Assembly: GCA_043745485.1 (NCBI GenBank)
Contig: JAYTSU010000021.1
Span: 2,533-66,532 of the forward strand
Direction of reading: 5' to 3'
DNA from: Candidatus Saccharimonadota bacterium
Lineage (GTDB): Bacteria > Patescibacteriota > Saccharimonadia > Saccharimonadales > JACDBH01
Length of the DNA: 64,000 nt
Each line of letters starts with the position of its first letter. Within the stretch, counting starts at the first letter, position 1. The notes beneath the pieces were generated by a model. The model was not told the DNA's origin. It was given only the letters and a program-made list of their open reading frames with translations, and ran no database searches. Shown piece by piece: positions 1 to 64,000 of this stretch. The translations under genes were made by a program, and so were the position numbers.

Positions 1-1778
1 TTGAAGTCCCAAGGAGTTGTGGCGCTGCTCAAGTACGATAAGTCACTCACGGCCTGGGTTGGGGTTTGGGGGCCGGGACCTTCCGATGACCAAATTAAGA
101 CCGTCACGGTTGGTGCCATATAGCCTTCAAGGGCAGCGGTATTGCCGGACTGCATAGCCGCTTCGATGTTGGCTTTGTTGTCTGCCGGAGCAGGCGCCTT
201 TTCTGGTGCTTTTTGAACTGTTGGCTGGGTGACTGTGGCGGTTGGCGCAGCTTTTTTGCGGGTAGATAAGATTTTCCAAACTCCACCAACGGTGCCTACT
301 ACTAGGATTAACCCTATTAAAATCGCCACCCAAAACATATTGCCCCAGCGATCGAAAATGCCAGGCGTATTGTCTCCGCTACCACCACTAGCTCCTTCGC
401 GAATACTCTGCTGGGCTTCGGCATACTTGCCGTTTTTACTCTTGCCTTTGCTGGAGCGACGACGAGTGCGTAGCCATATACCACCTAGCAATAAGCCTCC
501 ACCTGTCAGACCACCAATCCACAAACCCCTGTGGTACTCGCCTTTCGTTGTCACCTTGACTGTGGCGGTAGCGCAGATAAAAACATTGGCGCCGCTGCAA
601 ACCTTGTATATAAAACTATCCGTGCCAATCCAGCCGTAGCTGGGAGTGTACGTGATGAAGCCGGTTGTCGTATTAACGCTGGTTGTGCCATGCAACGGCG
701 CAGTAGTGACGCTAACCGAACCCGGATTGAACACCAAACCATAAGTAACGGTATCGTTGACCAGCACATTCATCGTAACTGCGTGGTTAAATGCGGCGGT
801 ACCGATGTCGTTGTTGGCGTGGACAGCGATAAGTGGCTGCCAGCTTGGTTGGCTGTCTTCGACGTTGTTATTAGTCAGCCGAGTTTGGCCTGTGCCGTTT
901 ATATTAATGACGTAGATATCCCAATCTTGAGTGCTATTCCACGAACCAGCTGTATAGACAATTTTGGTGCCTTCGGGCGACCAACTAGAATAACTTTTGA
1001 CTTGTTGGGCGCTGTTCGTGGCATTCGTCAACTGAGTCGTCCCGCTGCCGTTTGAGTTGACAACAAAGAGATCTTCGCTGTAGGGGCCAACGGATTTAGA
1101 AAAGACAATCTTGGCGCCGCTCGGCGACCAACTGGGGAAATTATTGTACCCCGGCGTCAACTGAGTCGTCCCGCTGCCGTTTGAGTTCATAACGTAGATT
1201 TTAGAGCAACCACCGTTTTGACAGGTGTGGAATACGATCTTATTGCCATCTGGTGACCAGCTGGGGTTATCATTATAACCCGTTGTCGTCAGCGGAGTTT
1301 GCCCGGTGCCGTCTGGATTCATAACGTAGATATCGTTGGCTCCATCGTTAGTGCTACTACCTCTTTCGAATGCGATCTTGGCGCCGCTCGGCGACCAGTT
1401 GGGTTCACGATTGACTTGTTGAAGGCTGTTGTTGGTGGTGTTTGTCAGGCGCATCAGCCCGGTGCCGTCTGGATTCATCGTGTAAATCTCATAATTGCCG
1501 TCACGAGTAGAACTGAAAGCAATCTTAGTGCCGTCGGGCGACCAGTTGGGGTTCCTATCATCCGCCGAGTTGTTCGTCAGGCGCATCAGCCCGGTGCCGT
1601 CTGGATTCATCGTGTAAATCTCATAATTGCCGTCACGGTTGGTGGTAAAAGCAATTTTTCCGTTATTCCCCGCGAAAACTCCAGCCCTAACCGAGTGAGA
1701 ACGCACTGCACCGAGTAGAATGACTGACAAAAGCAATAGACTAACTAATAGTATCCTTATCGATTTTTTTATTTGCAA
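1..1778 (-). CDS. Partial (3' end off-window) membrane-anchored surface protein with signal peptide, tandem PD40/TolB-type beta-propeller repeats, an Ig/cadherin-like domain and two hydrophobic segments
   Basis: The minus frame is open from the window edge up to TTG at 1778-1776. AAAGGAG lies 7-8 nt upstream and an in-frame TAA lies at 1817-1815. It is absent from the ORF track because it has no stop inside the window. My translation starts [25 protein letters not shown] (signal-like). It continues with repeated units such as [35 protein letters not shown], then VLVND...[19 protein letters not shown] (Ig-like). It ends with [23 protein letters not shown] and [15 protein letters not shown] hydrophobic stretches. 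Confidence 0.75.
1027..1187 (-). repeat. 32-bp perfect intragenic direct repeat (1027-1058 and 1156-1187), spacing 129 bp
   Basis: The string gtcaactgagtcgtcccgctgccgtttgagtt was read twice. The spacing equals 43 codons, one PD40 repeat unit. Confidence 0.9.
1444..1637 (-). repeat. 62-bp perfect intragenic direct repeat (1444-1505 and 1576-1637), spacing 132 bp
   Basis: The string gtcaggcgcatcagcccggtgccgtctggattcatcgtgtaaatctcataattgccgtcacg occurs twice, letter for letter. The spacing equals 44 codons, one PD40 unit. Confidence 0.95.
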
Positions 1779-2000
1779 CTCTTTAGCTCCTTTACAGTTA
1801 CCATCATTATCCTCTTACATAAAGCAAAAGTATAGCAATAATAATTAGGTTCCGAACCAAAAAATCGACCTTTCAGCTGGCTAAGTGTATTTAGGATTCA
1901 TACCTTACCGATCACTAATGCATAACTATGTAATACGGTCATCTTTGGTGCAATGCTTGGCTCATTTTTACAACCAAGCTCGAACTTTTCTTATGGCTCA

Positions 2001-2028
2001 GGGCTAGTGGACGTACTTCGCAACTTAT
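2001..2028. repeat. 28-bp perfect direct repeat, copy 1 (just 3' of the SemiSWEET gene on the minus strand)
   Basis: gggctagtggacgtacttcgcaacttat is identical to 2358-2385. It is preceded by tggct, as is copy 2. Confidence 0.9.
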
Positions 2029-2040
2029 TAAGATGCTTAT

Positions 2041-2316
2041 TTAACCATAAAGTAATATGGCGGTTACGAGTGTTAAATAAACCACTATCCAAAGTATACC
2101 TTGCAAAACTATGGGCCATAGCTTTTTGCGTATACCGTATACAATAAATATTGATTCAAAGACTATATATAATAACCATGTAGCTATTGATAGATCACCT
2201 GCGCTATGAGTGCTGAAGAGTTTATATATTTGTGGTACCGCAGTTAAGGGGTACATAAACGATGTGACATACATCACATTATCAAATTTGTCTTTTTTAG
2301 TTTTTTTTGTAGTCAT
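2041..2316 (-). CDS. SemiSWEET / PQ-loop family sugar transporter (3-TM, 91 aa)
   Basis: The protein is about 90 aa with three hydrophobic helices. It carries the PQ motif in LTAVPQIYKLFSTHSAGDLS, typical of bacterial SemiSWEETs. Confidence 0.8.
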   Translation of the reverse strand: MTTKKTKKDKFDNVMYVTSFMYPLTAVPQIYKLFSTHSAGDLSIATWLLYIVFESIFIVYGIRKKLWPIVLQGILWIVVYLTLVTAILLYG

Positions 2317-2357
2317 TAAATTAATAGTAACAGAACAATTATTTTTATACCTGGCTG

Positions 2358-2385
2358 GGGCTAGTGGACGTACTTCGCAACTTAT
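2358..2385. repeat. 28-bp perfect direct repeat, copy 2 (between the P-loop kinase stop and the SemiSWEET start)
   Basis: Identical to 2001-2028. Confidence 0.9.
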
Positions 2386-2393
2386 CAGGCGAA

Positions 2394-2942
2394 CTAACCT
2401 TTGATAATGCTGCGAAGCCCAAAGTGCTTAACTATAAGCTCGGCTGACTGCTCTGGAGTTGATTTAGAAGTATCTATATGCAATACATTATCAAAAGGTA
2501 CGCTTGCGTTAAAATTATATGTATCTAGCTGTTTTCTTAGTTGTTCACTATTTGAAAGCTTATTTAATAACTTTCTAGAATTATTGGACACTCTTTCTGT
2601 CAGTACATCAATTGGTGCTGATAGTTGTACGAAATTAACCGTGCCATTGTTTTTTGTAACTACATCAAAAGCATGTTTTACGAAACTTATATCAATTTCA
2701 TCCTCTTCAAATACATATGTAAATATTATGTTTGTATTCTGTTGTGCGGCGTATTCAAAAGTTGTAAGCCTTAGTTTACTAGTAAGTCCGAACATTTGCA
2801 TGTCAAAATGGGGATATAGTTCTTTTGCAACATCTATAGTTAAATGATTATGAAATAATTTATAATTGGTTTTTTCTGCAATTTTGATTCCAACCGTTAG
2901 TTTCCCAGTAGCAGGTGGTCCATATATAAATATTAGATTCAT
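2394..2942 (-). CDS. P-loop NTPase / small-molecule kinase-like protein (AAA_33-like)
   Basis: An N-terminal Walker A motif, IYGPPATGKLT, sits in a 182-aa protein. The substrate cannot be assigned from sequence. Confidence 0.6.
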   Translation of the reverse strand: MNLIFIYGPPATGKLTVGIKIAEKTNYKLFHNHLTIDVAKELYPHFDMQMFGLTSKLRLTTFEYAAQQNTNIIFTYVFEEDEIDISFVKHAFDVVTKNNGTVNFVQLSAPIDVLTERVSNNSRKLLNKLSNSEQLRKQLDTYNFNASVPFDNVLHIDTSKSTPEQSAELIVKHFGLRSIIKG

Positions 2943-2998
2943 GTATTAACTATAGCAAATATTAAATTATTAAATATTAATACTATTACGCTTATGCT

Positions 2999-3073
2999 TG
3001 GCTGGGGGTGAGGGATTCGAACCCCCGAATGCTAGTACCAAAAACTAGTGTCTTACCACTTGACGAACCCCCA
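2999..3073 (-). tRNA. tRNA-Gln (anticodon UUG)
   Basis: The reverse complement folds as a cloverleaf. The acceptor is TGGGGGT/ACCCCCA with the U1:A72 pair and G73 discriminator typical of bacterial tRNA-Gln. The anticodon arm is CTAGT-TTTTGGT-ACTAG, the T arm is GGGGG-TTCGAAT-CCCTC, and CCA is encoded. Confidence 0.9.
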
Positions 3074-3209
3074 ATATGATTTGTATATGGTAAACAGATC
3101 TACATGATTATACCTGTTACACAGGATTTTTTAAAGACTAAAGCGTACCAGGGGGGGCAAGTCTTCTGATTTAAGGTATTTACGAGTTTTCGAGTATTAT
3201 AGATGTAAG

Positions 3210-4064
3210 ATGCTCAAAAAATATTATCTTCTCACAAAACCTGGCATAATCCGTGGTAACTTGATGACAGCTGCTGCCGGCTTTTTTCTAGCTAGCAAAG
3301 GGGATGTTAATGTTAAGAACTTAATAGAGTTACTACTAGGAATCGCCTTAATAATAGCCAGTGCATGTGTGTTTAATAATTATCTAGACCGAGATATAGA
3401 CAAAAAAATGGCTAGAACCAAGAACCGTGCTTTAGTAACGGGTGAGATTACAGTACATTCAGCAATCTTGTTTGCGTGTGCTATGGGTATCGGTGGGTTT
3501 ATGGTGTTAGCAATATATACAAACTTACTCACAGTAATTATCGGTGTAATAGGGATATTCTCCTACGTTATACTTTATGGCTACTACAAACGCCGCTCTG
3601 TTCACGGCACTCTCATTGGCAGCATATCGGGCTCTACGTCTCTAGTAGCAGGCTACTGCGCCGTAACGGAACGCTTCGACATGTTGGCCCTACTACTCTT
3701 TGTTATTATGGCTGTTTGGCAAATGCCACACTTTTATGCAATTGGCGTGTATAAGCGGGATGATTACGCAAAAGCTGACTTACCCATCCTGCCAGTAATA
3801 AAAGGTATCGCGACAGCAAAAAAACATATTCTTGCCTATATAATTTTGTTTATCATTATAGTCAGCATACCTACATTGTGGCACTACACCGGCTACAGCT
3901 ATTTAATTGTGATGCTTATAGTAAGCGGCTTGTGGCTCAGAACAGCTTTAAGTGGATTTACACAAAAAGATGCTATCAAGTATGGCCATCAAGTATTTGG
4001 CTATTCACTTATAACACTCTTGGTGTTCAGCTTAATGATATCCATTGACCATTTTTTGCCATAG
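3210..4064 (+). CDS. ctaB: Protoheme IX farnesyltransferase (heme O synthase), UbiA family
   Basis: A multi-TM protein with the NNYLDRDIDKKMARTKNRALVTG motif and a second Asp-rich region, characteristic of CyoE/CtaB/COX10. Confidence 0.85.
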   Translation: MLKKYYLLTKPGIIRGNLMTAAAGFFLASKGDVNVKNLIELLLGIALIIASACVFNNYLDRDIDKKMARTKNRALVTGEITVHSAILFACAMGIGGFMVLAIYTNLLTVIIGVIGIFSYVILYGYYKRRSVHGTLIGSISGSTSLVAGYCAVTERFDMLALLLFVIMAVWQMPHFYAIGVYKRDDYAKADLPILPVIKGIATAKKHILAYIILFIIIVSIPTLWHYTGYSYLIVMLIVSGLWLRTALSGFTQKDAIKYGHQVFGYSLITLLVFSLMISIDHFLP

Positions 4065-4096
4065 TCTTGCGGTCTTCAAGAGCCTGTTACTTATTA

Positions 4097-5752
4097 CTAA
4101 AAGTGGTCGCGCACGTGCGAGAAAGAATAGTCCCACAATGCATTAGCTTTTTTGTGAGGGTTGAAAATGTGATTAGGATCAAATATGTCTTTAGTTTTAC
4201 GAAATAGGTCAACAACTTCCTTGCCATACATTTCTTCTAGCCATGGGCCGCGGACCAGCCCGTCGTTGTGCTCACCGCTCAAAGATCCTTTGTACTTGAG
4301 GACTAGCTCATTCACTTCTTTCATGCTTGGCTGTAACTTCTCGCGCTCGTCTTTTTCTTCTAATTTCATGAGCGGGATAATATGGAAGTTACCGTCACCC
4401 ATGTGTCCAGCAATAGTCGCAAGAAGCTTATATTTTTTAATTATCAAACGAAGTTCTGGCAAAAACTTAGGCAAGTATTCTGGATTTACTACGAGGTCGT
4501 CAATATATGGGGCAGTGTGCTTGTCCTTCACTTTGCTTCTGAGCAACTGGAAGCTGCTCCGGCGCATAATTTGAAACTTGCGCTGCTTTGCCTCGGTATC
4601 GTCTTCTTCAAACAAACTCTCATGCTTAAACTCTTTCATATCCTCACGGAGCGCATGTACTTTTTGCGAAACTTCTTCAGGCGTTTCTCCAGTAAACTCA
4701 GCAAGCAGTACCATCTTAGGAATACCACGAAAAAGCAGCAGTGCATCAGGAATCAGCTGAAAAGCAAGCTTGATTGTCTCCTTCCAGCCAATGAGCTTAT
4801 GGAAGGAAAAAAAGAGTTTAATACTTAGGATTAATGTATAGTTGTCGAAGCCTTCGAAAGTGGCGGGATGGTGTGTCATGACTTTATTAATAAGCTCACC
4901 TAAGTCGTCCGTTTTCTTGAGAAATATAACTAAGCTACCAGAGTGAGCCGTAGAGGGCACTAAGCGAAAGTTAATGTCTGTTGTGAGCCCTAAAGTTCCC
5001 TGTGCACCAATAATTATTTGGGTCATATCAAAAACGCCCGTTTCGCGGTCCCACACATCCCACAGTTTATAGCCGGTAGAATTTTTTGTCACATGAGGCT
5101 TGGCGGCATTTATTTTGTCGTAGTTTTTTTCAATCAGTTCAAATAAATTTTTGTATAAATCTCCTTCGTAATCGCCTTGGGCCATTTTTGCGTCCAAATC
5201 AGCTTTGTCAAGAGGCTTCACGCTATACTCATTTCCATCTGCAAATACAACCTTGAGCTCATTCACAAATTTTTCTGTTTTGCCAAACTCTAAAGACTTT
5301 TCGCCACCAGAATTATTATTGACCATACCGCCGACAGTACATAGATCTCGGCTCGCAGGAAACGGCGGAAGCAACGCTTTATGTTTGAGGGTTTCGACTT
5401 CAAAATCTCTATAAAAAACACCTGGCTGCACCTGGGCAGAGGTTGGCGAAACTGATGTAATAGTTGTGAAGTGCTTGTTAAAATCTGCAATGATGGAGTC
5501 GTTGATGGCACCACCAGACATGTCGGTGCCTGCGCTCCGTGCTGTAACGCTCAAATTGGGATTATTAACGCGTTCGCTATTAATTGTTTTAATCAGTGCC
5601 TGAACGTCTGCACTGTTGTTTGGCGAAACAATCAGCTCTGGACGAAGCTCAAACAAAGAAGCATCATGACTATAAAAGTCTTTAGCGGTTGCAGAATCGT
5701 CAGTCTCGCCTATAAAACCCGCGGCTTTGAGCGCAGTAGTGAAGTTATCCAT
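4097..5752 (-). CDS. FAD-linked oxidase / D-lactate dehydrogenase-like (GlcD family)
   Basis: It has an N-terminal PCMH-type FAD-binding domain (ARSAGTDMSGG, CTVGGMVNNNSGG). It also has the C-terminal GSLSGEHNDGLVRG motif of FAD-linked oxidases. Confidence 0.8.
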   Translation of the reverse strand: MDNFTTALKAAGFIGETDDSATAKDFYSHDASLFELRPELIVSPNNSADVQALIKTINSERVNNPNLSVTARSAGTDMSGGAINDSIIADFNKHFTTITSVSPTSAQVQPGVFYRDFEVETLKHKALLPPFPASRDLCTVGGMVNNNSGGEKSLEFGKTEKFVNELKVVFADGNEYSVKPLDKADLDAKMAQGDYEGDLYKNLFELIEKNYDKINAAKPHVTKNSTGYKLWDVWDRETGVFDMTQIIIGAQGTLGLTTDINFRLVPSTAHSGSLVIFLKKTDDLGELINKVMTHHPATFEGFDNYTLILSIKLFFSFHKLIGWKETIKLAFQLIPDALLLFRGIPKMVLLAEFTGETPEEVSQKVHALREDMKEFKHESLFEEDDTEAKQRKFQIMRRSSFQLLRSKVKDKHTAPYIDDLVVNPEYLPKFLPELRLIIKKYKLLATIAGHMGDGNFHIIPLMKLEEKDEREKLQPSMKEVNELVLKYKGSLSGEHNDGLVRGPWLEEMYGKEVVDLFRKTKDIFDPNHIFNPHKKANALWDYSFSHVRDHF

Positions 5753-5864
5753 TATCCTTAAGCTTACTTGTTATTGTTTTAGTTCGCAAGCAAAAGAGTT
5801 AGCATCCAACGACGCTATAATAACCCTTATGCATTTCCGGTAATATTTTGTATACTTAAGCGTA

Positions 5865-7058
5865 ATGAAGCAAAAACATGTACTCATAGTGGGGGGCGGC
5901 TTTGCCGGCGTTAAGGCAGCGCTTGATCTCGCCAAGCACGATCAACATTTTAAGATAACCCTCCTTTCTGACGAGACCACATTTAATTACCACCCAACGC
6001 TGTATCATACTGCTACGGGCGGAAGCAGACAGGTGTCTGACATACCACTTAGTGAAATACTTGGTGATAAGCCAGTAAAAATTCTAAACGGCCATGCCGA
6101 AACGCTGGATAGAATTCATAAAACAGTTACTTTAGCAGACGGGTCTAAGCTACATTACGACATACTCATTCTTGCTCTTGGTGCTATCACTAACTATTTC
6201 GGTATTAAAGGTATGCAGGAATATTCATACGGTATTAAGTCACTCCAAGAAGCAGAAGAGCTTAAAGCCCATTTGCACAAACAGCTCATAGAAGACAAAA
6301 AGCCAGATCTTAATTATATAATTGTGGGTGGTGGACCAACGGGAGTAGAATTAGCCGGCGCACTTCCAGGCTATGTAAAACGAATCATGAAACAGCATGG
6401 ACTACGTGATGCAAAGTTACATGTCGACGTGGTGGAAGCGGCGCCACACCTGATGCCCCGTATGCCCAAGTCAGTTTCTAAATCGTTTGAACGAAGACTA
6501 CGCAGCTTAGGTGTTAAATTATACCTTGGTACTCCTGTGCAGGCAGAGACAGCCAACACGCTCCTTATGAACGGTAAATATGTCCGCAGTCATACGGTTG
6601 TTTGGACGGCAGGTATTGCTAATAACCCCTTCTTTGACAAGAATGGGTTTATGGCAACCAAGAACCATAAAGTCCAGATAGACAGGCTTATGCAAGCATG
6701 GCCAGGTATATTCGTCATCGGCGATAATGCTGACACGCCGTACAGTGGTATGGCACAGACTGCTCTGTATGATGCACATTTTGTAGTTGAGAACCTTGTA
6801 AGGCACGCAAACAATGAGCGTCCGTATGCATACAAGGCAAAAAAGCCGATTTATGTTACACCCGCTGGTCCACATTGGGCGTCAGTTGTCTGGGGCAGAG
6901 TGCACATCTATGGCTGGTTGGGCTGGGCCATACGGCAAGCAGCCGACTGGATGGGCTATAGAGACTTGGAGCCGTGGTGGCGCGCCACCGAACTTTTGAT
7001 TGCAAAAGCAGACCGTGAGGACGGTTGCGCTGTATGTGCCGCGCCCGCTTTTAAATAA
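5865..7058 (+). CDS. ndh: Type II NADH dehydrogenase (NDH-2)
   Basis: It has two dinucleotide-binding folds, VLIVGGGFAGVKAA and IIVGGGPTGVELAG. It also has GDNA near the C-terminal part. Confidence 0.85.
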   Translation: MKQKHVLIVGGGFAGVKAALDLAKHDQHFKITLLSDETTFNYHPTLYHTATGGSRQVSDIPLSEILGDKPVKILNGHAETLDRIHKTVTLADGSKLHYDILILALGAITNYFGIKGMQEYSYGIKSLQEAEELKAHLHKQLIEDKKPDLNYIIVGGGPTGVELAGALPGYVKRIMKQHGLRDAKLHVDVVEAAPHLMPRMPKSVSKSFERRLRSLGVKLYLGTPVQAETANTLLMNGKYVRSHTVVWTAGIANNPFFDKNGFMATKNHKVQIDRLMQAWPGIFVIGDNADTPYSGMAQTALYDAHFVVENLVRHANNERPYAYKAKKPIYVTPAGPHWASVVWGRVHIYGWLGWAIRQAADWMGYRDLEPWWRATELLIAKADREDGCAVCAAPAFK

Positions 7059-8037
7059 TTATCATGGCATCGCCAAAAGAATAAAATCGATAGTTCTGGG
7101 CAATTGCATGCGCATAGACACGCTGTAATTCGTCAACCGAACCCATAAACGCACTTACGAGCATCAATAGTGTACTTTTTGGTAAATGAAAATTAGTAAT
7201 CAGTGAGCCAACAGATTTGAATTCATAGCCAGGAGTAATAAATATAGCCGTAGAGCCGCTTTCTTCCTTAAAAGGCAATTGTGCACTTTCTAGGACCCGT
7301 ACAGTAGTCGTACCTACTGCAGTAATATGATTAGAAGCGTTTAGTATATGTGCCACTTCTGTACTCACCACGTATGATTCCTCATGCATTACGTGATCTC
7401 TTAAATTATCGGTTTTTACTGGTGCAAATGTACCCATACCTATGTGCAATGTAACTTCTGCAATTGTATGTTCTTTACGAATGTTCTCCAATAATTCTGA
7501 AGTAAAATGCAAACCCGCGGTCGGGGCAGCTTTACTACCAAGTGGATCAGCATAGACTGTTTGATATTCTTCAGCTAATGATTCGTCTTGAGCTATGTAT
7601 GGCGGTAGTGGCGTCAGGCGGAACGGATCAAAACTGACGTCGTCTAGGGGGCGATCAAGGCTGATTGTGCGAACGCCGTCATCGGCAATATCATCAACAC
7701 GAAATATAAAATTATCCACCGTAACTTCGCCAAGTTGGAACTTTTTGCCTGGATAAACCAACGCTTTTATGGTAGTAGGGTTAATAGTCTCAAGCACAAA
7801 TACTTCTGTTTTACCAAACCGCAAACGACACTTTTCGACTCGGCTATTATTAACGACGAGGGTGGAGTCTTTGGGTAAATACTTCGCAATATTATAAAAA
7901 AAGTCATCAATTATTGATTGTGATTTACGATCATACACAAGCAGCCGGGCGTGATCGCGAGGACTAGCAGGTACTTGAGCTATAAGACGCTCTGGCAGTA
8001 TAAAATCAAAATCTCTCAAAGTGTAGTTTTTAGGCAT
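7051..8037 (-). CDS. queA: S-adenosylmethionine:tRNA ribosyltransferase-isomerase
   Basis: The region from MPKNYTLRDFDFILPERLIAQVPASPRDHARLLVY to the end resembles QueA (328 aa). The ORF-track start at 8478 is an artefactual extension antisense to the helicase gene. Confidence 0.9.
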   Translation of the reverse strand: MPKNYTLRDFDFILPERLIAQVPASPRDHARLLVYDRKSQSIIDDFFYNIAKYLPKDSTLVVNNSRVEKCRLRFGKTEVFVLETINPTTIKALVYPGKKFQLGEVTVDNFIFRVDDIADDGVRTISLDRPLDDVSFDPFRLTPLPPYIAQDESLAEEYQTVYADPLGSKAAPTAGLHFTSELLENIRKEHTIAEVTLHIGMGTFAPVKTDNLRDHVMHEESYVVSTEVAHILNASNHITAVGTTTVRVLESAQLPFKEESGSTAIFITPGYEFKSVGSLITNFHLPKSTLLMLVSAFMGSVDELQRVYAHAIAQNYRFYSFGDAMIII

Positions 8038-8059
8038 AACAGAGTAGAATATACAGTAT

Positions 8060-11000
8060 ATGGGTAACTTCTCCAAAGAATATGACATGTTAAATGTCGA
8101 ACAAAAAAAGGCTGTCGATGCTACTGAGGGCGCAGTCTTGGTCATTGCAGGGCCGGGCACAGGCAAAACCCAACTTCTTTCACTACGAGTCGCAAACATA
8201 TTAGAAAAATCTGACAGCCTACCACAAAACATTTTATGTCTTACGTTTACTAATAAAGCTGCGAACAACATGCAACTTCGCTTGAGTAAACTCGTGGGCG
8301 CGGCCGCTCGTAAAGTCATGATAAGTACTTTCCATAGTTTTGCTGCTGAAGTCATGAATCTATACCCCGAATATTTTTGGCAGGGAGCACGCCTTATAAA
8401 TGTGCCACAAGCGGTGCAGTATGAAATTATTACTAATATACTATCAGCACTACCTCTCGACAATCCGCTTGCACTCAAATTTGCCGGTCAATTTACAAGC
8501 ACTAAAGATGTCTTAGATGGGCTGAGACTTGCTAAAGAAGCGGGTTTGACACCAGATAAGCTGCGAGCGCTTATAGAGCATAATATTTCGTACATTAACA
8601 CAGTCGAATCGGAGCTTGTAGAAATATGTTCTGAGCGACTGAGTTATAAAAAACTTGATGAACTCGCGCTACGTATTGAGGAGTTGCCTATGCAGCATAC
8701 CGACGATCTAACTCGGCCGCTTTCGGCACTATCAACCGTTATATTAGAAAGTTTTGAGGCCGCACATAGCGCTGATGAAGCTACGGCTAAGACAAGGAAT
8801 ACCAGTGCGTGGAAAAGCCGCTGGATCAAATCCGTTGAAGGCAAAAAAGGTATGTATGACGAAAGGAAGCGCAATGATTGGTGGTTGGCACTAGCTGATG
8901 TTTATGAAAGCTATAGAAATGCATTGCACGCTCGCGGCTTTTACGATTTTTCTGACATGATAATTGAAGTTATTACGCAACTAGAACGTCGTCCTGACAT
9001 GCTGGCCGACATTCAAGAACGTTTTCATTATGTGCTGATTGACGAGTTTCAGGATACGAATGCAGCTCAGCTTCGACTCGCGCACCTTGTTGCAGACAGC
9101 TATACGTCAGAAGGAAACCCAAATATTATGGCAGTAGGTGACGATGATCAGTCTATCTACAAGTTTAATGGAGCAGAGCTGAGTAATATGCTTGGCTTTA
9201 CACGGAGCTATCCTAAAGCGCAAATATTTGTGCTGACAGATAATTACCGCTCGAGCCAAAAGGTGCTTGATGTATCGATGGAAGTTATTAAGCAGGCAAG
9301 TGAACGCGTCACGACTAAATATGCTGCTATTACAAAAGAATTGGTCGCCAAAAACCCACCCGCAGCATCAAGTAACATCAAACATCTCTCCTTTCCAACC
9401 AAAGAACATGAATATTATGGTGTTGCCAAAGCCATTAAGTTAGCGCATAAAAAAGGTAGCGTAGCTGTACTCGCTCGCAGTCATGACAGTTTACGGAAAG
9501 TTGCCTTGGCATTGCGCTCCCAAAGTGTGCCTGTGCGCTATGAGCAACAGCAAAGTGTTTTGGAACAACCTATTATTAAACAGGTGTTGTTAATTAGCGA
9601 GATTATTACTGCAATATCTACAGGTGACGAGGCTCTCGTTAATACGTATATTCCAAAGCTTTTAACGTATGACACATGGCATATTACGCCGAGTATATTA
9701 TGGAAGCTTGCTCTGCAGAACCGCAACAATACTCACTGGTTAGAAAGTATGGAAAACAGCACTGACGAATACCTTATGAGCATTGCACAGTGGCTACTGT
9801 GGCTTGCAGGCAAAAGTCAGTCAGAGCCGCTCGTCCGTATGCTCGAATATATCATTGGACTTAGCGCCTCAGAACATATGACTAGTCCATTGCGCCGACA
9901 CTACTTAGAAGCTACCGCAGTAGATACGCCGTATCTCGCTGGCATATCTGCTATTTCTAAACTCATTACTCTTGCGCAAGAATTTAGCACACACGGCTCA
10001 GCTTCTATTGAAGATTTTGTGCGGCTCATGCGCGTAAGCCATGACAACAACCAAACCATCACTGATCAGTCGCTTTTTGTGACGTCTTCAGACGCAGTTG
10101 AGCTCCTAACAATACATAAGGCAAAGGGCCTTGAGTTTGACTCTGTCTATATAGTGGATGCAATGGAATCGAACTGGAAACCATCGTCACGCGGACGTAA
10201 AGCACCGTCTAACCTGCCACTACGTCCAGCAGGTGACAATTATGACGACTACGTACGGCTCATGTTTGTTGCGATGACACGTGCTAAGCGTGACCTAACA
10301 ATTGCTAGTTACTATACAAACGAGGCAGGCGATGAAGCTGTGCCATCGTCTATAATTCGTGACATCTTACCAGCAGAAATAATTACTTATAATAATGCGG
10401 ACAATCCTATTACTGTATTGGAACCTGCAGTTACATGGCCCCGGCTTGAAGGTAGTGATGAAACAACGCTTCTCAAAGATATCTTAGAAAACTATACATT
10501 AAGCCCTAGTGCATTTCTGGACTTCCTAGATATATCAAAAGGTGGGCCACAATATTTCTTAGAAAAATATTTGCTCCGTTTGCCAGAAGCTCAATCTACG
10601 GCGGCCGCATTTGGTAGCTCAATCCATAGAGCACTGGAAAGTGCTCAGCAGCTCATGCGTGACGGTAATTTTGATATAAATGCCATTACTTCCACATATA
10701 AAATTACGTTACTTGAACAAAATCTAAGCAGTCTGGAATATAGCCGCTATCTAGCCCATGGCAAGAATATTATCAGACGGCTATTTGAAAATTATGAATT
10801 AGTACTGAGTGTTGAGGGCAAGCCAGAAGTATCTTTGAATGTACACGTAAATGATGTTGCAATAAAAGGTAAGTTGGACCGTTTGGACAGTACTGAAAAT
10901 AGTCTACTCATAACTGACTATAAAACTGGTAAACCGTTGAGCTCTTTGCACACCAAAAACCAATCTTTACAGCTCAAAGCCTGGCGACATCGGACACAGT

Positions 11001-11272
11001 TAGAGCTATACATTCTTATGCTCCGTGAGTCTGGAAAGTTTCCGAATAATACAATTATAGAAGCTCAAATGACATACGTGGAAGCAGAGTCCAAGAAAGA
11101 ACTAAATCTCAGATACATTCCTGATGAGGATGCGCTACATCGCGTACAACAATTAGTTATAAAAGTCAGTAAAAATATTCAAAGCCTAAATCTGCCAGAT
11201 ATACGTCATTATGATGCAAGTTACGATGGTACTAGGCAGTTTGAGAATGATTTATTAAACGGCACAATATAA
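8060..11272 (+). CDS. UvrD/PcrA-type superfamily 1 helicase fused to a C-terminal PD-(D/E)XK nuclease domain (AddA-like)
   Basis: It has AGPGTGKT (Walker A), DEFQDTN, VGDDDQSIYKFNGA and TIHKAKGLEFDSVYIVD helicase motifs. It also has the C-terminal DRLD...LITDYKTGK nuclease motif. Confidence 0.85.
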   Translation: MGNFSKEYDMLNVEQKKAVDATEGAVLVIAGPGTGKTQLLSLRVANILEKSDSLPQNILCLTFTNKAANNMQLRLSKLVGAAARKVMISTFHSFAAEVMNLYPEYFWQGARLINVPQAVQYEIITNILSALPLDNPLALKFAGQFTSTKDVLDGLRLAKEAGLTPDKLRALIEHNISYINTVESELVEICSERLSYKKLDELALRIEELPMQHTDDLTRPLSALSTVILESFEAAHSADEATAKTRNTSAWKSRWIKSVEGKKGMYDERKRNDWWLALADVYESYRNALHARGFYDFSDMIIEVITQLERRPDMLADIQERFHYVLIDEFQDTNAAQLRLAHLVADSYTSEGNPNIMAVGDDDQSIYKFNGAELSNMLGFTRSYPKAQIFVLTDNYRSSQKVLDVSMEVIKQASERVTTKYAAITKELVAKNPPAASSNIKHLSFPTKEHEYYGVAKAIKLAHKKGSVAVLARSHDSLRKVALALRSQSVPVRYEQQQSVLEQPIIKQVLLISEIITAISTGDEALVNTYIPKLLTYDTWHITPSILWKLALQNRNNTHWLESMENSTDEYLMSIAQWLLWLAGKSQSEPLVRMLEYIIGLSASEHMTSPLRRHYLEATAVDTPYLAGISAISKLITLAQEFSTHGSASIEDFVRLMRVSHDNNQTITDQSLFVTSSDAVELLTIHKAKGLEFDSVYIVDAMESNWKPSSRGRKAPSNLPLRPAGDNYDDYVRLMFVAMTRAKRDLTIASYYTNEAGDEAVPSSIIRDILPAEIITYNNADNPITVLEPAVTWPRLEGSDETTLLKDILENYTLSPSAFLDFLDISKGGPQYFLEKYLLRLPEAQSTAAAFGSSIHRALESAQQLMRDGNFDINAITSTYKITLLEQNLSSLEYSRYLAHGKNIIRRLFENYELVLSVEGKPEVSLNVHVNDVAIKGKLDRLDSTENSLLITDYKTGKPLSSLHTKNQSLQLKAWRHRTQLELYILMLRESGKFPNNTIIEAQMTYVEAESKKELNLRYIPDEDALHRVQQLVIKVSKNIQSLNLPDIRHYDASYDGTRQFENDLLNGTI

Positions 11273-11273
11273 A

Positions 11274-11305
11274 AAGAACTCCTTTTTAACGGAGTTCTTT
11301 TTATT
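11274..11305. terminator. Bidirectional rho-independent terminator between the convergent helicase and aquaporin genes
   Basis: A 9-bp stem aagaactcc/ggagttctt has an 8-nt loop. It is flanked by an A-run upstream and a T-run downstream. Confidence 0.75.
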
Positions 11306-11321
11306 GAAAAAGTTACGGTAA

Positions 11322-12080
11322 CTAGCTTGTTTTGCGACGAGTTGTTGTAGTCCTCTTCTTAACAACTGGCTTGCGACGAGTAGTAGCCTTTGATGTTGCA
11401 ATACGGCGTGACACAACTGGAGTGGTTTCTGTTGTGTTAACGACTGTTACCTTTCCTGATGTACGAGTAGCAAACAAATATGCGTACAAGTTCATACCAA
11501 CGACTGACCCAATGATTGGCCCAAAGATATATGCACGGCCCCACGACTGGTTAGCAAGTGCGACGGCAGGGTTGATAGTTGCATTTGATGCAAGTGAAGC
11601 TATAACTACGCCAACAAACAGTGCAGCACCAACAGTTGCTGCGAGCTTACCGCCTTCGTATTTTTGGTACAAAGCTGAAGTGATACCAAATGTAAATACA
11701 AACGTACCAACTGCTTCTGCAACGAGTACCTTCCAGTCAAAATTCTTACCTGCAATGCTCGTCAGTTTTTGGCCAGTAAAATACTGAGCTAACTGCCAAG
11801 CACCGTAACCGCCAAGCATCTGTGCTGCGAGGAATGCGAGTGCTTGTAATGATCCGATCTTACGAATAGTCCACATACCAACTGTTACTGCTGGATTAAA
11901 ATGTGCACCAGAATTTGCTCTAAAAACGAGAGTTAATAGCATATAGGCAATTGCTGCACTAAATGCTACGAAATACCCAATACCAATTTGTGAACGTGCC
12001 ACGTTTATAACTGCAGTTGCCAGGATGCCGGTACCCAGGAACTCCGCTACTAACATAGCGACTTTTGAACGTACTGTCAT
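11322..12080 (-). CDS. MIP-family channel (aquaporin/glycerol facilitator) with a basic Thr/Arg/Lys-rich C-terminal tail
   Basis: It has two NPA boxes (HFNPAVTVG and INPAVALA) and six hydrophobic helices. The tail reads ...TTRRKPVVKKRTTTTRRKTS. Confidence 0.85.
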   Translation of the reverse strand: MTVRSKVAMLVAEFLGTGILATAVINVARSQIGIGYFVAFSAAIAYMLLTLVFRANSGAHFNPAVTVGMWTIRKIGSLQALAFLAAQMLGGYGAWQLAQYFTGQKLTSIAGKNFDWKVLVAEAVGTFVFTFGITSALYQKYEGGKLAATVGAALFVGVVIASLASNATINPAVALANQSWGRAYIFGPIIGSVVGMNLYAYLFATRTSGKVTVVNTTETTPVVSRRIATSKATTRRKPVVKKRTTTTRRKTS

Positions 12081-12215
12081 TGTAGAAAACCTTCCGTTAT
12101 TTTATTACACTCAGCATAATACTATTTTTAGATTTTGCAAATAGTTATAGTTTTTATCTTGAAATAAGAAGCGTGGTATTGATCGAGATTATGTAAACTT
12201 TATGATTGCCTAATG

Positions 12216-12638
12216 CTATCGTTTTCGGCGCTTGAGGCCAGCAACTTGCAAACGAACTGCGTGGCGATCCATAAGCGTTTGGGCGTGCTGCAAAGACACG
12301 TGATCCCTGGCTTCGGCTTTCATTTTCTTGGCTAGCTCAAAGGCTTTCTGGACTTCTTGTTCATTAAGTTCGTCGGCGCTGTCAGCCTCATCAACGAGGA
12401 TTTTTAACTCGTTATTTTCTACTTGTACCGTACCCCCGCTGATTGCAAATATGTCGCGTTGATCGTCACGTTCAGTTGCTGTTTTGCGCACCATAATGGC
12501 GCCGTGCGTTGCAACACTAATAAGCGGCATGTGGTCTGGCAAAACACCAATTTCACCGTCTAAAGTTGGTATTAATACTTCATATGCTTCGCCGTCATAT
12601 TTAACACCGTCGAGTGTATATAAAACGAAGTGAATCAT
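12216..12638 (-). CDS. atpC: F1 ATP synthase subunit epsilon
   Basis: It is the last gene of the atp operon, with an N-terminal beta-sandwich-like sequence (DGEIGVLPDHMPLIS). Confidence 0.85.
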   Translation of the reverse strand: MIHFVLYTLDGVKYDGEAYEVLIPTLDGEIGVLPDHMPLISVATHGAIMVRKTATERDDQRDIFAISGGTVQVENNELKILVDEADSADELNEQEVQKAFELAKKMKAEARDHVSLQHAQTLMDRHAVRLQVAGLKRRKR

Positions 12639-12641
12639 GAA

Positions 12642-14051
<1,410 letters not shown>

Positions 14052-14088
14052 TTAGTGTATGTCATAAAAGTTTCTAAAGTTACATGAA

Positions 14089-14961
14089 TCATTTCATTGC
14101 CTCCGCACCGCCAGTTACTTCAGCAATTTCCTGGGTAATGTTCGACTGGCGTGCACTATTAAAAGCCAGCGTAAGGTCTCCGATAATGTCATTAGCATTG
14201 TCAGTTGCGTTTTTCATACTCAACATACGCATTGAGTGTTCAGAGGCAATACTCTCAAGCATTGCTTGCCAAATTTGGACTTCTAGCAGGCGCTCAGTCA
14301 CATTGTCGAGCACATCAGTTATAGTTGGCTCAAACGTGACACTGCTGAGTGATTCGGTTGCACCAGGGTCAGATTCATCCAAACGCGCGGGCAACAGCGA
14401 CATGGCATTTGCGACTTGCAGAATGTTGGACTGGTGCACGGTATAAAGTAGCTGGACGTCATCAACAGCAGAAGTCGCATATTGATCTATAATACTTGTC
14501 AAAATTGGGCGTAGGTCATTGGCACTTGGATGGTCGCCGAAGCCTGGAAAGGCGGCAAGCAGTTCAATTCCTTCCAGGCGGCGGATAAACTGGACGCCGC
14601 GTTTACCAATAACAATGGCTTGGGATTTTACACCATGTTTCTTATCTTCGATTGCTGCTTTAGTTAAAAGCTTTATGATATTCGAATTGTAGGCACCGGC
14701 AAGTCCACCGTCGCTAGTAATTGCCACATAAAGCCGGGTTTTAACTTCGCGTTGCACGAAGAGTGGATGTTCATTAACATCTGTAACAGTTGTTAAACGG
14801 CTAAGAAGCTCGTGAGCCGCAACTCGGTAGCTTCGGCCACGCTCCGCAACTTCTGTGGCGCGGCGCATTTTTGAGGCAGAAACCAACTCCATCGCCTTAG
14901 TGATCTGGCGAGTACTTTTGACGCTCTTTATACGTCGTTGAAGTAGTTGGGTACTAGCCAT
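14089..14961 (-). CDS. atpG: F1 ATP synthase subunit gamma
   Basis: It has the typical N-terminus RRIKSVKSTRQITKAMELVSASKMRRA and C-terminus ITQEIAEVTGGAEA. Confidence 0.9.
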   Translation of the reverse strand: MASTQLLQRRIKSVKSTRQITKAMELVSASKMRRATEVAERGRSYRVAAHELLSRLTTVTDVNEHPLFVQREVKTRLYVAITSDGGLAGAYNSNIIKLLTKAAIEDKKHGVKSQAIVIGKRGVQFIRRLEGIELLAAFPGFGDHPSANDLRPILTSIIDQYATSAVDDVQLLYTVHQSNILQVANAMSLLPARLDESDPGATESLSSVTFEPTITDVLDNVTERLLEVQIWQAMLESIASEHSMRMLSMKNATDNANDIIGDLTLAFNSARQSNITQEIAEVTGGAEAMK

Positions 14962-14965
14962 TTAG

Positions 14966-16528
14966 CTACTTATTGTCCTTCACTTCAGCTACATGCTCAT
15001 AAGCCTTTGCCACACTTTTCGCAAGTGTTAGTATCTTCGCTTTGTCTGCGTCAGCCGGCTCTGCACCAGTGTTGAGGCCTTCGACAATTGTTGGATGGTC
15101 ATGTTTTAAATCACGAAGTAAGGCCGACTCAGCGGTCTTGATTTTGTCCAGTGGAACCTTATCAAAAATACCTTCAGTAGCGGCCAATAGCATAGTAAAC
15201 ATTTGCCACACACCGTAAGGAGTATACTGTGGCTGCTTCAAAAGTTCGGTCAAACGCTGACCGCGCTCGATACGCTGCTTGGTGTCGGCATCGAGGTCGG
15301 TCGAGAACTGTGAAAATGCAGCAAGTTCACGGAACTGTGCCAGGTCAACACGGAGTGACTTGGCAACACTTTTAACGGCTTTTGTCTGAGCAGAGCCACC
15401 AACACGCGAAACCGAAAGACCAACGGATACAGCCGGACGAATACCCTGGTAGGACAAGTTGGTTTCCATGAAAATTTGACCGTCGGTAATAGAGATGACA
15501 TTAGTTGGGATGTAGGCAGAAATATCACCCGCCTGCGTTTCGATAATAGGCAGGGCAGTTAACGAGCCTGAGCCAAGTTCGTCGTTTAGCTTCGCAGAAC
15601 GCTCGAGCAAGCGACTATGAAGGTAAAAAACATCACCTGGATACGCCTCGCGGCCCGGTGGACGGCGAAGCAAGAGTGACATCTGGCGGTAGGCTGCCGC
15701 GTGCTTCGAAAGATCATCATAAATAATCAATGCGTGCTGTTTGTTGTCGCGGAAATATTCGCCCATGGCTGTTGCTGCGTACGGAGCCAAGTACTGTAGC
15801 GATGCAGGGTCGGCAGCCGAAGTAGCCACCACAATCGTCTGGTCCATAACACCTTCACGCTTGAGGCGCTCCACCAGGCGGGCAACTTTACTCATCTTTT
15901 GACCGATAGCGACGTAGATGTTAATAACGCCTGTTTTCTGTTGGTGTTGGTTAATCATCGTGTCGATAGCAACAGCGGTCTTGCCAGTTTGACGGTCGCC
16001 AATAATAAGCTCACGCTGGCCACGGCCAATTGGCACCATGGCATCGATGGCGATAATGCCAGTCATCAGCGGTTCATGCACGCTTTTACGAGTCAAAACA
16101 CCTGGCGCGACTTTCTCTACCGCACTTGTGAGCGTCGTTTTGATTGCGCCTTTGCCGTCAATTGGGTTACCCATTGGGTCAACCACACGACCAACCAGCT
16201 CTGGTCCAACAGGGACTTCCAAAATTTTGCCCGTTAGTTTAGCTTTAGCGCCGGCTTTGATAAGCGTATCTTCACCCAAAAGCACGCCACCAATTTCGTC
16301 CTCAGATAGGTTGAAGGCAAAAGCCGTCACTGCGCTGCCGTCAATAGCATCAATTTCGATCATTTCGTTATAACCACAGGTTGTTAGCCCATAAATCCAC
16401 ACCACACCGTCACCAACACGGGTTACAATGCCTGTTTGTTCAATTTCAGGGCGCTTTTTAAGCTCGGCTATTGCAGAACGAATATCTGCCGATAGGTCTG
16501 TGATTGATATATCTTTCATGGTACTCAT
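14966..16528 (-). CDS. atpA: F1 ATP synthase subunit alpha
   Basis: It has the [14 protein letters not shown] Walker A motif, [20 protein letters not shown], and a size of 520 aa. Confidence 0.95.
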
Positions 16529-16534
16529 AGGGGA

Positions 16535-16936
16535 TTATTTATTCCTCGCGGCAGTTAATCGTTTTAGTTTATTAAGTTTAGCGCGAACTGTCAGGTCTAG
16601 CTCTTCGCCGGCCATCTCTAAACGCACACCACCTACTAAAGTCTCGTCAATCTGCTCATTTAAAGCAATATTTTGAGCTTTTGGATAGTCGTTTTTTAAT
16701 TCATGCATGATGGCAGCGCGCTCAGATACTCCTAAGGCATAAGCGCTCACTACAGTGGCCTCAACATGCCCATGATTGGCACGATACTTTAGAACGTCAC
16801 GCATTAATGATTCGATATCATCCGTGCGACTTTGCTCCAATAAGTATCCAGCTATAGATTTGGCAAGGGCGGCACTATCAGATATATGCATAGTACGCTC
16901 ACCAATTACTTCAGCTAGTTCGAGGCGGCTAATCAT
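16535..16936 (-). CDS. atpH: F1 ATP synthase subunit delta (OSCP), short form (133 aa)
   Basis: It sits between atpF and atpA and has the C-terminal LVGGVRLEMAGEELDLTVRAKL OSCP-like motif. Confidence 0.7.
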   Translation of the reverse strand: MISRLELAEVIGERTMHISDSAALAKSIAGYLLEQSRTDDIESLMRDVLKYRANHGHVEATVVSAYALGVSERAAIMHELKNDYPKAQNIALNEQIDETLVGGVRLEMAGEELDLTVRAKLNKLKRLTAARNK

Positions 16937-16939
16937 GTT

Positions 16940-17473
16940 TTACTTACGTCCCTTCAGAGCACGCTCAACAATTTCAGCATCCTTTTTGGAATCTACTTTT
17001 TCGTGGACTACCGCCTCGGTAGCTTCGGATACCAGTCCCACGAGCTCTTTTTCAACAGCACGGCGCGCGCGGTCGGCATCTTCACCAATCCGTTCGTCGG
17101 CGTCTTTCATGATGGCTTCAACTTTTACTTTGGCGTCTTTTTCGGCGGCCTGGATAAGTTCTCGCGACTCTTTGTGTGCGATAGCTATAATTTTGTCAGC
17201 GTCATGACGAGCGTCACGGATAACGGTGGCGGCCTTGGCGTCTAAGTTAGCTTTTTCTTTTTCCATTTGCTCACCAAGCAAAATACCATCAGCAATTACC
17301 TGACGGCGTTCAGCAAGCATCTTAGTTATAGGCTTGAAGGCAAACTTTTTAAGAATCAAAAAAACCAGTCCAAAAGTAATAAGCTGGAAAACCAGACTCT
17401 TGCCATCAACCCCTAGAGCCGCGAGCGGGGAACCAGAATCGGCAGCTTCAGCGGCAAAAAACGTGTATATCAT
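16940..17473 (-). CDS. atpF: Fo ATP synthase subunit b
   Basis: It has a single N-terminal TM followed by a long charged helix, and its position in the operon fits. Confidence 0.8.
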   Translation of the reverse strand: MIYTFFAAEAADSGSPLAALGVDGKSLVFQLITFGLVFLILKKFAFKPITKMLAERRQVIADGILLGEQMEKEKANLDAKAATVIRDARHDADKIIAIAHKESRELIQAAEKDAKVKVEAIMKDADERIGEDADRARRAVEKELVGLVSEATEAVVHEKVDSKKDAEIVERALKGRK

Positions 17474-17498
17474 GCGCTTTTCCTTTCTTTTTTAGGGG

Positions 17499-17729
17499 TT
17501 ATTTGATGATGAATACTGACGCAAATACCAGAAGCGCCATAAGCTCGATGATGGCAATAATAACAAGAACTTGTCCGAGGTACTTACTTGCTTCTGGGTT
17601 ACGACCAACGGCGGTCATAAAAGCGTTACCGATAAGACCAATACCAATAGCGGGTCCAATCATACCAAAGCCCATCATGATACCCTTGGCAAGTACGGCA
17701 GTGTTGACTGCTTCTGCGAAATTAAACAT
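17499..17729 (-). CDS. atpE: Fo ATP synthase subunit c
   Basis: A 76-aa two-helix proteolipid with a Gly-rich helix 1 (GFGMIGPAIGIGLIG) and a carboxylate in helix 2 (IIELMAL). Confidence 0.9.
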   Translation of the reverse strand: MFNFAEAVNTAVLAKGIMMGFGMIGPAIGIGLIGNAFMTAVGRNPEASKYLGQVLVIIAIIELMALLVFASVFIIK

Positions 17730-17759
17730 TAATTTACTCCTTCTTTTATAAAACTTAAA

Positions 17760-18596
17760 TTAGTTTGCGGCTTTACCAACCTCAGCATTGACTACTTCAT
17801 CAACGGTCAGATGGTCCTGCGCACTTTCATGGCCACCATGATTGACGGCAACCGCCAAGTACATAATGGACAACATGACAAAAATATAGGCCTGTAAGGC
17901 ACCCACCAACAACTCTAGTATGGTAAACGGCAGTGCAGTGATGGAGCCAGCGATGCCTCCAAGGGCCGAAAAGACCGCGATGATAATTTCGCCGATAGCA
18001 ACGTTTAGAAACAACCGTAGTGCCAGACTAGCAATACGCGTGACGTCACTAAACATTTCAAAAATTCCTAGCAGCAGTGTTATAGGGTTTTTTAAACTGC
18101 CGTTAAAATAATGCCGTAAATGACTGATTGGTCCGGATTCCTTGATAGCAAAATACTGTACGAGTAGCCAGGTAATTATTGCCGCCGCTAACGTACCATT
18201 CAAATCGGCTGTAAAAGGCCGAGTCAACGGTTCGCCGTGTGACTGAAATGCTTCACCAACAAACGGTAATAAACCTAGCCAGTTGCTGAAAAGAATGAAG
18301 AAGAAAATAGCCACGAAATACGGAGCATATTTAACAGCTTTTTCTTCGCTACCGAGGGCGCTCTTGAGCGTATCAGTAATAAAATCTGTGCCGACTTCAA
18401 CTACCTGGGTCAGGCCACCTTTAGGTTTAAGCGTCATACGTCGAGCCACCGTAATCAAGACGACCATGATTAATATAGCGCATATTACGCCGTAAAACAT
18501 CGAATTCGTGATGGCAATACCGCGTATCGTAAACACAGTTAAGGGGGTAATGTGGATTACAGGATCTATAGCGAAATTGGTGAGGATATTAGTCAT
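17760..18596 (-). CDS. atpB: Fo ATP synthase subunit a
   Basis: A polytopic membrane protein with the conserved Arg context LALRLFLNVAIGE. Confidence 0.9.
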   Translation of the reverse strand: MTNILTNFAIDPVIHITPLTVFTIRGIAITNSMFYGVICAILIMVVLITVARRMTLKPKGGLTQVVEVGTDFITDTLKSALGSEEKAVKYAPYFVAIFFFILFSNWLGLLPFVGEAFQSHGEPLTRPFTADLNGTLAAAIITWLLVQYFAIKESGPISHLRHYFNGSLKNPITLLLGIFEMFSDVTRIASLALRLFLNVAIGEIIIAVFSALGGIAGSITALPFTILELLVGALQAYIFVMLSIMYLAVAVNHGGHESAQDHLTVDEVVNAEVGKAAN

Positions 18597-18937
18597 ATTA
18601 TCTTTGCCTTTCTCTTGGTTTTAATAGTGGCTTCCGCGGCATCTGAAGCCTGCTGTTGATTTACTTGTTTGATAGTTGTCCAAACGGCAGCGCTTCCGGC
18701 AACAACAGCTAACATTAGCCCAACTAATGTGAATGAAGGAGACGAGCGAAAATGTTCATCGATTTTAACTCCAGCTACTATAGGCACTACTACAGTGATT
18801 GCCAAGCGCCAGCCCATATTGAACGTCGAACTTATAAATTGTTGCTTGGCGCCAAATGCCGCAGCTGCCTGTTCAACTTTTGCGTTGACAGGGTCTATCT
18901 GAGTCGTCGTTATAACTTTGGCGGCGGCTTTTCCCAT
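18593..18937 (-). CDS. AtpZ/AtpI-like small membrane protein preceding atpB
   Basis: It has two TM helices (GWRLAITVVVPIVAG, LVGLMLAVVAGSAAV) and overlaps the atpB start by 4 nt. I chose the start at MGKAAAKV (18937), because the ORF-track start at 19015 overlaps the upstream gene. Confidence 0.55.
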   Translation of the reverse strand: MGKAAAKVITTTQIDPVNAKVEQAAAAFGAKQQFISSTFNMGWRLAITVVVPIVAGVKIDEHFRSSPSFTLVGLMLAVVAGSAAVWTTIKQVNQQQASDAAEATIKTKRKAKII

Positions 18938-18992
18938 TAATGTTCTCACTATAACAGAGATAGGCAGAGGCGTGCAAGTGTAAATAGAATCT

Positions 18993-19673
18993 TTACTGAT
19001 CAATGCCAATGGCACGCTTTAAACGTATAGATGGGCTTTCACTGGCGGGTCCATTGAGACCACCGCATGTGGCAGGATCTTGTTTGGCATCAACTTGTGC
19101 TGCAGAGGTTGCGACCGTTTTATACTGAAGAGACGCGTCTTCGCTGAATGGGCCATAGGAAATGAGTAAACGATCTTTGTCGCCGATAATTTTATTATCA
19201 ATGCGTTCAATCTGCTCTCCATTCAAAACATATTTAACGGAAAGGGACTCAGTATTGCTAAGCAACGCTGAATCCGTATGAATATAATCTTGCCCAATAC
19301 TCCATCCAATGTTTTCAAAGAAGTCTTGATAAGTTACCCGCTTGTCATGCACATGGATTACATCGTTAATGTTTTCATGCAAATGGGTGCGACCTTTAAC
19401 ATTGTTGGCATAGTCCGATGTGCAAGCAGCAATCTCTTCGTAATAGCCAAAGCCTTTATATTCTTCACGGCTACCGTTGATATAAACAGCAAAATTAGCA
19501 TGATAATGTGTCTCGCTTGGGTGTACAATCAAAAATCGCAGTGCACCAAACCATAAAATTCCACTCACAAAACCAATAAAGAGCAACGACAAACCAGGAG
19601 TATTTTTTACAAATTTCCTAGACATATGGTTAATAAAATTCTCTGAAGGGTACGATACAGATTTTTTTGACAT
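18993..19673 (-). CDS. Hypothetical membrane-anchored extracytoplasmic protein (His-rich motifs)
   Basis: It has an N-terminal TM (LSLLFIGFVSGILWFGALRFLIV) followed by HPSETHYHANFAVYING...THLHENINDVIHVH. I recognise no family. Confidence 0.5.
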   Translation of the reverse strand: MSKKSVSYPSENFINHMSRKFVKNTPGLSLLFIGFVSGILWFGALRFLIVHPSETHYHANFAVYINGSREEYKGFGYYEEIAACTSDYANNVKGRTHLHENINDVIHVHDKRVTYQDFFENIGWSIGQDYIHTDSALLSNTESLSVKYVLNGEQIERIDNKIIGDKDRLLISYGPFSEDASLQYKTVATSAAQVDAKQDPATCGGLNGPASESPSIRLKRAIGIDQ

Positions 19674-19730
19674 AGTTTTAGTGTATCAAATCATACATGG
19701 CATTCGTATGAGTTTGGTATAATAGTTTTT

Positions 19731-19961
19731 ATGTATCTCGCAAAAAATTTGATGCAAGGAATGGAAATGAGTATGGGATTACATACATCTTCCACTCCAA
19801 TCGCAAAAGAAACTTTGGGCACCAGATTTAGTAATAATATGCAACATCCTGGTCTAGCCATCCCAATTGTCACTGTAGTAATTATTGCGGTGATGCTTGG
19901 AGTTTTCTGGCTGCTCAAGCGTTTTACCTCATGGCAATTTCCAATAAATAAGAAAGGATAA
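19731..19961 (+). CDS. Hypothetical small membrane protein
   Basis: A 76-aa ORF with one TM (LAIPIVTVVIIAVMLGVFWLL). It ends 4 nt before the glutaredoxin-like gene, and the coding call is tentative. Confidence 0.4.
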   Translation: MYLAKNLMQGMEMSMGLHTSSTPIAKETLGTRFSNNMQHPGLAIPIVTVVIIAVMLGVFWLLKRFTSWQFPINKKG

Positions 19962-19965
19962 ACAT

Positions 19966-20205
19966 ATGGTTACGGTATATAGCGCAACATGGTGTGCATT
20001 TTGTCACGCTGCGAAGGGGTATTTTGATAAACTCGGCATCAAATACGATGACAAAGACATTGAAAAAGATCCAAAGAACGCCGATGAGTCGATAGCAAAG
20101 TCAAATCAAATGGGTATCCCGGTAATCGACATTGATGGGACTATCATTGTTGGCTTCGATAAGCCGGCAATTGATGCAGCCTTACTGGCCCACGCTCAAA
20201 AGTAA
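19966..20205 (+). CDS. Glutaredoxin/NrdH-like redoxin
   Basis: A 79-aa protein with a CxxC active site (YSATWCAFCHAAK) and a GIPVI..DG motif. Confidence 0.8.
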   Translation: MVTVYSATWCAFCHAAKGYFDKLGIKYDDKDIEKDPKNADESIAKSNQMGIPVIDIDGTIIVGFDKPAIDAALLAHAQK

Positions 20206-20277
20206 TCACTTCCCTAAACTCTACATCTAGTGATAATTATCACAGTCACAACACTACATGTGGTGTATTTTTAAAGT

Positions 20278-20769
20278 ATGAGCGAAGTTATAACGGGAAA
20301 ATTCGAAAAACAACCAAAACGAACTCTGAGAGTACCCTTAAGTATCATTAGCGGTGAGTTAACAGCCGAGCGCTTCACACGATGTGATAGTTTCTTAACG
20401 AACGAAGGAGCTCATCAGTTTTATAAGTCTGGAAGACTATCGCCAGATGGTGGAATGCAAGTAGGTGTTTTTAGACGAGCACTCCAACACATAAGAATGA
20501 CACCATCTGAAAGAACATTTTACGAAGGTTGGCGAGACCAAGGCCGCGAGCAAATATTAAACCTGGCTTTACAAAACCAGCCCGTAAGCGCAGAACGAAT
20601 CGAAGAATTACGCGTACATGGCGATATTGCCATACATATTATGGATACACTAAAGTCACTACAAACTACGCTTTACCCAGAGATTGTTAAAGATATCAAC
20701 TTGAGAGATATTTCCGAGCGCTCTATGGAGGCTGTCATCAGAAGTATCCATGGCAGCCAAATAAAATAA
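20278..20769 (+). CDS. Hypothetical protein
   Basis: A 163-aa ORF with coding-like composition and no recognisable motif. Confidence 0.5.
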   Translation: MSEVITGKFEKQPKRTLRVPLSIISGELTAERFTRCDSFLTNEGAHQFYKSGRLSPDGGMQVGVFRRALQHIRMTPSERTFYEGWRDQGREQILNLALQNQPVSAERIEELRVHGDIAIHIMDTLKSLQTTLYPEIVKDINLRDISERSMEAVIRSIHGSQIK

Positions 20770-20810
20770 TACTGTTATAAGACCAACGAGCACGATATAC
20801 TATTGCTACT

Positions 20811-21386
20811 ATGGCTTTTGAGGATTTTAAAACAAAAGAATCGGTCGTGCTTGTCTATACAGGCGATGGCAAAGGCAAGACATCTGCCAGTGTAGGGCTT
20901 ATGGCACGCGCCCTTGGCCGCGGCTGGAAAGTAGCTTACGTACAGTTCGTTAAAACGTGGGAAACAGGGGAGTCACTGTTTATTACAAAGCTACTAGAAT
21001 CGAAGGTATTTGAAAATAAACTTGTGTATTTTAGAGGTGGCAAGGGCTTTTATAATGCTGGTGATATCAGTGCCAAAGACGTAAGTGAACAAGAACATAA
21101 AGAGGCTGCACGTAAAACCTACGATTTTGCGCTTTCGTGCATTACCGACAATTCGTTTGACCTAGTAATCTGCGATGAAATTAATAACTCAGTTCATGAT
21201 GGTCTGCTACCTATTCAAGACCTCAAGAAACTCATTCAATCCCGAGGCCCAAAAACAAGCCTATGCGTCACGGGCCGTAATTTTCCTAAAAGTTTACTGC
21301 CCTTAACGGACATCGCAACCGACATGACCAAAATTAAACATCACTTTGATGAAAAGTTTTTGGCTAATAAGGGGATAGACTATTAA
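20811..21386 (+). CDS. ATP:cob(I)alamin adenosyltransferase (CobA/CobO/BtuR family)
   Basis: It has the P-loop YTGDGKGKTSA, the motif LVICDEIN, and a C-terminus KIKHHFDEKFLANKGIDY resembling the CobA C-terminal end. Confidence 0.8.
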   Translation: MAFEDFKTKESVVLVYTGDGKGKTSASVGLMARALGRGWKVAYVQFVKTWETGESLFITKLLESKVFENKLVYFRGGKGFYNAGDISAKDVSEQEHKEAARKTYDFALSCITDNSFDLVICDEINNSVHDGLLPIQDLKKLIQSRGPKTSLCVTGRNFPKSLLPLTDIATDMTKIKHHFDEKFLANKGIDY

Positions 21387-22383
21387 TATCATAGCCTCAG
21401 CCGGGATACAGGATGTTGCGCTCAATATCCATGCTGCCTGGTGGCACTGGACACTACTTGGAGGTTGGTTCTTATTCTTAATCCTCTTCGACATTTTAGT
21501 TATCCACCGCAAAGACCACATACCAACGCTTAAAAGCTCAGTAAAGCAGAGTTTAGTTTGGATTGGGCTAGGGATTGGATTAGGGCTGGTTATTTTTTCT
21601 GCGTATGGCAGTGAAGCCGGCAGCCAATACTTTAGCGGTTATCTCATCGAAAAATCACTATCCATCGATAACGTATTTGCCTGGTCTGTCATTCTCGCTA
21701 CTTTCAAGGTCCCGAAGTCATACCAACACAGAGTCCTCTTTTGGGGTATTTTTGGAGCATTAGTAATGCGCACTATTTTTGTATTTGCGGGCATATCACT
21801 CATTAATCACTTTGAGCCAATTTTGCTTGTATTTGGCTTGCTACTCGGATACAGCGGCTACAAACTGTTAAGAACACGTGAAGAAGATGAGTTTGACCCG
21901 AGTAAAAGTAAGTTGTTTACATATGTTAAAAAAATTATCCCCATTAGTCACAATCTCGATGGCCACAAACTCTTTACTATTGAAAACGGCAAACGAGTTG
22001 CCACGATGCTGTTTATAGCGCTTCTGGTGATTGAAGTTACTGATGTCATCTTTGCTGTCGATAGTGTCCCGGCCATCTTAGCTATTTCACGCGACCCATT
22101 CATAGTACTTGCTAGTAATGCAGCGGCCATTTTAGGTCTACGAGCACTGTATTTTGTATTTGAATTTATTAAAGATAAGTTCTGGCTTCTTAACAAAGCT
22201 TTAGGGATATTGCTGGTGTTTATCGGCTTTAAAATGTTTATAACACCAGAAAGAATTCACGGGCTTAATTGGTTAAATATTCACATAAGTACGAGTATAA
22301 GCTTAGCGATTATTGGCATTATTCTGACGAGTGGCATTGTAGGATCTTTAGCTTATCCTCAAAAAACCACAGAAGCTGAGTAG
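21382..22383 (+). CDS. TerC-family integral membrane protein (start codon unresolved)
   Basis: The frame is open from 21379. Upstream of the first ATG (21766) it encodes obvious TerC sequence (WWHWTLLGGWFLFLILFDILVIH...YLIEKSLSIDNVFAW...). It contains no in-frame ATG/GTG/TTG. The nominal start is placed at ATT 21382, and the true start or a frameshift is uncertain. Confidence 0.75.
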   Translation: MNIIASAGIQDVALNIHAAWWHWTLLGGWFLFLILFDILVIHRKDHIPTLKSSVKQSLVWIGLGIGLGLVIFSAYGSEAGSQYFSGYLIEKSLSIDNVFAWSVILATFKVPKSYQHRVLFWGIFGALVMRTIFVFAGISLINHFEPILLVFGLLLGYSGYKLLRTREEDEFDPSKSKLFTYVKKIIPISHNLDGHKLFTIENGKRVATMLFIALLVIEVTDVIFAVDSVPAILAISRDPFIVLASNAAAILGLRALYFVFEFIKDKFWLLNKALGILLVFIGFKMFITPERIHGLNWLNIHISTSISLAIIGIILTSGIVGSLAYPQKTTEAE

Positions 22384-22385
22384 CA

Positions 22386-22976
22386 ATGGGTCGGCTACTC
22401 ACCAGACGTCAACGTAGGAGGCTGCTAGATTTTGGTATCAGCCTGCTAATTGCTGGAGTAACTATAATTGCTCAAAAGCATGGGTGGCTTAATAAAGCTG
22501 CCGCCACCGTAAAGCAGGCACAGCCTGGCACGTATAGGGTTGTTGAATTTGTAGATGGCGATACTATTTCAGTTGATATGAACGGCACAACCGAAACGCT
22601 GCGTTTTATAGGCGTTGACACACCAGAAACGCACGATCCGAGAAAAGCCGTACAGTGCTTTGGCACAGCCGCAGCTGCGTTTACTAAAAACCTCATCGGT
22701 AACAATAATGTTCGACTTGAAAGTGATCCGCTTGGGACAAACCGTGACCGCTATAACCGCTTACTGCGCTATATATATCTTCCTGACGGTACTTTAGTAA
22801 ATGCTGAAATCATCAAACAAGGTTACGGCTTTGCATACACTGGTTTTCCATTTACTAAATCGGATGAATTTTTAGAAGATCAAAAAGTTGCACGTATTAA
22901 AAATAGTGGGTTATGGGGTAGCTGTACCCCTAGTGCTAACCAATATGGTGGCTATTCCAGCAATAATGCTGACTAG
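22386..22976 (+). CDS. Membrane-anchored thermonuclease (staphylococcal nuclease homologue)
   Basis: It has an N-terminal TM. It also has VDGDTISV...LRFIGVDTPETHDP...NRLLRYIYLPDG..VNAEIIKQGYG, typical of the SNase fold. Confidence 0.85.
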   Translation: MGRLLTRRQRRRLLDFGISLLIAGVTIIAQKHGWLNKAAATVKQAQPGTYRVVEFVDGDTISVDMNGTTETLRFIGVDTPETHDPRKAVQCFGTAAAAFTKNLIGNNNVRLESDPLGTNRDRYNRLLRYIYLPDGTLVNAEIIKQGYGFAYTGFPFTKSDEFLEDQKVARIKNSGLWGSCTPSANQYGGYSSNNAD

Positions 22977-23758
22977 TGGTTTTTAAGCTTCCAGATAAAA
23001 CGATCAATAGCCATCGGTACAAAAAGCAGTACCATGGTATACCAGAGGATGAAGAAAAAAAGAGTTTTTATAACATTATTATAAAGTCTAAAAGTCCGTA
23101 CGGCACGAAACTGATAGGCAAGTTGTGGGAGCAATGGGCGATGTGCTGCCCGAAATGAACAACCAATGGTAATACCTTTAAGATGCTTTACTTGGCCTAT
23201 ACGAGCCATTAGAAATGACATTTCGTAATCTTCCCATATGTCTACCCGGTAAGACATTTTAGCTTTGATTTTGTTCCATGAGGAACCCCTAAATGCAGTG
23301 TTCGCACCCCAAAGCATGACATGGCCACTCACAAACCGGCTTACTCCTGCATGATAAAAACGAAAAACCGTGCTTGACGTCCGCTTAAGTGGTGAATCAT
23401 ACGGTATACCGTCACCCGTTAGTGCCACAACATTTTTATCTTGAGCAAAAGAATTAATGATATCTTTAACCCAGTTAGCTGGCAGTATAGTGTCCGCGTC
23501 AATTCGTCCAAATATATCTCCCTTCGCCTCATTAAAACCAGTAGCTTGGGCATAGGTTTGGCCTTGGCGCTTTTCTTGCATGACTTTGACAAAAGGATAT
23601 GAGCGAGCAATTGATTTTGTCGAGTCCACTGAGTTGTTATCGACCACTATCACTTCTGTTGGCATTATCGACTGAGCAGCAATTGAATTAAGACACAACT
23701 TAAGATAGTTTTCTTCGTTGTAAACTGGTATAACTATTGATAGCGTTAGCATTTTCAT
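22973..23758 (-). CDS. Family 2 glycosyltransferase
   Basis: It has LSIVIPVYNEENYL...VIVVDNNSVDST (GT-A fold with a DxD region). The start was trimmed to MKMLTL (23758). Confidence 0.8.
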   Translation of the reverse strand: MKMLTLSIVIPVYNEENYLKLCLNSIAAQSIMPTEVIVVDNNSVDSTKSIARSYPFVKVMQEKRQGQTYAQATGFNEAKGDIFGRIDADTILPANWVKDIINSFAQDKNVVALTGDGIPYDSPLKRTSSTVFRFYHAGVSRFVSGHVMLWGANTAFRGSSWNKIKAKMSYRVDIWEDYEMSFLMARIGQVKHLKGITIGCSFRAAHRPLLPQLAYQFRAVRTFRLYNNVIKTLFFFILWYTMVLLFVPMAIDRFIWKLKNH

Positions 23759-23786
23759 TGTAGTCCGTTTGATACTACCACGCCTT

Positions 23787-24950
23787 ATGAAAAAAATACC
23801 CAACAAAAAACCACGAAGAACAACAAGGAACATGGGCTTCTGGCAGCAAGCCTGGGGTCGCTTTACGGATTGGACCGTACAATATCATTTTTGGAAACGA
23901 CTCGCTTATGGCTTTGTTGCGCTGATTCTGCTTGCGGTAGGGTCAATGTATGGCATAGCACAGTGGTACATAAGCAGCAATTCAAACAAACCGCTTATAG
24001 TTGGTGCAACCTTTGTCCCGGATTACGCCCGCTATTTTGGACTTGATCCAAAAACAACCTTTAACGCAATGATTAACGACCTTGGTGTTAAGCAAGTGCG
24101 TCTAGTGAGTTACTGGGATACTATTGAGCTTGCTCCGGGAACTTACAAGTTTGATGAACTCGACTGGCAGTTTAAGATGGCCGAAGAATCGGGGGTAAAG
24201 GTCTCACTTGCTGTTGGGCTGCGTCAACCGCGTTGGCCTGAATGTCATGAACCAGCATGGGCAACTAAATTAGTAGAAAAGACTTGGGAGCAGCCATTGT
24301 ATGACTACATGAGTGCTGTCGTAAACCGATATAAAAACAGCCCAGCGCTGGACAGTTACCAGTTAGAAAACGAATATTTCTTGAAAGTATTTGGCATCTG
24401 TACCAACTTTGACCGTGACCGTCTGGTTCATGAATTTAATCTTGTTAAAACGCTTGACCCAAAACACACACTTGTTGTGAGCATGAGCAATAACGCCATC
24501 GGCACACCGATAGGTGAACCGACACCCGATCAATGGTCAATTTCAATCTACAAGCGAGTCTGGGATAAGACCATTACAAAGCGCTACTTTGAATACCCAA
24601 TCCCGGCGTGGTACTACGCTTTTAGGGCCGGATTTACGAAGATTACACGTGGTCACGATGCATTTATTCATGAGCTGCAAACTGAGCCCTGGACGCCCGA
24701 TGGCTTTGACGGCATCACGAGCACCCCTCTTGCTGAGCAAGATAAGTCTATGAATGCCGAAATACTAACAAACCGAATTGAGTATGGTCGTGCAACAGGT
24801 ATGAAAACTATGTATCTATGGGGCGTAGAATGGTGGTACTGGCGTATGACCGTTAAGAACGACCCGAGCATTTGGAATGCCGGCAAGGCAGGGGTTGAGA
24901 GTGTCAACTCATCTAATCAAAAGTTGTTAGAAAATTTAGTTAAAAAATAG
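23787..24950 (+). CDS. Membrane-anchored clan GH-A glycoside hydrolase (GH42/GH35/GH5-like TIM barrel)
   Basis: It has an N-terminal TM. It has W..IE..PG.Y.F.ELD, the QLENEY acid/base-like motif and the HELQTEPW nucleophile-like motif. The exact family was not determined. Confidence 0.55.
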   Translation: MKKIPNKKPRRTTRNMGFWQQAWGRFTDWTVQYHFWKRLAYGFVALILLAVGSMYGIAQWYISSNSNKPLIVGATFVPDYARYFGLDPKTTFNAMINDLGVKQVRLVSYWDTIELAPGTYKFDELDWQFKMAEESGVKVSLAVGLRQPRWPECHEPAWATKLVEKTWEQPLYDYMSAVVNRYKNSPALDSYQLENEYFLKVFGICTNFDRDRLVHEFNLVKTLDPKHTLVVSMSNNAIGTPIGEPTPDQWSISIYKRVWDKTITKRYFEYPIPAWYYAFRAGFTKITRGHDAFIHELQTEPWTPDGFDGITSTPLAEQDKSMNAEILTNRIEYGRATGMKTMYLWGVEWWYWRMTVKNDPSIWNAGKAGVESVNSSNQKLLENLVKK

Positions 24951-24951
24951 C

Positions 24952-25938
24952 CTAAGCCTTTAATGACTGTAGTACAATCGCATTTGAAAGAGCAAGATCA
25001 TTACCGAGTGCATGGGTCTGTCCATTCATACGTATTATCTTTACACGCTTAATACCTGCAAATATCGTATATTCATCGACTATATGTAAAACCAACTCAT
25101 CTATAGCTAGCTCGCTGTGCGTGCCCCACGCAAAAGTCGTCTTCATATCAATTTGTTCTTTCAAACCTGCTATGGCATGTTCTTCAAACTTACCCCTTGC
25201 AAGACCACGAGAAACTGCAATATTGGTAAGCCGTAACAAGCCTTTAATATAATCGTTAGCGCCGACACCATCTGTGCGGGCTTCAATAAAAGTAGGTAGC
25301 TCATTTGCAACAACATATTCCTTCATTGGTGGTTCTGATGATTTAAAATCTAATCCAAGTTTTAGGACATTACGTTTTTTGACTGATGCAGGTTCAATAT
25401 ATACGGTATCAGTAACTTTATGCGTACCATTACTTGCGAGACTCGCAGCTAATTCGGCTCCGTAAGAGTTACCGACATTGATAACTGTTTCTATATTTTC
25501 TTTATCTAAATAACTAACAAGGGGATCAATAACAGGTTTAAAGTTGCCACCTGCAACCGCATGGCGTTGCTTGTAAGTTAGGCCTCCGTCTTTAAATTCA
25601 CCACCGCTCGGATGTCCCATGGCAATGATGCGGCTGTTTGGCTTCACGTAGGCTAGACTGGCGAGCTGATATCGTTGATTCATATCTGTTGGATTAGCCA
25701 TAGGCAGATGTACGACAATAGTTTGCGCAGGGTCTTCTTCATCACGTGGTCTAATATCAAGTATCTGGCGCTGGGAGTAACCTTCTAAAGCATACGGTTG
25801 TGGGTTATTTGCTCCGACTACATCTAGAAAATTTGCGTAAGAGCTAAAAGCAGCTTGGCGATTCATAGCTTCACTTACTTGTTCTACAACAGCACTATCA
25901 AAATGATAATACTGAGTTAAACGTTCTGCTGTATTCAT
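24952..25938 (-). CDS. Putative alpha/beta-hydrolase-fold protein
   Basis: It has the GNSYG nucleophile-elbow-like motif (VINVGNSYGAELAASLA). A TATAAT box lies 6 nt upstream of the ATG. Confidence 0.45.
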   Translation of the reverse strand: MNTAERLTQYYHFDSAVVEQVSEAMNRQAAFSSYANFLDVVGANNPQPYALEGYSQRQILDIRPRDEEDPAQTIVVHLPMANPTDMNQRYQLASLAYVKPNSRIIAMGHPSGGEFKDGGLTYKQRHAVAGGNFKPVIDPLVSYLDKENIETVINVGNSYGAELAASLASNGTHKVTDTVYIEPASVKKRNVLKLGLDFKSSEPPMKEYVVANELPTFIEARTDGVGANDYIKGLLRLTNIAVSRGLARGKFEEHAIAGLKEQIDMKTTFAWGTHSELAIDELVLHIVDEYTIFAGIKRVKIIRMNGQTHALGNDLALSNAIVLQSLKA

Positions 25939-26005
25939 GTAGTAATTATAGCATATTTATACCACTGTTGTCAATGCTTGTGCTTTAAGCTATACTACAT
26001 CTGTT

Positions 26006-26464
26006 ATGAAGAAGAAAAAGCAATCGAGCGGAACAATCCAGAACAAGCGGGCGTTTTTTGACTATACCATCAAAGACCCGCTTATTGCTGGCATATCCTT
26101 AACAGGACCCGAAGTACGGAGCATACGTAGCGCTCACGCCAGCCTTGTTGGCGCCTTCGTGACTATCAAAGATGGGGAAGCGTACCTTTTAAATGCTCAG
26201 GTAATGCCCATGAAGACCAATGCTGCTCATCTGCCATCTGAGATGCAGATTCGTACCCGCAAGTTGCTTCTAAAAAAGCGTCAACTCGACGATTTGGCTG
26301 AAGCCAAACAGCAAGGGTACACCATTATCCCTTTAAAAATCCTAACAAAAGGTCGATTCATTAAGGTTGAAATAGCCCTCGCTAAAGGTAAGAAACAGTA
26401 CGACAAGCGCGAAGTTATCAAAAAGCGTGATTCAGAGCGTGATGCCGCGCGCAGTTTACGGTAA
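26006..26464 (+). CDS. smpB: SsrA-binding protein
   Basis: It has NKRAFFDYTI...GISLTGPEVRSIR, typical of SmpB, and is 152 aa. Confidence 0.9.
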   Translation: MKKKKQSSGTIQNKRAFFDYTIKDPLIAGISLTGPEVRSIRSAHASLVGAFVTIKDGEAYLLNAQVMPMKTNAAHLPSEMQIRTRKLLLKKRQLDDLAEAKQQGYTIIPLKILTKGRFIKVEIALAKGKKQYDKREVIKKRDSERDAARSLR

Positions 26465-26466
26465 TT

Positions 26467-27174
26467 CTAAGATATTAACGTGCCGATTTTTTCACCTGTG
26501 GTGATCTTCTGCAGATTATCTGGGAGCATCATGTCAAAGACAATTACCTTCACATTATGTTCTGCTGCTAGGCCAAGCGCTGCGCGGTCCATGACTTTAA
26601 TATCGATATTTTCTATTGCTTCTTGCAGTGACATCTTGTCTAACTTAACAGCGTCTTTAAATTTGGTAGGATCTTTGTCATAAACGCCATCAACTTTTGA
26701 TGCTTTAAGCGTTAGCTCACAGTCCAACTCAAGTGCCATCATGACTGCTGCTGTGTCGTGTGTGACATACGGCCGGCCACTGCCACCAGCAATAATCAAA
26801 ACGCGCCCGTGACTCAAATGTTTTTCGGCCAGTCTGTATGAGTATGATTCAGCAATTTGTTCGGCAAAAAGGTTGCTCACACAACGAGTCTCAATACCTT
26901 CAGACTCAAAAATATCAGTCAATGCCATGGCATTCATAAGTCCAGACAGCATCCCCATTTGGTCAGCAGTTACGCGCCGAATTCCATGCCCCGCGACTTC
27001 AGAACCGCGCACCATGTTGCCCCCACCAGCAATAATAACTATTTCACAACCTTGCTTGGTTACTTTTTTTATTTCGGCAGCTAAATATCGCGCCACCTCT
27101 GGGTCAATCCCAAATCCGTGCTTACCGGCAAGCTGTTCACCCGAAAGTTTCAAGAGTATACGTTTGTAAGCCAT
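26467..27174 (-). CDS. pyrH: UMP kinase
   Basis: It has YKRILLKLSGEQLAG and the IIAGGGNMVRG motif. The start was trimmed to MAYKRI (27174). Confidence 0.9.
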   Translation of the reverse strand: MAYKRILLKLSGEQLAGKHGFGIDPEVARYLAAEIKKVTKQGCEIVIIAGGGNMVRGSEVAGHGIRRVTADQMGMLSGLMNAMALTDIFESEGIETRCVSNLFAEQIAESYSYRLAEKHLSHGRVLIIAGGSGRPYVTHDTAAVMMALELDCELTLKASKVDGVYDKDPTKFKDAVKLDKMSLQEAIENIDIKVMDRAALGLAAEHNVKVIVFDMMLPDNLQKITTGEKIGTLIS

Positions 27175-27230
27175 TGCAGGATAGCGTACCAGATAGGACA
27201 CGATCACGCAAAATGACTTATACTACATGC

Positions 27231-28043
27231 ATGAAAATATACTCATGGAATGTTAATGGCATTAGGGCAGTGTGGTCCAAGGGACTGTTTCAAAAATTCA
27301 TTGAAGAAGAGCAGCCTGACATTATCTGTTTGCAAGAGACCAAGTCCATGCAAGAACAAGCAGAAGTAGACCTACCTGGATATACAGAATACTGGAACTC
27401 GGCACAGAAAAAGGGCTACAGCGGCACGGCGATTTTTACAAAAACTAAGGCGCTAAGTGTTGACTATGGACTGCCGATTAAAATAGATAAGCAATTTGGT
27501 CTAGAAGAAGACACCTACGGCGAAAAAACAGGCAAGCCAAATAAAGAAGGGCGCATAACAACTGCAGAGTTCGACGATTTCTACTTAGTTACTGTCTATA
27601 CGCCTAATAGTAAAGGTGATCTATCGCGTTTGAGTTTACGTCACAAAAGTTGGGATCCAGCGTTTTTGACCTATTGCAAAATTCTTGAGCAGCATAAACC
27701 AGTTATATTTTGCGGTGACCTAAACGTTGCACACACCGAAGACGACCTCGCCAACCCCAAGGCCAATGTCGGCAAGCATGGTTTTACTGACGAAGAACGT
27801 GAAGGTTTTCAGAAATTTATAGATGCGGGGTTTATTGACACCTTCCGTATGTTCACGCCTGAAGGAAATGGACATTATACTTGGTGGACGCATTGGGCAA
27901 ACGCCCGTGCACGCAACGTCGGATGGCGGATTGATTATTTCTTGGTTTCAGAATCTCTAAAAAACAAAGTCGTTAACGCCGAAATTCATAGCAAAATTAT
28001 GGGCTCTGACCACTGTCCAGTAAGCATCGAACTCAATGCCTAA
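27231..28043 (+). CDS. xth: Exodeoxyribonuclease III (AP endonuclease)
   Basis: It has MKIYSWNVNGIRA, CLQETK and the C-terminal SDHCPV. The start was trimmed to 27231, where TATACT lies 6 nt upstream. Confidence 0.9.
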   Translation: MKIYSWNVNGIRAVWSKGLFQKFIEEEQPDIICLQETKSMQEQAEVDLPGYTEYWNSAQKKGYSGTAIFTKTKALSVDYGLPIKIDKQFGLEEDTYGEKTGKPNKEGRITTAEFDDFYLVTVYTPNSKGDLSRLSLRHKSWDPAFLTYCKILEQHKPVIFCGDLNVAHTEDDLANPKANVGKHGFTDEEREGFQKFIDAGFIDTFRMFTPEGNGHYTWWTHWANARARNVGWRIDYFLVSESLKNKVVNAEIHSKIMGSDHCPVSIELNA

Positions 28044-28169
28044 GCATGCAATCAAAAACAAAATAGTCGTAGCTGCCATCAATCGACATATGAATTTTGA
28101 ACGTGATTCAAAGAATATAGATACAGCAAGAAAAAAAGTTAATGGTCCTGCTTATTTCAGATGTACTTA

Positions 28170-28865
28170 CTACAATGCTCGTTCGGCAGTCCGAAGTGCA
28201 ATTTTTCTGGTAGGACGGATGGAAAGCAGGCTAACGGCTATGGCTGCGATGCCTCTCATGCCTGCGTTTATGCGAGCCTTGCGTTTTTCTTCTCGTGGCA
28301 TTGCTAGGTTATATGTGGAGGTCATTGCTGACTCAGACAAAAACGCGAGGCCTACCGCTTTTGCACCTAATGAAAGACCGCGCTTACGGCTACCATAAAG
28401 ACCCTCAGCTATAGCAACACGACCAGTCATATTAATACGATACTGATCGATGGTTCCACCGTGTTCTCGCTCGTGCTCTTTGATATTTTCAAGACCTTTA
28501 CCAAGATAGTCCAGCCCTTTTTCAGCTAAACTTATGTGCTCCTCACCGGCGCGCTCCAACTGAACTGCAGATCGCAGTGCAATACCGCCGACATACATAG
28601 CGCTTGCAGCCCGTTCACGTAATGCACCGGGCTCTTTAGCTATAACAGCATCATCGTGAAATAGGTAAGCTTCTTGAGCCCAATGACCTGAATTAGTAGT
28701 ATCACCAAGGCGGTCAAACGAAGCGCCAACATCTCTTGAAGCGCGCCCTTGTTCACTAAGAGTATCAGCAACACCGAGAGCCTTAAACCGTAAAACTAGA
28801 GCTGTCTGATATTCTTGATTTAGGTGTGCACTTTGGGCAGAACGCATTAAGTCTTCGAAATTCAT
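28170..28865 (-). CDS. Hypothetical helical protein with C-terminal membrane segment
   Basis: A 231-aa ORF with a TGGTATAAT extended -10 box 7 nt upstream of the ATG. I recognise no family. Confidence 0.45.
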   Translation of the reverse strand: MNFEDLMRSAQSAHLNQEYQTALVLRFKALGVADTLSEQGRASRDVGASFDRLGDTTNSGHWAQEAYLFHDDAVIAKEPGALRERAASAMYVGGIALRSAVQLERAGEEHISLAEKGLDYLGKGLENIKEHEREHGGTIDQYRINMTGRVAIAEGLYGSRKRGLSLGAKAVGLAFLSESAMTSTYNLAMPREEKRKARINAGMRGIAAIAVSLLSIRPTRKIALRTAERAL

Positions 28866-29005
28866 ATGTACTATTATACCACTCTTGTCAATACGTTACT
28901 TAATAGTTATTTTTTGGGGTAAGGAAATAGTAAAGGTCGTACTTTAACTTTAGTGCGTGAAAGGTAGGCTTTATAACAGCGTTCAAAAATATGCGTTTAT
29001 TATCT

Positions 29006-29677
29006 CTAGGCCGTAATTTTATACCCAAATCCTCGTACTGTCTGCACAAGAGTATTCTTAAACGGTCGATCTATTTTATTGCGTAAATAGCCCACATACA
29101 CTTCAACTGTGTTGGGCAAAATATCATCATCGTCGCTCCACACATGCGTAATGAGCTCGTCCTTACTAATCACGCGGCCTTTATGACGCAGCAAATATTC
29201 CAGCAAACTAAACTCTTTTGCCGTTAAACGGACATTTTTTGCACCATAATTAACGATCTTAGTGGCAGGCTCAAGGCTTAGCTTGCCAGCACTGAGCTTA
29301 GTTTGATGCAACTCTGAAGGACGACGGAGTAGGGCATGGATACGCGCAACTAGCTCATCAAATGCGAATGGCTTAGCAAGGTAGTCGTCAGCTCCACCGT
29401 TTAAGCCTGTAACCTTTGACCCAATTGAGTCACGAGCGGCCAACATCAAAACTGGTGTATTTATACCGTTTTTTCTTAGTTCTTCACAGGTAGTCTTGCC
29501 ATCAATACTGCCAGGCAACATCCAGTCGAGTATGATGGCGTCATAAACACCGCTGAGGCCGTAGCTTAGTCCGCTGTCGCCGTCTTCCACAACGTCCACA
29601 CTAAAAGCCTCTTGTTCGAGCCCACGTTTAATTGCAGCTGCAATCTTTGATTCATTTTCGACAACTAATATTCTCAT
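29006..29677 (-). CDS. OmpR/PhoB-family response regulator (orphan)
   Basis: It has a receiver domain (ILVVENE...ILDWMLPG..K) and a winged-helix C-terminus (VEVYVGYLRNKI...TVRGFGY). Confidence 0.9.
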   Translation of the reverse strand: MRILVVENESKIAAAIKRGLEQEAFSVDVVEDGDSGLSYGLSGVYDAIILDWMLPGSIDGKTTCEELRKNGINTPVLMLAARDSIGSKVTGLNGGADDYLAKPFAFDELVARIHALLRRPSELHQTKLSAGKLSLEPATKIVNYGAKNVRLTAKEFSLLEYLLRHKGRVISKDELITHVWSDDDDILPNTVEVYVGYLRNKIDRPFKNTLVQTVRGFGYKITA

Positions 29678-29779
29678 GACATTTATTTTAAACCAGCGAT
29701 GCTTAAAACAAACTGAAGATTCTTACAGCGTAGAATGTTAGTAATGCTATGGACCTGTTAAAGCTGTTATTATATTGCT

Positions 29780-30580
29780 ATGCAAGATTATTGGGTAAAG
29801 CAAGACAAGGCCACGCCCTCATACCCAGACATTTTGTGGTCGCGACCAGAAAGTAAGCAAACAGCCGGCAAGTTACTTATTGTTGGGGGTAATGCCCATG
29901 GGTTTATTGACGTCGGGCTAAGCTATCAAGCTGCCGCTAAAGCTGGGGCAGGAACGGTACATGTCTTACTGCCTGATGCGCTCAGAAAGACCGTTGGTGC
30001 AACCCTTCAGAACTGTGAGTTTGCACCAAGCACACCAAGTGGCAGCTTTGCAAAATCAGCACTAGCTGAGCTTATGGACCACGCGGGATGGGCTGACTGT
30101 GTACTGTTAGCAGGAGACTTTGGAAGAAACAGTGAGACAGCCATAATGCTCGAGGATTTTGTTCAGAAATACACTGGACCCTTGGTTATAACGCGCGATG
30201 CCCTCGATTATTTTTTGGAACATTCAGCATTACTTTTAGAGCGTGATGCAACCTGTATAGTAGGAGCGCTGGGCCAAATCCAAAAGCTGGCAGGCGACAG
30301 TCATTTTGAAGAAGCTATTACAACAAACCTTAATCTTATAAATCTCGTCAGCGTTATGTATAACTTTGCAGGCCTCCACACAGCACATCTCATAACGCAT
30401 CAACTAGGAGTTACGATTGTCGCCGCAGAAGACTGGATTTCGACCACTAAAACAGGCACGAGTGAAGAAATCTGGCGTGTTCCTACAGCAGCCAGTGCGG
30501 CAGTGTTTTGGATGCAAAACCTTAAAAAACCCTTTGAAGCATTAACTACGGCACTGGCTGATACTACAAATAACTTGTAG
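29780..30580 (+). CDS. YjeF C-terminal-like carbohydrate kinase fold (NAD(P)HX dehydratase-like)
   Basis: It has GKLLIVGGNAHG...AAAKAGAGTVHVLLP...ITHQLGVTIVA, resembling ADP/ATP-dependent NAD(P)H-hydrate dehydratases. Confidence 0.5.
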   Translation: MQDYWVKQDKATPSYPDILWSRPESKQTAGKLLIVGGNAHGFIDVGLSYQAAAKAGAGTVHVLLPDALRKTVGATLQNCEFAPSTPSGSFAKSALAELMDHAGWADCVLLAGDFGRNSETAIMLEDFVQKYTGPLVITRDALDYFLEHSALLLERDATCIVGALGQIQKLAGDSHFEEAITTNLNLINLVSVMYNFAGLHTAHLITHQLGVTIVAAEDWISTTKTGTSEEIWRVPTAASAAVFWMQNLKKPFEALTTALADTTNNL

Positions 30581-30812
30581 CCGGGCCTGTGTCGCCTTGT
30601 AATGCAATTTGTCCCTGCTCACTGTCTGATATTTCTGACAGTCCACTAACAAATTCTAATGTAGCCGGTTGCTCAGTAGTGTATTCAACTGCATATGCAC
30701 TTGCGAGTGAGCCGACTTCTACCCATGGACCTAACTCTTTACTTTTTTGCATGCCCGTAAAACTTTCGAACCTTCTACCTTGTGGAATACCGTCCCAATA
30801 ATTTCTTTTCAT
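30564..30812 (-). CDS. Hypothetical small protein
   Basis: An 82-aa ORF that overlaps the 3' end of the previous gene by 17 nt. The coding status is uncertain. Confidence 0.3.
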   Translation of the reverse strand: MKRNYWDGIPQGRRFESFTGMQKSKELGPWVEVGSLASAYAVEYTTEQPATLEFVSGLSEISDSEQGQIALQGDTGPATSYL

Positions 30813-31009
30813 ACCACTAGTTATAGACCTGTGTAAGAAATATTACAAACTGTTTTTTTATGCTTAAGCTTTATTACTGTTATTTGAAAAAAGAGCTCGA
30901 TCGGCGCAGTTATAATCAGTCAATTTTTATGGATTTTGGAATGTCGCTTAAATAAGAATAGACCTCAAACTAAATGTTTTGAGGCCTATCTGTAACGGCG
31001 TATTTTACA

Positions 31010-31095
31010 TGGTGGGCAAGGAGAGACTTGAACTCTCACGAACTTACGTTCACAGGATTTTGAGTCCAGCGCGTCTACCATTCCGCCACTCGCCC
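31010..31095 (-). tRNA. tRNA-Leu (anticodon CAA), type II with long variable arm
   Basis: The reverse complement reads GGGCGAG...CTTGCCC-A-CCA. The anticodon loop is CTCAAAA, the variable arm is long, and the T arm is GAGAG-TTCAAGT-CTCTC. Confidence 0.9.
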
Positions 31096-31162
31096 AGCAC
31101 AACACGTATGTAAGAACAGGGGGAATTATACTATACTGGGTTATATTAGACATAGCATAAAC

Positions 31163-32419
31163 ATGAACGATACCAATAATACTTTCGACCAGCCAAACGC
31201 TCACCTTATCAAAAGAGGCAAGGAGTCTTTTAAAACTGTGCCAAACCCAGCCGCCGATCTTATCCGTCAAAAACTCGATGCGCTCTATCAAACAGAGCCT
31301 GATGCAGTTGAAGAAGCGGTCGAAACGGCTGTGATTGCAGTTAAAAGATCTAAACATCAACAATTCATGTACGAACTGTCCACATCAGGCAAACCGCTTG
31401 CTGTTGTTCAGACCGAGTGGCATAACTACTACACGCTGCTTAATGACACCGAAAAGCGCATTGTGTGGCAAGAATTCTATGCTGCTAATGAGCAGCAATC
31501 CTCTTACTTTAAAGCCCAGCCTGCCATGCATACTACAGCAACTGAGAATAAACCTCAGGTTTTACAAGCAGCTATGCAACCGGCTGTGGCCTCACTAGCG
31601 GAAACAACAAGAAACGCAGCCAAGACTCGAGCATCCGGAATGCGTTCGGTGGCAGAGCTTAAAAAACAAATTACTGGCAAAGTGCGCGTGCGGGGGAAAC
31701 TCTCAAAAAAGCAGCATCTGCAATCACTCGGCTTTGGCCTGGCCATGGGAGCAGTGGTTGTCATAATCCTGTTGTTTGGGTTTTTTAACGAGCGTTTTAT
31801 AGCACCATTCATAACTCCTAGTAGAAGTGTTAGCGCCACGCCACTGATCCTTGACCCCAACAATGCAGCAGTAGATGCTAGCCCCCAAGTTATTATTCCA
31901 AAGATTAATGTCCAGGCACCTGTTGTGTACGACGTACCTACAATTGCTGAGGCTGACGTCCAGTCTGGATTAGAGCGTGGAATAGTTCACTATGTCACTA
32001 CCAGCAACCCCGGTGAACAAGGAAATGCCGTATTTTTTGGTCATAGTAGTAGCAATATTCTCAACCGAGGTAGATACAAATATGCTTTTGTTCTCTTGAG
32101 CTACCTAAACATCAATGATACGTTTTATATGCAAAAAGGCGGCGTTCGGTATGTTTACAAGGTATTTGATAAAAAAATCATACAGCCTACTGATGTTGGT
32201 ATTTTGAACCCTATTGCAGGTCATTCATCGACTGCAACACTTATTACTTGTGACCCACCTGGCACAAACGTGAATAGAATGGTTATAATTGGCGATCAAA
32301 TCAGCCCAGATCCAGTCGGAAATGCTTCCAGCACAGCTCTTCAAACAGATGCAAAACCTAAGGCTTTAGCGGGTAACTCAGAGTCTTTGTGGCACCGAAT
32401 AATTACATCTATTTTCTAA
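31163..32419 (+). CDS. Sortase-family transpeptidase with a long N-terminal region and TM anchor
   Basis: It has a TM (LGFGLAMGAVVVIILLFGFF). It has the catalytic His context GNAVFFGHSS and the TLITCDPPG Cys motif (TLxTC). Confidence 0.8.
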   Translation: MNDTNNTFDQPNAHLIKRGKESFKTVPNPAADLIRQKLDALYQTEPDAVEEAVETAVIAVKRSKHQQFMYELSTSGKPLAVVQTEWHNYYTLLNDTEKRIVWQEFYAANEQQSSYFKAQPAMHTTATENKPQVLQAAMQPAVASLAETTRNAAKTRASGMRSVAELKKQITGKVRVRGKLSKKQHLQSLGFGLAMGAVVVIILLFGFFNERFIAPFITPSRSVSATPLILDPNNAAVDASPQVIIPKINVQAPVVYDVPTIAEADVQSGLERGIVHYVTTSNPGEQGNAVFFGHSSSNILNRGRYKYAFVLLSYLNINDTFYMQKGGVRYVYKVFDKKIIQPTDVGILNPIAGHSSTATLITCDPPGTNVNRMVIIGDQISPDPVGNASSTALQTDAKPKALAGNSESLWHRIITSIF

Positions 32420-32424
32420 TAATC

Positions 32425-33903
32425 CTACTTTTTCTGTAAGCTTGTTAGCGTCAAAGAGAAGCGTCCCGTCACTGTCTTAGAAGGAGCAAGAGTAATGATA
32501 TTCTTATCATCAGCACTAAAATATAGGCTGTCCTTAAGACTTGGTACCAGCGCTTGTTCGTTTGATCCTTCGAAGTCAACCATATAGCCTATACCCTTAT
32601 CAACGAGCTTAAAGCGAAAGCTATCCAGCCACACCAGTTTTTCTGATGGCTCAATAAAATGGTTCAGTAGAAGCTTAAACTGCCTATCGCCTTCGATGTC
32701 ATAGACAATAACATTATTGCCGGATTGGGCTGCTATAAGATGTGAATCTGGCGAAAAAGACACAAATTTTAAATTCGCAAGTCTCATTACTGAAGGAATT
32801 AATAAGGCTTTATTCTGTTGACCCTTAAGAGTTGGCAGCGGGTCCCGATATACAAATAACGCGTCATCAACATTGGTACCAACTACGTAATACGGTGTGC
32901 CGTCAAATTGGTCTACGTCTAACAAATATGTTGGTGCTTCGGCAACAGATTTTAGTAAGTATGATGCTTTGTCACTTTCACGAATTCGAACATCTACTTT
33001 ATTAGTCTCGGCTCCAGTTTTTGTAGCATACAAGATTATGTCTGGCCCATATGTCTTAAAGCTAAGGACGTTATTAATTAAAGCTCCGGAAACCGTACGG
33101 TTTTTTAGGTCACCTTGGCGCAGCACTCCACCTACGGCGTCATATATGTACAACTGATCACTTTTCTTGTCCCGAAGCGTCACGTCCGTAGGTGTGACCG
33201 TCAGCGTCGTATTTATATTGACGCTGCTCGCAACTGTATCCGTATCAAGCATTAAAAATTCGTTCGAACTCTCAAAATCTCGACGGAGCAAGACATGTCG
33301 ATTGTCCGCAGCCCAACGTAAAATGGAGATGCTAGCAGCTTTTGCAGGATCAGTAATTATAGCCGAGGGTATGGTCAGTACAATAGGATTAGCGGTGGGA
33401 GAGTTTAAGTCATAGAGGTCAAAAGTATAGGTTTGACCTGGTTGTTGCACCAATAACCAGCGCTTGTCTGGACTTTGCGAACTTAAACCGGGTGCAGCCG
33501 AATACAGCTGGCTTTCTGAGGTAATAACTGTTTTTGGAATCATTAAAGGATAGACAAGGCGTTCAATACTTCCGCCCTCAAGCGTAAATGTCCGGTTCCA
33601 GTCTCTATAGCCATCATGAGTGATCTTAATGGTATATTGTTTACTTCCCGGAAGGACTAGTCGGCTCGCCGTTCTGCTGCCTTGTAGTACGCCGTTTACA
33701 AACATTGTGCTGTTGCCAGGCTGCGAATCGGCAAACACAGTACCGTTTTGAATAACGTCACCTGTCTTATGGTCTACATCATAACCAAAGGCGCTAAATA
33801 GGAGGATGAGCGTACCCATAGCAATTGCTACTGCCATTAAGCCATAGCCAATAAACAGGCGTTTACGATGAGACTTTTTTCGTTTTGGGTCTAGGAAATC
33901 CAT
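32425..33903 (-). CDS. Membrane-anchored PEGA-domain protein with a beta-propeller-like ectodomain
   Basis: It has an N-terminal TM and a PEGA-like unit (MFVNGVLQG....YTIKITHDGYRDWNRTFTL). It also has PD40-like strands (SFSPDSHLIAAQS, SQSPDKRWLLV). Confidence 0.7.
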   Translation of the reverse strand: MDFLDPKRKKSHRKRLFIGYGLMAVAIAMGTLILLFSAFGYDVDHKTGDVIQNGTVFADSQPGNSTMFVNGVLQGSRTASRLVLPGSKQYTIKITHDGYRDWNRTFTLEGGSIERLVYPLMIPKTVITSESQLYSAAPGLSSQSPDKRWLLVQQPGQTYTFDLYDLNSPTANPIVLTIPSAIITDPAKAASISILRWAADNRHVLLRRDFESSNEFLMLDTDTVASSVNINTTLTVTPTDVTLRDKKSDQLYIYDAVGGVLRQGDLKNRTVSGALINNVLSFKTYGPDIILYATKTGAETNKVDVRIRESDKASYLLKSVAEAPTYLLDVDQFDGTPYYVVGTNVDDALFVYRDPLPTLKGQQNKALLIPSVMRLANLKFVSFSPDSHLIAAQSGNNVIVYDIEGDRQFKLLLNHFIEPSEKLVWLDSFRFKLVDKGIGYMVDFEGSNEQALVPSLKDSLYFSADDKNIITLAPSKTVTGRFSLTLTSLQKK

Positions 33904-34078
33904 AGGTGATCGTTTTTATTATACTGCTTCTTGCATAGTTATAGCAGTTTCAGACGTTTCTTACTAATAATTATAAGAATGCGTGCTTGCATAACAGGCA
34001 TAAGCACAGTAAGATTAGTTCTAATAGCTCCAGCAATATTCCGTATCAAACAGCTTAAATGGAACAAAAAGTCAAACC

Positions 34079-35140
34079 GTGGGTAAACAGATACACCAAT
34101 CAGTCATAGAGCTCAACGGACAACGCTTTAATGCTCGTACTGGCACGATGATTAATGGCGTCAGCATGCCGGCAACACCCATAGTAAGACCAACAATGAC
34201 TGATGTAGCAGATCGACCAAGAAATCCGAGAGCTACTACCGCCAGTAAACAAATACACAAAGCTACTCAGCCAGGCAAAACACTGATGCGTCACGCCGTT
34301 AAGAGACCTTCGACCATTACCGACCACCGAACAATTGCCATGGATGTAGTGCCGCAAAAACCTGGTCAAGTTACTTTAGAAAAGTTTCACTCCGTAAACC
34401 CTGAACGAGGTCACCGAGCTGAATCAGTTCGACAAAACACACGGGTCAGCCGTTTTGGCGGTGAACTTCGCGGAGCCGTAACGCTACCTTCAAAACAACC
34501 TATGATAACGACGCAGTTATCCATGCCCGTGCAGCACCTTACCACACCTCTTTCCCAGCATCGAACCGGCTCAGCTACAGCTGCAAAAATCCTTGAGAAA
34601 GGGCTCCGTAGCGCAACCTCTCACGAAGCCGTCATGCCTAAAAAAGCTAAATTACATCACCGCTTTGGTAAAAAACTTGGTTTGAGCGCACGCTCAGCAA
34701 CACTTGTCACGAGCAGTATGGCCGTTTTAGTCATCGGTGGAATCTTTGCTTACCAAAACATCCCGAATATTGCCGTGCATTATGCCAGCACCAAAGCAGG
34801 AATAAGTGCAAGTCTTCCAACCTATCAACCATCTGGCTTTACTGTTAATAATCATGTCACCTACAGTCCGGGTGAAATAAGTGTTGCCTACAAGGCTAAT
34901 GCTGATAACCGTGCTTATGTCGTAACTCAAAAGACAACCAACTGGAATAGCGACGCTTTAAAAGAGCATTTAATGGGCATAAGTGGTTCGATACCACAAA
35001 TCTACCCAGACAGCGGACGCACTATCTACCTACATGATAGTCATGAAGCAGACTGGGTTAACAACGGCGTCTGGTACAGCATTACCGGTAACTCAGACCT
35101 CAACACCGATCAACTCATCAAAATCGCTACATCTTTATAA
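34079..35140 (+). CDS. Hypothetical single-pass membrane protein (basic N-terminal region, extracytoplasmic C-terminal domain)
   Basis: It starts at GTG. It has a TM (LVTSSMAVLVIGGIFAY), and the C-terminal domain loosely resembles a DUF4367 / anti-sigma-like architecture. Confidence 0.45.
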   Translation: MGKQIHQSVIELNGQRFNARTGTMINGVSMPATPIVRPTMTDVADRPRNPRATTASKQIHKATQPGKTLMRHAVKRPSTITDHRTIAMDVVPQKPGQVTLEKFHSVNPERGHRAESVRQNTRVSRFGGELRGAVTLPSKQPMITTQLSMPVQHLTTPLSQHRTGSATAAKILEKGLRSATSHEAVMPKKAKLHHRFGKKLGLSARSATLVTSSMAVLVIGGIFAYQNIPNIAVHYASTKAGISASLPTYQPSGFTVNNHVTYSPGEISVAYKANADNRAYVVTQKTTNWNSDALKEHLMGISGSIPQIYPDSGRTIYLHDSHEADWVNNGVWYSITGNSDLNTDQLIKIATSL

Positions 35141-35359
35141 AACAGTGAGAAGTGGGCGAAAGTTTATAAAAACTCAAACAAAGAAGTTTTTATAATTGGT
35201 ACTATCCGTGACATAACTGACCAGAAGCAAAAAGAAAAAGTACTCGAGGAAAGTAACACATTATTAGCTAAAATGAATGAAATGATGGTCAACCGCGAAT
35301 TACGCATGTCAAAACTCAAGAAAGAAATCGCAGATCTTAAGAAGACAGTTCAACCCTAA
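35141..35359 (+). pseudogene. Relic 3' fragment of a PAS-domain sensor gene
   Basis: It lies in the same frame, immediately after the TAA of the previous gene. It reads ...WAKVYKNSNKEVFIIGTIRDITDQKQKEKVLEESNTLLAKMNEMMVNRELRMSKLKKEIADLKKTVQP*. This is the end of a PAS fold (G.IRDIT..K) plus a coiled-coil tail. It has no start codon apart from an internal ATG 28 codons before the stop. Confidence 0.45.
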
Positions 35360-35373
35360 TTACTGAACTGAGG

Positions 35374-37041
35374 CTACTGTAATCTATGTTTAATGCGCGC
35401 AACACCCATGACTTGCATTATGGTCCAAAGATCAGGCGTACGGTTTTTACCAGTTAATTTAACGCGAATAATCCGTGCAAAGTCCGCCACATTACCCTTA
35501 TATTGTTCTGGCGAGTCTTTAAATGCTTTATTGTCAGTAGCGAAGCCGGATTTTTCAGCAGCGGATTTTAGCTTGTTAAACCATGTCTGTTGATCATCGG
35601 ACGCATCATAGCTATTTAGAAATTCTGCGCAGGCCAAAGCAATCAAATCGGCAGAGAAGTCTTTTAGTTCGCTCGGGATACGAGTTGCAAACTGTGGTCC
35701 AAATAATTCATCGAAGAAATAACCATATTGTTCGGGTGCATCCGACCACTTCGCAAGGTCTTTTCGTGGCTTGTCACCGTTGCGCTCCACCTCAAAAACG
35801 TGCATCGCATAGGCGCGATCTTTATCTGCAGCTTCAACTAAATATGTGGCTTCGTTTTTAGCCCAGGTCATAAGCTCTTGTTCAAAGTCATGCTGTGACA
35901 TTGCGCCGATAATATCCTTGCTGATATCGTCTAATTTTTGAAGATCCAATAATGCGCCGCGCGCCTTGGCCCACTTTTCAAAACTAAAAGGGAAGTCCCT
36001 CAAAGGCTTGCTTGGATGTTCAAGGCGCCAATCTTCAAAATTACTATTACCAAGTCGTACAAGATATTCAAGCACAGCTTGCACAGGGTAACCTGCTGTT
36101 ATAAAAAAGGTCACATTTGCTTCAGGGTCCTTACGCTTGCTGAGCTTACGCTTAGCACCGTTGTCTATAATACTAATAGGTGCAAACTGCGCGTAGGTAA
36201 ACGGTGCTATGCCAAGTGCTTCTGCCAGCTCAATATGGAGTGGCGTGCTTGGAAGCCATTCATCGCCTCTTAGAACAATCGTGGTTTTCATCAGATGGTC
36301 GTCAACAACATGGGCCAGGTGATAGGTTGGCAAACGCCATTCGTCACTCTTTATAAGTGGCACGTCGAGGTCATTTTCGGGCAGCTCCAAATCTCCTTTT
36401 AACACATCATGTATCTTGACACGCTTCTCATGACTACCAAGCGACTTAAAACGAAGCACAAATGGTTTACTAGCATCTAAGGCAGCAATAATCTTAGTCT
36501 CTGGACGGTCGCGCCACAACGCCCATGTGCCGTAATAGCCAGGGCGCACTTTAGCTACCTGCTGTGCTTTATAATTTTGATCAAGCTCTTCGCTAGTTGC
36601 AAAACACGGATATGCCCGCCCGCGATTCAATAAATCTATTGCATACCCAAGATACATTGCTCCTCGTTCGCTTTGTAAATATGGCCCATATTGTCCATAA
36701 TTTTTGCTTTCAGCCGTAACTCCCTCATCTGCTTTTAGGTCAAACGTTTCCAATGCAGACACAATCGTTTTAACACCGTCTACTATCTCTCTTTTCTTGT
36801 CAGTATCTTCAATTCTTAGCATATTAACACCGCCAGACTGCGTAGCAACCAGCTTGTTGATAAGAGACATATAAATAGTTCCAATATGCACAAAGCCTGT
36901 AGGACTTGGGGCCGAGCGCGTCACAATGGCTCCATCAGGCAATGTACGAGCGGGATACTTGGCTTCACTGTTTGCGCGCAGTGTAAAACCTTCTGGCGCT
37001 AATAACGTGGTTAACCGCTCAATGAGTTTTTTTGTATACAT
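35374..37041 (-). CDS. gltX: Glutamate--tRNA ligase
   Basis: It has the class I HIGH region SAPSPTGFVHIGT and a KLSKRK (KMSKS-like) motif. Confidence 0.85.
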   Translation of the reverse strand: MYTKKLIERLTTLLAPEGFTLRANSEAKYPARTLPDGAIVTRSAPSPTGFVHIGTIYMSLINKLVATQSGGVNMLRIEDTDKKREIVDGVKTIVSALETFDLKADEGVTAESKNYGQYGPYLQSERGAMYLGYAIDLLNRGRAYPCFATSEELDQNYKAQQVAKVRPGYYGTWALWRDRPETKIIAALDASKPFVLRFKSLGSHEKRVKIHDVLKGDLELPENDLDVPLIKSDEWRLPTYHLAHVVDDHLMKTTIVLRGDEWLPSTPLHIELAEALGIAPFTYAQFAPISIIDNGAKRKLSKRKDPEANVTFFITAGYPVQAVLEYLVRLGNSNFEDWRLEHPSKPLRDFPFSFEKWAKARGALLDLQKLDDISKDIIGAMSQHDFEQELMTWAKNEATYLVEAADKDRAYAMHVFEVERNGDKPRKDLAKWSDAPEQYGYFFDELFGPQFATRIPSELKDFSADLIALACAEFLNSYDASDDQQTWFNKLKSAAEKSGFATDNKAFKDSPEQYKGNVADFARIIRVKLTGKNRTPDLWTIMQVMGVARIKHRLQ

Positions 37042-37215
37042 ATAAAGAGATTGTATCAGAGGTTATGAGCATTCAACAAAGTGATCCGGCTGTAGCGATA
37101 CCTTTGCCTAAACGAAAGTAACTGCATGTAAGCCAGTAGATATATTTTAGGTTGATCTTGCAAACTCCGCAGAACCTGTTCCGTGGAGTAACGCTTATGG
37201 TACAATTTATAGCAA

Positions 37216-38514
37216 ATGGATGATATTCGTAAGCCGCGTCGGCCAAAGTTACAGTTGGACTCAAATAAGGATGTTTCGGCCACTCCTGACACAGTACAGC
37301 TAGCAGCTTCTTCACGGGAGACTGCCTTTAAAACGCCAAGGCAAGTTGCCGATGAGGACATCCGTGCCGCAGCTGTAACAACAGACGATGCTGTACAGCC
37401 AAACACTGTACCTGATACTACTCAAGCACCCCTAAAAAAGCATATCTTTAACTACAGACCACATATGCCTCATGGCAAAAAGCAATGGATTATAGCCGTC
37501 GTTGTTGCCATTCTAGTGCTCGGAGGAGCGGGTGCAAGCGCCTACTGGTTTGTGATTAGAAAGCCGGTGAAACCTACGCCCGTAGCGGTTAAGGTAGTCA
37601 AAAAAGTCGTAGTACCAAAACCAACAACAGAAGCGTCCAAGCTCAGTGGACTGCAAGTCCCAATCGGCACAAGTCTTGGGCCGGTGACGGCAGTACAGAT
37701 AGAAAACAGTCCAGATGCCCGCCCACAGTCGGGCCTTAAAGATGCGAGTGTCATTTTTGAAGCTATAGCAGAAGGAGGCATAACTCGCTTTAACGCAATA
37801 TTTCAGGACACTGCACCCGACTATATAGGCCCAATCCGCTCACTGCGACCGTACTATATTGATTGGTTTTGGCCTTTTGATGCTTCAATTGCACACGTTG
37901 GCGGTGCTCCACAGGCTTTGGCAGACGTTAAGAGCCTAGGCATTAAGGACCTTGACCAATTCTATAATGGCGGTAGTTATGATCGTATTACCAGTCGTTA
38001 TGCACCACATAACGTCTACACTTCTGTTGCACGGCTTAATGATCTCGAAAAGGCAAAGGGTTATACAAGCGCTAAATACACTGGTTTCTTACGTAAGAAG
38101 GAGGCAAAAGCCGTCACGCCTACTGCAAAAGGCATCGACCTGGCTATTTCCTCATACTATTACAACGTCCACTATGATTACGATGCCGTCAATAATGCTT
38201 ACCTTAGGAGTGAGGGCGGAGCAGCGCACTTAGACTTCAAAACAGAGGCTCAACTAGAACCAAAAGTTGTCGTTGCAATTGTTATGTCCCGAGGCACCGC
38301 AACTGACGGTGAACATACGGATTACGTCACAACAGGCAGCGGTCACATGTATGTTTTCCAGGACGGCACAGTCCAAGAAGGCAACTGGAGCAAAGCAGGC
38401 CGCCAAGACCAATGGACGTTTACGGCAGACGACGGCAAGCCAATTGCATTTAACCCCGGCCAAACGTGGTTTAGTATGGTAGATAATACGGGAGCCGTGA
38501 CCTACGCACCGTAA
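37216..38514 (+). CDS. DUF3048-domain membrane-anchored protein (YerB-like)
   Basis: It has a TM followed by VQIENSPDARPQSGLKDASVIFEAIAEGGITRFNAIF...IRSLRPYY, characteristic of DUF3048. Confidence 0.75.
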   Translation: MDDIRKPRRPKLQLDSNKDVSATPDTVQLAASSRETAFKTPRQVADEDIRAAAVTTDDAVQPNTVPDTTQAPLKKHIFNYRPHMPHGKKQWIIAVVVAILVLGGAGASAYWFVIRKPVKPTPVAVKVVKKVVVPKPTTEASKLSGLQVPIGTSLGPVTAVQIENSPDARPQSGLKDASVIFEAIAEGGITRFNAIFQDTAPDYIGPIRSLRPYYIDWFWPFDASIAHVGGAPQALADVKSLGIKDLDQFYNGGSYDRITSRYAPHNVYTSVARLNDLEKAKGYTSAKYTGFLRKKEAKAVTPTAKGIDLAISSYYYNVHYDYDAVNNAYLRSEGGAAHLDFKTEAQLEPKVVVAIVMSRGTATDGEHTDYVTTGSGHMYVFQDGTVQEGNWSKAGRQDQWTFTADDGKPIAFNPGQTWFSMVDNTGAVTYAP

Positions 38515-38516
38515 CT

Positions 38517-40070
38517 ATGGACACTTTCAAAAAATACACGAATGATCTAAACGTATACGGCTTCATTTGGACAATGTTTAGCTGCTTACTGACACTGGCT
38601 ACTTACATGCTCTTGCACCGAATTTTAAAACTCAACGACGTAATTTCATTTATTGGGTCTGGTCTTATTGCAATATTTCTATCATTGGGCATTTCTAAAC
38701 TTATTGTTATGGCAGCAACTGAACCATTTAAGGCTGTATGGCAAGCTGTGTGGGTAATGAGTGAAAGTGCCAATAATGTCGAGACGCCGCAGCCAGACAA
38801 GCTCACACATGGCCGGGAGCTAGCGACAGCTATGATCAAGCAGATTTACTGGCTTGGTGATAAGCCTTCTGCAACTTCAACCACAGCTTCCCAGACTACA
38901 CAAACCCCGGCAGCCACTTCATTGTTACAGCCCGACCTGCTAGAGCTCATGCCTCTCCCTGTTATAGGACTTGATGCAAACGACAAAGTTGCACTTATTA
39001 ACCAATTAGCCACTCAATATATTAGCCGAACACGTGAAGAAATCATCGGCACGTCCATTAACGATGTCTTACCACTTTCTTTCCAAACAAATGACACACT
39101 CGAAAGCTGGCTCACCTCTGCCAAATCCAGCACCGTAACTGATTCATCATCTTGGAACAGAGTACGGATGCAGTTAATGGAAGATAAGGGTCTAAAGCAA
39201 TTTGATCTTATTGCTCACTATACTAAGAATAATCCTTCAGGCCTCGACACACTCCTGGCTTTATTTGATCATACAGAACGTTATGGCAGCGAAGATAACA
39301 GCACTAGTTATGTTGCTCTTGCGGTCCACGAACTACGTACGCCACTCACGGTTCTCCGTGGCTATATTGAAGTATTTGAGGATGAACTCGACGACCAACT
39401 GACTCCAGAGCTGCGCGATTTTATGCATAAGATGAGTGCTTCGGCACAAACATTAACAGCTTTTGTGAGCAACATCCTAAACGTTGCTCGGGTTGACGAA
39501 AATGAATTGACCCTTAGCCTTCATGAAGCAAACTGGAATGAGCTACTGCCAGAGATTATCAAAGATATTGAGCTTCGTGCACGGGTCCGCGGCAAGACAT
39601 TAGAGCTCGACATGCAGCAAGAGCTCCCGACCGTTGCTGTCGATAAAGTGAGCGTGTATGAAGTCGTCAGCAATCTGGTTGATAACGCTATTAAATATAG
39701 CGGCGAAAGTACAAAGATTATTCTGCATTCTCAGATAGGTAAAGATGGGAACATCGAAACGATCGTTCAGGATTTTGGTGTTGGTATGCCCCCAAGCACC
39801 ATCAAGTTTTTGTTTACAAAGTTCTATCGTAATCACCGTAATAAAGGTAGTGTCAGTGGTAGTGGACTGGGTCTTTATCTGGTGAAAGCAATAGTAACTG
39901 CGCATGGTGGTAATGTGTGGGTCAACAGCAAGGAAGATGAAGGCAGTAGCTTTGGGTTCTCTTTGGTGCCGTATGCAAGTATTGCTGCTGAGCTTAAAGA
40001 TTCCGCAAATCCAACTATAGAACGTCAGGCTCACGGTTGGATAAAAAATCACTCAATGTATAGGAGATAA
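38517..40070 (+). CDS. Sensor histidine kinase (TM, PAS-like, HisKA, HATPase_c)
   Basis: It has the H-box LAVHELRTPLTVLRGY, the N-box DNAIKYS and the G-box GSGLGLYLVKAIVTAHGG. Confidence 0.9.
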   Translation: MDTFKKYTNDLNVYGFIWTMFSCLLTLATYMLLHRILKLNDVISFIGSGLIAIFLSLGISKLIVMAATEPFKAVWQAVWVMSESANNVETPQPDKLTHGRELATAMIKQIYWLGDKPSATSTTASQTTQTPAATSLLQPDLLELMPLPVIGLDANDKVALINQLATQYISRTREEIIGTSINDVLPLSFQTNDTLESWLTSAKSSTVTDSSSWNRVRMQLMEDKGLKQFDLIAHYTKNNPSGLDTLLALFDHTERYGSEDNSTSYVALAVHELRTPLTVLRGYIEVFEDELDDQLTPELRDFMHKMSASAQTLTAFVSNILNVARVDENELTLSLHEANWNELLPEIIKDIELRARVRGKTLELDMQQELPTVAVDKVSVYEVVSNLVDNAIKYSGESTKIILHSQIGKDGNIETIVQDFGVGMPPSTIKFLFTKFYRNHRNKGSVSGSGLGLYLVKAIVTAHGGNVWVNSKEDEGSSFGFSLVPYASIAAELKDSANPTIERQAHGWIKNHSMYRR

Positions 40071-40071
40071 C

Positions 40072-40482
40072 ATGGACAACGACCAACACGTAACAACTCA
40101 AGTAACCCCAAATGGCCTAAAAGTTCTGTGTGTGGAGGATGAGTATTTTATTAGTGAGTTGTATGACAGAGCACTCCGCAAGGCAGGCTACAACGTGACA
40201 AATGCTTTAAATGGCAATGACGGCCTTGCACTGGCTAAGACAGACCAGTACGATATTATCTTGCTTGATCTCATGGTGCCGGGTATGACTGGTATTGAAA
40301 TCCTCAAGATTCTTAGTGATCCACTCCAAACAAAAGAGCTGCACTCAAAAATTATCATTACCACCAATCTCGTACAAGACGATGAAGCCCGTAAGGCAAT
40401 TGAAAGCCATGCTGATGGCTACATTATTAAAGCCGATATCACTCCTAAAGAACTTGTGGCTTTCCTAGAAAAACTTCGTTAA
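40072..40482 (+). CDS. Single-domain (CheY-like) response regulator
   Basis: A receiver domain only (VEDE...ILLDLMVPGMTG...K). Its start is 1 nt after the kinase stop. Confidence 0.85.
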   Translation: MDNDQHVTTQVTPNGLKVLCVEDEYFISELYDRALRKAGYNVTNALNGNDGLALAKTDQYDIILLDLMVPGMTGIEILKILSDPLQTKELHSKIIITTNLVQDDEARKAIESHADGYIIKADITPKELVAFLEKLR

Positions 40483-40569
40483 GCCATCATATCGTAGCCA
40501 ATAAAAGGGTAATGTGGTAAAATTACCTCTGTTATTCACGACTTTCTAGTCTGTAACTGTTCCGCCTAA

Positions 40570-40643
40570 GGTCCCGTCGTCTATCGGCTTGGACACCAGC
40601 CACTTGTGGCTTGCCACAAAAAAGTAATTAATGCATCCTGGTT
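40570..40643 (+). pseudogene. Degenerate partial duplicate of tRNA-Glu (5' 30 nt plus an anticodon-arm fragment, no T arm)
   Basis: Positions 40570-40599 match tRNA-Glu positions 1-30 except in the D loop. CATCCTGGT (40634-40642) matches the 3' anticodon loop and stem. No acceptor 3' strand or T arm follows. Confidence 0.55.
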
Positions 40644-40698
40644 CCAGGATGAGAACAAAACGAATAATGCCCATTTGGTATAGTTACCGCGCCACTAA

Positions 40699-40773
40699 GG
40701 TCCCGTCGTCTATCGGTTAGGACACCAGGTTCTCATCCTGGTAAGAGGAGTTCGACTCTCCTCGGGATCACCA
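40699..40773 (+). tRNA. tRNA-Glu (anticodon CUC)
   Basis: The acceptor is GGTCCCG/CGGGATC and the D arm is GTCT..GGAC. The anticodon arm is CCAGG-TTCTCAT-CCTGG, the T arm is AGGAG-TTCGACT-CTCCT, and the 3' end is ACCA. Confidence 0.9.
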
Positions 40774-40899
40774 TAAAATGGTAGTTTTAAAAAATAATCT
40801 CACTTTAATTGTTCAAGAAGATAACCAACAAAGTTAAACTGTATAGTAATTGCATTATGTGATAGATAAAGTTCGTTATCTTGTATAATTAGCTATGAA

Positions 40900-41490
40900 A
40901 TGACGCATGGCGCAAAAAGGTGGTTGGGGATTACGTGGACTGCTATTTTTATAGCAGTAGTTGTTTGCTCTCTAGTTTGGCTAGTGTCGAGCGGGATAAT
41001 TATTAAACTTCCCTCACTGTTAGTAAAAGATGCAGCTCGGCCAAACCTTGGTTTTAAAGATCTAATCTTATTCAACAGACCCCAAAATTTTTTGGATAAT
41101 TATGGTAAATCAAAACAAATAGCAGATGCATCAGTAATTTTTTTCTGGGGAGTTTTAGGGATTGCGGCATATGCCTTGGCTACCTTGTCGGCAAGTTTAA
41201 TAGGTCCTATGATCAAACTCTATAGCACAAAGAACTACGTTTTCGCTAACAATAGGAATAAAAAACAATTTTTTGTCCACGAAATTACCAACTATGCACT
41301 TAAATTAATAATTCAGCTTATCTTCTTTATTGTAATCATATTGTTTGTACGTTCAGTTTTGCCAATGTCAATCACTCGGCTCGGCTCACAACCTTTAGCT
41401 TCTGATGTAGTGACAATAGCGGCACTCAATGTTTATCTATATATCCTTATCGTGGGATACCGAGTCTTATTTAAAAAACCATTATATTAG
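40900..41490 (+). CDS. Hypothetical polytopic membrane protein
   Basis: A 196-aa protein with about 4 hydrophobic helices. A TGTATAAT extended -10 box lies about 10 nt upstream of the ATG. Confidence 0.5.
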   Translation: MTHGAKRWLGITWTAIFIAVVVCSLVWLVSSGIIIKLPSLLVKDAARPNLGFKDLILFNRPQNFLDNYGKSKQIADASVIFFWGVLGIAAYALATLSASLIGPMIKLYSTKNYVFANNRNKKQFFVHEITNYALKLIIQLIFFIVIILFVRSVLPMSITRLGSQPLASDVVTIAALNVYLYILIVGYRVLFKKPLY

Positions 41491-42074
41491 TAAAAGTGTA
41501 ACTTTGTTATTGGGTAAATTCTTATAGTTAATTTACCATTTATGTCGTCAAGTTTTATTGTTCCTAGGTCTGAACGTGAATCAATTGAGCCCCCATTTAC
41601 GCGGTTATCTCCCATCACAAACACATGATCTTTTTCGACTACTTTATCAACTTCTCCATAGGTAGGTTGTAGGTTTGGGGAGTAGTAAGTACCAAGATCT
41701 GGTTCGAACCCCTGTGGCTTGCTGGAGTTATATACGCTAACTTTACCGTCTTTTATCATTATTCTTTCACCGGGCAGAGCAATTACTCTCTTGACGTAGG
41801 CAGTTCCGCCCGCTAATGTTTTATGATTTAGTATTACGACTTCACCTCTTTTTGGTAGGTATTTTGAACGGCGTATCCTTGAAAGGCTTTTAGGGAGCTT
41901 CCATATTATGAGCCTATCACCGCTTATTAATGTGGGCTCCATACTAATGCCATCGACTTGGTAAGCCTGTACGACATAGAGGTTCATGATAGCGGCAAAT
42001 GCTAGTGTTGCCACCAGCACTGCCACTAACTTAAATACTACTAATATATTTAACTTCTTTTTCTTAGGTTCCAT
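41487..42074 (-). CDS. lepB: Signal peptidase I
   Basis: It has an N-terminal TM, the GISMEPTL catalytic Ser box, a KRVIALPGE Lys box and GDNRVNGGSIDSR. Confidence 0.9.
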   Translation of the reverse strand: MEPKKKKLNILVVFKLVAVLVATLAFAAIMNLYVVQAYQVDGISMEPTLISGDRLIIWKLPKSLSRIRRSKYLPKRGEVVILNHKTLAGGTAYVKRVIALPGERIMIKDGKVSVYNSSKPQGFEPDLGTYYSPNLQPTYGEVDKVVEKDHVFVMGDNRVNGGSIDSRSDLGTIKLDDINGKLTIRIYPITKLHFY

Positions 42075-42098
42075 AGTAAGTCAAACATATTTGATCTT

Positions 42099-43580
42099 TT
42101 ATTTTGTAGTAAAGGATGTTGTTCCTGTGCAGGTAGATAGCATGGTACCTGCTTGATTTTTGTAGTTAGTAGAAACGGTGTAGGTTGTCCGTCTTGCAAA
42201 CGGTCCAACAGTTGGGCTCCAAGTAGATGAACCGTACTTAGGTAGGCTCGGTATTATCGTGTTTGCTACAACATTCGTACCTGCAGCGGTAGTAAGTATT
42301 ACTGAACCCACGTTGTTAGCAGGTGTGGCGTCTGGTCCATTGTTCGTGAACGTTACTGTAGTAGGCAATAGGCCTTTTAACAATTTACCGTAGCCTGCGT
42401 TACAACTAACCGAATAGTTACTCGTCAGCACTGGGCCAGAATCTGGAGGGATAGTGGTAGCCACGATGCCAGACCTAAGAGGTTGCCATACTAAGTACCA
42501 TACAGACATAGCCATGTCAGCTAAACTGCTATTGGTAGTATTGTAGATCTTAGGATTCCAGGAACCCGTTCCGCCAATAGGCACTGTTGTCGCTAAAAGA
42601 TACATATCATCTGGGCTTATGCTATTTAATACATAATAGCCTGCCGTACTATCAAACAACTTAGAGATTGTGCTATAGGCTGTTGAATATTTATATATAC
42701 CTCCCACACTATTATTGTTTGCATCATTATGCGTTGACGCAAAGTACAATGAGCTCAGATCATACGACCATATTGGACCACCGAACCCATACTGATCATT
42801 TATGTCAGCTTTGCCAGTAGGCGTAACGCAGTTCATATCACCACCAGTTACTGGTATGCTACACACTTTAAAATGCCAAGCGTTATCTCTGTAGTCCTCT
42901 TTTAAAAAATATAACTTTGTATTATCTGGAGTCCACTCAATTGAAAACAGTCTTTCAGGCGTCGCTATTACCTTACCGCTAGAATCTTTTAAGTAATTTG
43001 TTTGCTTGGTGGCCACATCGTATATGCCGATTCTATTTGGTGCGTTTATACCGTCACCTATAGCATCTACCTCAGCAATTTTTGATATAGTCCCGTCTTT
43101 AATAACTGCCATACTATCTATGCTATGGAATCCGACCGCATTCCAAGAACCATTAATATTCATATCTTCTGTTTTTATAAGCTGCGGCGTAGTACCGTCA
43201 TAACCCATAGTGAGCAGTGATATCTTGCCGGTATTTGTAGAATAATCAAACACCACACACTTAAAGATTCTTTTAGATGGGTTCCATGACAATCTTGCCC
43301 CATATTGATCTGTATTACCTCCATTTTTACATTCTACTGGGTATGCGGTGGAAGCTGCCGTGGTAGATACTGGAGATAAGTATGTAGGCTTGTTAGTAAG
43401 TATGTCTGGATACACACTGTATCCGTCAGTAACTAGACCATTTGAATAAGGATTTGTACCCGCTTTACTGTTTTGTAACACTTTATAGCCTGCAAAACCA
43501 ACTACGCTTACAACAATTAGTAACATTATTAAACCCTGAAGGTGCAGGATGCCTTTTTGGTTTGATTTTGAGAATTTCAT
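42099..43580 (-). CDS. Hypothetical membrane-anchored secreted protein, PD40-like beta-propeller plus C-terminal Ig-like region
   Basis: It has an N-terminal TM (LIMLLIVVSVVGFAGY) and PD40-like strands (SIEWTPDNTKLYF, SISPDDMYLLA). Confidence 0.55.
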   Translation of the reverse strand: MKFSKSNQKGILHLQGLIMLLIVVSVVGFAGYKVLQNSKAGTNPYSNGLVTDGYSVYPDILTNKPTYLSPVSTTAASTAYPVECKNGGNTDQYGARLSWNPSKRIFKCVVFDYSTNTGKISLLTMGYDGTTPQLIKTEDMNINGSWNAVGFHSIDSMAVIKDGTISKIAEVDAIGDGINAPNRIGIYDVATKQTNYLKDSSGKVIATPERLFSIEWTPDNTKLYFLKEDYRDNAWHFKVCSIPVTGGDMNCVTPTGKADINDQYGFGGPIWSYDLSSLYFASTHNDANNNSVGGIYKYSTAYSTISKLFDSTAGYYVLNSISPDDMYLLATTVPIGGTGSWNPKIYNTTNSSLADMAMSVWYLVWQPLRSGIVATTIPPDSGPVLTSNYSVSCNAGYGKLLKGLLPTTVTFTNNGPDATPANNVGSVILTTAAGTNVVANTIIPSLPKYGSSTWSPTVGPFARRTTYTVSTNYKNQAGTMLSTCTGTTSFTTK

Positions 43581-43728
43581 TTATCTCCTATTAAAGTGCT
43601 TAAGTTATTTTAAGCTAATAGTAACCCAGTTTGAAATTACTACAAAATAAAACCAATATTACTCGTCCTTAGTTTTATGCTTATTTGTAAAATATTTCAA
43701 TAACCGCCATAATACATGTTAACTTCTT

Positions 43729-45033
43729 ATGCTATATATGCTTATCATTGCAGGTGTTTTTACAGCGGTGGCTACTGCCGTAATTATTGTAGTAAGCAAA
43801 AATAAGCATCTCGGCAAAGGCCCTAAGAAGTCAGAACATGTATTAGCAGCTGACCTGCAAGATGAGAAATTAAAATCAGAAATTATATTAAACGCTATAG
43901 AAGATGGAGTGATGTTGCTTGACGATCAGCGAACCATCCAGCTGTTTAACCCGGCTGCGGGCATTATAACTGGCTGGGACCCAGCAAATGCCCAAGGAAT
44001 CGACTATAAATCGGTATTAAAGTTTATAAATGAAAAAGGTGAGCCATACGCTCCGGAGAAAGACCCCGTCAATATAGCACTTACCGAAAAGCGTACAGTT
44101 AGGGATAATACTGCAAACTTAGAAACCCAATCAAAAAGTATTGTATCGCTTGCTATTACCGTCTCACCGCTGCTTGATGCCGATCAAAATGTACGCGGCG
44201 CAGTGGGTATTTTCCGTGATGTTTCTGAAGAACGCAAAGAAGGGCAACAACGAGCAGAGTTCGTCAGCACCGCCAGTCACGAAATGCGTACCCCTGTTGC
44301 GGCAATTGAAGGATACTTGTCATTGGCGCTTAATGACAAAGTTAGTACTATTGACGCAAAGGCTCGTAATTTCTTAGAAAAAGCACACGAGAGCACCCAA
44401 CATCTTGGACAGCTCTTTCAAGACCTATTAACAAGTGCCAAAGCAGAAGACGGACGGCTCACAAACCATCCTGTAGTGGTTGAATTTAGCGGAATGTTAG
44501 AAACCTTAACAGATGGATTAAAATTTGCCGCTCAGAAAAAGGCACTTTCAGTAGAATTTGTCCTTGGTGCACCAAACAGCGTTATTGATGCCAGCGGTGG
44601 TAATGTAATAAAACCCCTTTATTACGTATTAGTAGACCCGGACCGTATCCGTGAAGTCATTACGAACCTATTTGATAACGCAGTCAAATACACCGACAGC
44701 GGCAAAATTACGCTTGGGCTAACGGGTGATGATAATGTAGTCCAACTTCGCATTAGCGACACAGGGCACGGCATACGTGCAGAGGACACTAAGCATTTAT
44801 TTGAAAAGTTTTATAGAGTAGATAATTCAAACACTCGCACTGTTGGCGGAACAGGCCTGGGGCTCTTTATTTGCCGCAAAATAGTGGAGCTCTACAACGG
44901 TCGTATCTGGGTTGACAGCGTTGTGGACAAAGGAAGTACCTTTTATATAAACTTACCACGGCTCAGTACAGACCGCGCTCAAAAACTCATGCAAGAAGAA
45001 AGCGCCAAGGCATCGGTGTTAACAAGCAAATGA
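43729..45033 (+). CDS. Sensor histidine kinase (TM, PAS, HisKA, HATPase_c)
   Basis: It has the H-box STASHEMRTPVAAIEGY, the N-box DNAVKYT and the G-box GTGLGLFICRKIVELYNG. It ends at TGA. Confidence 0.9.
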   Translation: MLYMLIIAGVFTAVATAVIIVVSKNKHLGKGPKKSEHVLAADLQDEKLKSEIILNAIEDGVMLLDDQRTIQLFNPAAGIITGWDPANAQGIDYKSVLKFINEKGEPYAPEKDPVNIALTEKRTVRDNTANLETQSKSIVSLAITVSPLLDADQNVRGAVGIFRDVSEERKEGQQRAEFVSTASHEMRTPVAAIEGYLSLALNDKVSTIDAKARNFLEKAHESTQHLGQLFQDLLTSAKAEDGRLTNHPVVVEFSGMLETLTDGLKFAAQKKALSVEFVLGAPNSVIDASGGNVIKPLYYVLVDPDRIREVITNLFDNAVKYTDSGKITLGLTGDDNVVQLRISDTGHGIRAEDTKHLFEKFYRVDNSNTRTVGGTGLGLFICRKIVELYNGRIWVDSVVDKGSTFYINLPRLSTDRAQKLMQEESAKASVLTSK

Positions 45034-45103
45034 TGTCGTGGCTCGTTCGTGATACAATGACCATATTGAAGCATAAACATATAAGCAAGAGAGGGTAGCA
45101 AAG

Positions 45104-45994
45104 ATGTCAAAGATCATGCTCGTCGAGGACGACAATAATTTACGAGAAATTTATGAAGCCCGCTTACTTGCAGAAGGCTATGAAATAGTGTCAGCACATG
45201 ACGGCGAAGAAGCGTTAGCACTCGCTGTTAAAGAAAAGCCGGACCTTATTATCTCTGACGTTATGATGCCAAAAATTAGTGGCTTTGACATGCTCGATAT
45301 ACTCCGTTCAACTCCTGAAACTCGTGATACAAAAGTTATTATGATGACTGCCTTAAGCCAGGCTGAAGATAAAGAACGTGCGGATAAGCTTGGGGCTGAC
45401 AGATATCTTGTTAAATCTCAAGTAACCCTAGAAGATGTCGCAAAAATTGCGCGTGAAGTATTGGAGGGCACTGGAGGTGGTGCACAAAGTCCAGTTGTTG
45501 ATGAAGCTCCCGTAGCTGCAACGCCGGTGGCGGCCGACCCTGTAGTTGTTGCACCAGTTGCAGTAGACCCAGTGGCTGTTACGCCAGTAATAAGCATGCC
45601 TGTTGACGACCCAACAACTGACAGCAGCACACCTTTGACTTCGACTCTTGATACGGTTGAAGATGCACAGTCTGTTTCTGACGAACAAACAACCGTTAAT
45701 GATCAGGTTAAGCAGTTTGTAGACCAGACTCCTGGCACTGATATGACTCCTGCATCGGCAGCACCTGTTGCAGCACCGTTAGTCACTCTTGATGATACGC
45801 TAGCCGCTGAGTCGTCTTCTGGAGTAAATGGCAAAAAAGTCCTCCAGCCCATCACTGACCCAAATGCAAAACCAGACCTTAATAAACTACTTGAGGAAGA
45901 AGAGAAAAAGAGCGGACAAAGCCATCAAATGATAACTCCCCAATCCGATCCTTCCATAAATCCAGCAGACGATCCAAATCTAATAGCTTTGTAA
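45104..45994 (+). CDS. Response regulator receiver domain with an approximately 170-aa Pro/Val/Ala/Thr/Asp-rich low-complexity tail
   Basis: It has a receiver domain (LVEDD...IISDVMMPKISG...K) and a tail with PVAATPVAADPVVVAPVAVDPVAVTPV. A Shine-Dalgarno-like GAGAGGG lies upstream. Confidence 0.85.
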   Translation: MSKIMLVEDDNNLREIYEARLLAEGYEIVSAHDGEEALALAVKEKPDLIISDVMMPKISGFDMLDILRSTPETRDTKVIMMTALSQAEDKERADKLGADRYLVKSQVTLEDVAKIAREVLEGTGGGAQSPVVDEAPVAATPVAADPVVVAPVAVDPVAVTPVISMPVDDPTTDSSTPLTSTLDTVEDAQSVSDEQTTVNDQVKQFVDQTPGTDMTPASAAPVAAPLVTLDDTLAAESSSGVNGKKVLQPITDPNAKPDLNKLLEEEEKKSGQSHQMITPQSDPSINPADDPNLIAL

Positions 45995-45995
45995 G

Positions 45996-46709
45996 ATGCG
46001 TATAAACCGCTACATCGCTCAAGCAACCGGCCTATCACGACGTGCCGCCGACAAGTTAGTGCAAGGAAACAAGGTATTTATTAATGATATACCCGCTCAG
46101 CTGAGTGATCACGCAACCGCAAACGACAAAGTTGTCTTGGATAAAAGACGGATATTTTTACCCCATGAGCCAACGACAATAGTGCTAAATAAGCCGGTTG
46201 GCTATGTATGCTCTCGGGACGGGCAGGGGAGTAAGACAATCTATGAGCTGTTACCAGAAGAACATAAGAACTTAAAGCCAGTTGGACGCTTGGACAAAGA
46301 TTCGAGTGGTTTGTTAGTGATGACTGATGACGGCCAGCTTGCCCACGAGCTAACGCACCCGAAATTTGTCAAAGATAAGATATATCTCGTGCATGTAGCG
46401 CATCCACTCAAAGGCACCGATTTTGATGCAATAACTAAAAAAGGTGTGGACATAGGCGACAATGCTTTAAGCCAGTTCCGCCTTGAAGTAAAAGATGCTG
46501 AACACATGGCAGGCAAGAGCCACTCCATACATGACTCGTGCTACGCAGAAAACAACAAAGACTGGATTGTAACCATCCACGAAGGACGCAACCGCCAAAT
46601 TCGCCGCACCTTCAGCGCCCTTGGCTACACTGTTAAGACCCTTCACCGAATCACTTTTGGCAGTTATATGTTGAGCGATATCGAAAACGGCCAGTTCAGA
46701 AAAGCTTAA
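45996..46709 (+). CDS. Pseudouridine synthase, RsuA/RluB family (S4 domain plus catalytic domain)
   Basis: It has an S4-like N-terminus MRINRYIAQATGLSRRAADKLV and the catalytic Asp motif GRLDKDSSGLLVMTDDG. Confidence 0.85.
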   Translation: MRINRYIAQATGLSRRAADKLVQGNKVFINDIPAQLSDHATANDKVVLDKRRIFLPHEPTTIVLNKPVGYVCSRDGQGSKTIYELLPEEHKNLKPVGRLDKDSSGLLVMTDDGQLAHELTHPKFVKDKIYLVHVAHPLKGTDFDAITKKGVDIGDNALSQFRLEVKDAEHMAGKSHSIHDSCYAENNKDWIVTIHEGRNRQIRRTFSALGYTVKTLHRITFGSYMLSDIENGQFRKA

Positions 46710-46774
46710 ATATAACATCGCGTCATTATACCCCTTTTGTCAATACCCGATATCTGTTATAATCAGTACAACTT

Positions 46775-48187
46775 ATGGCAGTAAAAGTTCCTATTGTTGC
46801 AATTATCGGCCGCGCAAATGTTGGCAAGTCCAGCTTATTCAATGCGGCTCTTGGACGGCGTGAGGCAATAGTAGCCGACGAAGCTGGAACTACCCGCGAC
46901 AGTCTCTATGGCAAAGTAACCTTTTATGACAAGGACTTTTGGCTCGTAGACACCGCCGGACTCAAGCAAAAAGCCGCCGACGAGTTTGAATTTACTATCC
47001 AAGAACAGATAGCCCAAGCAGCTGATAGCGCTGATCTCATCTTGGTAGTTATAGAGTCACATGTAACTCTCACTGAGGAAGACCGTAAAGTCGCTAAAAT
47101 GGCATTAAAGACACGCAAACCCGTCATTTTAGTAGTTAACAAGGGTGACAAACTTGGCCGCCACATCAACGACACGGACGTCATGGCTCCATACCAGCGC
47201 CTTGGTATCAAGGACATTTTTATAACGAGCGCAACCCAGTCTGCCGGTATCGAAGAGCTGTTTGAATATGTCAGCAGCATTATTCCTAAAGCAACTATTG
47301 TTGTGGCCGAAGACCGCATTTCACTTGCCATCTTAGGCCGCCCAAACGTTGGCAAATCTCAACTGTTCAACACTCTAGCCAAAAAGCAACAGGCTATTGT
47401 GGCCGACAGAGCAGGGACCACCCGAGACATCAACCGAACCGCCGTCAAATTTATGGGCAAAGAGATTGAGCTGATGGACACGGCTGGCATTCGCCGCAAC
47501 GGTAAAATTGAAGTAGGCGTCGAAAAGTTCAGCGTTATCCGCAGCCTTAGCGCCATCGAACAATCCGACATCTGTTTACTCCTTATTGATGCCAACGACT
47601 TAAGTGTCCAGCTAGACCAAAAAATCGCCGGCATGATAAAAGAAGCAGGCAAAGGACTCATCCTCATTATCAGCAAGTGGGATAGTGTAGATAAAGATGC
47701 TTGGACCCACGACACAATGATGCCAAAGATCCAGGCCGAATTTGAATTTGTACCATGGGCGCCAATGATAGTCACAAGCTCAGTAACAGGCCAAAACGTC
47801 AGCAAAATCTTTGAAATGGTTGTAGAAGTGTCTAACACTCGTCATAAGCGTATTAAGACAACAGAGCTAAACGGCTGGCTGCACAAAACCACCGATCGCC
47901 ATCCACCGGCAGGTCTCAAAAACCGCCAGCCAAAACTCCGTTATGTTGTCCAGGAAGAAGGCAACGACAGTCCCAACTTCAAGATTTTTGGCTCACAACT
48001 CAAATTTTTGCACTGGTCATATCGCCGTCACCTCGACAGAACCTTCCGTGAAACCTTTGGTTTCGAAGGCACACCCGTAAAGTTTTGGTACATCGACCAA
48101 CACGAACCTCGCGAGAAAAAAGATGGCATCGACTGGAAAAAGAACCTCCGCCCCGACCAACTCCCCGACCGCACCAAAAAAGCCTAA
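46775..48187 (+). CDS. der: Ribosome-associated GTPase Der/EngA
   Basis: It has two tandem G domains (GRANVGKSSLFN and GRPNVGKSQLFN; NKGD and SKWD) and a KH-like C-terminus. Confidence 0.9.
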   Translation: MAVKVPIVAIIGRANVGKSSLFNAALGRREAIVADEAGTTRDSLYGKVTFYDKDFWLVDTAGLKQKAADEFEFTIQEQIAQAADSADLILVVIESHVTLTEEDRKVAKMALKTRKPVILVVNKGDKLGRHINDTDVMAPYQRLGIKDIFITSATQSAGIEELFEYVSSIIPKATIVVAEDRISLAILGRPNVGKSQLFNTLAKKQQAIVADRAGTTRDINRTAVKFMGKEIELMDTAGIRRNGKIEVGVEKFSVIRSLSAIEQSDICLLLIDANDLSVQLDQKIAGMIKEAGKGLILIISKWDSVDKDAWTHDTMMPKIQAEFEFVPWAPMIVTSSVTGQNVSKIFEMVVEVSNTRHKRIKTTELNGWLHKTTDRHPPAGLKNRQPKLRYVVQEEGNDSPNFKIFGSQLKFLHWSYRRHLDRTFRETFGFEGTPVKFWYIDQHEPREKKDGIDWKKNLRPDQLPDRTKKA

Positions 48188-48206
48188 ATACGATATACTA
48201 CCCCAT

Positions 48207-48836
48207 ATGGGACTTTTTGAACGCAAATCAACACCAATTACTATGAGTTATTTTAGTGTGGGCAATGAAAAAACTAAACTGATTGTGGGACTTGGAAATA
48301 TTGGCAAAAAATACGAATTTACTAGGCACAATGTTGGATTTTTATGCGTCGATAACATCGTAAAATTACAAAACGGTGAATGGAAAGAGAAGAAAACACT
48401 CAAAAGCCTTGTGGCAGAAGTGCGTGTTGGCGAAAAACGGGTGATATTTATAAAGCCAACTACACTTATGAACATGAGCGGCGATGCGGTCCAAGCCATA
48501 AAACAGTTTTATAAAATAGACAACAAAGACATTTTGATTGTGCACGACGAGCTTGCGTTACCATTTGGATCGCTTCGTATACGTACAGGCGGCAGCTCAG
48601 CAGGCAATAACGGCATTAAATCGGTCAGTGCAGCCATTGGCGAAGATTACTCACGCCTACGCATCGGCATAGCTGGAGAACACAGCACTGAAGAAGACGC
48701 CGCAGCCTATGTTCTTAAGAACTTCTCAAAAGCAGAGCAAGGGGAGTTGAAGGCTCTCTACGCCGAAACAAACGCACTCATCACCGAATTTATTTACTCC
48801 GACCATCTCCAGCCCGACACCCGCCAGTTTATCTAA
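48207..48836 (+). CDS. pth: Peptidyl-tRNA hydrolase
   Basis: It has LIVGLGNIGKKYEFTRHNVGF and DELALPFGSLRIR motifs. The start was trimmed, and 48207 has TATACT 7 nt upstream; 48243 (MSYF) is the alternative. Confidence 0.85.
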   Translation: MGLFERKSTPITMSYFSVGNEKTKLIVGLGNIGKKYEFTRHNVGFLCVDNIVKLQNGEWKEKKTLKSLVAEVRVGEKRVIFIKPTTLMNMSGDAVQAIKQFYKIDNKDILIVHDELALPFGSLRIRTGGSSAGNNGIKSVSAAIGEDYSRLRIGIAGEHSTEEDAAAYVLKNFSKAEQGELKALYAETNALITEFIYSDHLQPDTRQFI

Positions 48837-49137
48837 TAGTTTGTATAGCTTCGATTTCTACAAGATCAGCAACTATTTGCGTACCGATAGCCAGACCTTC
48901 AAGCTCTTCTGAGATAGTTCTGAGTCTTCGAATAGCATATGGCCTATCTGATATCATGCCATCTTCGTGGTCACTATAAAGTGCTATTAGTTCATGTGCG
49001 CACGCATCGGCCCGAGCGCGTACTTGCAGTGCGACCATTGGCATGGCTCGATAATCGATTGGCGAACGCTTTTCACCAGTTAAATTAAGTTCTCGATCTG
49101 TAAAGTGAACTAAACCGGTAGATATATCATGCTGCAT
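48829..49137 (-). CDS. Hypothetical protein
   Basis: A 102-aa ORF with TATAAT 7 nt upstream of the ATG. Its 3' end overlaps the pth stop by 8 nt, and I recognise no family. Confidence 0.4.
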   Translation of the reverse strand: MQHDISTGLVHFTDRELNLTGEKRSPIDYRAMPMVALQVRARADACAHELIALYSDHEDGMISDRPYAIRRLRTISEELEGLAIGTQIVADLVEIEAIQTIR

Positions 49138-49179
49138 AATTATAATTATAAATCCTTTTAGTATAAGTGTTATAAATTG

Positions 49180-49751
49180 GCTTAAAATGAAGAGCCTCCA
49201 GAGGGGGTGGGCACCGCTGGAGGCTCATTACACCCTTCAACCCACCTTGAAGGCCTCCCCACACCATATCTGCGGTCAAGTACTCTCGTAAATGTACTTC
49301 ACGTTGCGCAGATATGGTGTGGGGCCCACTCGAGGTATAACCGTCGTATCACTCTTAGCCTCAAAAAAACGAGGGAGGAACGCGGGGTTAAAGGGGTTAG
49401 TCCGTCCTAGAACGCTTGCAACTCCCAGAGTCCGGCAAAATCTCGCAGCTGATAGCTAGAACATAAGCAGCGGTTGTGATTTTCTAAAGATTTTATTGGG
49501 ACAACAACTTACCCGTGGGATAAGTTTTGGCTCAAAAAATCTTTAGAAAGTGACCGACCTTATGTTTTAGCCAGCTGAGGGGTTTTGCTGGACTCTTGGG
49601 GATGCGTAGCTAGATAAGTGGAGGGTAACAACTTATAAAGCACGTTCTAAAACAGCTAACGAATTTATCTGATGTTACTCAGATAAACGTTAAATAGGGG
49701 TATAAGGTACCTGAAATCTCATAAAGAGACTCACGGATTGCCATTTTAGCA
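49180..49751 (+). ncRNA. Candidate large structured ncRNA (possibly an expanded RNase P RNA); strand and identity unproven
   Basis: The 665-bp gap has no credible ORF and holds nested helices. These are 49192-49201/49217-49226, 49234-49240/49247-49253, an 18-bp perfect stem at 49257-49274/49307-49324, and a 178-nt rod at 49424-49601. Further helices are 49614-49619/49631-49636 and 49664-49672/49679-49687, plus long-range 49408-49414/49643-49649. The rod has at least 5 G:U pairs if read on the plus strand, which would be A:C on the minus strand. Motifs reminiscent of RNase P conserved regions occur in the right order. Confidence 0.35.
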
Positions 49752-49802
49752 AACTTATGACATTATGTCAATACTTAAATACATTAGGAGGGTATTGTCA
49801 AT

Positions 49803-50651
49803 ATGCTAACGCTTACATCACCAGATATACCGCATGACCTTTTGCAGCTTGCTAGTCCCGTTGAGAAGCTACACATTATAGGTAATAATTTTGATGATCT
49901 TATGAAACGTCCGCGCTTGGCTATTGTTGGTAGCCGTAAGATTACCCCATACGGCAGGGGTGTTACCCAGAGCCTCGCGAGTGAGCTTGCAAGTAAAGGT
50001 GTTGTGATTGTGAGCGGTCTTGCACTTGGCACCGACTCCATCGGGCACAAAGCGTGTATTGATGCGGGTGGCCAAACAATAGCCGTGCTACCTTCGGGAC
50101 CGAAAAAGGTCTACCCCAGTATCCATACCAACCTAGCACGTCAAATTGTCCAAACAGGAGGCGTCGTCGTCACAGAGTATGACGGCACCTACCAGCCACA
50201 TGCCTACGACTTCCTCAAGCGCAATCGTATAGTAGCTGCTCTGAGCGATGGTGTGTTGGTAACTGAGGCTGCGGCACGCAGTGGTACCCTTAATACTGCC
50301 AGCCACGCCCTTGAGCTCGGCAAGCCAGTGTTTGCAGTGCCAGGTAATATTACCAACCCTTTAAGCGCCGGCTGCAACAACCTCATTAAAGCTGGTGCCA
50401 TCCCCGTAACCTGTGTCGAGGACATTTTAATAGCTTTAGAATGGCAAGACCTCAGTGCTGAGCCAAAGGTGGTTTTGGGTGCAACTGATGAAGAAACTGC
50501 CATACTATCACTTTTAGAACAAGGAATAAGCGACGGAGCGGAACTACTTGCAAAAACCGAACTTGAAGCCAGTCGTTTTAACCAAGCACTCACTATGCTT
50601 GAAATAACCGGCAAGATTCGCCCCCTCGGCGCCAATCACTGGTCTTTATAA
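49803..50651 (+). CDS. dprA: DNA-processing protein DprA (Smf)
   Basis: It has LAIVGSRKITPYG...VIVSGLALGTDSIGHKACIDAGG.TIAVLPSG. AGGAGGG lies 7 nt upstream of the ATG. Confidence 0.85.
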   Translation: MLTLTSPDIPHDLLQLASPVEKLHIIGNNFDDLMKRPRLAIVGSRKITPYGRGVTQSLASELASKGVVIVSGLALGTDSIGHKACIDAGGQTIAVLPSGPKKVYPSIHTNLARQIVQTGGVVVTEYDGTYQPHAYDFLKRNRIVAALSDGVLVTEAAARSGTLNTASHALELGKPVFAVPGNITNPLSAGCNNLIKAGAIPVTCVEDILIALEWQDLSAEPKVVLGATDEETAILSLLEQGISDGAELLAKTELEASRFNQALTMLEITGKIRPLGANHWSL

Positions 50652-50669
50652 AGTGCTACACTACACCGT

Positions 50670-50846
50670 ATGAAAACGCTTATATTTATTGGCATTACGG
50701 TAGGTGGCATCATTGGTGGCTTGCTAGGAACTAAGCTTGACAAAGGTAATGCGCTTGGTGCCTGGAGCCTGTTACTCGGCGGACTTGTCGGGCCCCTTTT
50801 TGGACTGTGGGCTGGCTATAAAGCTGGCAAATTCATGAGTGAGTAG
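50670..50846 (+). CDS. Small glycine-zipper membrane protein (58 aa, below the ORF-track cutoff)
   Basis: My translation is MKTLIFIGITVGGIIGGLLGTKLDKGNALGAWSLLLGGLVGPLFGLWAGYKAGKFMSE*. It has two Gly-rich hydrophobic helices. Confidence 0.4.
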   Translation: MKTLIFIGITVGGIIGGLLGTKLDKGNALGAWSLLLGGLVGPLFGLWAGYKAGKFMSE

Positions 50847-50977
50847 GATACCTTACAATAGTAATAGCCAAATTTGCATTCGAAATAGAATTAAGGTAGG
50901 GTACATCTTTGTCGGCTAATAATTTATTATGGCAAGGACATTACATATTATTTTGATAGACTAGAGAAACAATAAGC

Positions 50978-53266
50978 ATGAGCAAAAATTTAGTAATTGT
51001 AGAGAGCCCCGCAAAAGCCAAGACTATAGAAAAGTACTTGGGCAAAGATTATATCGTCAAAAGCAGCTTTGGCCACATTCGTGATTTGCCAAAAAAGGGC
51101 CTCAGCATTGATAAGGCTAATGACTTTGAACCTACTTATGAAGTCAGCCCGGAAAAAAAGAAAGTTGTTGCAGAGCTCAAGAAACTAGCCAAGGGGGCAG
51201 AAGTCTGGCTCGCAACTGATGAAGACCGCGAAGGAGAGGCCATTGCCTGGCACCTCGCCATGGCGCTTGGGTTGGACATCAAGAAAACAAAACGTATTGT
51301 CTTCCATGAAATCACCAAGCCCGCAATCCTGGCGGCCATCCAAAACCCACGACTAGTTGACCTGCACCTGGTGGATGCCCAGCAGGCTCGCCGCGTACTT
51401 GACCGGCTTGTGGGCTATGAACTTTCACCAGTTCTCTGGAAAAAAGTCCGTGCAGGCCTAAGTGCAGGCAGAGTCCAATCTGTTGCGGTACGCCTGATTG
51501 TCGAACGTGAGCGCGCCATTGCCGCCCATATGGCAGAGAGCTCTTATAAAATTATAGGGGAGTTTTTAAGCAGCAACGACAGTTTTAGTGCGGAGCTTAA
51601 CAATAAGCCAAGTACTCTTGAAGAAGCCACAAAATTCCTGAGCGACTGTATTGGTGCAAGCTACACCGTTAAAAGCGTTACCAAAAAGCCAGGGAGCCGC
51701 AATCCGGGGGCGCCGTTCACCACCTCTACACTCCAGCAAGAAGCCGCTCGCCGCCTTGGTTTTACCGTTCGCCAGACCATGTCGGTCGCTCAGCGTTTAT
51801 ACGAAAGCGGAAAAATTACCTATATGCGTACTGACAGCACCATTCTGTCTGGCCTTGCCATCAATGCCGCCCAAAGCTACATTAAGAAAGAATTTGGTGA
51901 TAAATATCACACTCTCAGACAATTTAAGACAAAAGACTCCAGTGCTCAAGAAGCCCATGAGGCTATCCGTCCCACCGACTTTACTACTGAGGTTGCAGGG
52001 GAAGACGACCAACAAAAGAAGCTCTATAAACTTATTTGGCAGCGGGCGCTCAGCAGCCAAATGTCGCCAGCTGTCACTGATAAAACAGATGTAAACATCG
52101 TTATTTCAAGCCGCCCAGAAATATTTGTGGCAAAGGGCGAGATTTTAGTCTTTGATGGCTTCTTGCGTGTCTACGGTGGGGGTAAGGATGACAGCCTCCT
52201 TCCGGATCTAAAAGAGAGTCAAAGCCTTCAAAACGAGCGTATTACCGCCACAGAGACATTTAGCAGAGCACCTGCTCGTTATTCTGAGGCTTCACTTGTT
52301 AAAGCCTTGGAAGAGATGGGTATTGGCCGCCCGAGCACCTATGCACCGACCATCTCAACCGTTCAGGACAGGGGTTATGTTGAGAAGCAAGATCTTGAAG
52401 GTAATGAGCGCGAAGTACGCAGCGCCGTACTGAGCGGTACCGAAATCAAGCAAGACACTATAAAGGAACGCTTTGGGGCAGACCGCGGCAAACTGATGCC
52501 GACGGCCGTGGCAGAAGTTACTACCGACTTCTTAACCAAGTACTTTGGTCCGATTGTAGACTATGACTTTACTGTCAAAGCTGAAAAAGAATTTGACGAT
52601 ATCGCCGATGGTAAAACCGCCTGGAATAAGATGATAAGTGAGTTCTATAACACTGATTTTAAACCACTCATTAAAGCTTCTGCCGATGTATCACGTGCCG
52701 AAACGTCACAGTCACGCACGTTAGGTATAGACCCAAAAAGTAATAAACCCATCGTTGTCCGCTTTGGACGCTATGGCCCAATGCTGCAAAAAGGTGAGAC
52801 AACTGACGACGAGAAGCCGGCATTTGCACCATTACCCAAAGAAACCACAATGGATACTGTCACCTTAGAACAAGCGCTTCCGATGTTTGACCTACCTAAA
52901 ACCATCGGCGCACTAGAAGATGGCCGCCCAATCCTTGGCAACATCGGCCGCTTTGGACCTTATATTCAAGTCGACAAAACGTTTGTATCGCTCAAAGAAC
53001 ACGACCCTTTGACCATCACCGAAGATGAAGCTCGTGTTTTATATGCCGAAAAGCTGGTTCAGATAGCCGAACGCAACATCGCAGATTTTGGTAAGCTCAA
53101 GATCCTAAAGGGCCCTTACGGACCGTATATTACAGACGGCAAGAAGAATGCTCGTATCGCTAAAGATGTTGACCCCACACAGCTAACAGAGGCTGACGCC
53201 AAGAAAATCCTTGATGAAGCACCTGCTAAAAAACGCTTTGTAAAACGCCGCACTGCTAAGAAATAG
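50978..53266 (+). CDS. topA: DNA topoisomerase I
   Basis: It has a TOPRIM N-terminus (LVIVESPAKAKTIEKYLG), the active-site region ITYMRTDS and repeated C-terminal GRFGPY/GPYGPY motifs. Confidence 0.95.
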   Translation: MSKNLVIVESPAKAKTIEKYLGKDYIVKSSFGHIRDLPKKGLSIDKANDFEPTYEVSPEKKKVVAELKKLAKGAEVWLATDEDREGEAIAWHLAMALGLDIKKTKRIVFHEITKPAILAAIQNPRLVDLHLVDAQQARRVLDRLVGYELSPVLWKKVRAGLSAGRVQSVAVRLIVERERAIAAHMAESSYKIIGEFLSSNDSFSAELNNKPSTLEEATKFLSDCIGASYTVKSVTKKPGSRNPGAPFTTSTLQQEAARRLGFTVRQTMSVAQRLYESGKITYMRTDSTILSGLAINAAQSYIKKEFGDKYHTLRQFKTKDSSAQEAHEAIRPTDFTTEVAGEDDQQKKLYKLIWQRALSSQMSPAVTDKTDVNIVISSRPEIFVAKGEILVFDGFLRVYGGGKDDSLLPDLKESQSLQNERITATETFSRAPARYSEASLVKALEEMGIGRPSTYAPTISTVQDRGYVEKQDLEGNEREVRSAVLSGTEIKQDTIKERFGADRGKLMPTAVAEVTTDFLTKYFGPIVDYDFTVKAEKEFDDIADGKTAWNKMISEFYNTDFKPLIKASADVSRAETSQSRTLGIDPKSNKPIVVRFGRYGPMLQKGETTDDEKPAFAPLPKETTMDTVTLEQALPMFDLPKTIGALEDGRPILGNIGRFGPYIQVDKTFVSLKEHDPLTITEDEARVLYAEKLVQIAERNIADFGKLKILKGPYGPYITDGKKNARIAKDVDPTQLTEADAKKILDEAPAKKRFVKRRTAKK

Positions 53267-53399
53267 TAAACTTAAGCAATAAAAAGTACTTATCCACAAC
53301 TTTGCCAGAGAAAGGTATATATTTCATGCCAATATTGCCATAAACCGTTTGTGCATAGAGCGCCATTTGATGCTACAATAACTTAGAAGACCATAAGTA

Positions 53400-53428
53400 T
53401 TGACATTTAAAAATTAAACTGTTAAAAT
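53400..53428 (+). promoter_or_regulatory. Near-consensus sigma70-type promoter for the 53487 gene
   Basis: TTGACA (53400-53405), a 17-nt spacer, then TAAAAT (53423-53428), about 58 nt upstream of the ATG. Confidence 0.55.
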
Positions 53429-53486
53429 ATTCATATAAAAGGTGTTTACACCTCTATATTTATAAAGAAAGAGAGATTGAATCACG

Positions 53487-54524
53487 ATGGCAGATACCGC
53501 CCCTACAACCTTTCAAATCGAATCTGTTGTTAAAGATGTTTTAAGCACTATCGAACGTGAACGTGAGCGAGAAATCGTATCACGTCGTTTTGGTCTTTTT
53601 GACCGTCGAGAGACCTTAGAACAGATTGGTGAACTGCTTGGTATAACCCGTGAGCGCGTCCGTCAGCTAGAAAAAGCCGTTGTAACTAAGCTGCAGGGTA
53701 ATGCAGCTAAGGGCGACATGCCGCACATCCTTGCCATGCAAGAAACAATGGTTCAAGAACTCCTTGGTATGGGCAAAGTTGCTCGTGTCAGCGACCTCGG
53801 TGCTAAGCTGTCTAAAGATAATAACAAACTCGACCAAGCTCGTGTTTCTTTCATTGCTATGCTATGTCCAAAACTTGCCGTCATAGATGAAAACGATAAC
53901 TTTTTCCACGCTGTTGGCATTGCTAGCGAACACAGTGAAAAAGTCATAAAAGAGCAGGTTGGCGCAGTGGTGGACGCCATCAAGAAGATTGCTGAACCAA
54001 CAACTCCTGAAGCAATTGCCGCCATTACTAAAGATGAAAACGTTGCCCATGTGAAGGCACTCGCAAGCGTCAGCAAGCTTGTAGCCACACTTAATGGTCG
54101 CTGGGGCCTCACAAAGTGGCCTATGGTCAATCCAAAGAACATTCGAGACAAGATATATGTCATTTTGTTTGAAAGTGGCAAACACATGCACTTCAACGAC
54201 ATCGCATCAAGCATCAAGGATTCAGCCTTCAAGCGTAAAGATGTTACAACCCAGGCTATTCACAATGAACTTATCAAGGATGACCGCTTCGTCCTTATCG
54301 GCCGCGGAATCTATGCCTTGAAAGAATGGGGCTATAAAAAGGGAACTGTCGCCGACATTATCACCGAAGTCCTCAAGAAGGCAAACGAGCCACTCCACCG
54401 CGACGAAATCGTCAAGCGTGTCCTTAAAAACCGCTTCGTCAAAGAAACAACTATCCTCTTGAACCTCCAAGGCAAGCCACAGTTCAAGCGCGTCGCCAAA
54501 GCCACATACAGCCTCGCCGAATAG
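53487..54524 (+). CDS. Sigma-70 region-4-like HTH protein fused to two HARE-HTH-like modules
   Basis: The N-terminus EREIVSRRFGL...TLEQIGELLGITRERVRQLEKAVVTKL is sigma70 region 4-like. The C-terminus ...DDRFVLIGRGIYALKEWGY matches the HARE-HTH signature of the RNA polymerase delta subunit N-terminus. Confidence 0.6.
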   Translation: MADTAPTTFQIESVVKDVLSTIEREREREIVSRRFGLFDRRETLEQIGELLGITRERVRQLEKAVVTKLQGNAAKGDMPHILAMQETMVQELLGMGKVARVSDLGAKLSKDNNKLDQARVSFIAMLCPKLAVIDENDNFFHAVGIASEHSEKVIKEQVGAVVDAIKKIAEPTTPEAIAAITKDENVAHVKALASVSKLVATLNGRWGLTKWPMVNPKNIRDKIYVILFESGKHMHFNDIASSIKDSAFKRKDVTTQAIHNELIKDDRFVLIGRGIYALKEWGYKKGTVADIITEVLKKANEPLHRDEIVKRVLKNRFVKETTILLNLQGKPQFKRVAKATYSLAE

Positions 54525-54538
54525 GAACAGGCTAATTT

Positions 54539-54859
54539 ATGCACAGCAATGAGGAACTACCAGCTGCCCCCATAGTCTTCACGTATGAGGGAGAAGATGC
54601 ACGAGATTTAATGCTTGAAGCGAGTCTCGATGGCTTAAGTCCTGAAGACTACGTAAGAACTGCCACCAGATATCATAGAATATTTAGAGGCATTGTTAGA
54701 GAGATCTCAACTCATTTTCCAGATTGTGACGATACCCTAAGTCTTAGTAACGTTCGAGTTGACGCTATATTTGGCGGTCAAACTAAAAGATTTATAATCG
54801 GCAGCGATGGCATAAACCCCTGGCTACGGGCTGTACAAATTGATATGGAAGATAAATAA
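54539..54859 (+). CDS. Hypothetical protein
   Basis: A 106-aa acidic ORF immediately downstream of the sigma-r4/HARE gene. I recognise no family. Confidence 0.4.
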   Translation: MHSNEELPAAPIVFTYEGEDARDLMLEASLDGLSPEDYVRTATRYHRIFRGIVREISTHFPDCDDTLSLSNVRVDAIFGGQTKRFIIGSDGINPWLRAVQIDMEDK

Positions 54860-55475
54860 ATTCATTTGTATACAAATTACGAACAAGGGTAGTAGTCAAA
54901 TAAAGATAAGCCAGGCCGCCAGATAAGGCGTTTTTTTGAAATTGCACTGTAATAAACAGGGATTATATAAAAATATAAAAACAAACAGGAAAGCAGAACA
55001 GGAAACACTAGCAACGAAAGTTAAACAAGAGTAGCAGTAGGCATAGACTAGACGTCGTACAATGTATATTTTGCGACTAACATATAGTAGAAATAGATGA
55101 TTAGCTATGCCTCTATAGCAGGGGTTAAAACACTACTTATCTCTGTTAAGTACCCACGCACTATATATGCCTTACGTTATTATTACTTAAATCGTTATTC
55201 GCTGGCATTATTAGCATATCTACTTTTACCAGACTGGTAGACGCCGTAAAGCACTTGCTTTTTGTATATTATAGTTTTTTTGTATACTTTTCACGGTCAT
55301 TTCACGCTAAAAATTTTACCGTCACTACCCCTGCCTCACTCCCCTGTTTTGCTATTTGCATTTTGGTAAATATATAGTTTTATATAGTTTTTTAATATAA
55401 TACAATATAAAATGAACATATTACGAACAAGCAGGGGCTAGCAGCGGGGGAGATACAAATAGCCACCTAACCTCC

Positions 55476-56363
55476 TTACTTATAAAACACCTTCTCCTCT
55501 ACACGCACGTCCATATATTCCACCGGCGACGCCCCGCTATCCCGAGCCGCCAAAAAGTCCCCAATCTGAATACGAGCATTCCCTGCACTATCAGTCTTTA
55601 TATAATAAGCCACGTCTTTTAGGCGTACATCTATTTCGTTGCCGCCACTCGGCAGCGTAAAGCTCACTATAGTTATCTTTTTAGCCTTTAGCTGAGCGGA
55701 AATAGAAGTCATAAACGCCACTGCATCAGTAGTGAGCGCTTGATCGCCAACGCGTAGCTCCAGTCCACTTTGATCCTGTACCATGAGTAGTTGGCCTGCT
55801 ACGCTACTAATTAGCTTCTTGGACTCCGTAACGGCTTTACCGGTTGAATCAAGCACAAACGAGTTAGTTCTGGTTGTAAGGATTACCGTAGGAGTTCTAA
55901 CGTGCAAGGTTACTGATGGACGTCGCCCTATAATGGGCAAACCTACTGTCACAACATCGAGTTCCGGAAAATTATTTATTATCGAGTCCTGAACAGCAAC
56001 TGTATTGATAGTTAGTTTATTCTTATTAACTAAGGAACCTTCAAGGACTTTGCCAATTCCTGATTTGTATTCGGTTACTGTCCGATATATTGACGCATCA
56101 CCAACAAATGTAATCCCAGGAACCGTAGAAAGCGTTGTACTATATGCAACGCTTAACAAAATAGCCCCTAGTGCAACCACGGTTGGAACCAGACGAAGTC
56201 TTTTTAATATCGTCTGCTTTTGATCTGTTATATGTCGGGCGCGTACACTGTCTTCACTGCGCGGCATATCATTGCCGTAATAAGTGGGCTTTGGCCGGTT
56301 TTGTGTTTGAGTAACTGGCGACCTCCGTCCTGATACTTTCTTTTTTTTAAACGGTAATGCCAC
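55476..56363 (-). CDS. ftsQ: Cell division protein FtsQ/DivIB-like
   Basis: It has a basic N-terminus, one TM (LVPTVVALGAILLSVAY), then a POTRA-like region. It is the last gene of the dcw cluster and overlaps the murG stop by 1 nt. Confidence 0.7.
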   Translation of the reverse strand: MALPFKKKKVSGRRSPVTQTQNRPKPTYYGNDMPRSEDSVRARHITDQKQTILKRLRLVPTVVALGAILLSVAYSTTLSTVPGITFVGDASIYRTVTEYKSGIGKVLEGSLVNKNKLTINTVAVQDSIINNFPELDVVTVGLPIIGRRPSVTLHVRTPTVILTTRTNSFVLDSTGKAVTESKKLISSVAGQLLMVQDQSGLELRVGDQALTTDAVAFMTSISAQLKAKKITIVSFTLPSGGNEIDVRLKDVAYYIKTDSAGNARIQIGDFLAARDSGASPVEYMDVRVEEKVFYK

Positions 56364-57526
56364 TATTTTGCCCCCACTCCAAACGTCTTGAGCACTAGCT
56401 CCGCTAACTCAGTTGCGGCCTTTGGCTTGCCTATAGACTGCAATGCCACGGCAAGAGCATGACGTTTGCCTGCATTTCGCAACAAGTCATCTATAGCCGC
56501 AAAGAGCCCTTCCCTATCAGCGTGTGAGATGTGTAGCACTAAGTTGTCATCTGCAAGATGCTTGGCGTTTGCGGTCTGGTGATCATCCGCTAATTGCCCA
56601 GGCACTACTATAGTTGCAATTCCCTGCACTGCAAGTTCAGCTACAACAGTAGCAGATGCACGGCTTGCAACCACATCGGCGGCACCTGTGTAACGAAAAA
56701 CGTCAGAAACGAATCCCTTGACGACCACTCTTCTACGTTCGTCTGCCAAAAGCTCTTTGCTATATGCATGCTGCATATCTGTCTCATGGGCTGGACCAAC
56801 AATGTGGAGGATTCCAAGATCATGATGATGCTGCATCAAGCGGCCTGCCACAGCCACAACGTCTTGGTTCAGCTGAGACGCACCCTGGCTCCCCCCTATA
56901 ACTGTAATGACCTGTGAACATTCTAAAAGCCCTACATCTTTTCTGTATTCTGTAATCAGAGTAGGATTTAACATTTTAAAATCAGATGATACGGGTGTAC
57001 CGGTGTAGACCATGCTGCTTTCAGGATAAGCATAAAACTGCGTTGGCATTCCCGTTGCATGTACAGTAGCCCATTTTGAGATAATTCGGTTTGCAAGACC
57101 GGGTGTTGAGTCAGAGTCGTGTGTAATAAAAGGTATGTTAAGGTGTGCCGCAGCGAGCCCAACAGGCACCCCCACGTAACCCCCTTTAATCAAAATTCCG
57201 TCAGGGCGTAATTCTCTTAGCATTTTCCGCGCTTGCGCATACCCCTTAACCACCCGGCCAACGTCTCGAATGTTCCGTGCAAATGTAGGAACATCCATCA
57301 GACGTTCAAGTCGGCTTAATCCAGCATAGCGGCGGTATTTCCCCGCTCTAACTAGCCTCACCTCATCAATAGCAGGCTCATCCTCAAATAAATGCAAAAA
57401 TTTGGCGTCTGTTTCGCAGACACCTACAAGCCTTACGCTCGGGTCGAGGCGCTTAAGCTCACGCGCGACGGCGAGCAGCGGTGTAATATGTCCGCCGCTG
57501 CCCCCGCCCGTTAGTAGGATCGTCAT
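56363..57526 (-). CDS. murG: UDP-N-acetylglucosamine:lipid I N-acetylglucosaminyltransferase
   Basis: It has the N-terminal MTILLTGGGSGGHITPLLA motif and a GT28 architecture. Confidence 0.9.
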   Translation of the reverse strand: MTILLTGGGSGGHITPLLAVARELKRLDPSVRLVGVCETDAKFLHLFEDEPAIDEVRLVRAGKYRRYAGLSRLERLMDVPTFARNIRDVGRVVKGYAQARKMLRELRPDGILIKGGYVGVPVGLAAAHLNIPFITHDSDSTPGLANRIISKWATVHATGMPTQFYAYPESSMVYTGTPVSSDFKMLNPTLITEYRKDVGLLECSQVITVIGGSQGASQLNQDVVAVAGRLMQHHHDLGILHIVGPAHETDMQHAYSKELLADERRRVVVKGFVSDVFRYTGAADVVASRASATVVAELAVQGIATIVVPGQLADDHQTANAKHLADDNLVLHISHADREGLFAAIDDLLRNAGKRHALAVALQSIGKPKAATELAELVLKTFGVGAK

Positions 57527-58703
57527 TATACGGATCTCCTAGTTGATTATTAGCAATACTATACCTACTATACCGCGAAATCTGGAAAGCTAGGCCTAAA
57601 GCGGCTGTGACAAACAACACACTGGTTCCTCCCGTACTAATAAACGGCAACGTGATGCCTTTGAGTGGTAAAAGTCCAATCATGGCGCCAATGTTTATAG
57701 CCGCTTGCACACTAAACCACGCCAACATACCGGTCACTAAAAAGCCGGCAAAATCATCCGGAGCTTTTTCGATTATTTTAGCTAAGCGACCAAAGAAAAC
57801 GGCGTACGCGGCCAAGATTAAAGTCATCCCCACAAAGCCAAATTTCTCTGATAGAATAGCAAAAATAGAGTCGTTAGATGCTTCAGGTAGATAACCATAC
57901 GCCTGGACACTCTTACCAAGACCCAGGCCAAACATTCCCCCTGACCCAACTGCAATGAGCGCTTGGCATGACTGATAGCCTGTAGTTTGACAGTTGGCTG
58001 CTGGGTGCAAAAACGTCAACAGACGTTGCCGACGATACGGAATGGCTGAGATGAGCAATATAATGCCAATGGCAACCGTACCACCTATCATCATAATACG
58101 CTTGAGTGGCAATCCTGCCACAAACACCATAGCAGCAATCATGCCGATCATCACCGCAGTCGAACCGAGATCACTTTCTAATAGCCCAACCACTATAGCG
58201 ATAGCTACTAAGCATATAGCGAGCGGTTTCAATGTTGTTTGCCAATTATCTAATAGGCCTGATTTTTTGCTACGCGCCAATAAGTCGGCTAACCAAATGA
58301 GTAAAGTAAACTTAATAAGCTCAGCCGCTTGAAAAGAAAACCCTCCGATCTGTACCCATCTATACGCACCATTTACCCGAGCGCCAAAGAACTGCACCGC
58401 CAGAGCTGTAATGATTGATGCAATAATAAGGGGCTTTATAGCATGTCGCCACCACTGATATGGCACTCGCGAAAGCAAGACAAAAGCTATACCACCAAGC
58501 CCCACCGCAACTAACTGTTTGGTAATATAATATGCTTCCGAGACATTATTATGGTTACTAACACCTGGACTAATGGCATACACAACCACAACTCCAATGC
58601 CTAGAAGCCCGGTTGCAATCAACGGCAACCAATAATCCGGCCTATGGCGACGCTGTTCTGTGTTATTACTATTTGGCCGTCGACGAGCCCGTAATGTTTG
58701 CAT
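57459..58703 (-). CDS. ftsW: SEDS-family peptidoglycan glycosyltransferase FtsW
   Basis: It is polytopic with SEDS motifs (LPEASNDSIFAILSEKFG, GLLPLKGITLPFISTGGTS). Its 3' end overlaps murG by 68 nt. Confidence 0.85.
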   Translation of the reverse strand: MQTLRARRRPNSNNTEQRRHRPDYWLPLIATGLLGIGVVVVYAISPGVSNHNNVSEAYYITKQLVAVGLGGIAFVLLSRVPYQWWRHAIKPLIIASIITALAVQFFGARVNGAYRWVQIGGFSFQAAELIKFTLLIWLADLLARSKKSGLLDNWQTTLKPLAICLVAIAIVVGLLESDLGSTAVMIGMIAAMVFVAGLPLKRIMMIGGTVAIGIILLISAIPYRRQRLLTFLHPAANCQTTGYQSCQALIAVGSGGMFGLGLGKSVQAYGYLPEASNDSIFAILSEKFGFVGMTLILAAYAVFFGRLAKIIEKAPDDFAGFLVTGMLAWFSVQAAINIGAMIGLLPLKGITLPFISTGGTSVLFVTAALGLAFQISRYSRYSIANNQLGDPYNDDPTNGRGQRRTYYTAARRRA

Positions 58704-58720
58704 GTTTGTTGTTGCTTTGT

Positions 58721-59761
58721 TTATAACTGTTTACTAAAAAAGAACAGAGCCAGCCCAATTACGCCCATTACTTGGCCAATAATCCAAAAGCGCATAGTAA
58801 CCTTGGTTTCTTCCCAGCCCAGTGCTTCAAAGTGATGATGGATTGGAGCAATTCTGAAAATCTTCTTGCCGTGCCTGAGTTTCTTGGACGTCATCTGGAG
58901 CGCACTTGAACCAGCCTCTACAACAAAAAGGAGCCCAATAACTGGTAAAATCAACACCGTATCCGTAAGCATTGCAACTACTCCCAGTGCAGTCCCCAGG
59001 GCAAATGATCCCACATCTCCCATAAAGAACCGTGCTGGAAATATGTTAAACCAGGTGTAACTGAGGAGTGTCCCTACAATCGTCATGCAGAATCCCGCAA
59101 TGCCGTAGCGCTTCTCTAAAAATGCAATGATTGCATACATTGCAAACGCAATTGCCGAGAGACCGCCTGCCAGTCCATCAAGTCCATCGGTGATATTAAC
59201 AGCATTAGCGGTAGACACGACTACCAAAACAAACAATGGCACTATCAACCAGCCTAGATGTAACGGGTTATTCAAAAGTGGAATGTGAATGCTATTTACG
59301 TCAAGCTTAACGTAAAACCACCAACCGCCGACCAGTGCCACCATCGTAATCAAAAACATCTTCATCTTGGCACGCATACCTGCTATGCCACCGTTGCTAT
59401 GGATGTTAAACATATCATCTACAAACCCAATAAGCCCGGCACCAACCATGGCAGCCAATGGGAGCCAGGTTTCTGTACGTTGTAGGTTTGATGTAAGCGT
59501 AACTATGAGTGTGGCCAGTACAAAAATAATACCGGCTGCGGTTGGAATATTCCTGCGATGCTTTGCGCCATGCAGTTTCTGAAAAACTGTTGCTATGCCA
59601 CCTGAAACGTCTGTGGTACGCGCTTTCTTCCACCACTGGTGCTTATAGGCATAGGTGGTATAAAGTGGCGTTAGAAGCATACTGAATGTAAAGCCCGCGA
59701 ATCCGAGGAGTAAAATATGCGTCAATGTGCTTATATCAACGGTGATGTTTACGACTGACAT
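58721..59761 (-). CDS. mraY: Phospho-N-acetylmuramoyl-pentapeptide transferase
   Basis: It has NAVNITDGLDGLAGG and FMGDVGSFALG motifs and the C-terminal PIHHHFE. Confidence 0.9.
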   Translation of the reverse strand: MSVVNITVDISTLTHILLLGFAGFTFSMLLTPLYTTYAYKHQWWKKARTTDVSGGIATVFQKLHGAKHRRNIPTAAGIIFVLATLIVTLTSNLQRTETWLPLAAMVGAGLIGFVDDMFNIHSNGGIAGMRAKMKMFLITMVALVGGWWFYVKLDVNSIHIPLLNNPLHLGWLIVPLFVLVVVSTANAVNITDGLDGLAGGLSAIAFAMYAIIAFLEKRYGIAGFCMTIVGTLLSYTWFNIFPARFFMGDVGSFALGTALGVVAMLTDTVLILPVIGLLFVVEAGSSALQMTSKKLRHGKKIFRIAPIHHHFEALGWEETKVTMRFWIIGQVMGVIGLALFFFSKQL

Positions 59762-59785
59762 GCTAGGCCTAAGTATAGTGTTTTT

Positions 59786-60859
59786 TTAGTCATTTTTATA
59801 GCGTTTTGTCCTGTACATATCAATATACCACGCCAAGCGCCAAATGAGTGGCTTGTAAACAAAATCTCTGGCACGAATATAGTCAACCTGATAGCCGCCA
59901 AAACTCCGCTTGAACTCCGAATATCCGTTACGTGGATGGTTGGCACTTCGGTTCTTTTCCGATACTATGCCCCAGAAATTATAATGAAGCGCTTCAGGAA
60001 TGTTGGCCTGAATATATTTCATGACTTCATATTGCAACAGATGTGGTGCCGACAGGTCACGTTGCACATCCGAACTTGCCGCGTGCAAATAACTGCCTTC
60101 TTTGCCATAGATTGCTACGAGCGATGCAGCCAAGACTTCACCATCCTTTTCAGCAAAAAAAAGCTTTTCATACCCACTTGGTGCCATGCACGCAAACTGC
60201 TTGCGGTAATAGTCATCCGGATACTTCCCAATCCCGCCTTTTCGGCTGTTGAGTGCGTTCAGCATAATAATAAATATTTCTAAATCTTTTGTGTCACTGC
60301 TCATACGCACCGTCACACCCTCTTTTACGGCCCGCCTTAAATAATACGGTAATTTTTTACGCATACCATGTTCGCGTAACCACGCTAGAAGTGCTGTCTC
60401 GTCTTTTTGTAAGTCCACGAGCCACACACGTTCTGCCTGGCTAAAGATATAAGCCTGTTTAGGATTCAGGGTGTCCAAAGCCTGTTCAGCCACTTCGCCG
60501 CGGATTATGTCTGGATCAACGCGCAGAAACGCTGCTCCACTCTTACCCTTAAAATAGTTCTGTATAGCTCTGTACGCTTCAGTAGTAAGTTCCTGATTAT
60601 CATAATCTAACACAAGCCCCCGTGGGCTGTACCAAAACCTGCCAATTTTGAGCTTTTTAAGTGCAAATTGTCCTGTTGCCACCAACTTTTTACCATCATA
60701 GACACCAATCCGTTCAAATTGCAGCGCACTCGACTCCATAAAGTCTCCCCACTCCCAGGTGTGAAAAAAGGTCACATGTGCTTTGTGCATTCGGCGCTTT
60801 AAAAAGTCATCGTATTCATTATGTTGCTCATCACCAATCTGGTTAACCGTTAAATGCAT
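59786..60859 (-). CDS. FemAB-family peptidyltransferase (peptidoglycan interpeptide bridge formation, FemX-like)
   Basis: It has FFHTWEWGDF...RFWYSPRGLV...YLHAASS...GYSEFKRSFGG, typical of FemABX/MurM proteins. Confidence 0.75.
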   Translation of the reverse strand: MHLTVNQIGDEQHNEYDDFLKRRMHKAHVTFFHTWEWGDFMESSALQFERIGVYDGKKLVATGQFALKKLKIGRFWYSPRGLVLDYDNQELTTEAYRAIQNYFKGKSGAAFLRVDPDIIRGEVAEQALDTLNPKQAYIFSQAERVWLVDLQKDETALLAWLREHGMRKKLPYYLRRAVKEGVTVRMSSDTKDLEIFIIMLNALNSRKGGIGKYPDDYYRKQFACMAPSGYEKLFFAEKDGEVLAASLVAIYGKEGSYLHAASSDVQRDLSAPHLLQYEVMKYIQANIPEALHYNFWGIVSEKNRSANHPRNGYSEFKRSFGGYQVDYIRARDFVYKPLIWRLAWYIDMYRTKRYKND

Positions 60860-62012
60860 TCGCTATCTCCTGTGCAGTTTCTGTTGAGATCCTTAAATCG
60901 GTGGGAAGGTTCAAGATTCGGGATGATATATCCTCCGCAATCGGACATGATCCAGCTACATAACTATACTGTGTAAGATCGTGCACCCCAGGGAAAAATA
61001 ACGGCCTGTACCATTTGCCTATATACATGCCTTTTTTTCTGAATTCTGTAAAAAGCTGGTCGGCTTCGGCTGCAGTTTTTGCAAGCACTGGAAACCTCAC
61101 TAGTGCAAAGTGCGAACCTTCTGGCAGACTCACTGCCTTCACTAAAGTAGTCCGGGAACCTAGCGCATGACTGTATAGTTTGCTAAGTTCAGCACGATGC
61201 GCATAATTCTCATTGTATCCAGAATAGGCTTTGAGTATTTTTCTAATCTGCCACTTTCGTAACCGTTGGCACGGTTCAAAATTAACCGCTCGCTCTTCTA
61301 TAGGCATGATAGGGCTTCTAAACAGTCTAGTTGCAATAAAAAAATTTCTGCAAGCAGTACTCAAAGAAACAGGTAGTCTATTTAGGATCCCGTTCAGGCG
61401 TGGGTATAACCATACGCGTGCGCTCACTATGGCGTTTGTTTTCGGCACATTTTCAAGCTTGTATATCAGCTTTTTGCGAAATTCAGCATCTGCTATAGCA
61501 GAGCTTACCCATACCGCCCCGCCAAAATTAGTTTTTAGGAATTTTTCAGCACCAAAGCTGTGGACTGAAACATCGGCAGCAGGTATTCCATTAGTTTTAT
61601 GTATATAACCTAGGCAGTGCGCTGAATCTTCGACTAAGAGTATTTGTGTCGAATGAGCTACCGCGGACTTTACAGCCTCTATCTCTGCCGGTATGCCGAA
61701 CGTATGCTGTACTACCACCGCTCTAACCTCATCACTAATTAACTCTCTAACTGTCTGAGACGTTACTGAAAATGTTTGTTCAGAAATATCACCATATACT
61801 GGTGTATGACCGGCGGCAATTATAGGATTTATAGCGCTGACACAAGTAAATGCTTGGGTAATAACCTTGCCTGTGCCCTTCTGCTCAGCTACTTCATGAA
61901 AGACCAGCTCCATGCCGTGACGAGCCCGTGAGACAATAAACCAATCATCCGGATGTGTACCACTGGTTTCAGCCAGTTTTTGTTTTAATAACAGCTCGTT
62001 TTTATGTGTCAT
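60843..62012 (-). CDS. DegT/DnrJ/EryC1/StrS-family PLP-dependent aminotransferase-like protein
   Basis: It has a fold-type I pattern with LLVEDSAHCLG and the putative Schiff-base Lys context SFGAEKFLKTNFGGAVWV. Confidence 0.7.
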   Translation of the reverse strand: MTHKNELLLKQKLAETSGTHPDDWFIVSRARHGMELVFHEVAEQKGTGKVITQAFTCVSAINPIIAAGHTPVYGDISEQTFSVTSQTVRELISDEVRAVVVQHTFGIPAEIEAVKSAVAHSTQILLVEDSAHCLGYIHKTNGIPAADVSVHSFGAEKFLKTNFGGAVWVSSAIADAEFRKKLIYKLENVPKTNAIVSARVWLYPRLNGILNRLPVSLSTACRNFFIATRLFRSPIMPIEERAVNFEPCQRLRKWQIRKILKAYSGYNENYAHRAELSKLYSHALGSRTTLVKAVSLPEGSHFALVRFPVLAKTAAEADQLFTEFRKKGMYIGKWYRPLFFPGVHDLTQYSYVAGSCPIAEDISSRILNLPTDLRISTETAQEIANAFNG

Positions 62013-62058
62013 TACTTAGTCATTATACAGTAGTCATGTGTCAGTGTTTGTGGTGCAG

Positions 62059-63834
62059 CTACAGGGCTGGCGAAACAGTGCCATTGTCAATTAATGCCTG
62101 TGTGATTGATGCAAAAATTGGTTCTGCCGCTCCAATACCGGCGCTTTCAACAATATGCGGTTCATGGCTTATTACGAGTATCGTATAATCCGGTTCACTG
62201 CCGCCAACAAAACCAAAAAAAGTACCGTCTGCCCTGTCGGTGTAGTATTTGCCATCAGGACCTGCGACTTCAGCAGTTCCTGTTTTACCCCCCACCATAT
62301 AACCACTCCTGAGTGCATTTTTATACACAACCCCGGCGACCTTGGTCATGATGTTTACGATGGTGTCGCTCGCAGCCTTTGAAACGGTGTTTTTCCTCAA
62401 TGCTTTAGCAGACAGTTGCTTGCCGTCAACCTTATCAATAATGTGCGGTTGCCAATAAGTACCTCCATTAACGACTGCTGTTGACGCTGCGGCCATCTGC
62501 ATGAGGTTTACGCCCATTCCCTGACCAAACGAGGTGTTGGCATATTGAAAATTTAGTCCATAGCCTTTTTTAGGATCTGGCACAGTCCCCGAAGACTCAG
62601 CCGACTGCTCAATACCTGTTGGTTTGCCAAAAAAATAATGGTTCGTCATATAGTCATACCAAAACGTGCGAGCTTTTTCATTAATAGTCCCGCCACCCGC
62701 TGCCTGCAATACTGCCACCACTCCAGTGTTCAACGACCGCTGCATAATACCTTGGAGATCCTCCTGCGGAATTCCCCATAAGTGACTGTTTTTTATTGTG
62801 AGGCCATCTATCACAACACTTCCGGTATTAGTAAATGAAAAATTCGAGTTTATGGCACCCGAATCGAGAGCGGCCGCTATGAGCAATGGTTTCATAATAG
62901 AACCAGGCTCAAGCTCATCAGTCACCGCTGCGTTCTTGTATACTGAAGCGTCTGTGACCGCTCCATAATTAGCGGGATCAAACGATGGATATGAAGCCAT
63001 CGCCTTTACCGCGCCCGTGTGCGTATCCATTATTATCACACTCCCTCGTTTGCTCGCGACGTTATTCAGCCCCTCCTTCAACTTTTCTTCGGCAATCCGC
63101 TGCATTCCAATATCAATAGTCAAATTAACCGATTTACCTTTTTTAGGGTCCACCAAAATATTATCTTTATTAGCTGCTAGCGGAACACCATCGAGATCAG
63201 TTGTAGCTTTTAAATATCCAGGTTTACCGCTGAGCTCATCATTAAAATAACCTTCAAGCCCATATTGTCCCTTGCCCTCGTTATTCACGAAACCCAAAAG
63301 CTGTGCAGCCAATGTACCGTCAGGATATGTCCGGTATGACTCTTCCTGGGTACCTAAGCCGTTATAGCCAAGATCTTTAATCTTATTACTTTGCTCACGC
63401 GTGAGTTTCTTAGCCAATATGACATACCTAAGTTTTGGTGTCTTTAAAATTTCAATAATTTTATTCGTATCACCACCAGTAATTTTGGAAATTGCTGCCG
63501 CCTCTTTTAGTACATCTTTTACATATTTTGGATCGGCATACACCAAATATTTCTTCTCATTTAATACAAGGGGTGTCGATTTGTCGCCGTCATATGCATA
63601 TATTGTTCCTCGTTCTGCCGGGATTTCGTATTGCTTCAGTTGTGACTGCAGTGCAGCCTTGTGATAATAATCATGACGGATAACTTGTAAATAAAACAAC
63701 CGGACGACAAATACAACGGTTAAAAATAGCAAGCAGCTATAAATTATGCGGACGCGCTTAACAGCACTCACCGGTGTAATTTTGCGGGGAATGTTTTTAG
63801 GTTTTTGGCTTTGGTACGGCGTTACTGCGGGCAC
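62059..63834 (-). CDS. ftsI: Class B penicillin-binding protein (FtsI/PBP2-type transpeptidase)
   Basis: It has an N-terminal TM, the SxxK motif (GSIMKP), the SxN motif (SLNTG) and the KTG motif (GGKTGTA). It starts at GTG. Confidence 0.85.
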   Translation of the reverse strand: MPAVTPYQSQKPKNIPRKITPVSAVKRVRIIYSCLLFLTVVFVVRLFYLQVIRHDYYHKAALQSQLKQYEIPAERGTIYAYDGDKSTPLVLNEKKYLVYADPKYVKDVLKEAAAISKITGGDTNKIIEILKTPKLRYVILAKKLTREQSNKIKDLGYNGLGTQEESYRTYPDGTLAAQLLGFVNNEGKGQYGLEGYFNDELSGKPGYLKATTDLDGVPLAANKDNILVDPKKGKSVNLTIDIGMQRIAEEKLKEGLNNVASKRGSVIIMDTHTGAVKAMASYPSFDPANYGAVTDASVYKNAAVTDELEPGSIMKPLLIAAALDSGAINSNFSFTNTGSVVIDGLTIKNSHLWGIPQEDLQGIMQRSLNTGVVAVLQAAGGGTINEKARTFWYDYMTNHYFFGKPTGIEQSAESSGTVPDPKKGYGLNFQYANTSFGQGMGVNLMQMAAASTAVVNGGTYWQPHIIDKVDGKQLSAKALRKNTVSKAASDTIVNIMTKVAGVVYKNALRSGYMVGGKTGTAEVAGPDGKYYTDRADGTFFGFVGGSEPDYTILVISHEPHIVESAGIGAAEPIFASITQALIDNGTVSPAL

Positions 63835-63845
63835 GTTTAATTAAC

Positions 63846-64000
63846 TCAGTTCTGGACTACAGACGTTGGCGCAACAGAAACTAACGAATTAGAAACAGCG
63901 CTATTCTTAGCGCGGTCGAGTGCCTGTAGCCTAGCGGAGGCAACTTCTAATTCATCGTGTTCAGTCTGAAGCGTTGAGGCCTGCGTTCGCAGTGAATTAA
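63846..64000 (-). CDS. Partial (5' end off-window) FtsL-like coiled-coil division protein
   Basis: My translation of the open frame is ...LRTQASTLQTEHDELEVASARLQALDRAKNSAVSNSLVSVAPTSVVQN*, with TGA at 63848-63846. It sits directly upstream of ftsI. Confidence 0.4.
   Translation of the reverse strand, partial: NSLRTQASTLQTEHDELEVASARLQALDRAKNSAVSNSLVSVAPTSVVQN

Follow-up and report, generated by a model that had tools for sequence, protein, structure and literature searches.

The gap upstream of dprA in the DNA analysed here (a 64-kb stretch of a Saccharibacteria (TM7) genome, hereafter the window) probably harbours a stand-alone gene for a structured non-coding RNA, located on the minus strand, divergent from dprA, outside the families of Rfam 15 and found only in Saccharibacteria. 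The first-pass annotation of this DNA had proposed a novel large structured RNA, or an expanded RNase P RNA, transcribed from the plus strand. The first part of this proposal held, the locus being conserved, covarying and equipped with its own promoter and terminator, but the plus strand and the RNase P identity had to be abandoned.

The gap upstream of dprA and its transcription signals

The gap (49138-49802, 665 bp) was flanked by a 102-aa ORF (48829-49137, minus strand) and by dprA (49803-50651, plus strand) and, as had been noted, was the longest in the 64-kb window without a credible ORF. Only short ORFs (67 aa or less, without Pfam match) were present, in agreement with its description as ORF-poor; these were rejected as genes, having no Pfam match and being disrupted by indels in relatives. 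The dense structure first ascribed to the gap was also clear: folding energies were -269 kcal/mol for the plus strand (z -15.4 with respect to shuffles) and -254.8 kcal/mol for the minus strand (z -16.2), and the minimum free energy (MFE) per nucleotide was -0.405 vs. -0.21 to -0.28 in the remaining gaps of the window. It was not GC-richer than other spacers, as had been claimed (GC 0.427 vs. 0.44 for the window, reaching 0.54 only in 49200-49400). Of the helices named earlier, the following were present: the 49192-49226 hairpin, the 18-bp perfect stem 49257-49274/49307-49324, a long irregular hairpin (the rod, see below), the hairpins at approximately 49614-49636 and 49664-49687, and the 49408-49414/49643-49649 pairing. 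The exception was the proposed 49180-49188/49743-49750 pairing, which joins the terminator U-tail with the -10 box and thus falls outside the transcript.

The minus-strand promoter and terminator, initially listed as competing signals, proved to be those of the gene itself. The promoter (49743-49771, minus strand) was composed of a -35 box TTGACA (49771-49766), a 17-nt spacer and an extended -10 region TGCTAAAAT whose hexamer occupied 49748-49743 (TTGACA-17-TGnTAAAAT, near-consensus), and was the best sigma-70 match in 48800-50000 (11 of 12 positions plus the TG). The pattern TTGACA-N16/17-TG(n)TAnnAT was present in 46 of 47 Saccharibacteria loci with its distance to the RNA unchanged, and also in a phage-borne copy (L112). 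The terminator (49184-49226, minus strand) consisted of a hairpin (49226-49192), whose loop was GCGGUGCCCACCCCCUC (49217-49201), and of the U-run UUCAUUUU directly after it (49191-49184). The terminator hairpin occurred once in the 64-kb window, and a hairpin plus U-run closed the 3' end in all homologues; a simple terminator scan missed it because the loop limit of that scan is 8 nt. Judging from these sequence signals, the transcript would be on the minus strand and about 550 nt long (49186-49738), with a putative start 5-7 nt past the -10 box and an end in the U-run. In relatives the RNA was mostly 330-430 nt long, insertions taking some to about 630 nt. The locus thus has its own promoter and intrinsic terminator, both kept in position, as expected of an independent gene.

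Conservation of the spacer upstream of dprA extended to about 50 Saccharibacteria genomes and to 76 or more contigs from metagenomes. Conserved blocks were detected by blastn in about 55 dprA loci in which DprA identity was only 48-86%, and one 57-nt block was 100% identical where DprA identity was 54%. The covariance model of the family (R1) scored 50-176 bits in Saccharibacteria loci, only 23-43 bits for matches on the reverse strand, and gave no match in seven non-Saccharibacteria dprA loci. In metagenomes, the full RNA was found in at least 76 contigs (76 of 120 among the loop matches listed), and dprA was divergent and at most 200 nt away in 35 of 44 informative metagenome contigs. A candidate dprA promoter (TTGCCA-17-CATTAT with TG, 49738-49766, plus strand; 9 of 12 positions, a pattern match only) overlapped the RNA promoter back to back, with 31 nt between the -35 box of the RNA and the dprA ATG.

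This tight and conserved divergent synteny, and the apparent back-to-back overlap of the two promoters, would also suit an element acting in cis, whether on dprA (as a long 5' leader or an antisense regulator) or, as a leader, on the minus-strand gene downstream. Such a role is very unlikely: the RNA points away from dprA and terminates in a hairpin plus U-run, the minus-strand downstream gene differs among loci, the adjacent dprA is missing in several metagenome copies, and L112 carries the complete RNA gene, promoter and terminator included, in a different genomic context without dprA. The 102-aa ORF downstream of the RNA had no homologue in any locus and was dismissed as a partner gene.

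Covariation, strand and parts of the RNA

The alignment of related spacers, proposed at the outset as a check of the locus, returned both conservation and covarying helices. The structure was kept by compensatory substitutions, 41 of 50 pairs changing on both sides. The covariation score was 0.322 vs. 0.139 in shuffles, was reached by none of 500 shuffles, and did not exceed 0.081 when the partners were slid. Paired cells amounted to 86.1% vs. 72.2% in shuffles (alignment A3), paired percentages that are inflated because A3 was fitted to the structure of the model; three short helices (the outer part of He, and Hf) were paired only 54-60% in the same alignment. MAFFT and RNAalifold on the full-length RNAs had yielded an insertion-dominated alignment of 1183 columns with three helices, and were replaced by anchors and a covariance model.

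The evidence for the strand was of several kinds. Wobble pairs in every conserved helix were G.U on the minus strand only, contrary to the plus-strand RNA first proposed, and MFE was lower on the minus strand in 44 of 46 homologues (p = 1e-11). The terminator stems covaried around a loop identical in 47 loci, and their internal mismatches were G.U rather than A.C (16 vs. 0 in genomes, 31 vs. 2 in metagenomes).

The fold began with a hairpin at the 5' end and a second, variable one; a 17-bp helix closed a three-way junction, and a variable domain was enclosed by a long-range helix. In 5' to 3' order on the minus strand, the 5' hairpin Hb (49711-49733) was variable in sequence, with two-sided changes in all of its 8 pairs (85% paired), and folded better on the minus strand in 33 sequences vs. 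3. It was followed by the C-rich unpaired segment GUACCUUAUACCCCUAUUUAAC (49689-49710), near-invariant in alignment A1, and by the variable hairpin hpB (49661-49688; double changes in all 8 pairs, 90% paired), which some relatives lacked or had only as a 4-6 nt loop, and which reached about 190 nt in another (L004). GUUAG and the 5' strand of the long helix Hd (CUGUUUUAGAACG) occupied 49643-49660. Hd contained 17 pairs (98.8% paired, 11 with double changes), and its sequence was swapped entirely in the deep lineages L034, L040 and L045. The next hairpin, He (approximately 49610-49639), carried the apical loop GUUGUUACCCUCCAC (49618-49632), which was invariant in 38 of 38 sequences and resembled an anti-Shine-Dalgarno sequence (CCUCC); its ACCCUCCAC was retained even in those three deep lineages.

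Beyond the rod, the 3' strand of Hd (CGUUCUAG) led into GACGGACUAA with a second CUAAC copy (49397-49414), where the first-pass annotation had placed AGTCCG, the 5' strand of its P4-like pairing. The 5' strand of the long-range helix Hg (CCCCUUUAAC, 49387-49396) had its partner at 49241-49233, with the compensatory classes AAC/GUU, AAG/CUU, AAA/UUU and CGCC/GGC. The variable domain inside Hg (49250-49386, including the 18-bp perfect stem) measured 65-175 nt in relatives and folded better on the minus strand in 24 sequences vs. 14. It was followed by a conserved stretch (49233-49246) formed by GGUGGG (49246-49241) and the 3' strand of Hg (GUUGAAGGG, 49241-49233), of which GGGUGGGUUGAAGGG was kept in nearly all homologues, deep lineages included. 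Part of this fold is ambiguous because GUUAG can pair with either of the two conserved CUAAC copies.

Four invariant C-rich segments were apparently unpaired: ACCUUAUACCCC, UUACCCUCCAC, CUAACCCC and the loop GCCCACCCCC. GGUGGG is complementary to CCCACC of the terminator loop, and the two may form a pseudoknot or kissing contact, a proposal based on complementarity which covariation cannot test because both partners are invariant.

Other explanations of the locus

Searches of Rfam 15 at gathering score gave no relevant match on either strand of the window, 16 relatives and 20 viral loci, the remaining output being miRNA-type hairpin noise only. Searches at E<=10 covered the window at 49050-49900 and a compact homologue (L022, 2850-3340), that is, 491-851 nt, so defined that scores of about 15 bits or more could be listed. 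Models for OLE, ROOL, GOLLD, raiA, HEARO, 6S and SRP RNAs gave no match at gathering score or at E<=10. The RNA resembles the OLE, raiA, ROOL, GOLLD and HEARO classes in its length of several hundred nucleotides, many covarying helices, lineage restriction, variable insertions, invariant unpaired nucleotides and proposed pseudoknot. It differs from these large classes in its consensus, in being restricted to Saccharibacteria as far as tested, in its own consensus promoter and in having the terminator loop within the conserved core. The raiA motif RNA, too, adjoins a competence gene, comFC.

A length of 330-430 nt, a single copy, phylum-wide presence and a strong promoter are also what a housekeeping RNA (tmRNA, SRP RNA or 6S RNA) would display if it had diverged past recognition by the models, and PGAP lists only two ncRNAs in one Saccharibacterium (PMC8830319). 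This explanation is highly improbable, considering that ARAGORN searches of the window and of 46 loci gave no tmRNA and that the tmRNA, SRP and 6S models of Rfam remained unmatched at E<=10. Moreover, the RNA showed no 5'/3' acceptor pairing, T-loop or conserved tag ORF, no SRP domain-IV motif, and no 6S-like rod with a central bubble.

The rod, first described as 178 nt long, is an irregular hairpin of 189 nt (49418-49606) in the position where relatives have the 13-45 nt hairpin Hf. It was absent from every relative and lies outside the family core, as an insertion or expansion which only this lineage has at the tip of a small hairpin. The G.U bias towards the plus strand for which the rod had been cited was confirmed (9 of 85 pairs vs. 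1 of 77 on the minus strand), as was its better folding on that strand (-106 vs. -83.5 kcal/mol). The plus-strand RNA deduced from this bias fails because the rod, on which it was based, is private to this genome.

Four other loci (L009, L042, L239 and L031) had rods of comparable size (161-188 nt of self-complementarity), located at three different hairpin tips and in both orientations. Each of the five rods had a clear preferred strand, and four of the five folded 16-26 kcal/mol better antisense to the host RNA. They had no mutual similarity and were rejected as one sequence family; a multi-copy element (MITE or repeated palindrome) was likewise rejected, a second copy of the rod being absent from the 64-kb window and from 2.26 Mb of fetched related DNA. 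The L009 rod resembled a grown form of the 57-nt hairpin of L008. On a more speculative reading, such strand-biased rods of roughly 162-190 nt might represent a novel type of small insertion element with the shape of a hairpin.

These properties lead to the question of whether the locus is a feature of the DNA, a palindrome cluster or a set of MITE-like insertions devoid of RNA function, or whether at least the rod is a mobile or self-expanding hairpin. The two strands of the window fold almost equally well, as such a feature would, and a mobile or self-expanding hairpin would account for the privacy of the rod and for strand-biased rods at three tips in both orientations. For the locus as a whole, covariation, one-strand G.U bias, invariant loops, promoter and terminator favour an RNA; for the rod, mobility is opposed by the lack of a second copy and of sequence similarity among the five rods, and by an L009 rod that looks grown from the L008 hairpin. 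A DNA-level explanation is accordingly extremely unlikely.

The least probable reading is RNase P RNA, in the form of an rnpB gene on the plus strand, oriented like dprA, whose product would be strongly diverged or expanded. Its appeal came from plus-strand strings resembling CR-I, CR-IV and CR-V in the right order. The plus strand at 49689-49710 reads AAATAGGGGT-ATAAGGTAC and agreed with AAATAGGGGTTCATAAGGTAC of E. coli M1 in 19 of 21 positions, a match seen in the window only. The motif matches were at chance level across homologues. In local alignments to E. coli rnpB (L177), the window was borderline, its score being equalled by 1 of 200 shuffles; similarity to M1 was at chance in L022, L047, L017 and L059 (31-199 of 200 shuffles equal). 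L012 exceeded shuffles on both strands (0 and 3 of 200 shuffles equal), which points to composition, not homology.

The P4-like pairing proposed between 49399-49404 and 49734-49739 was 88% canonical on the plus strand when G.U was counted: among the cells of 38 homologues, 157 were Watson-Crick, 76 G.U (29%) and 33 mismatched. On the minus strand 97 cells (36%) were mismatched. The plus-strand pairing was held by G.U only, without convincing compensation, one side varying C/U opposite a fixed A with no clean double change. The CR-I-like site reads GGGGUUAGUCYG rather than GAGGAAAGUCC, the adenosines of J3/4 are absent, and the AA of CR-I is UU here. In the would-be P5/P7 helix, dozens of minus-strand G.U cells correspond to A.C mismatches on the plus strand. 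P1-P3 are missing, the rod at the would-be P12 is lacking in all relatives, and the promoter and the terminator with its U-run are on the minus strand.

RNase P RNAs of candidate-phyla-radiation (CPR) bacteria are diverged and can fall below Rfam cut-offs; RF00010 matches, some at lowered thresholds, were reported in 35 circular CPR genomes including two Saccharimonadia, coordinates omitted (PMC8172020). The two ncRNAs annotated by PGAP in a Nanosynbacter genome likewise suggest that one housekeeping RNA may escape detection (PMC8830319). In the Rfam check recommended by the first-pass annotation, neither RF00010 nor RF00011 matched either strand at gathering score, or even at E<=10 on the 491-851 nt searched. 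The resemblance to bacterial RNase P RNA (RF00010 type A, RF00011 type B) is one of size, variable helix expansions and single copy per genome segment examined, the segments being about 64 kb of this genome and about 9 kb of each relative; the RNA described here differs in lying on the opposite strand, in having no covariance model match and in lacking the P1-P4 framework.

The terminal hairpin in viral contigs and possible roles of the RNA

The loop of the terminator hairpin of the minus-strand RNA, GCGGUGCCCACCCCCUC, also occurred in viral sequences: its 17-mer gave 55 viral matches, with a flanking stem in 43 of the 51 distinct ones. In about 43 contigs of uncultured viruses the loop formed part of a stand-alone hairpin; the stems of these hairpins covaried and favoured G.U over A.C (24 vs. 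10). One of the contigs (L084) was a genuine phage fragment encoding a large terminase subunit. The hairpins were located in tiny promoter-to-terminator RNAs, between tRNA-like sequences, or ahead of structural genes. No GGGTGG/GGGUGGG partner was found near the viral hairpins. In cultured phages (INPHARED) the loop motif gave two matches only, which is chance level.

Another invariant loop, GTTGTTACCCTCCAC, gave 57 matches in viral contigs, of which only L112 was the RNA; about 25 of the 57 shared an apparently conserved coding context, and the others looked like chance. A KhpA-like KH protein was rejected as a recurrent neighbour, having been found in two viral contigs only (L112 and L117), too few to be meaningful.

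Phage RNA mimics of host modules are known, the solitary CRISPR-repeat RNA anti-CRISPRs being an example. As in that system, a short host RNA module recurs singly in phages, often with its own promoter; here, unlike there, the loop alone is conserved while the stems vary, and the host RNA is not a CRISPR RNA. Gram-positive trans-acting sRNAs of the RsaE/RoxS type pair C-rich loops with Shine-Dalgarno regions. They share with the RNA described here exposed C-rich motifs (CCUCC and CCCC, invariant in this case), an independent gene and an intrinsic terminator; the Saccharibacteria RNA differs in being 3-5 times longer, in its complex, conserved, tertiary-looking core and in having no Rfam match.

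Tentatively, the RNA may act in trans as a scaffold or regulator that binds protein or RNA, its terminal hairpin being a portable handle that phages copy, as the stand-alone copies in phage genomes suggest. The exposed C-rich loops and the terminal hairpin would then serve as docking sites for a protein or for G-rich, Shine-Dalgarno-like RNA, and the loop of the viral hairpin, having no GGGUGGG nearby, would remain available to compete for the host ligand. A more speculative proposal is that the RNA is a Saccharibacteria-specific core ribonucleoprotein scaffold or catalytic RNA, equal in rank to other housekeeping RNAs, whose invariant terminal loop docks an essential host factor, and that phage hairpins, and occasionally the whole gene (L112), hijack or titrate this factor. 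If true, CPR bacteria and their viruses would meet at an interface of RNA mimicry that is undescribed so far. The solitary phage hairpins would be a rare case of viral mimicry of a host RNA module, and offer a second handle on function.

A Saccharibacteria- or Patescibacteria-specific RNA of this kind, or its loop sequence, was absent from Rfam 15 and from the literature searched, though it may have been described elsewhere. In Saccharibacteria and related bacteria, genomes are tiny (about 1 Mb) and non-coding DNA is very scarce. A gene of about 350-550 nt which is kept throughout the group, with segments more conserved than the neighbouring proteins, is likely to have an important role. Saccharibacteria strains are now cultivated and genetically tractable, so the gene is open to deletion, tagging and pull-down. 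A covariance model of the family would prevent mistaken calls of diverged rnpB at this spacer, and would provide an annotation for an intergenic region that is among the largest unexplained ones of Saccharibacteria genomes.

The conserved spacer upstream of dprA

The window came from a Saccharibacteria (TM7) genome, with der, pth, a 102-aa ORF, dprA and topA as flanking genes, and the closest dprA loci all belonged to Saccharibacteria metagenome-assembled genomes. The gap at 49138-49802, bounded by the minus-strand 102-aa ORF and the plus-strand dprA, was the window's longest without a credible ORF (its ORFs were all short and had no Pfam match). This agreed with the first-pass annotation, but the GC-richness also claimed there did not hold: the GC content was 0.427 vs. 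0.44 window-wide. The gap was by far the most structured (-0.405 kcal/mol per nt vs. -0.21 to -0.28 in the other gaps), with folding z scores against dinucleotide shuffles of -15.4 (plus) and -16.2 (minus), and the helices previously listed were present in the sequence. A second long gap (54860-55475; 616 nt, free of ORFs of at least 50 aa) was AT-rich, with a GC content of 0.35, showed weak structure (-0.21 kcal/mol per nt) and had no Rfam match. The 102-aa ORF (48829-49137, minus strand), directly downstream of the RNA terminator, matched no Pfam family, and none of the ~300 loci fetched contained a homologue; its position in other genomes was taken by unrelated ORFs of ~100 aa.

The spacer was kept in essentially every Saccharibacteria locus fetched. 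Conserved blocks were located in the window at 49190-49246, 49387-49417 and 49607-49787, and one 57-nt block was 100% identical between genomes with DprA proteins just 54% identical. A covariance model found the RNA in all the Saccharibacteria dprA loci; it gave no match in the seven dprA loci outside this group (Falkowbacteria, Paceibacterota, a bin labelled Gammaproteobacteria, Actinomycetes, Polyangia, Oscillospiraceae and Scatosoma). A metagenome scan with the 17-nt terminator loop gave at least 120 matches. Among the 120 matches listed, 76 were the 3' end of a full RNA, and a divergent dprA start was present within 200 nt of the -35 box in 35 of the 44 contigs with enough sequence.

The RNA belongs to no Rfam family. 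Rfam 15 detected three tRNAs and nothing else over the whole window, only miRNA-like hairpin noise on both strands of 49050-49900 at E<=10, and nothing in sixteen related loci and one compact homologue; the families put forward in the first-pass annotation were matched on neither strand of the locus. ARAGORN reported no tmRNA, and no description of the RNA was found in the literature searched.

Coding strand and the RNase P reading

A minus-strand promoter (TTGACA-N16/17-TG(n)TAnnAT) occurred in 46 of 47 loci, with constant spacing to the conserved RNA, and the window's copy was the best promoter match there (11/12 plus TG). At the opposite end, a hairpin followed by a U-run was found in every homologue. 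Both elements had been noticed earlier as competing minus-strand signals, and both proved to be general. In the window, this terminator hairpin (49192-49226) had an invariant loop, with stems that differed in most lineages. Under a counting rule treating G.U and A.C alike, internal mismatches in the stems of this hairpin, read on the minus strand, were 16 G.U vs. 0 A.C in genome loci and 31 vs. 2 in metagenome contigs among the matches listed. The long helix and the 5' hairpins showed dozens of minus-strand G.U cells (RNAalifold and covariance-model pair tables), which would be A.C mismatches if read on the plus strand. Of 46 homologues, 44 folded with lower energy on the minus strand (mean -151 vs. 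-138 kcal/mol; p = 1e-11), an advantage also seen segment by segment, and the 5'-domain covariance model scored 50-176 bits on the minus strand but just 23-43 bits on the plus strand. As judged from sequence, the locus is a conserved and covarying minus-strand RNA gene that looks independently transcribed, with predicted transcript ends at 49738 and 49186.

The first-pass annotation had put the locus forward as a candidate RNase P RNA, or else a novel RNA, on the plus strand. RNase P RNAs of CPR bacteria are known for their divergence (PMC8172020), and in a Nanosynbacter genome PGAP annotates just 2 ncRNAs (PMC8830319). The strand evidence by itself nevertheless excludes the plus-strand reading. 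No RNase P covariance model matched the locus. With E. coli rnpB (M1) as the reference, part of the reported similarity stood: AAATAGGGGT--ATAAGGTAC on the window's plus strand matched M1 at 19 of 21 positions, a value equalled by 1 of 200 shuffles. The similarity was at chance level in four homologues (31-199 of 200 shuffles do as well) and, in the comparison locus L012, both strands scored high (0 and 3 of 200 shuffles). Across 38 homologues, the P4-like pairing had 36% mismatches on the minus strand, was kept on the plus strand only by C/U variation opposite a fixed A (29% G.U), and showed no clean double changes. The would-be P5/P7 helix was selected on the other strand, P1-P3 were absent, and the “P12” was a private insertion: an irregular rod (49418-49606, about 178-189 nt) absent from all relatives, which carried a 13-45 nt hairpin at that place. 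This rod had been the main basis for the plus-strand call, an argument that cannot be carried over to the conserved RNA. The rod also accounts for the window being one of the two exceptions to the minus-strand folding advantage.

The RNA's -35 box was only 31 nt from the dprA start codon, and a weak plus-strand promoter match (TTGCCA-17-CATTAT, within 49738-49803) lay back to back with the RNA promoter and overlapped it, so that dprA transcription may be occluded by this strong promoter (promoter interference). The window's dprA ribosome-binding site AGGAGGGUA was complementary to the invariant loop UACCCUCC; in the comparison locus L022 this binding site is not kept.

Predicted fold and inserted rods

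Read on the minus strand, the predicted fold begins at the 5' end with a variable hairpin (Hb, 49711-49733), a conserved unpaired segment (GYACCUUAUACCCCUAUUCUAAC) and a second variable hairpin (hpB, 49661-49688). GUUAG follows, and then a long helix (Hd) closing a junction that contains hairpin He (~49610-49639), with the invariant loop GUUGUUACCCUCCAC, and a small hairpin (Hf), the site of the window's rod. After Hd comes AGACUAACCCCUUUAAC, whose CCCUUUAAC pairs with the distant GUUGAAGGG (helix Hg), enclosing a domain that varies between 65 and 175 nt; the 3' end is completed by GGGUGGG, an optional hairpin and the terminator hairpin, with loop GCGGUGCCCACCCCCUC. Complementarity suggests that the terminator loop may pair with GGGUGGG as a pseudoknot.

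The covariation sought in related dprA spacers was found. In 86 distinct sequences aligned to the covariance model, an alignment fitted to the model's structure and so favouring it, standard pairs made up 86.1% of cells (72.2% in shuffles), 41 of 50 pairs showed changes on both sides, and the covariation score (0.322 vs. 0.139) was reached by 0 of 500 shuffles and was at most 0.081 when partners were slid. Hb, hpB and Hd were 85-99% paired; three short helices were poorly aligned and 54-60% paired. In three deep-branching loci (L034, L040 and L045), the whole Hd sequence was swapped for another complementary strand pair, with ACCCUCCAC, CUAACCCCUUUAAC, GGGUGGGUUGAAGGG and the loop core UGCCCACCC retained, and Hg occurred in compensatory classes (AAC/GUU, AAG/CUU, AAA/UUU and CGCC/GGC); at the level of sequence comparison, both are independent support for the fold. 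The invariant GUUAG (49656-49660) was complementary to two conserved CUAAC copies, one upstream (49689-49693) and one downstream (49397-49401). Only one of the two pairings can form at a time; they could reflect a conformational switch or an intermediate of co-transcriptional folding.

Large insertions in the RNA family formed two groups by preferred folding strand. Those in six comparison loci (L004, L039, L206, L214, L223 and L031) folded better when read in the same sense as the host RNA, and four irregular rods folded 16-26 kcal/mol better antisense to it: those of the window, L009 (3605-3782), L042 (3652-3835) and L239 (900-1075). The antisense rods had self-complementary cores of 161-188 nt, with 5-9 G.U on the antisense strand vs. 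0-4 in sense; the L031 rod (252-434) was of the same size, but in sense orientation. The five rods were located at three different hairpin tips, shared no sequence and had no other copies found, the window's rod having none in the window or elsewhere in the fetched DNA. They may represent a small insertion element that carries a functional strand of its own or, alternatively, hairpins that lengthen through inverted duplication while mutation is strand-biased.

The terminal hairpin in viral contigs and a proposed function

The exact loop G[CT]GGTGCCCACCCCCTC was present in 55 IMG/VR viral contigs (L066-L120) and, apart from two chance-level matches, absent from cultured phage genomes. A flanking stem (median 9 bp) occurred in 43 of 51 distinct viral instances, with unrelated, covarying stem sequences (24 G.U vs. 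10 A.C). Solitary hairpins with GCGGUGCCCACCCCCUC, exemplified by L073 (1933-1949, minus), L068 (2332-2348, plus) and L084 (950-966, minus), had no Rfam match, and no GGGUGG was found near the viral hairpins. Some copies were tiny units that started at a -10 box and ended with the hairpin and U-run; some had a small gene on one side and a scaffold-like gene on the other, downstream of terminase and portal (L084, confirmed as a phage by PHROGs); some preceded phage structural genes; and a few were within apparent coding sequence. Others lay between tRNA-like sequences: in L088 (~9440-9600, minus) and L089 (~7400-7560, minus), the hairpin was flanked on one side by a tRNA-like 3' half (T-arm and acceptor strand CUCCCCG) and on the other by a tRNA-like 5' half (CGGGGAG and D-arm). 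ARAGORN called no tRNA for these halves, which may represent tandem tRNAs with introns or a permuted tRNA.

One 38-kb contig classed as viral (L112) encoded a complete RNA gene (7950-8370, plus; 145 bits) with promoter and terminator, in a contig without dprA, together with a second solitary hairpin (6863-6879, minus) upstream of a RecT-like gene. Its further genes included an FtsK-nuclease, two DNA methyltransferases and a KhpA-like KH-domain RNA-binding protein; the viral contig L117 likewise had a KhpA-like ORF. The string CCAT(C/T)AGTTGTTACCCTCCAC(C/T)TGTACAG was found in ~25 viral contigs without other RNA parts (including L123, L124, L129, L131, L134 and L135), and probably encodes a conserved stretch of a phage protein, sharing the He loop 15-mer by chance.

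With low confidence, we propose that the RNA would act in trans as a scaffold or regulator, that its exposed C-rich loops and terminal hairpin would bind a protein or a G-rich RNA, and that phages may copy the terminal hairpin.
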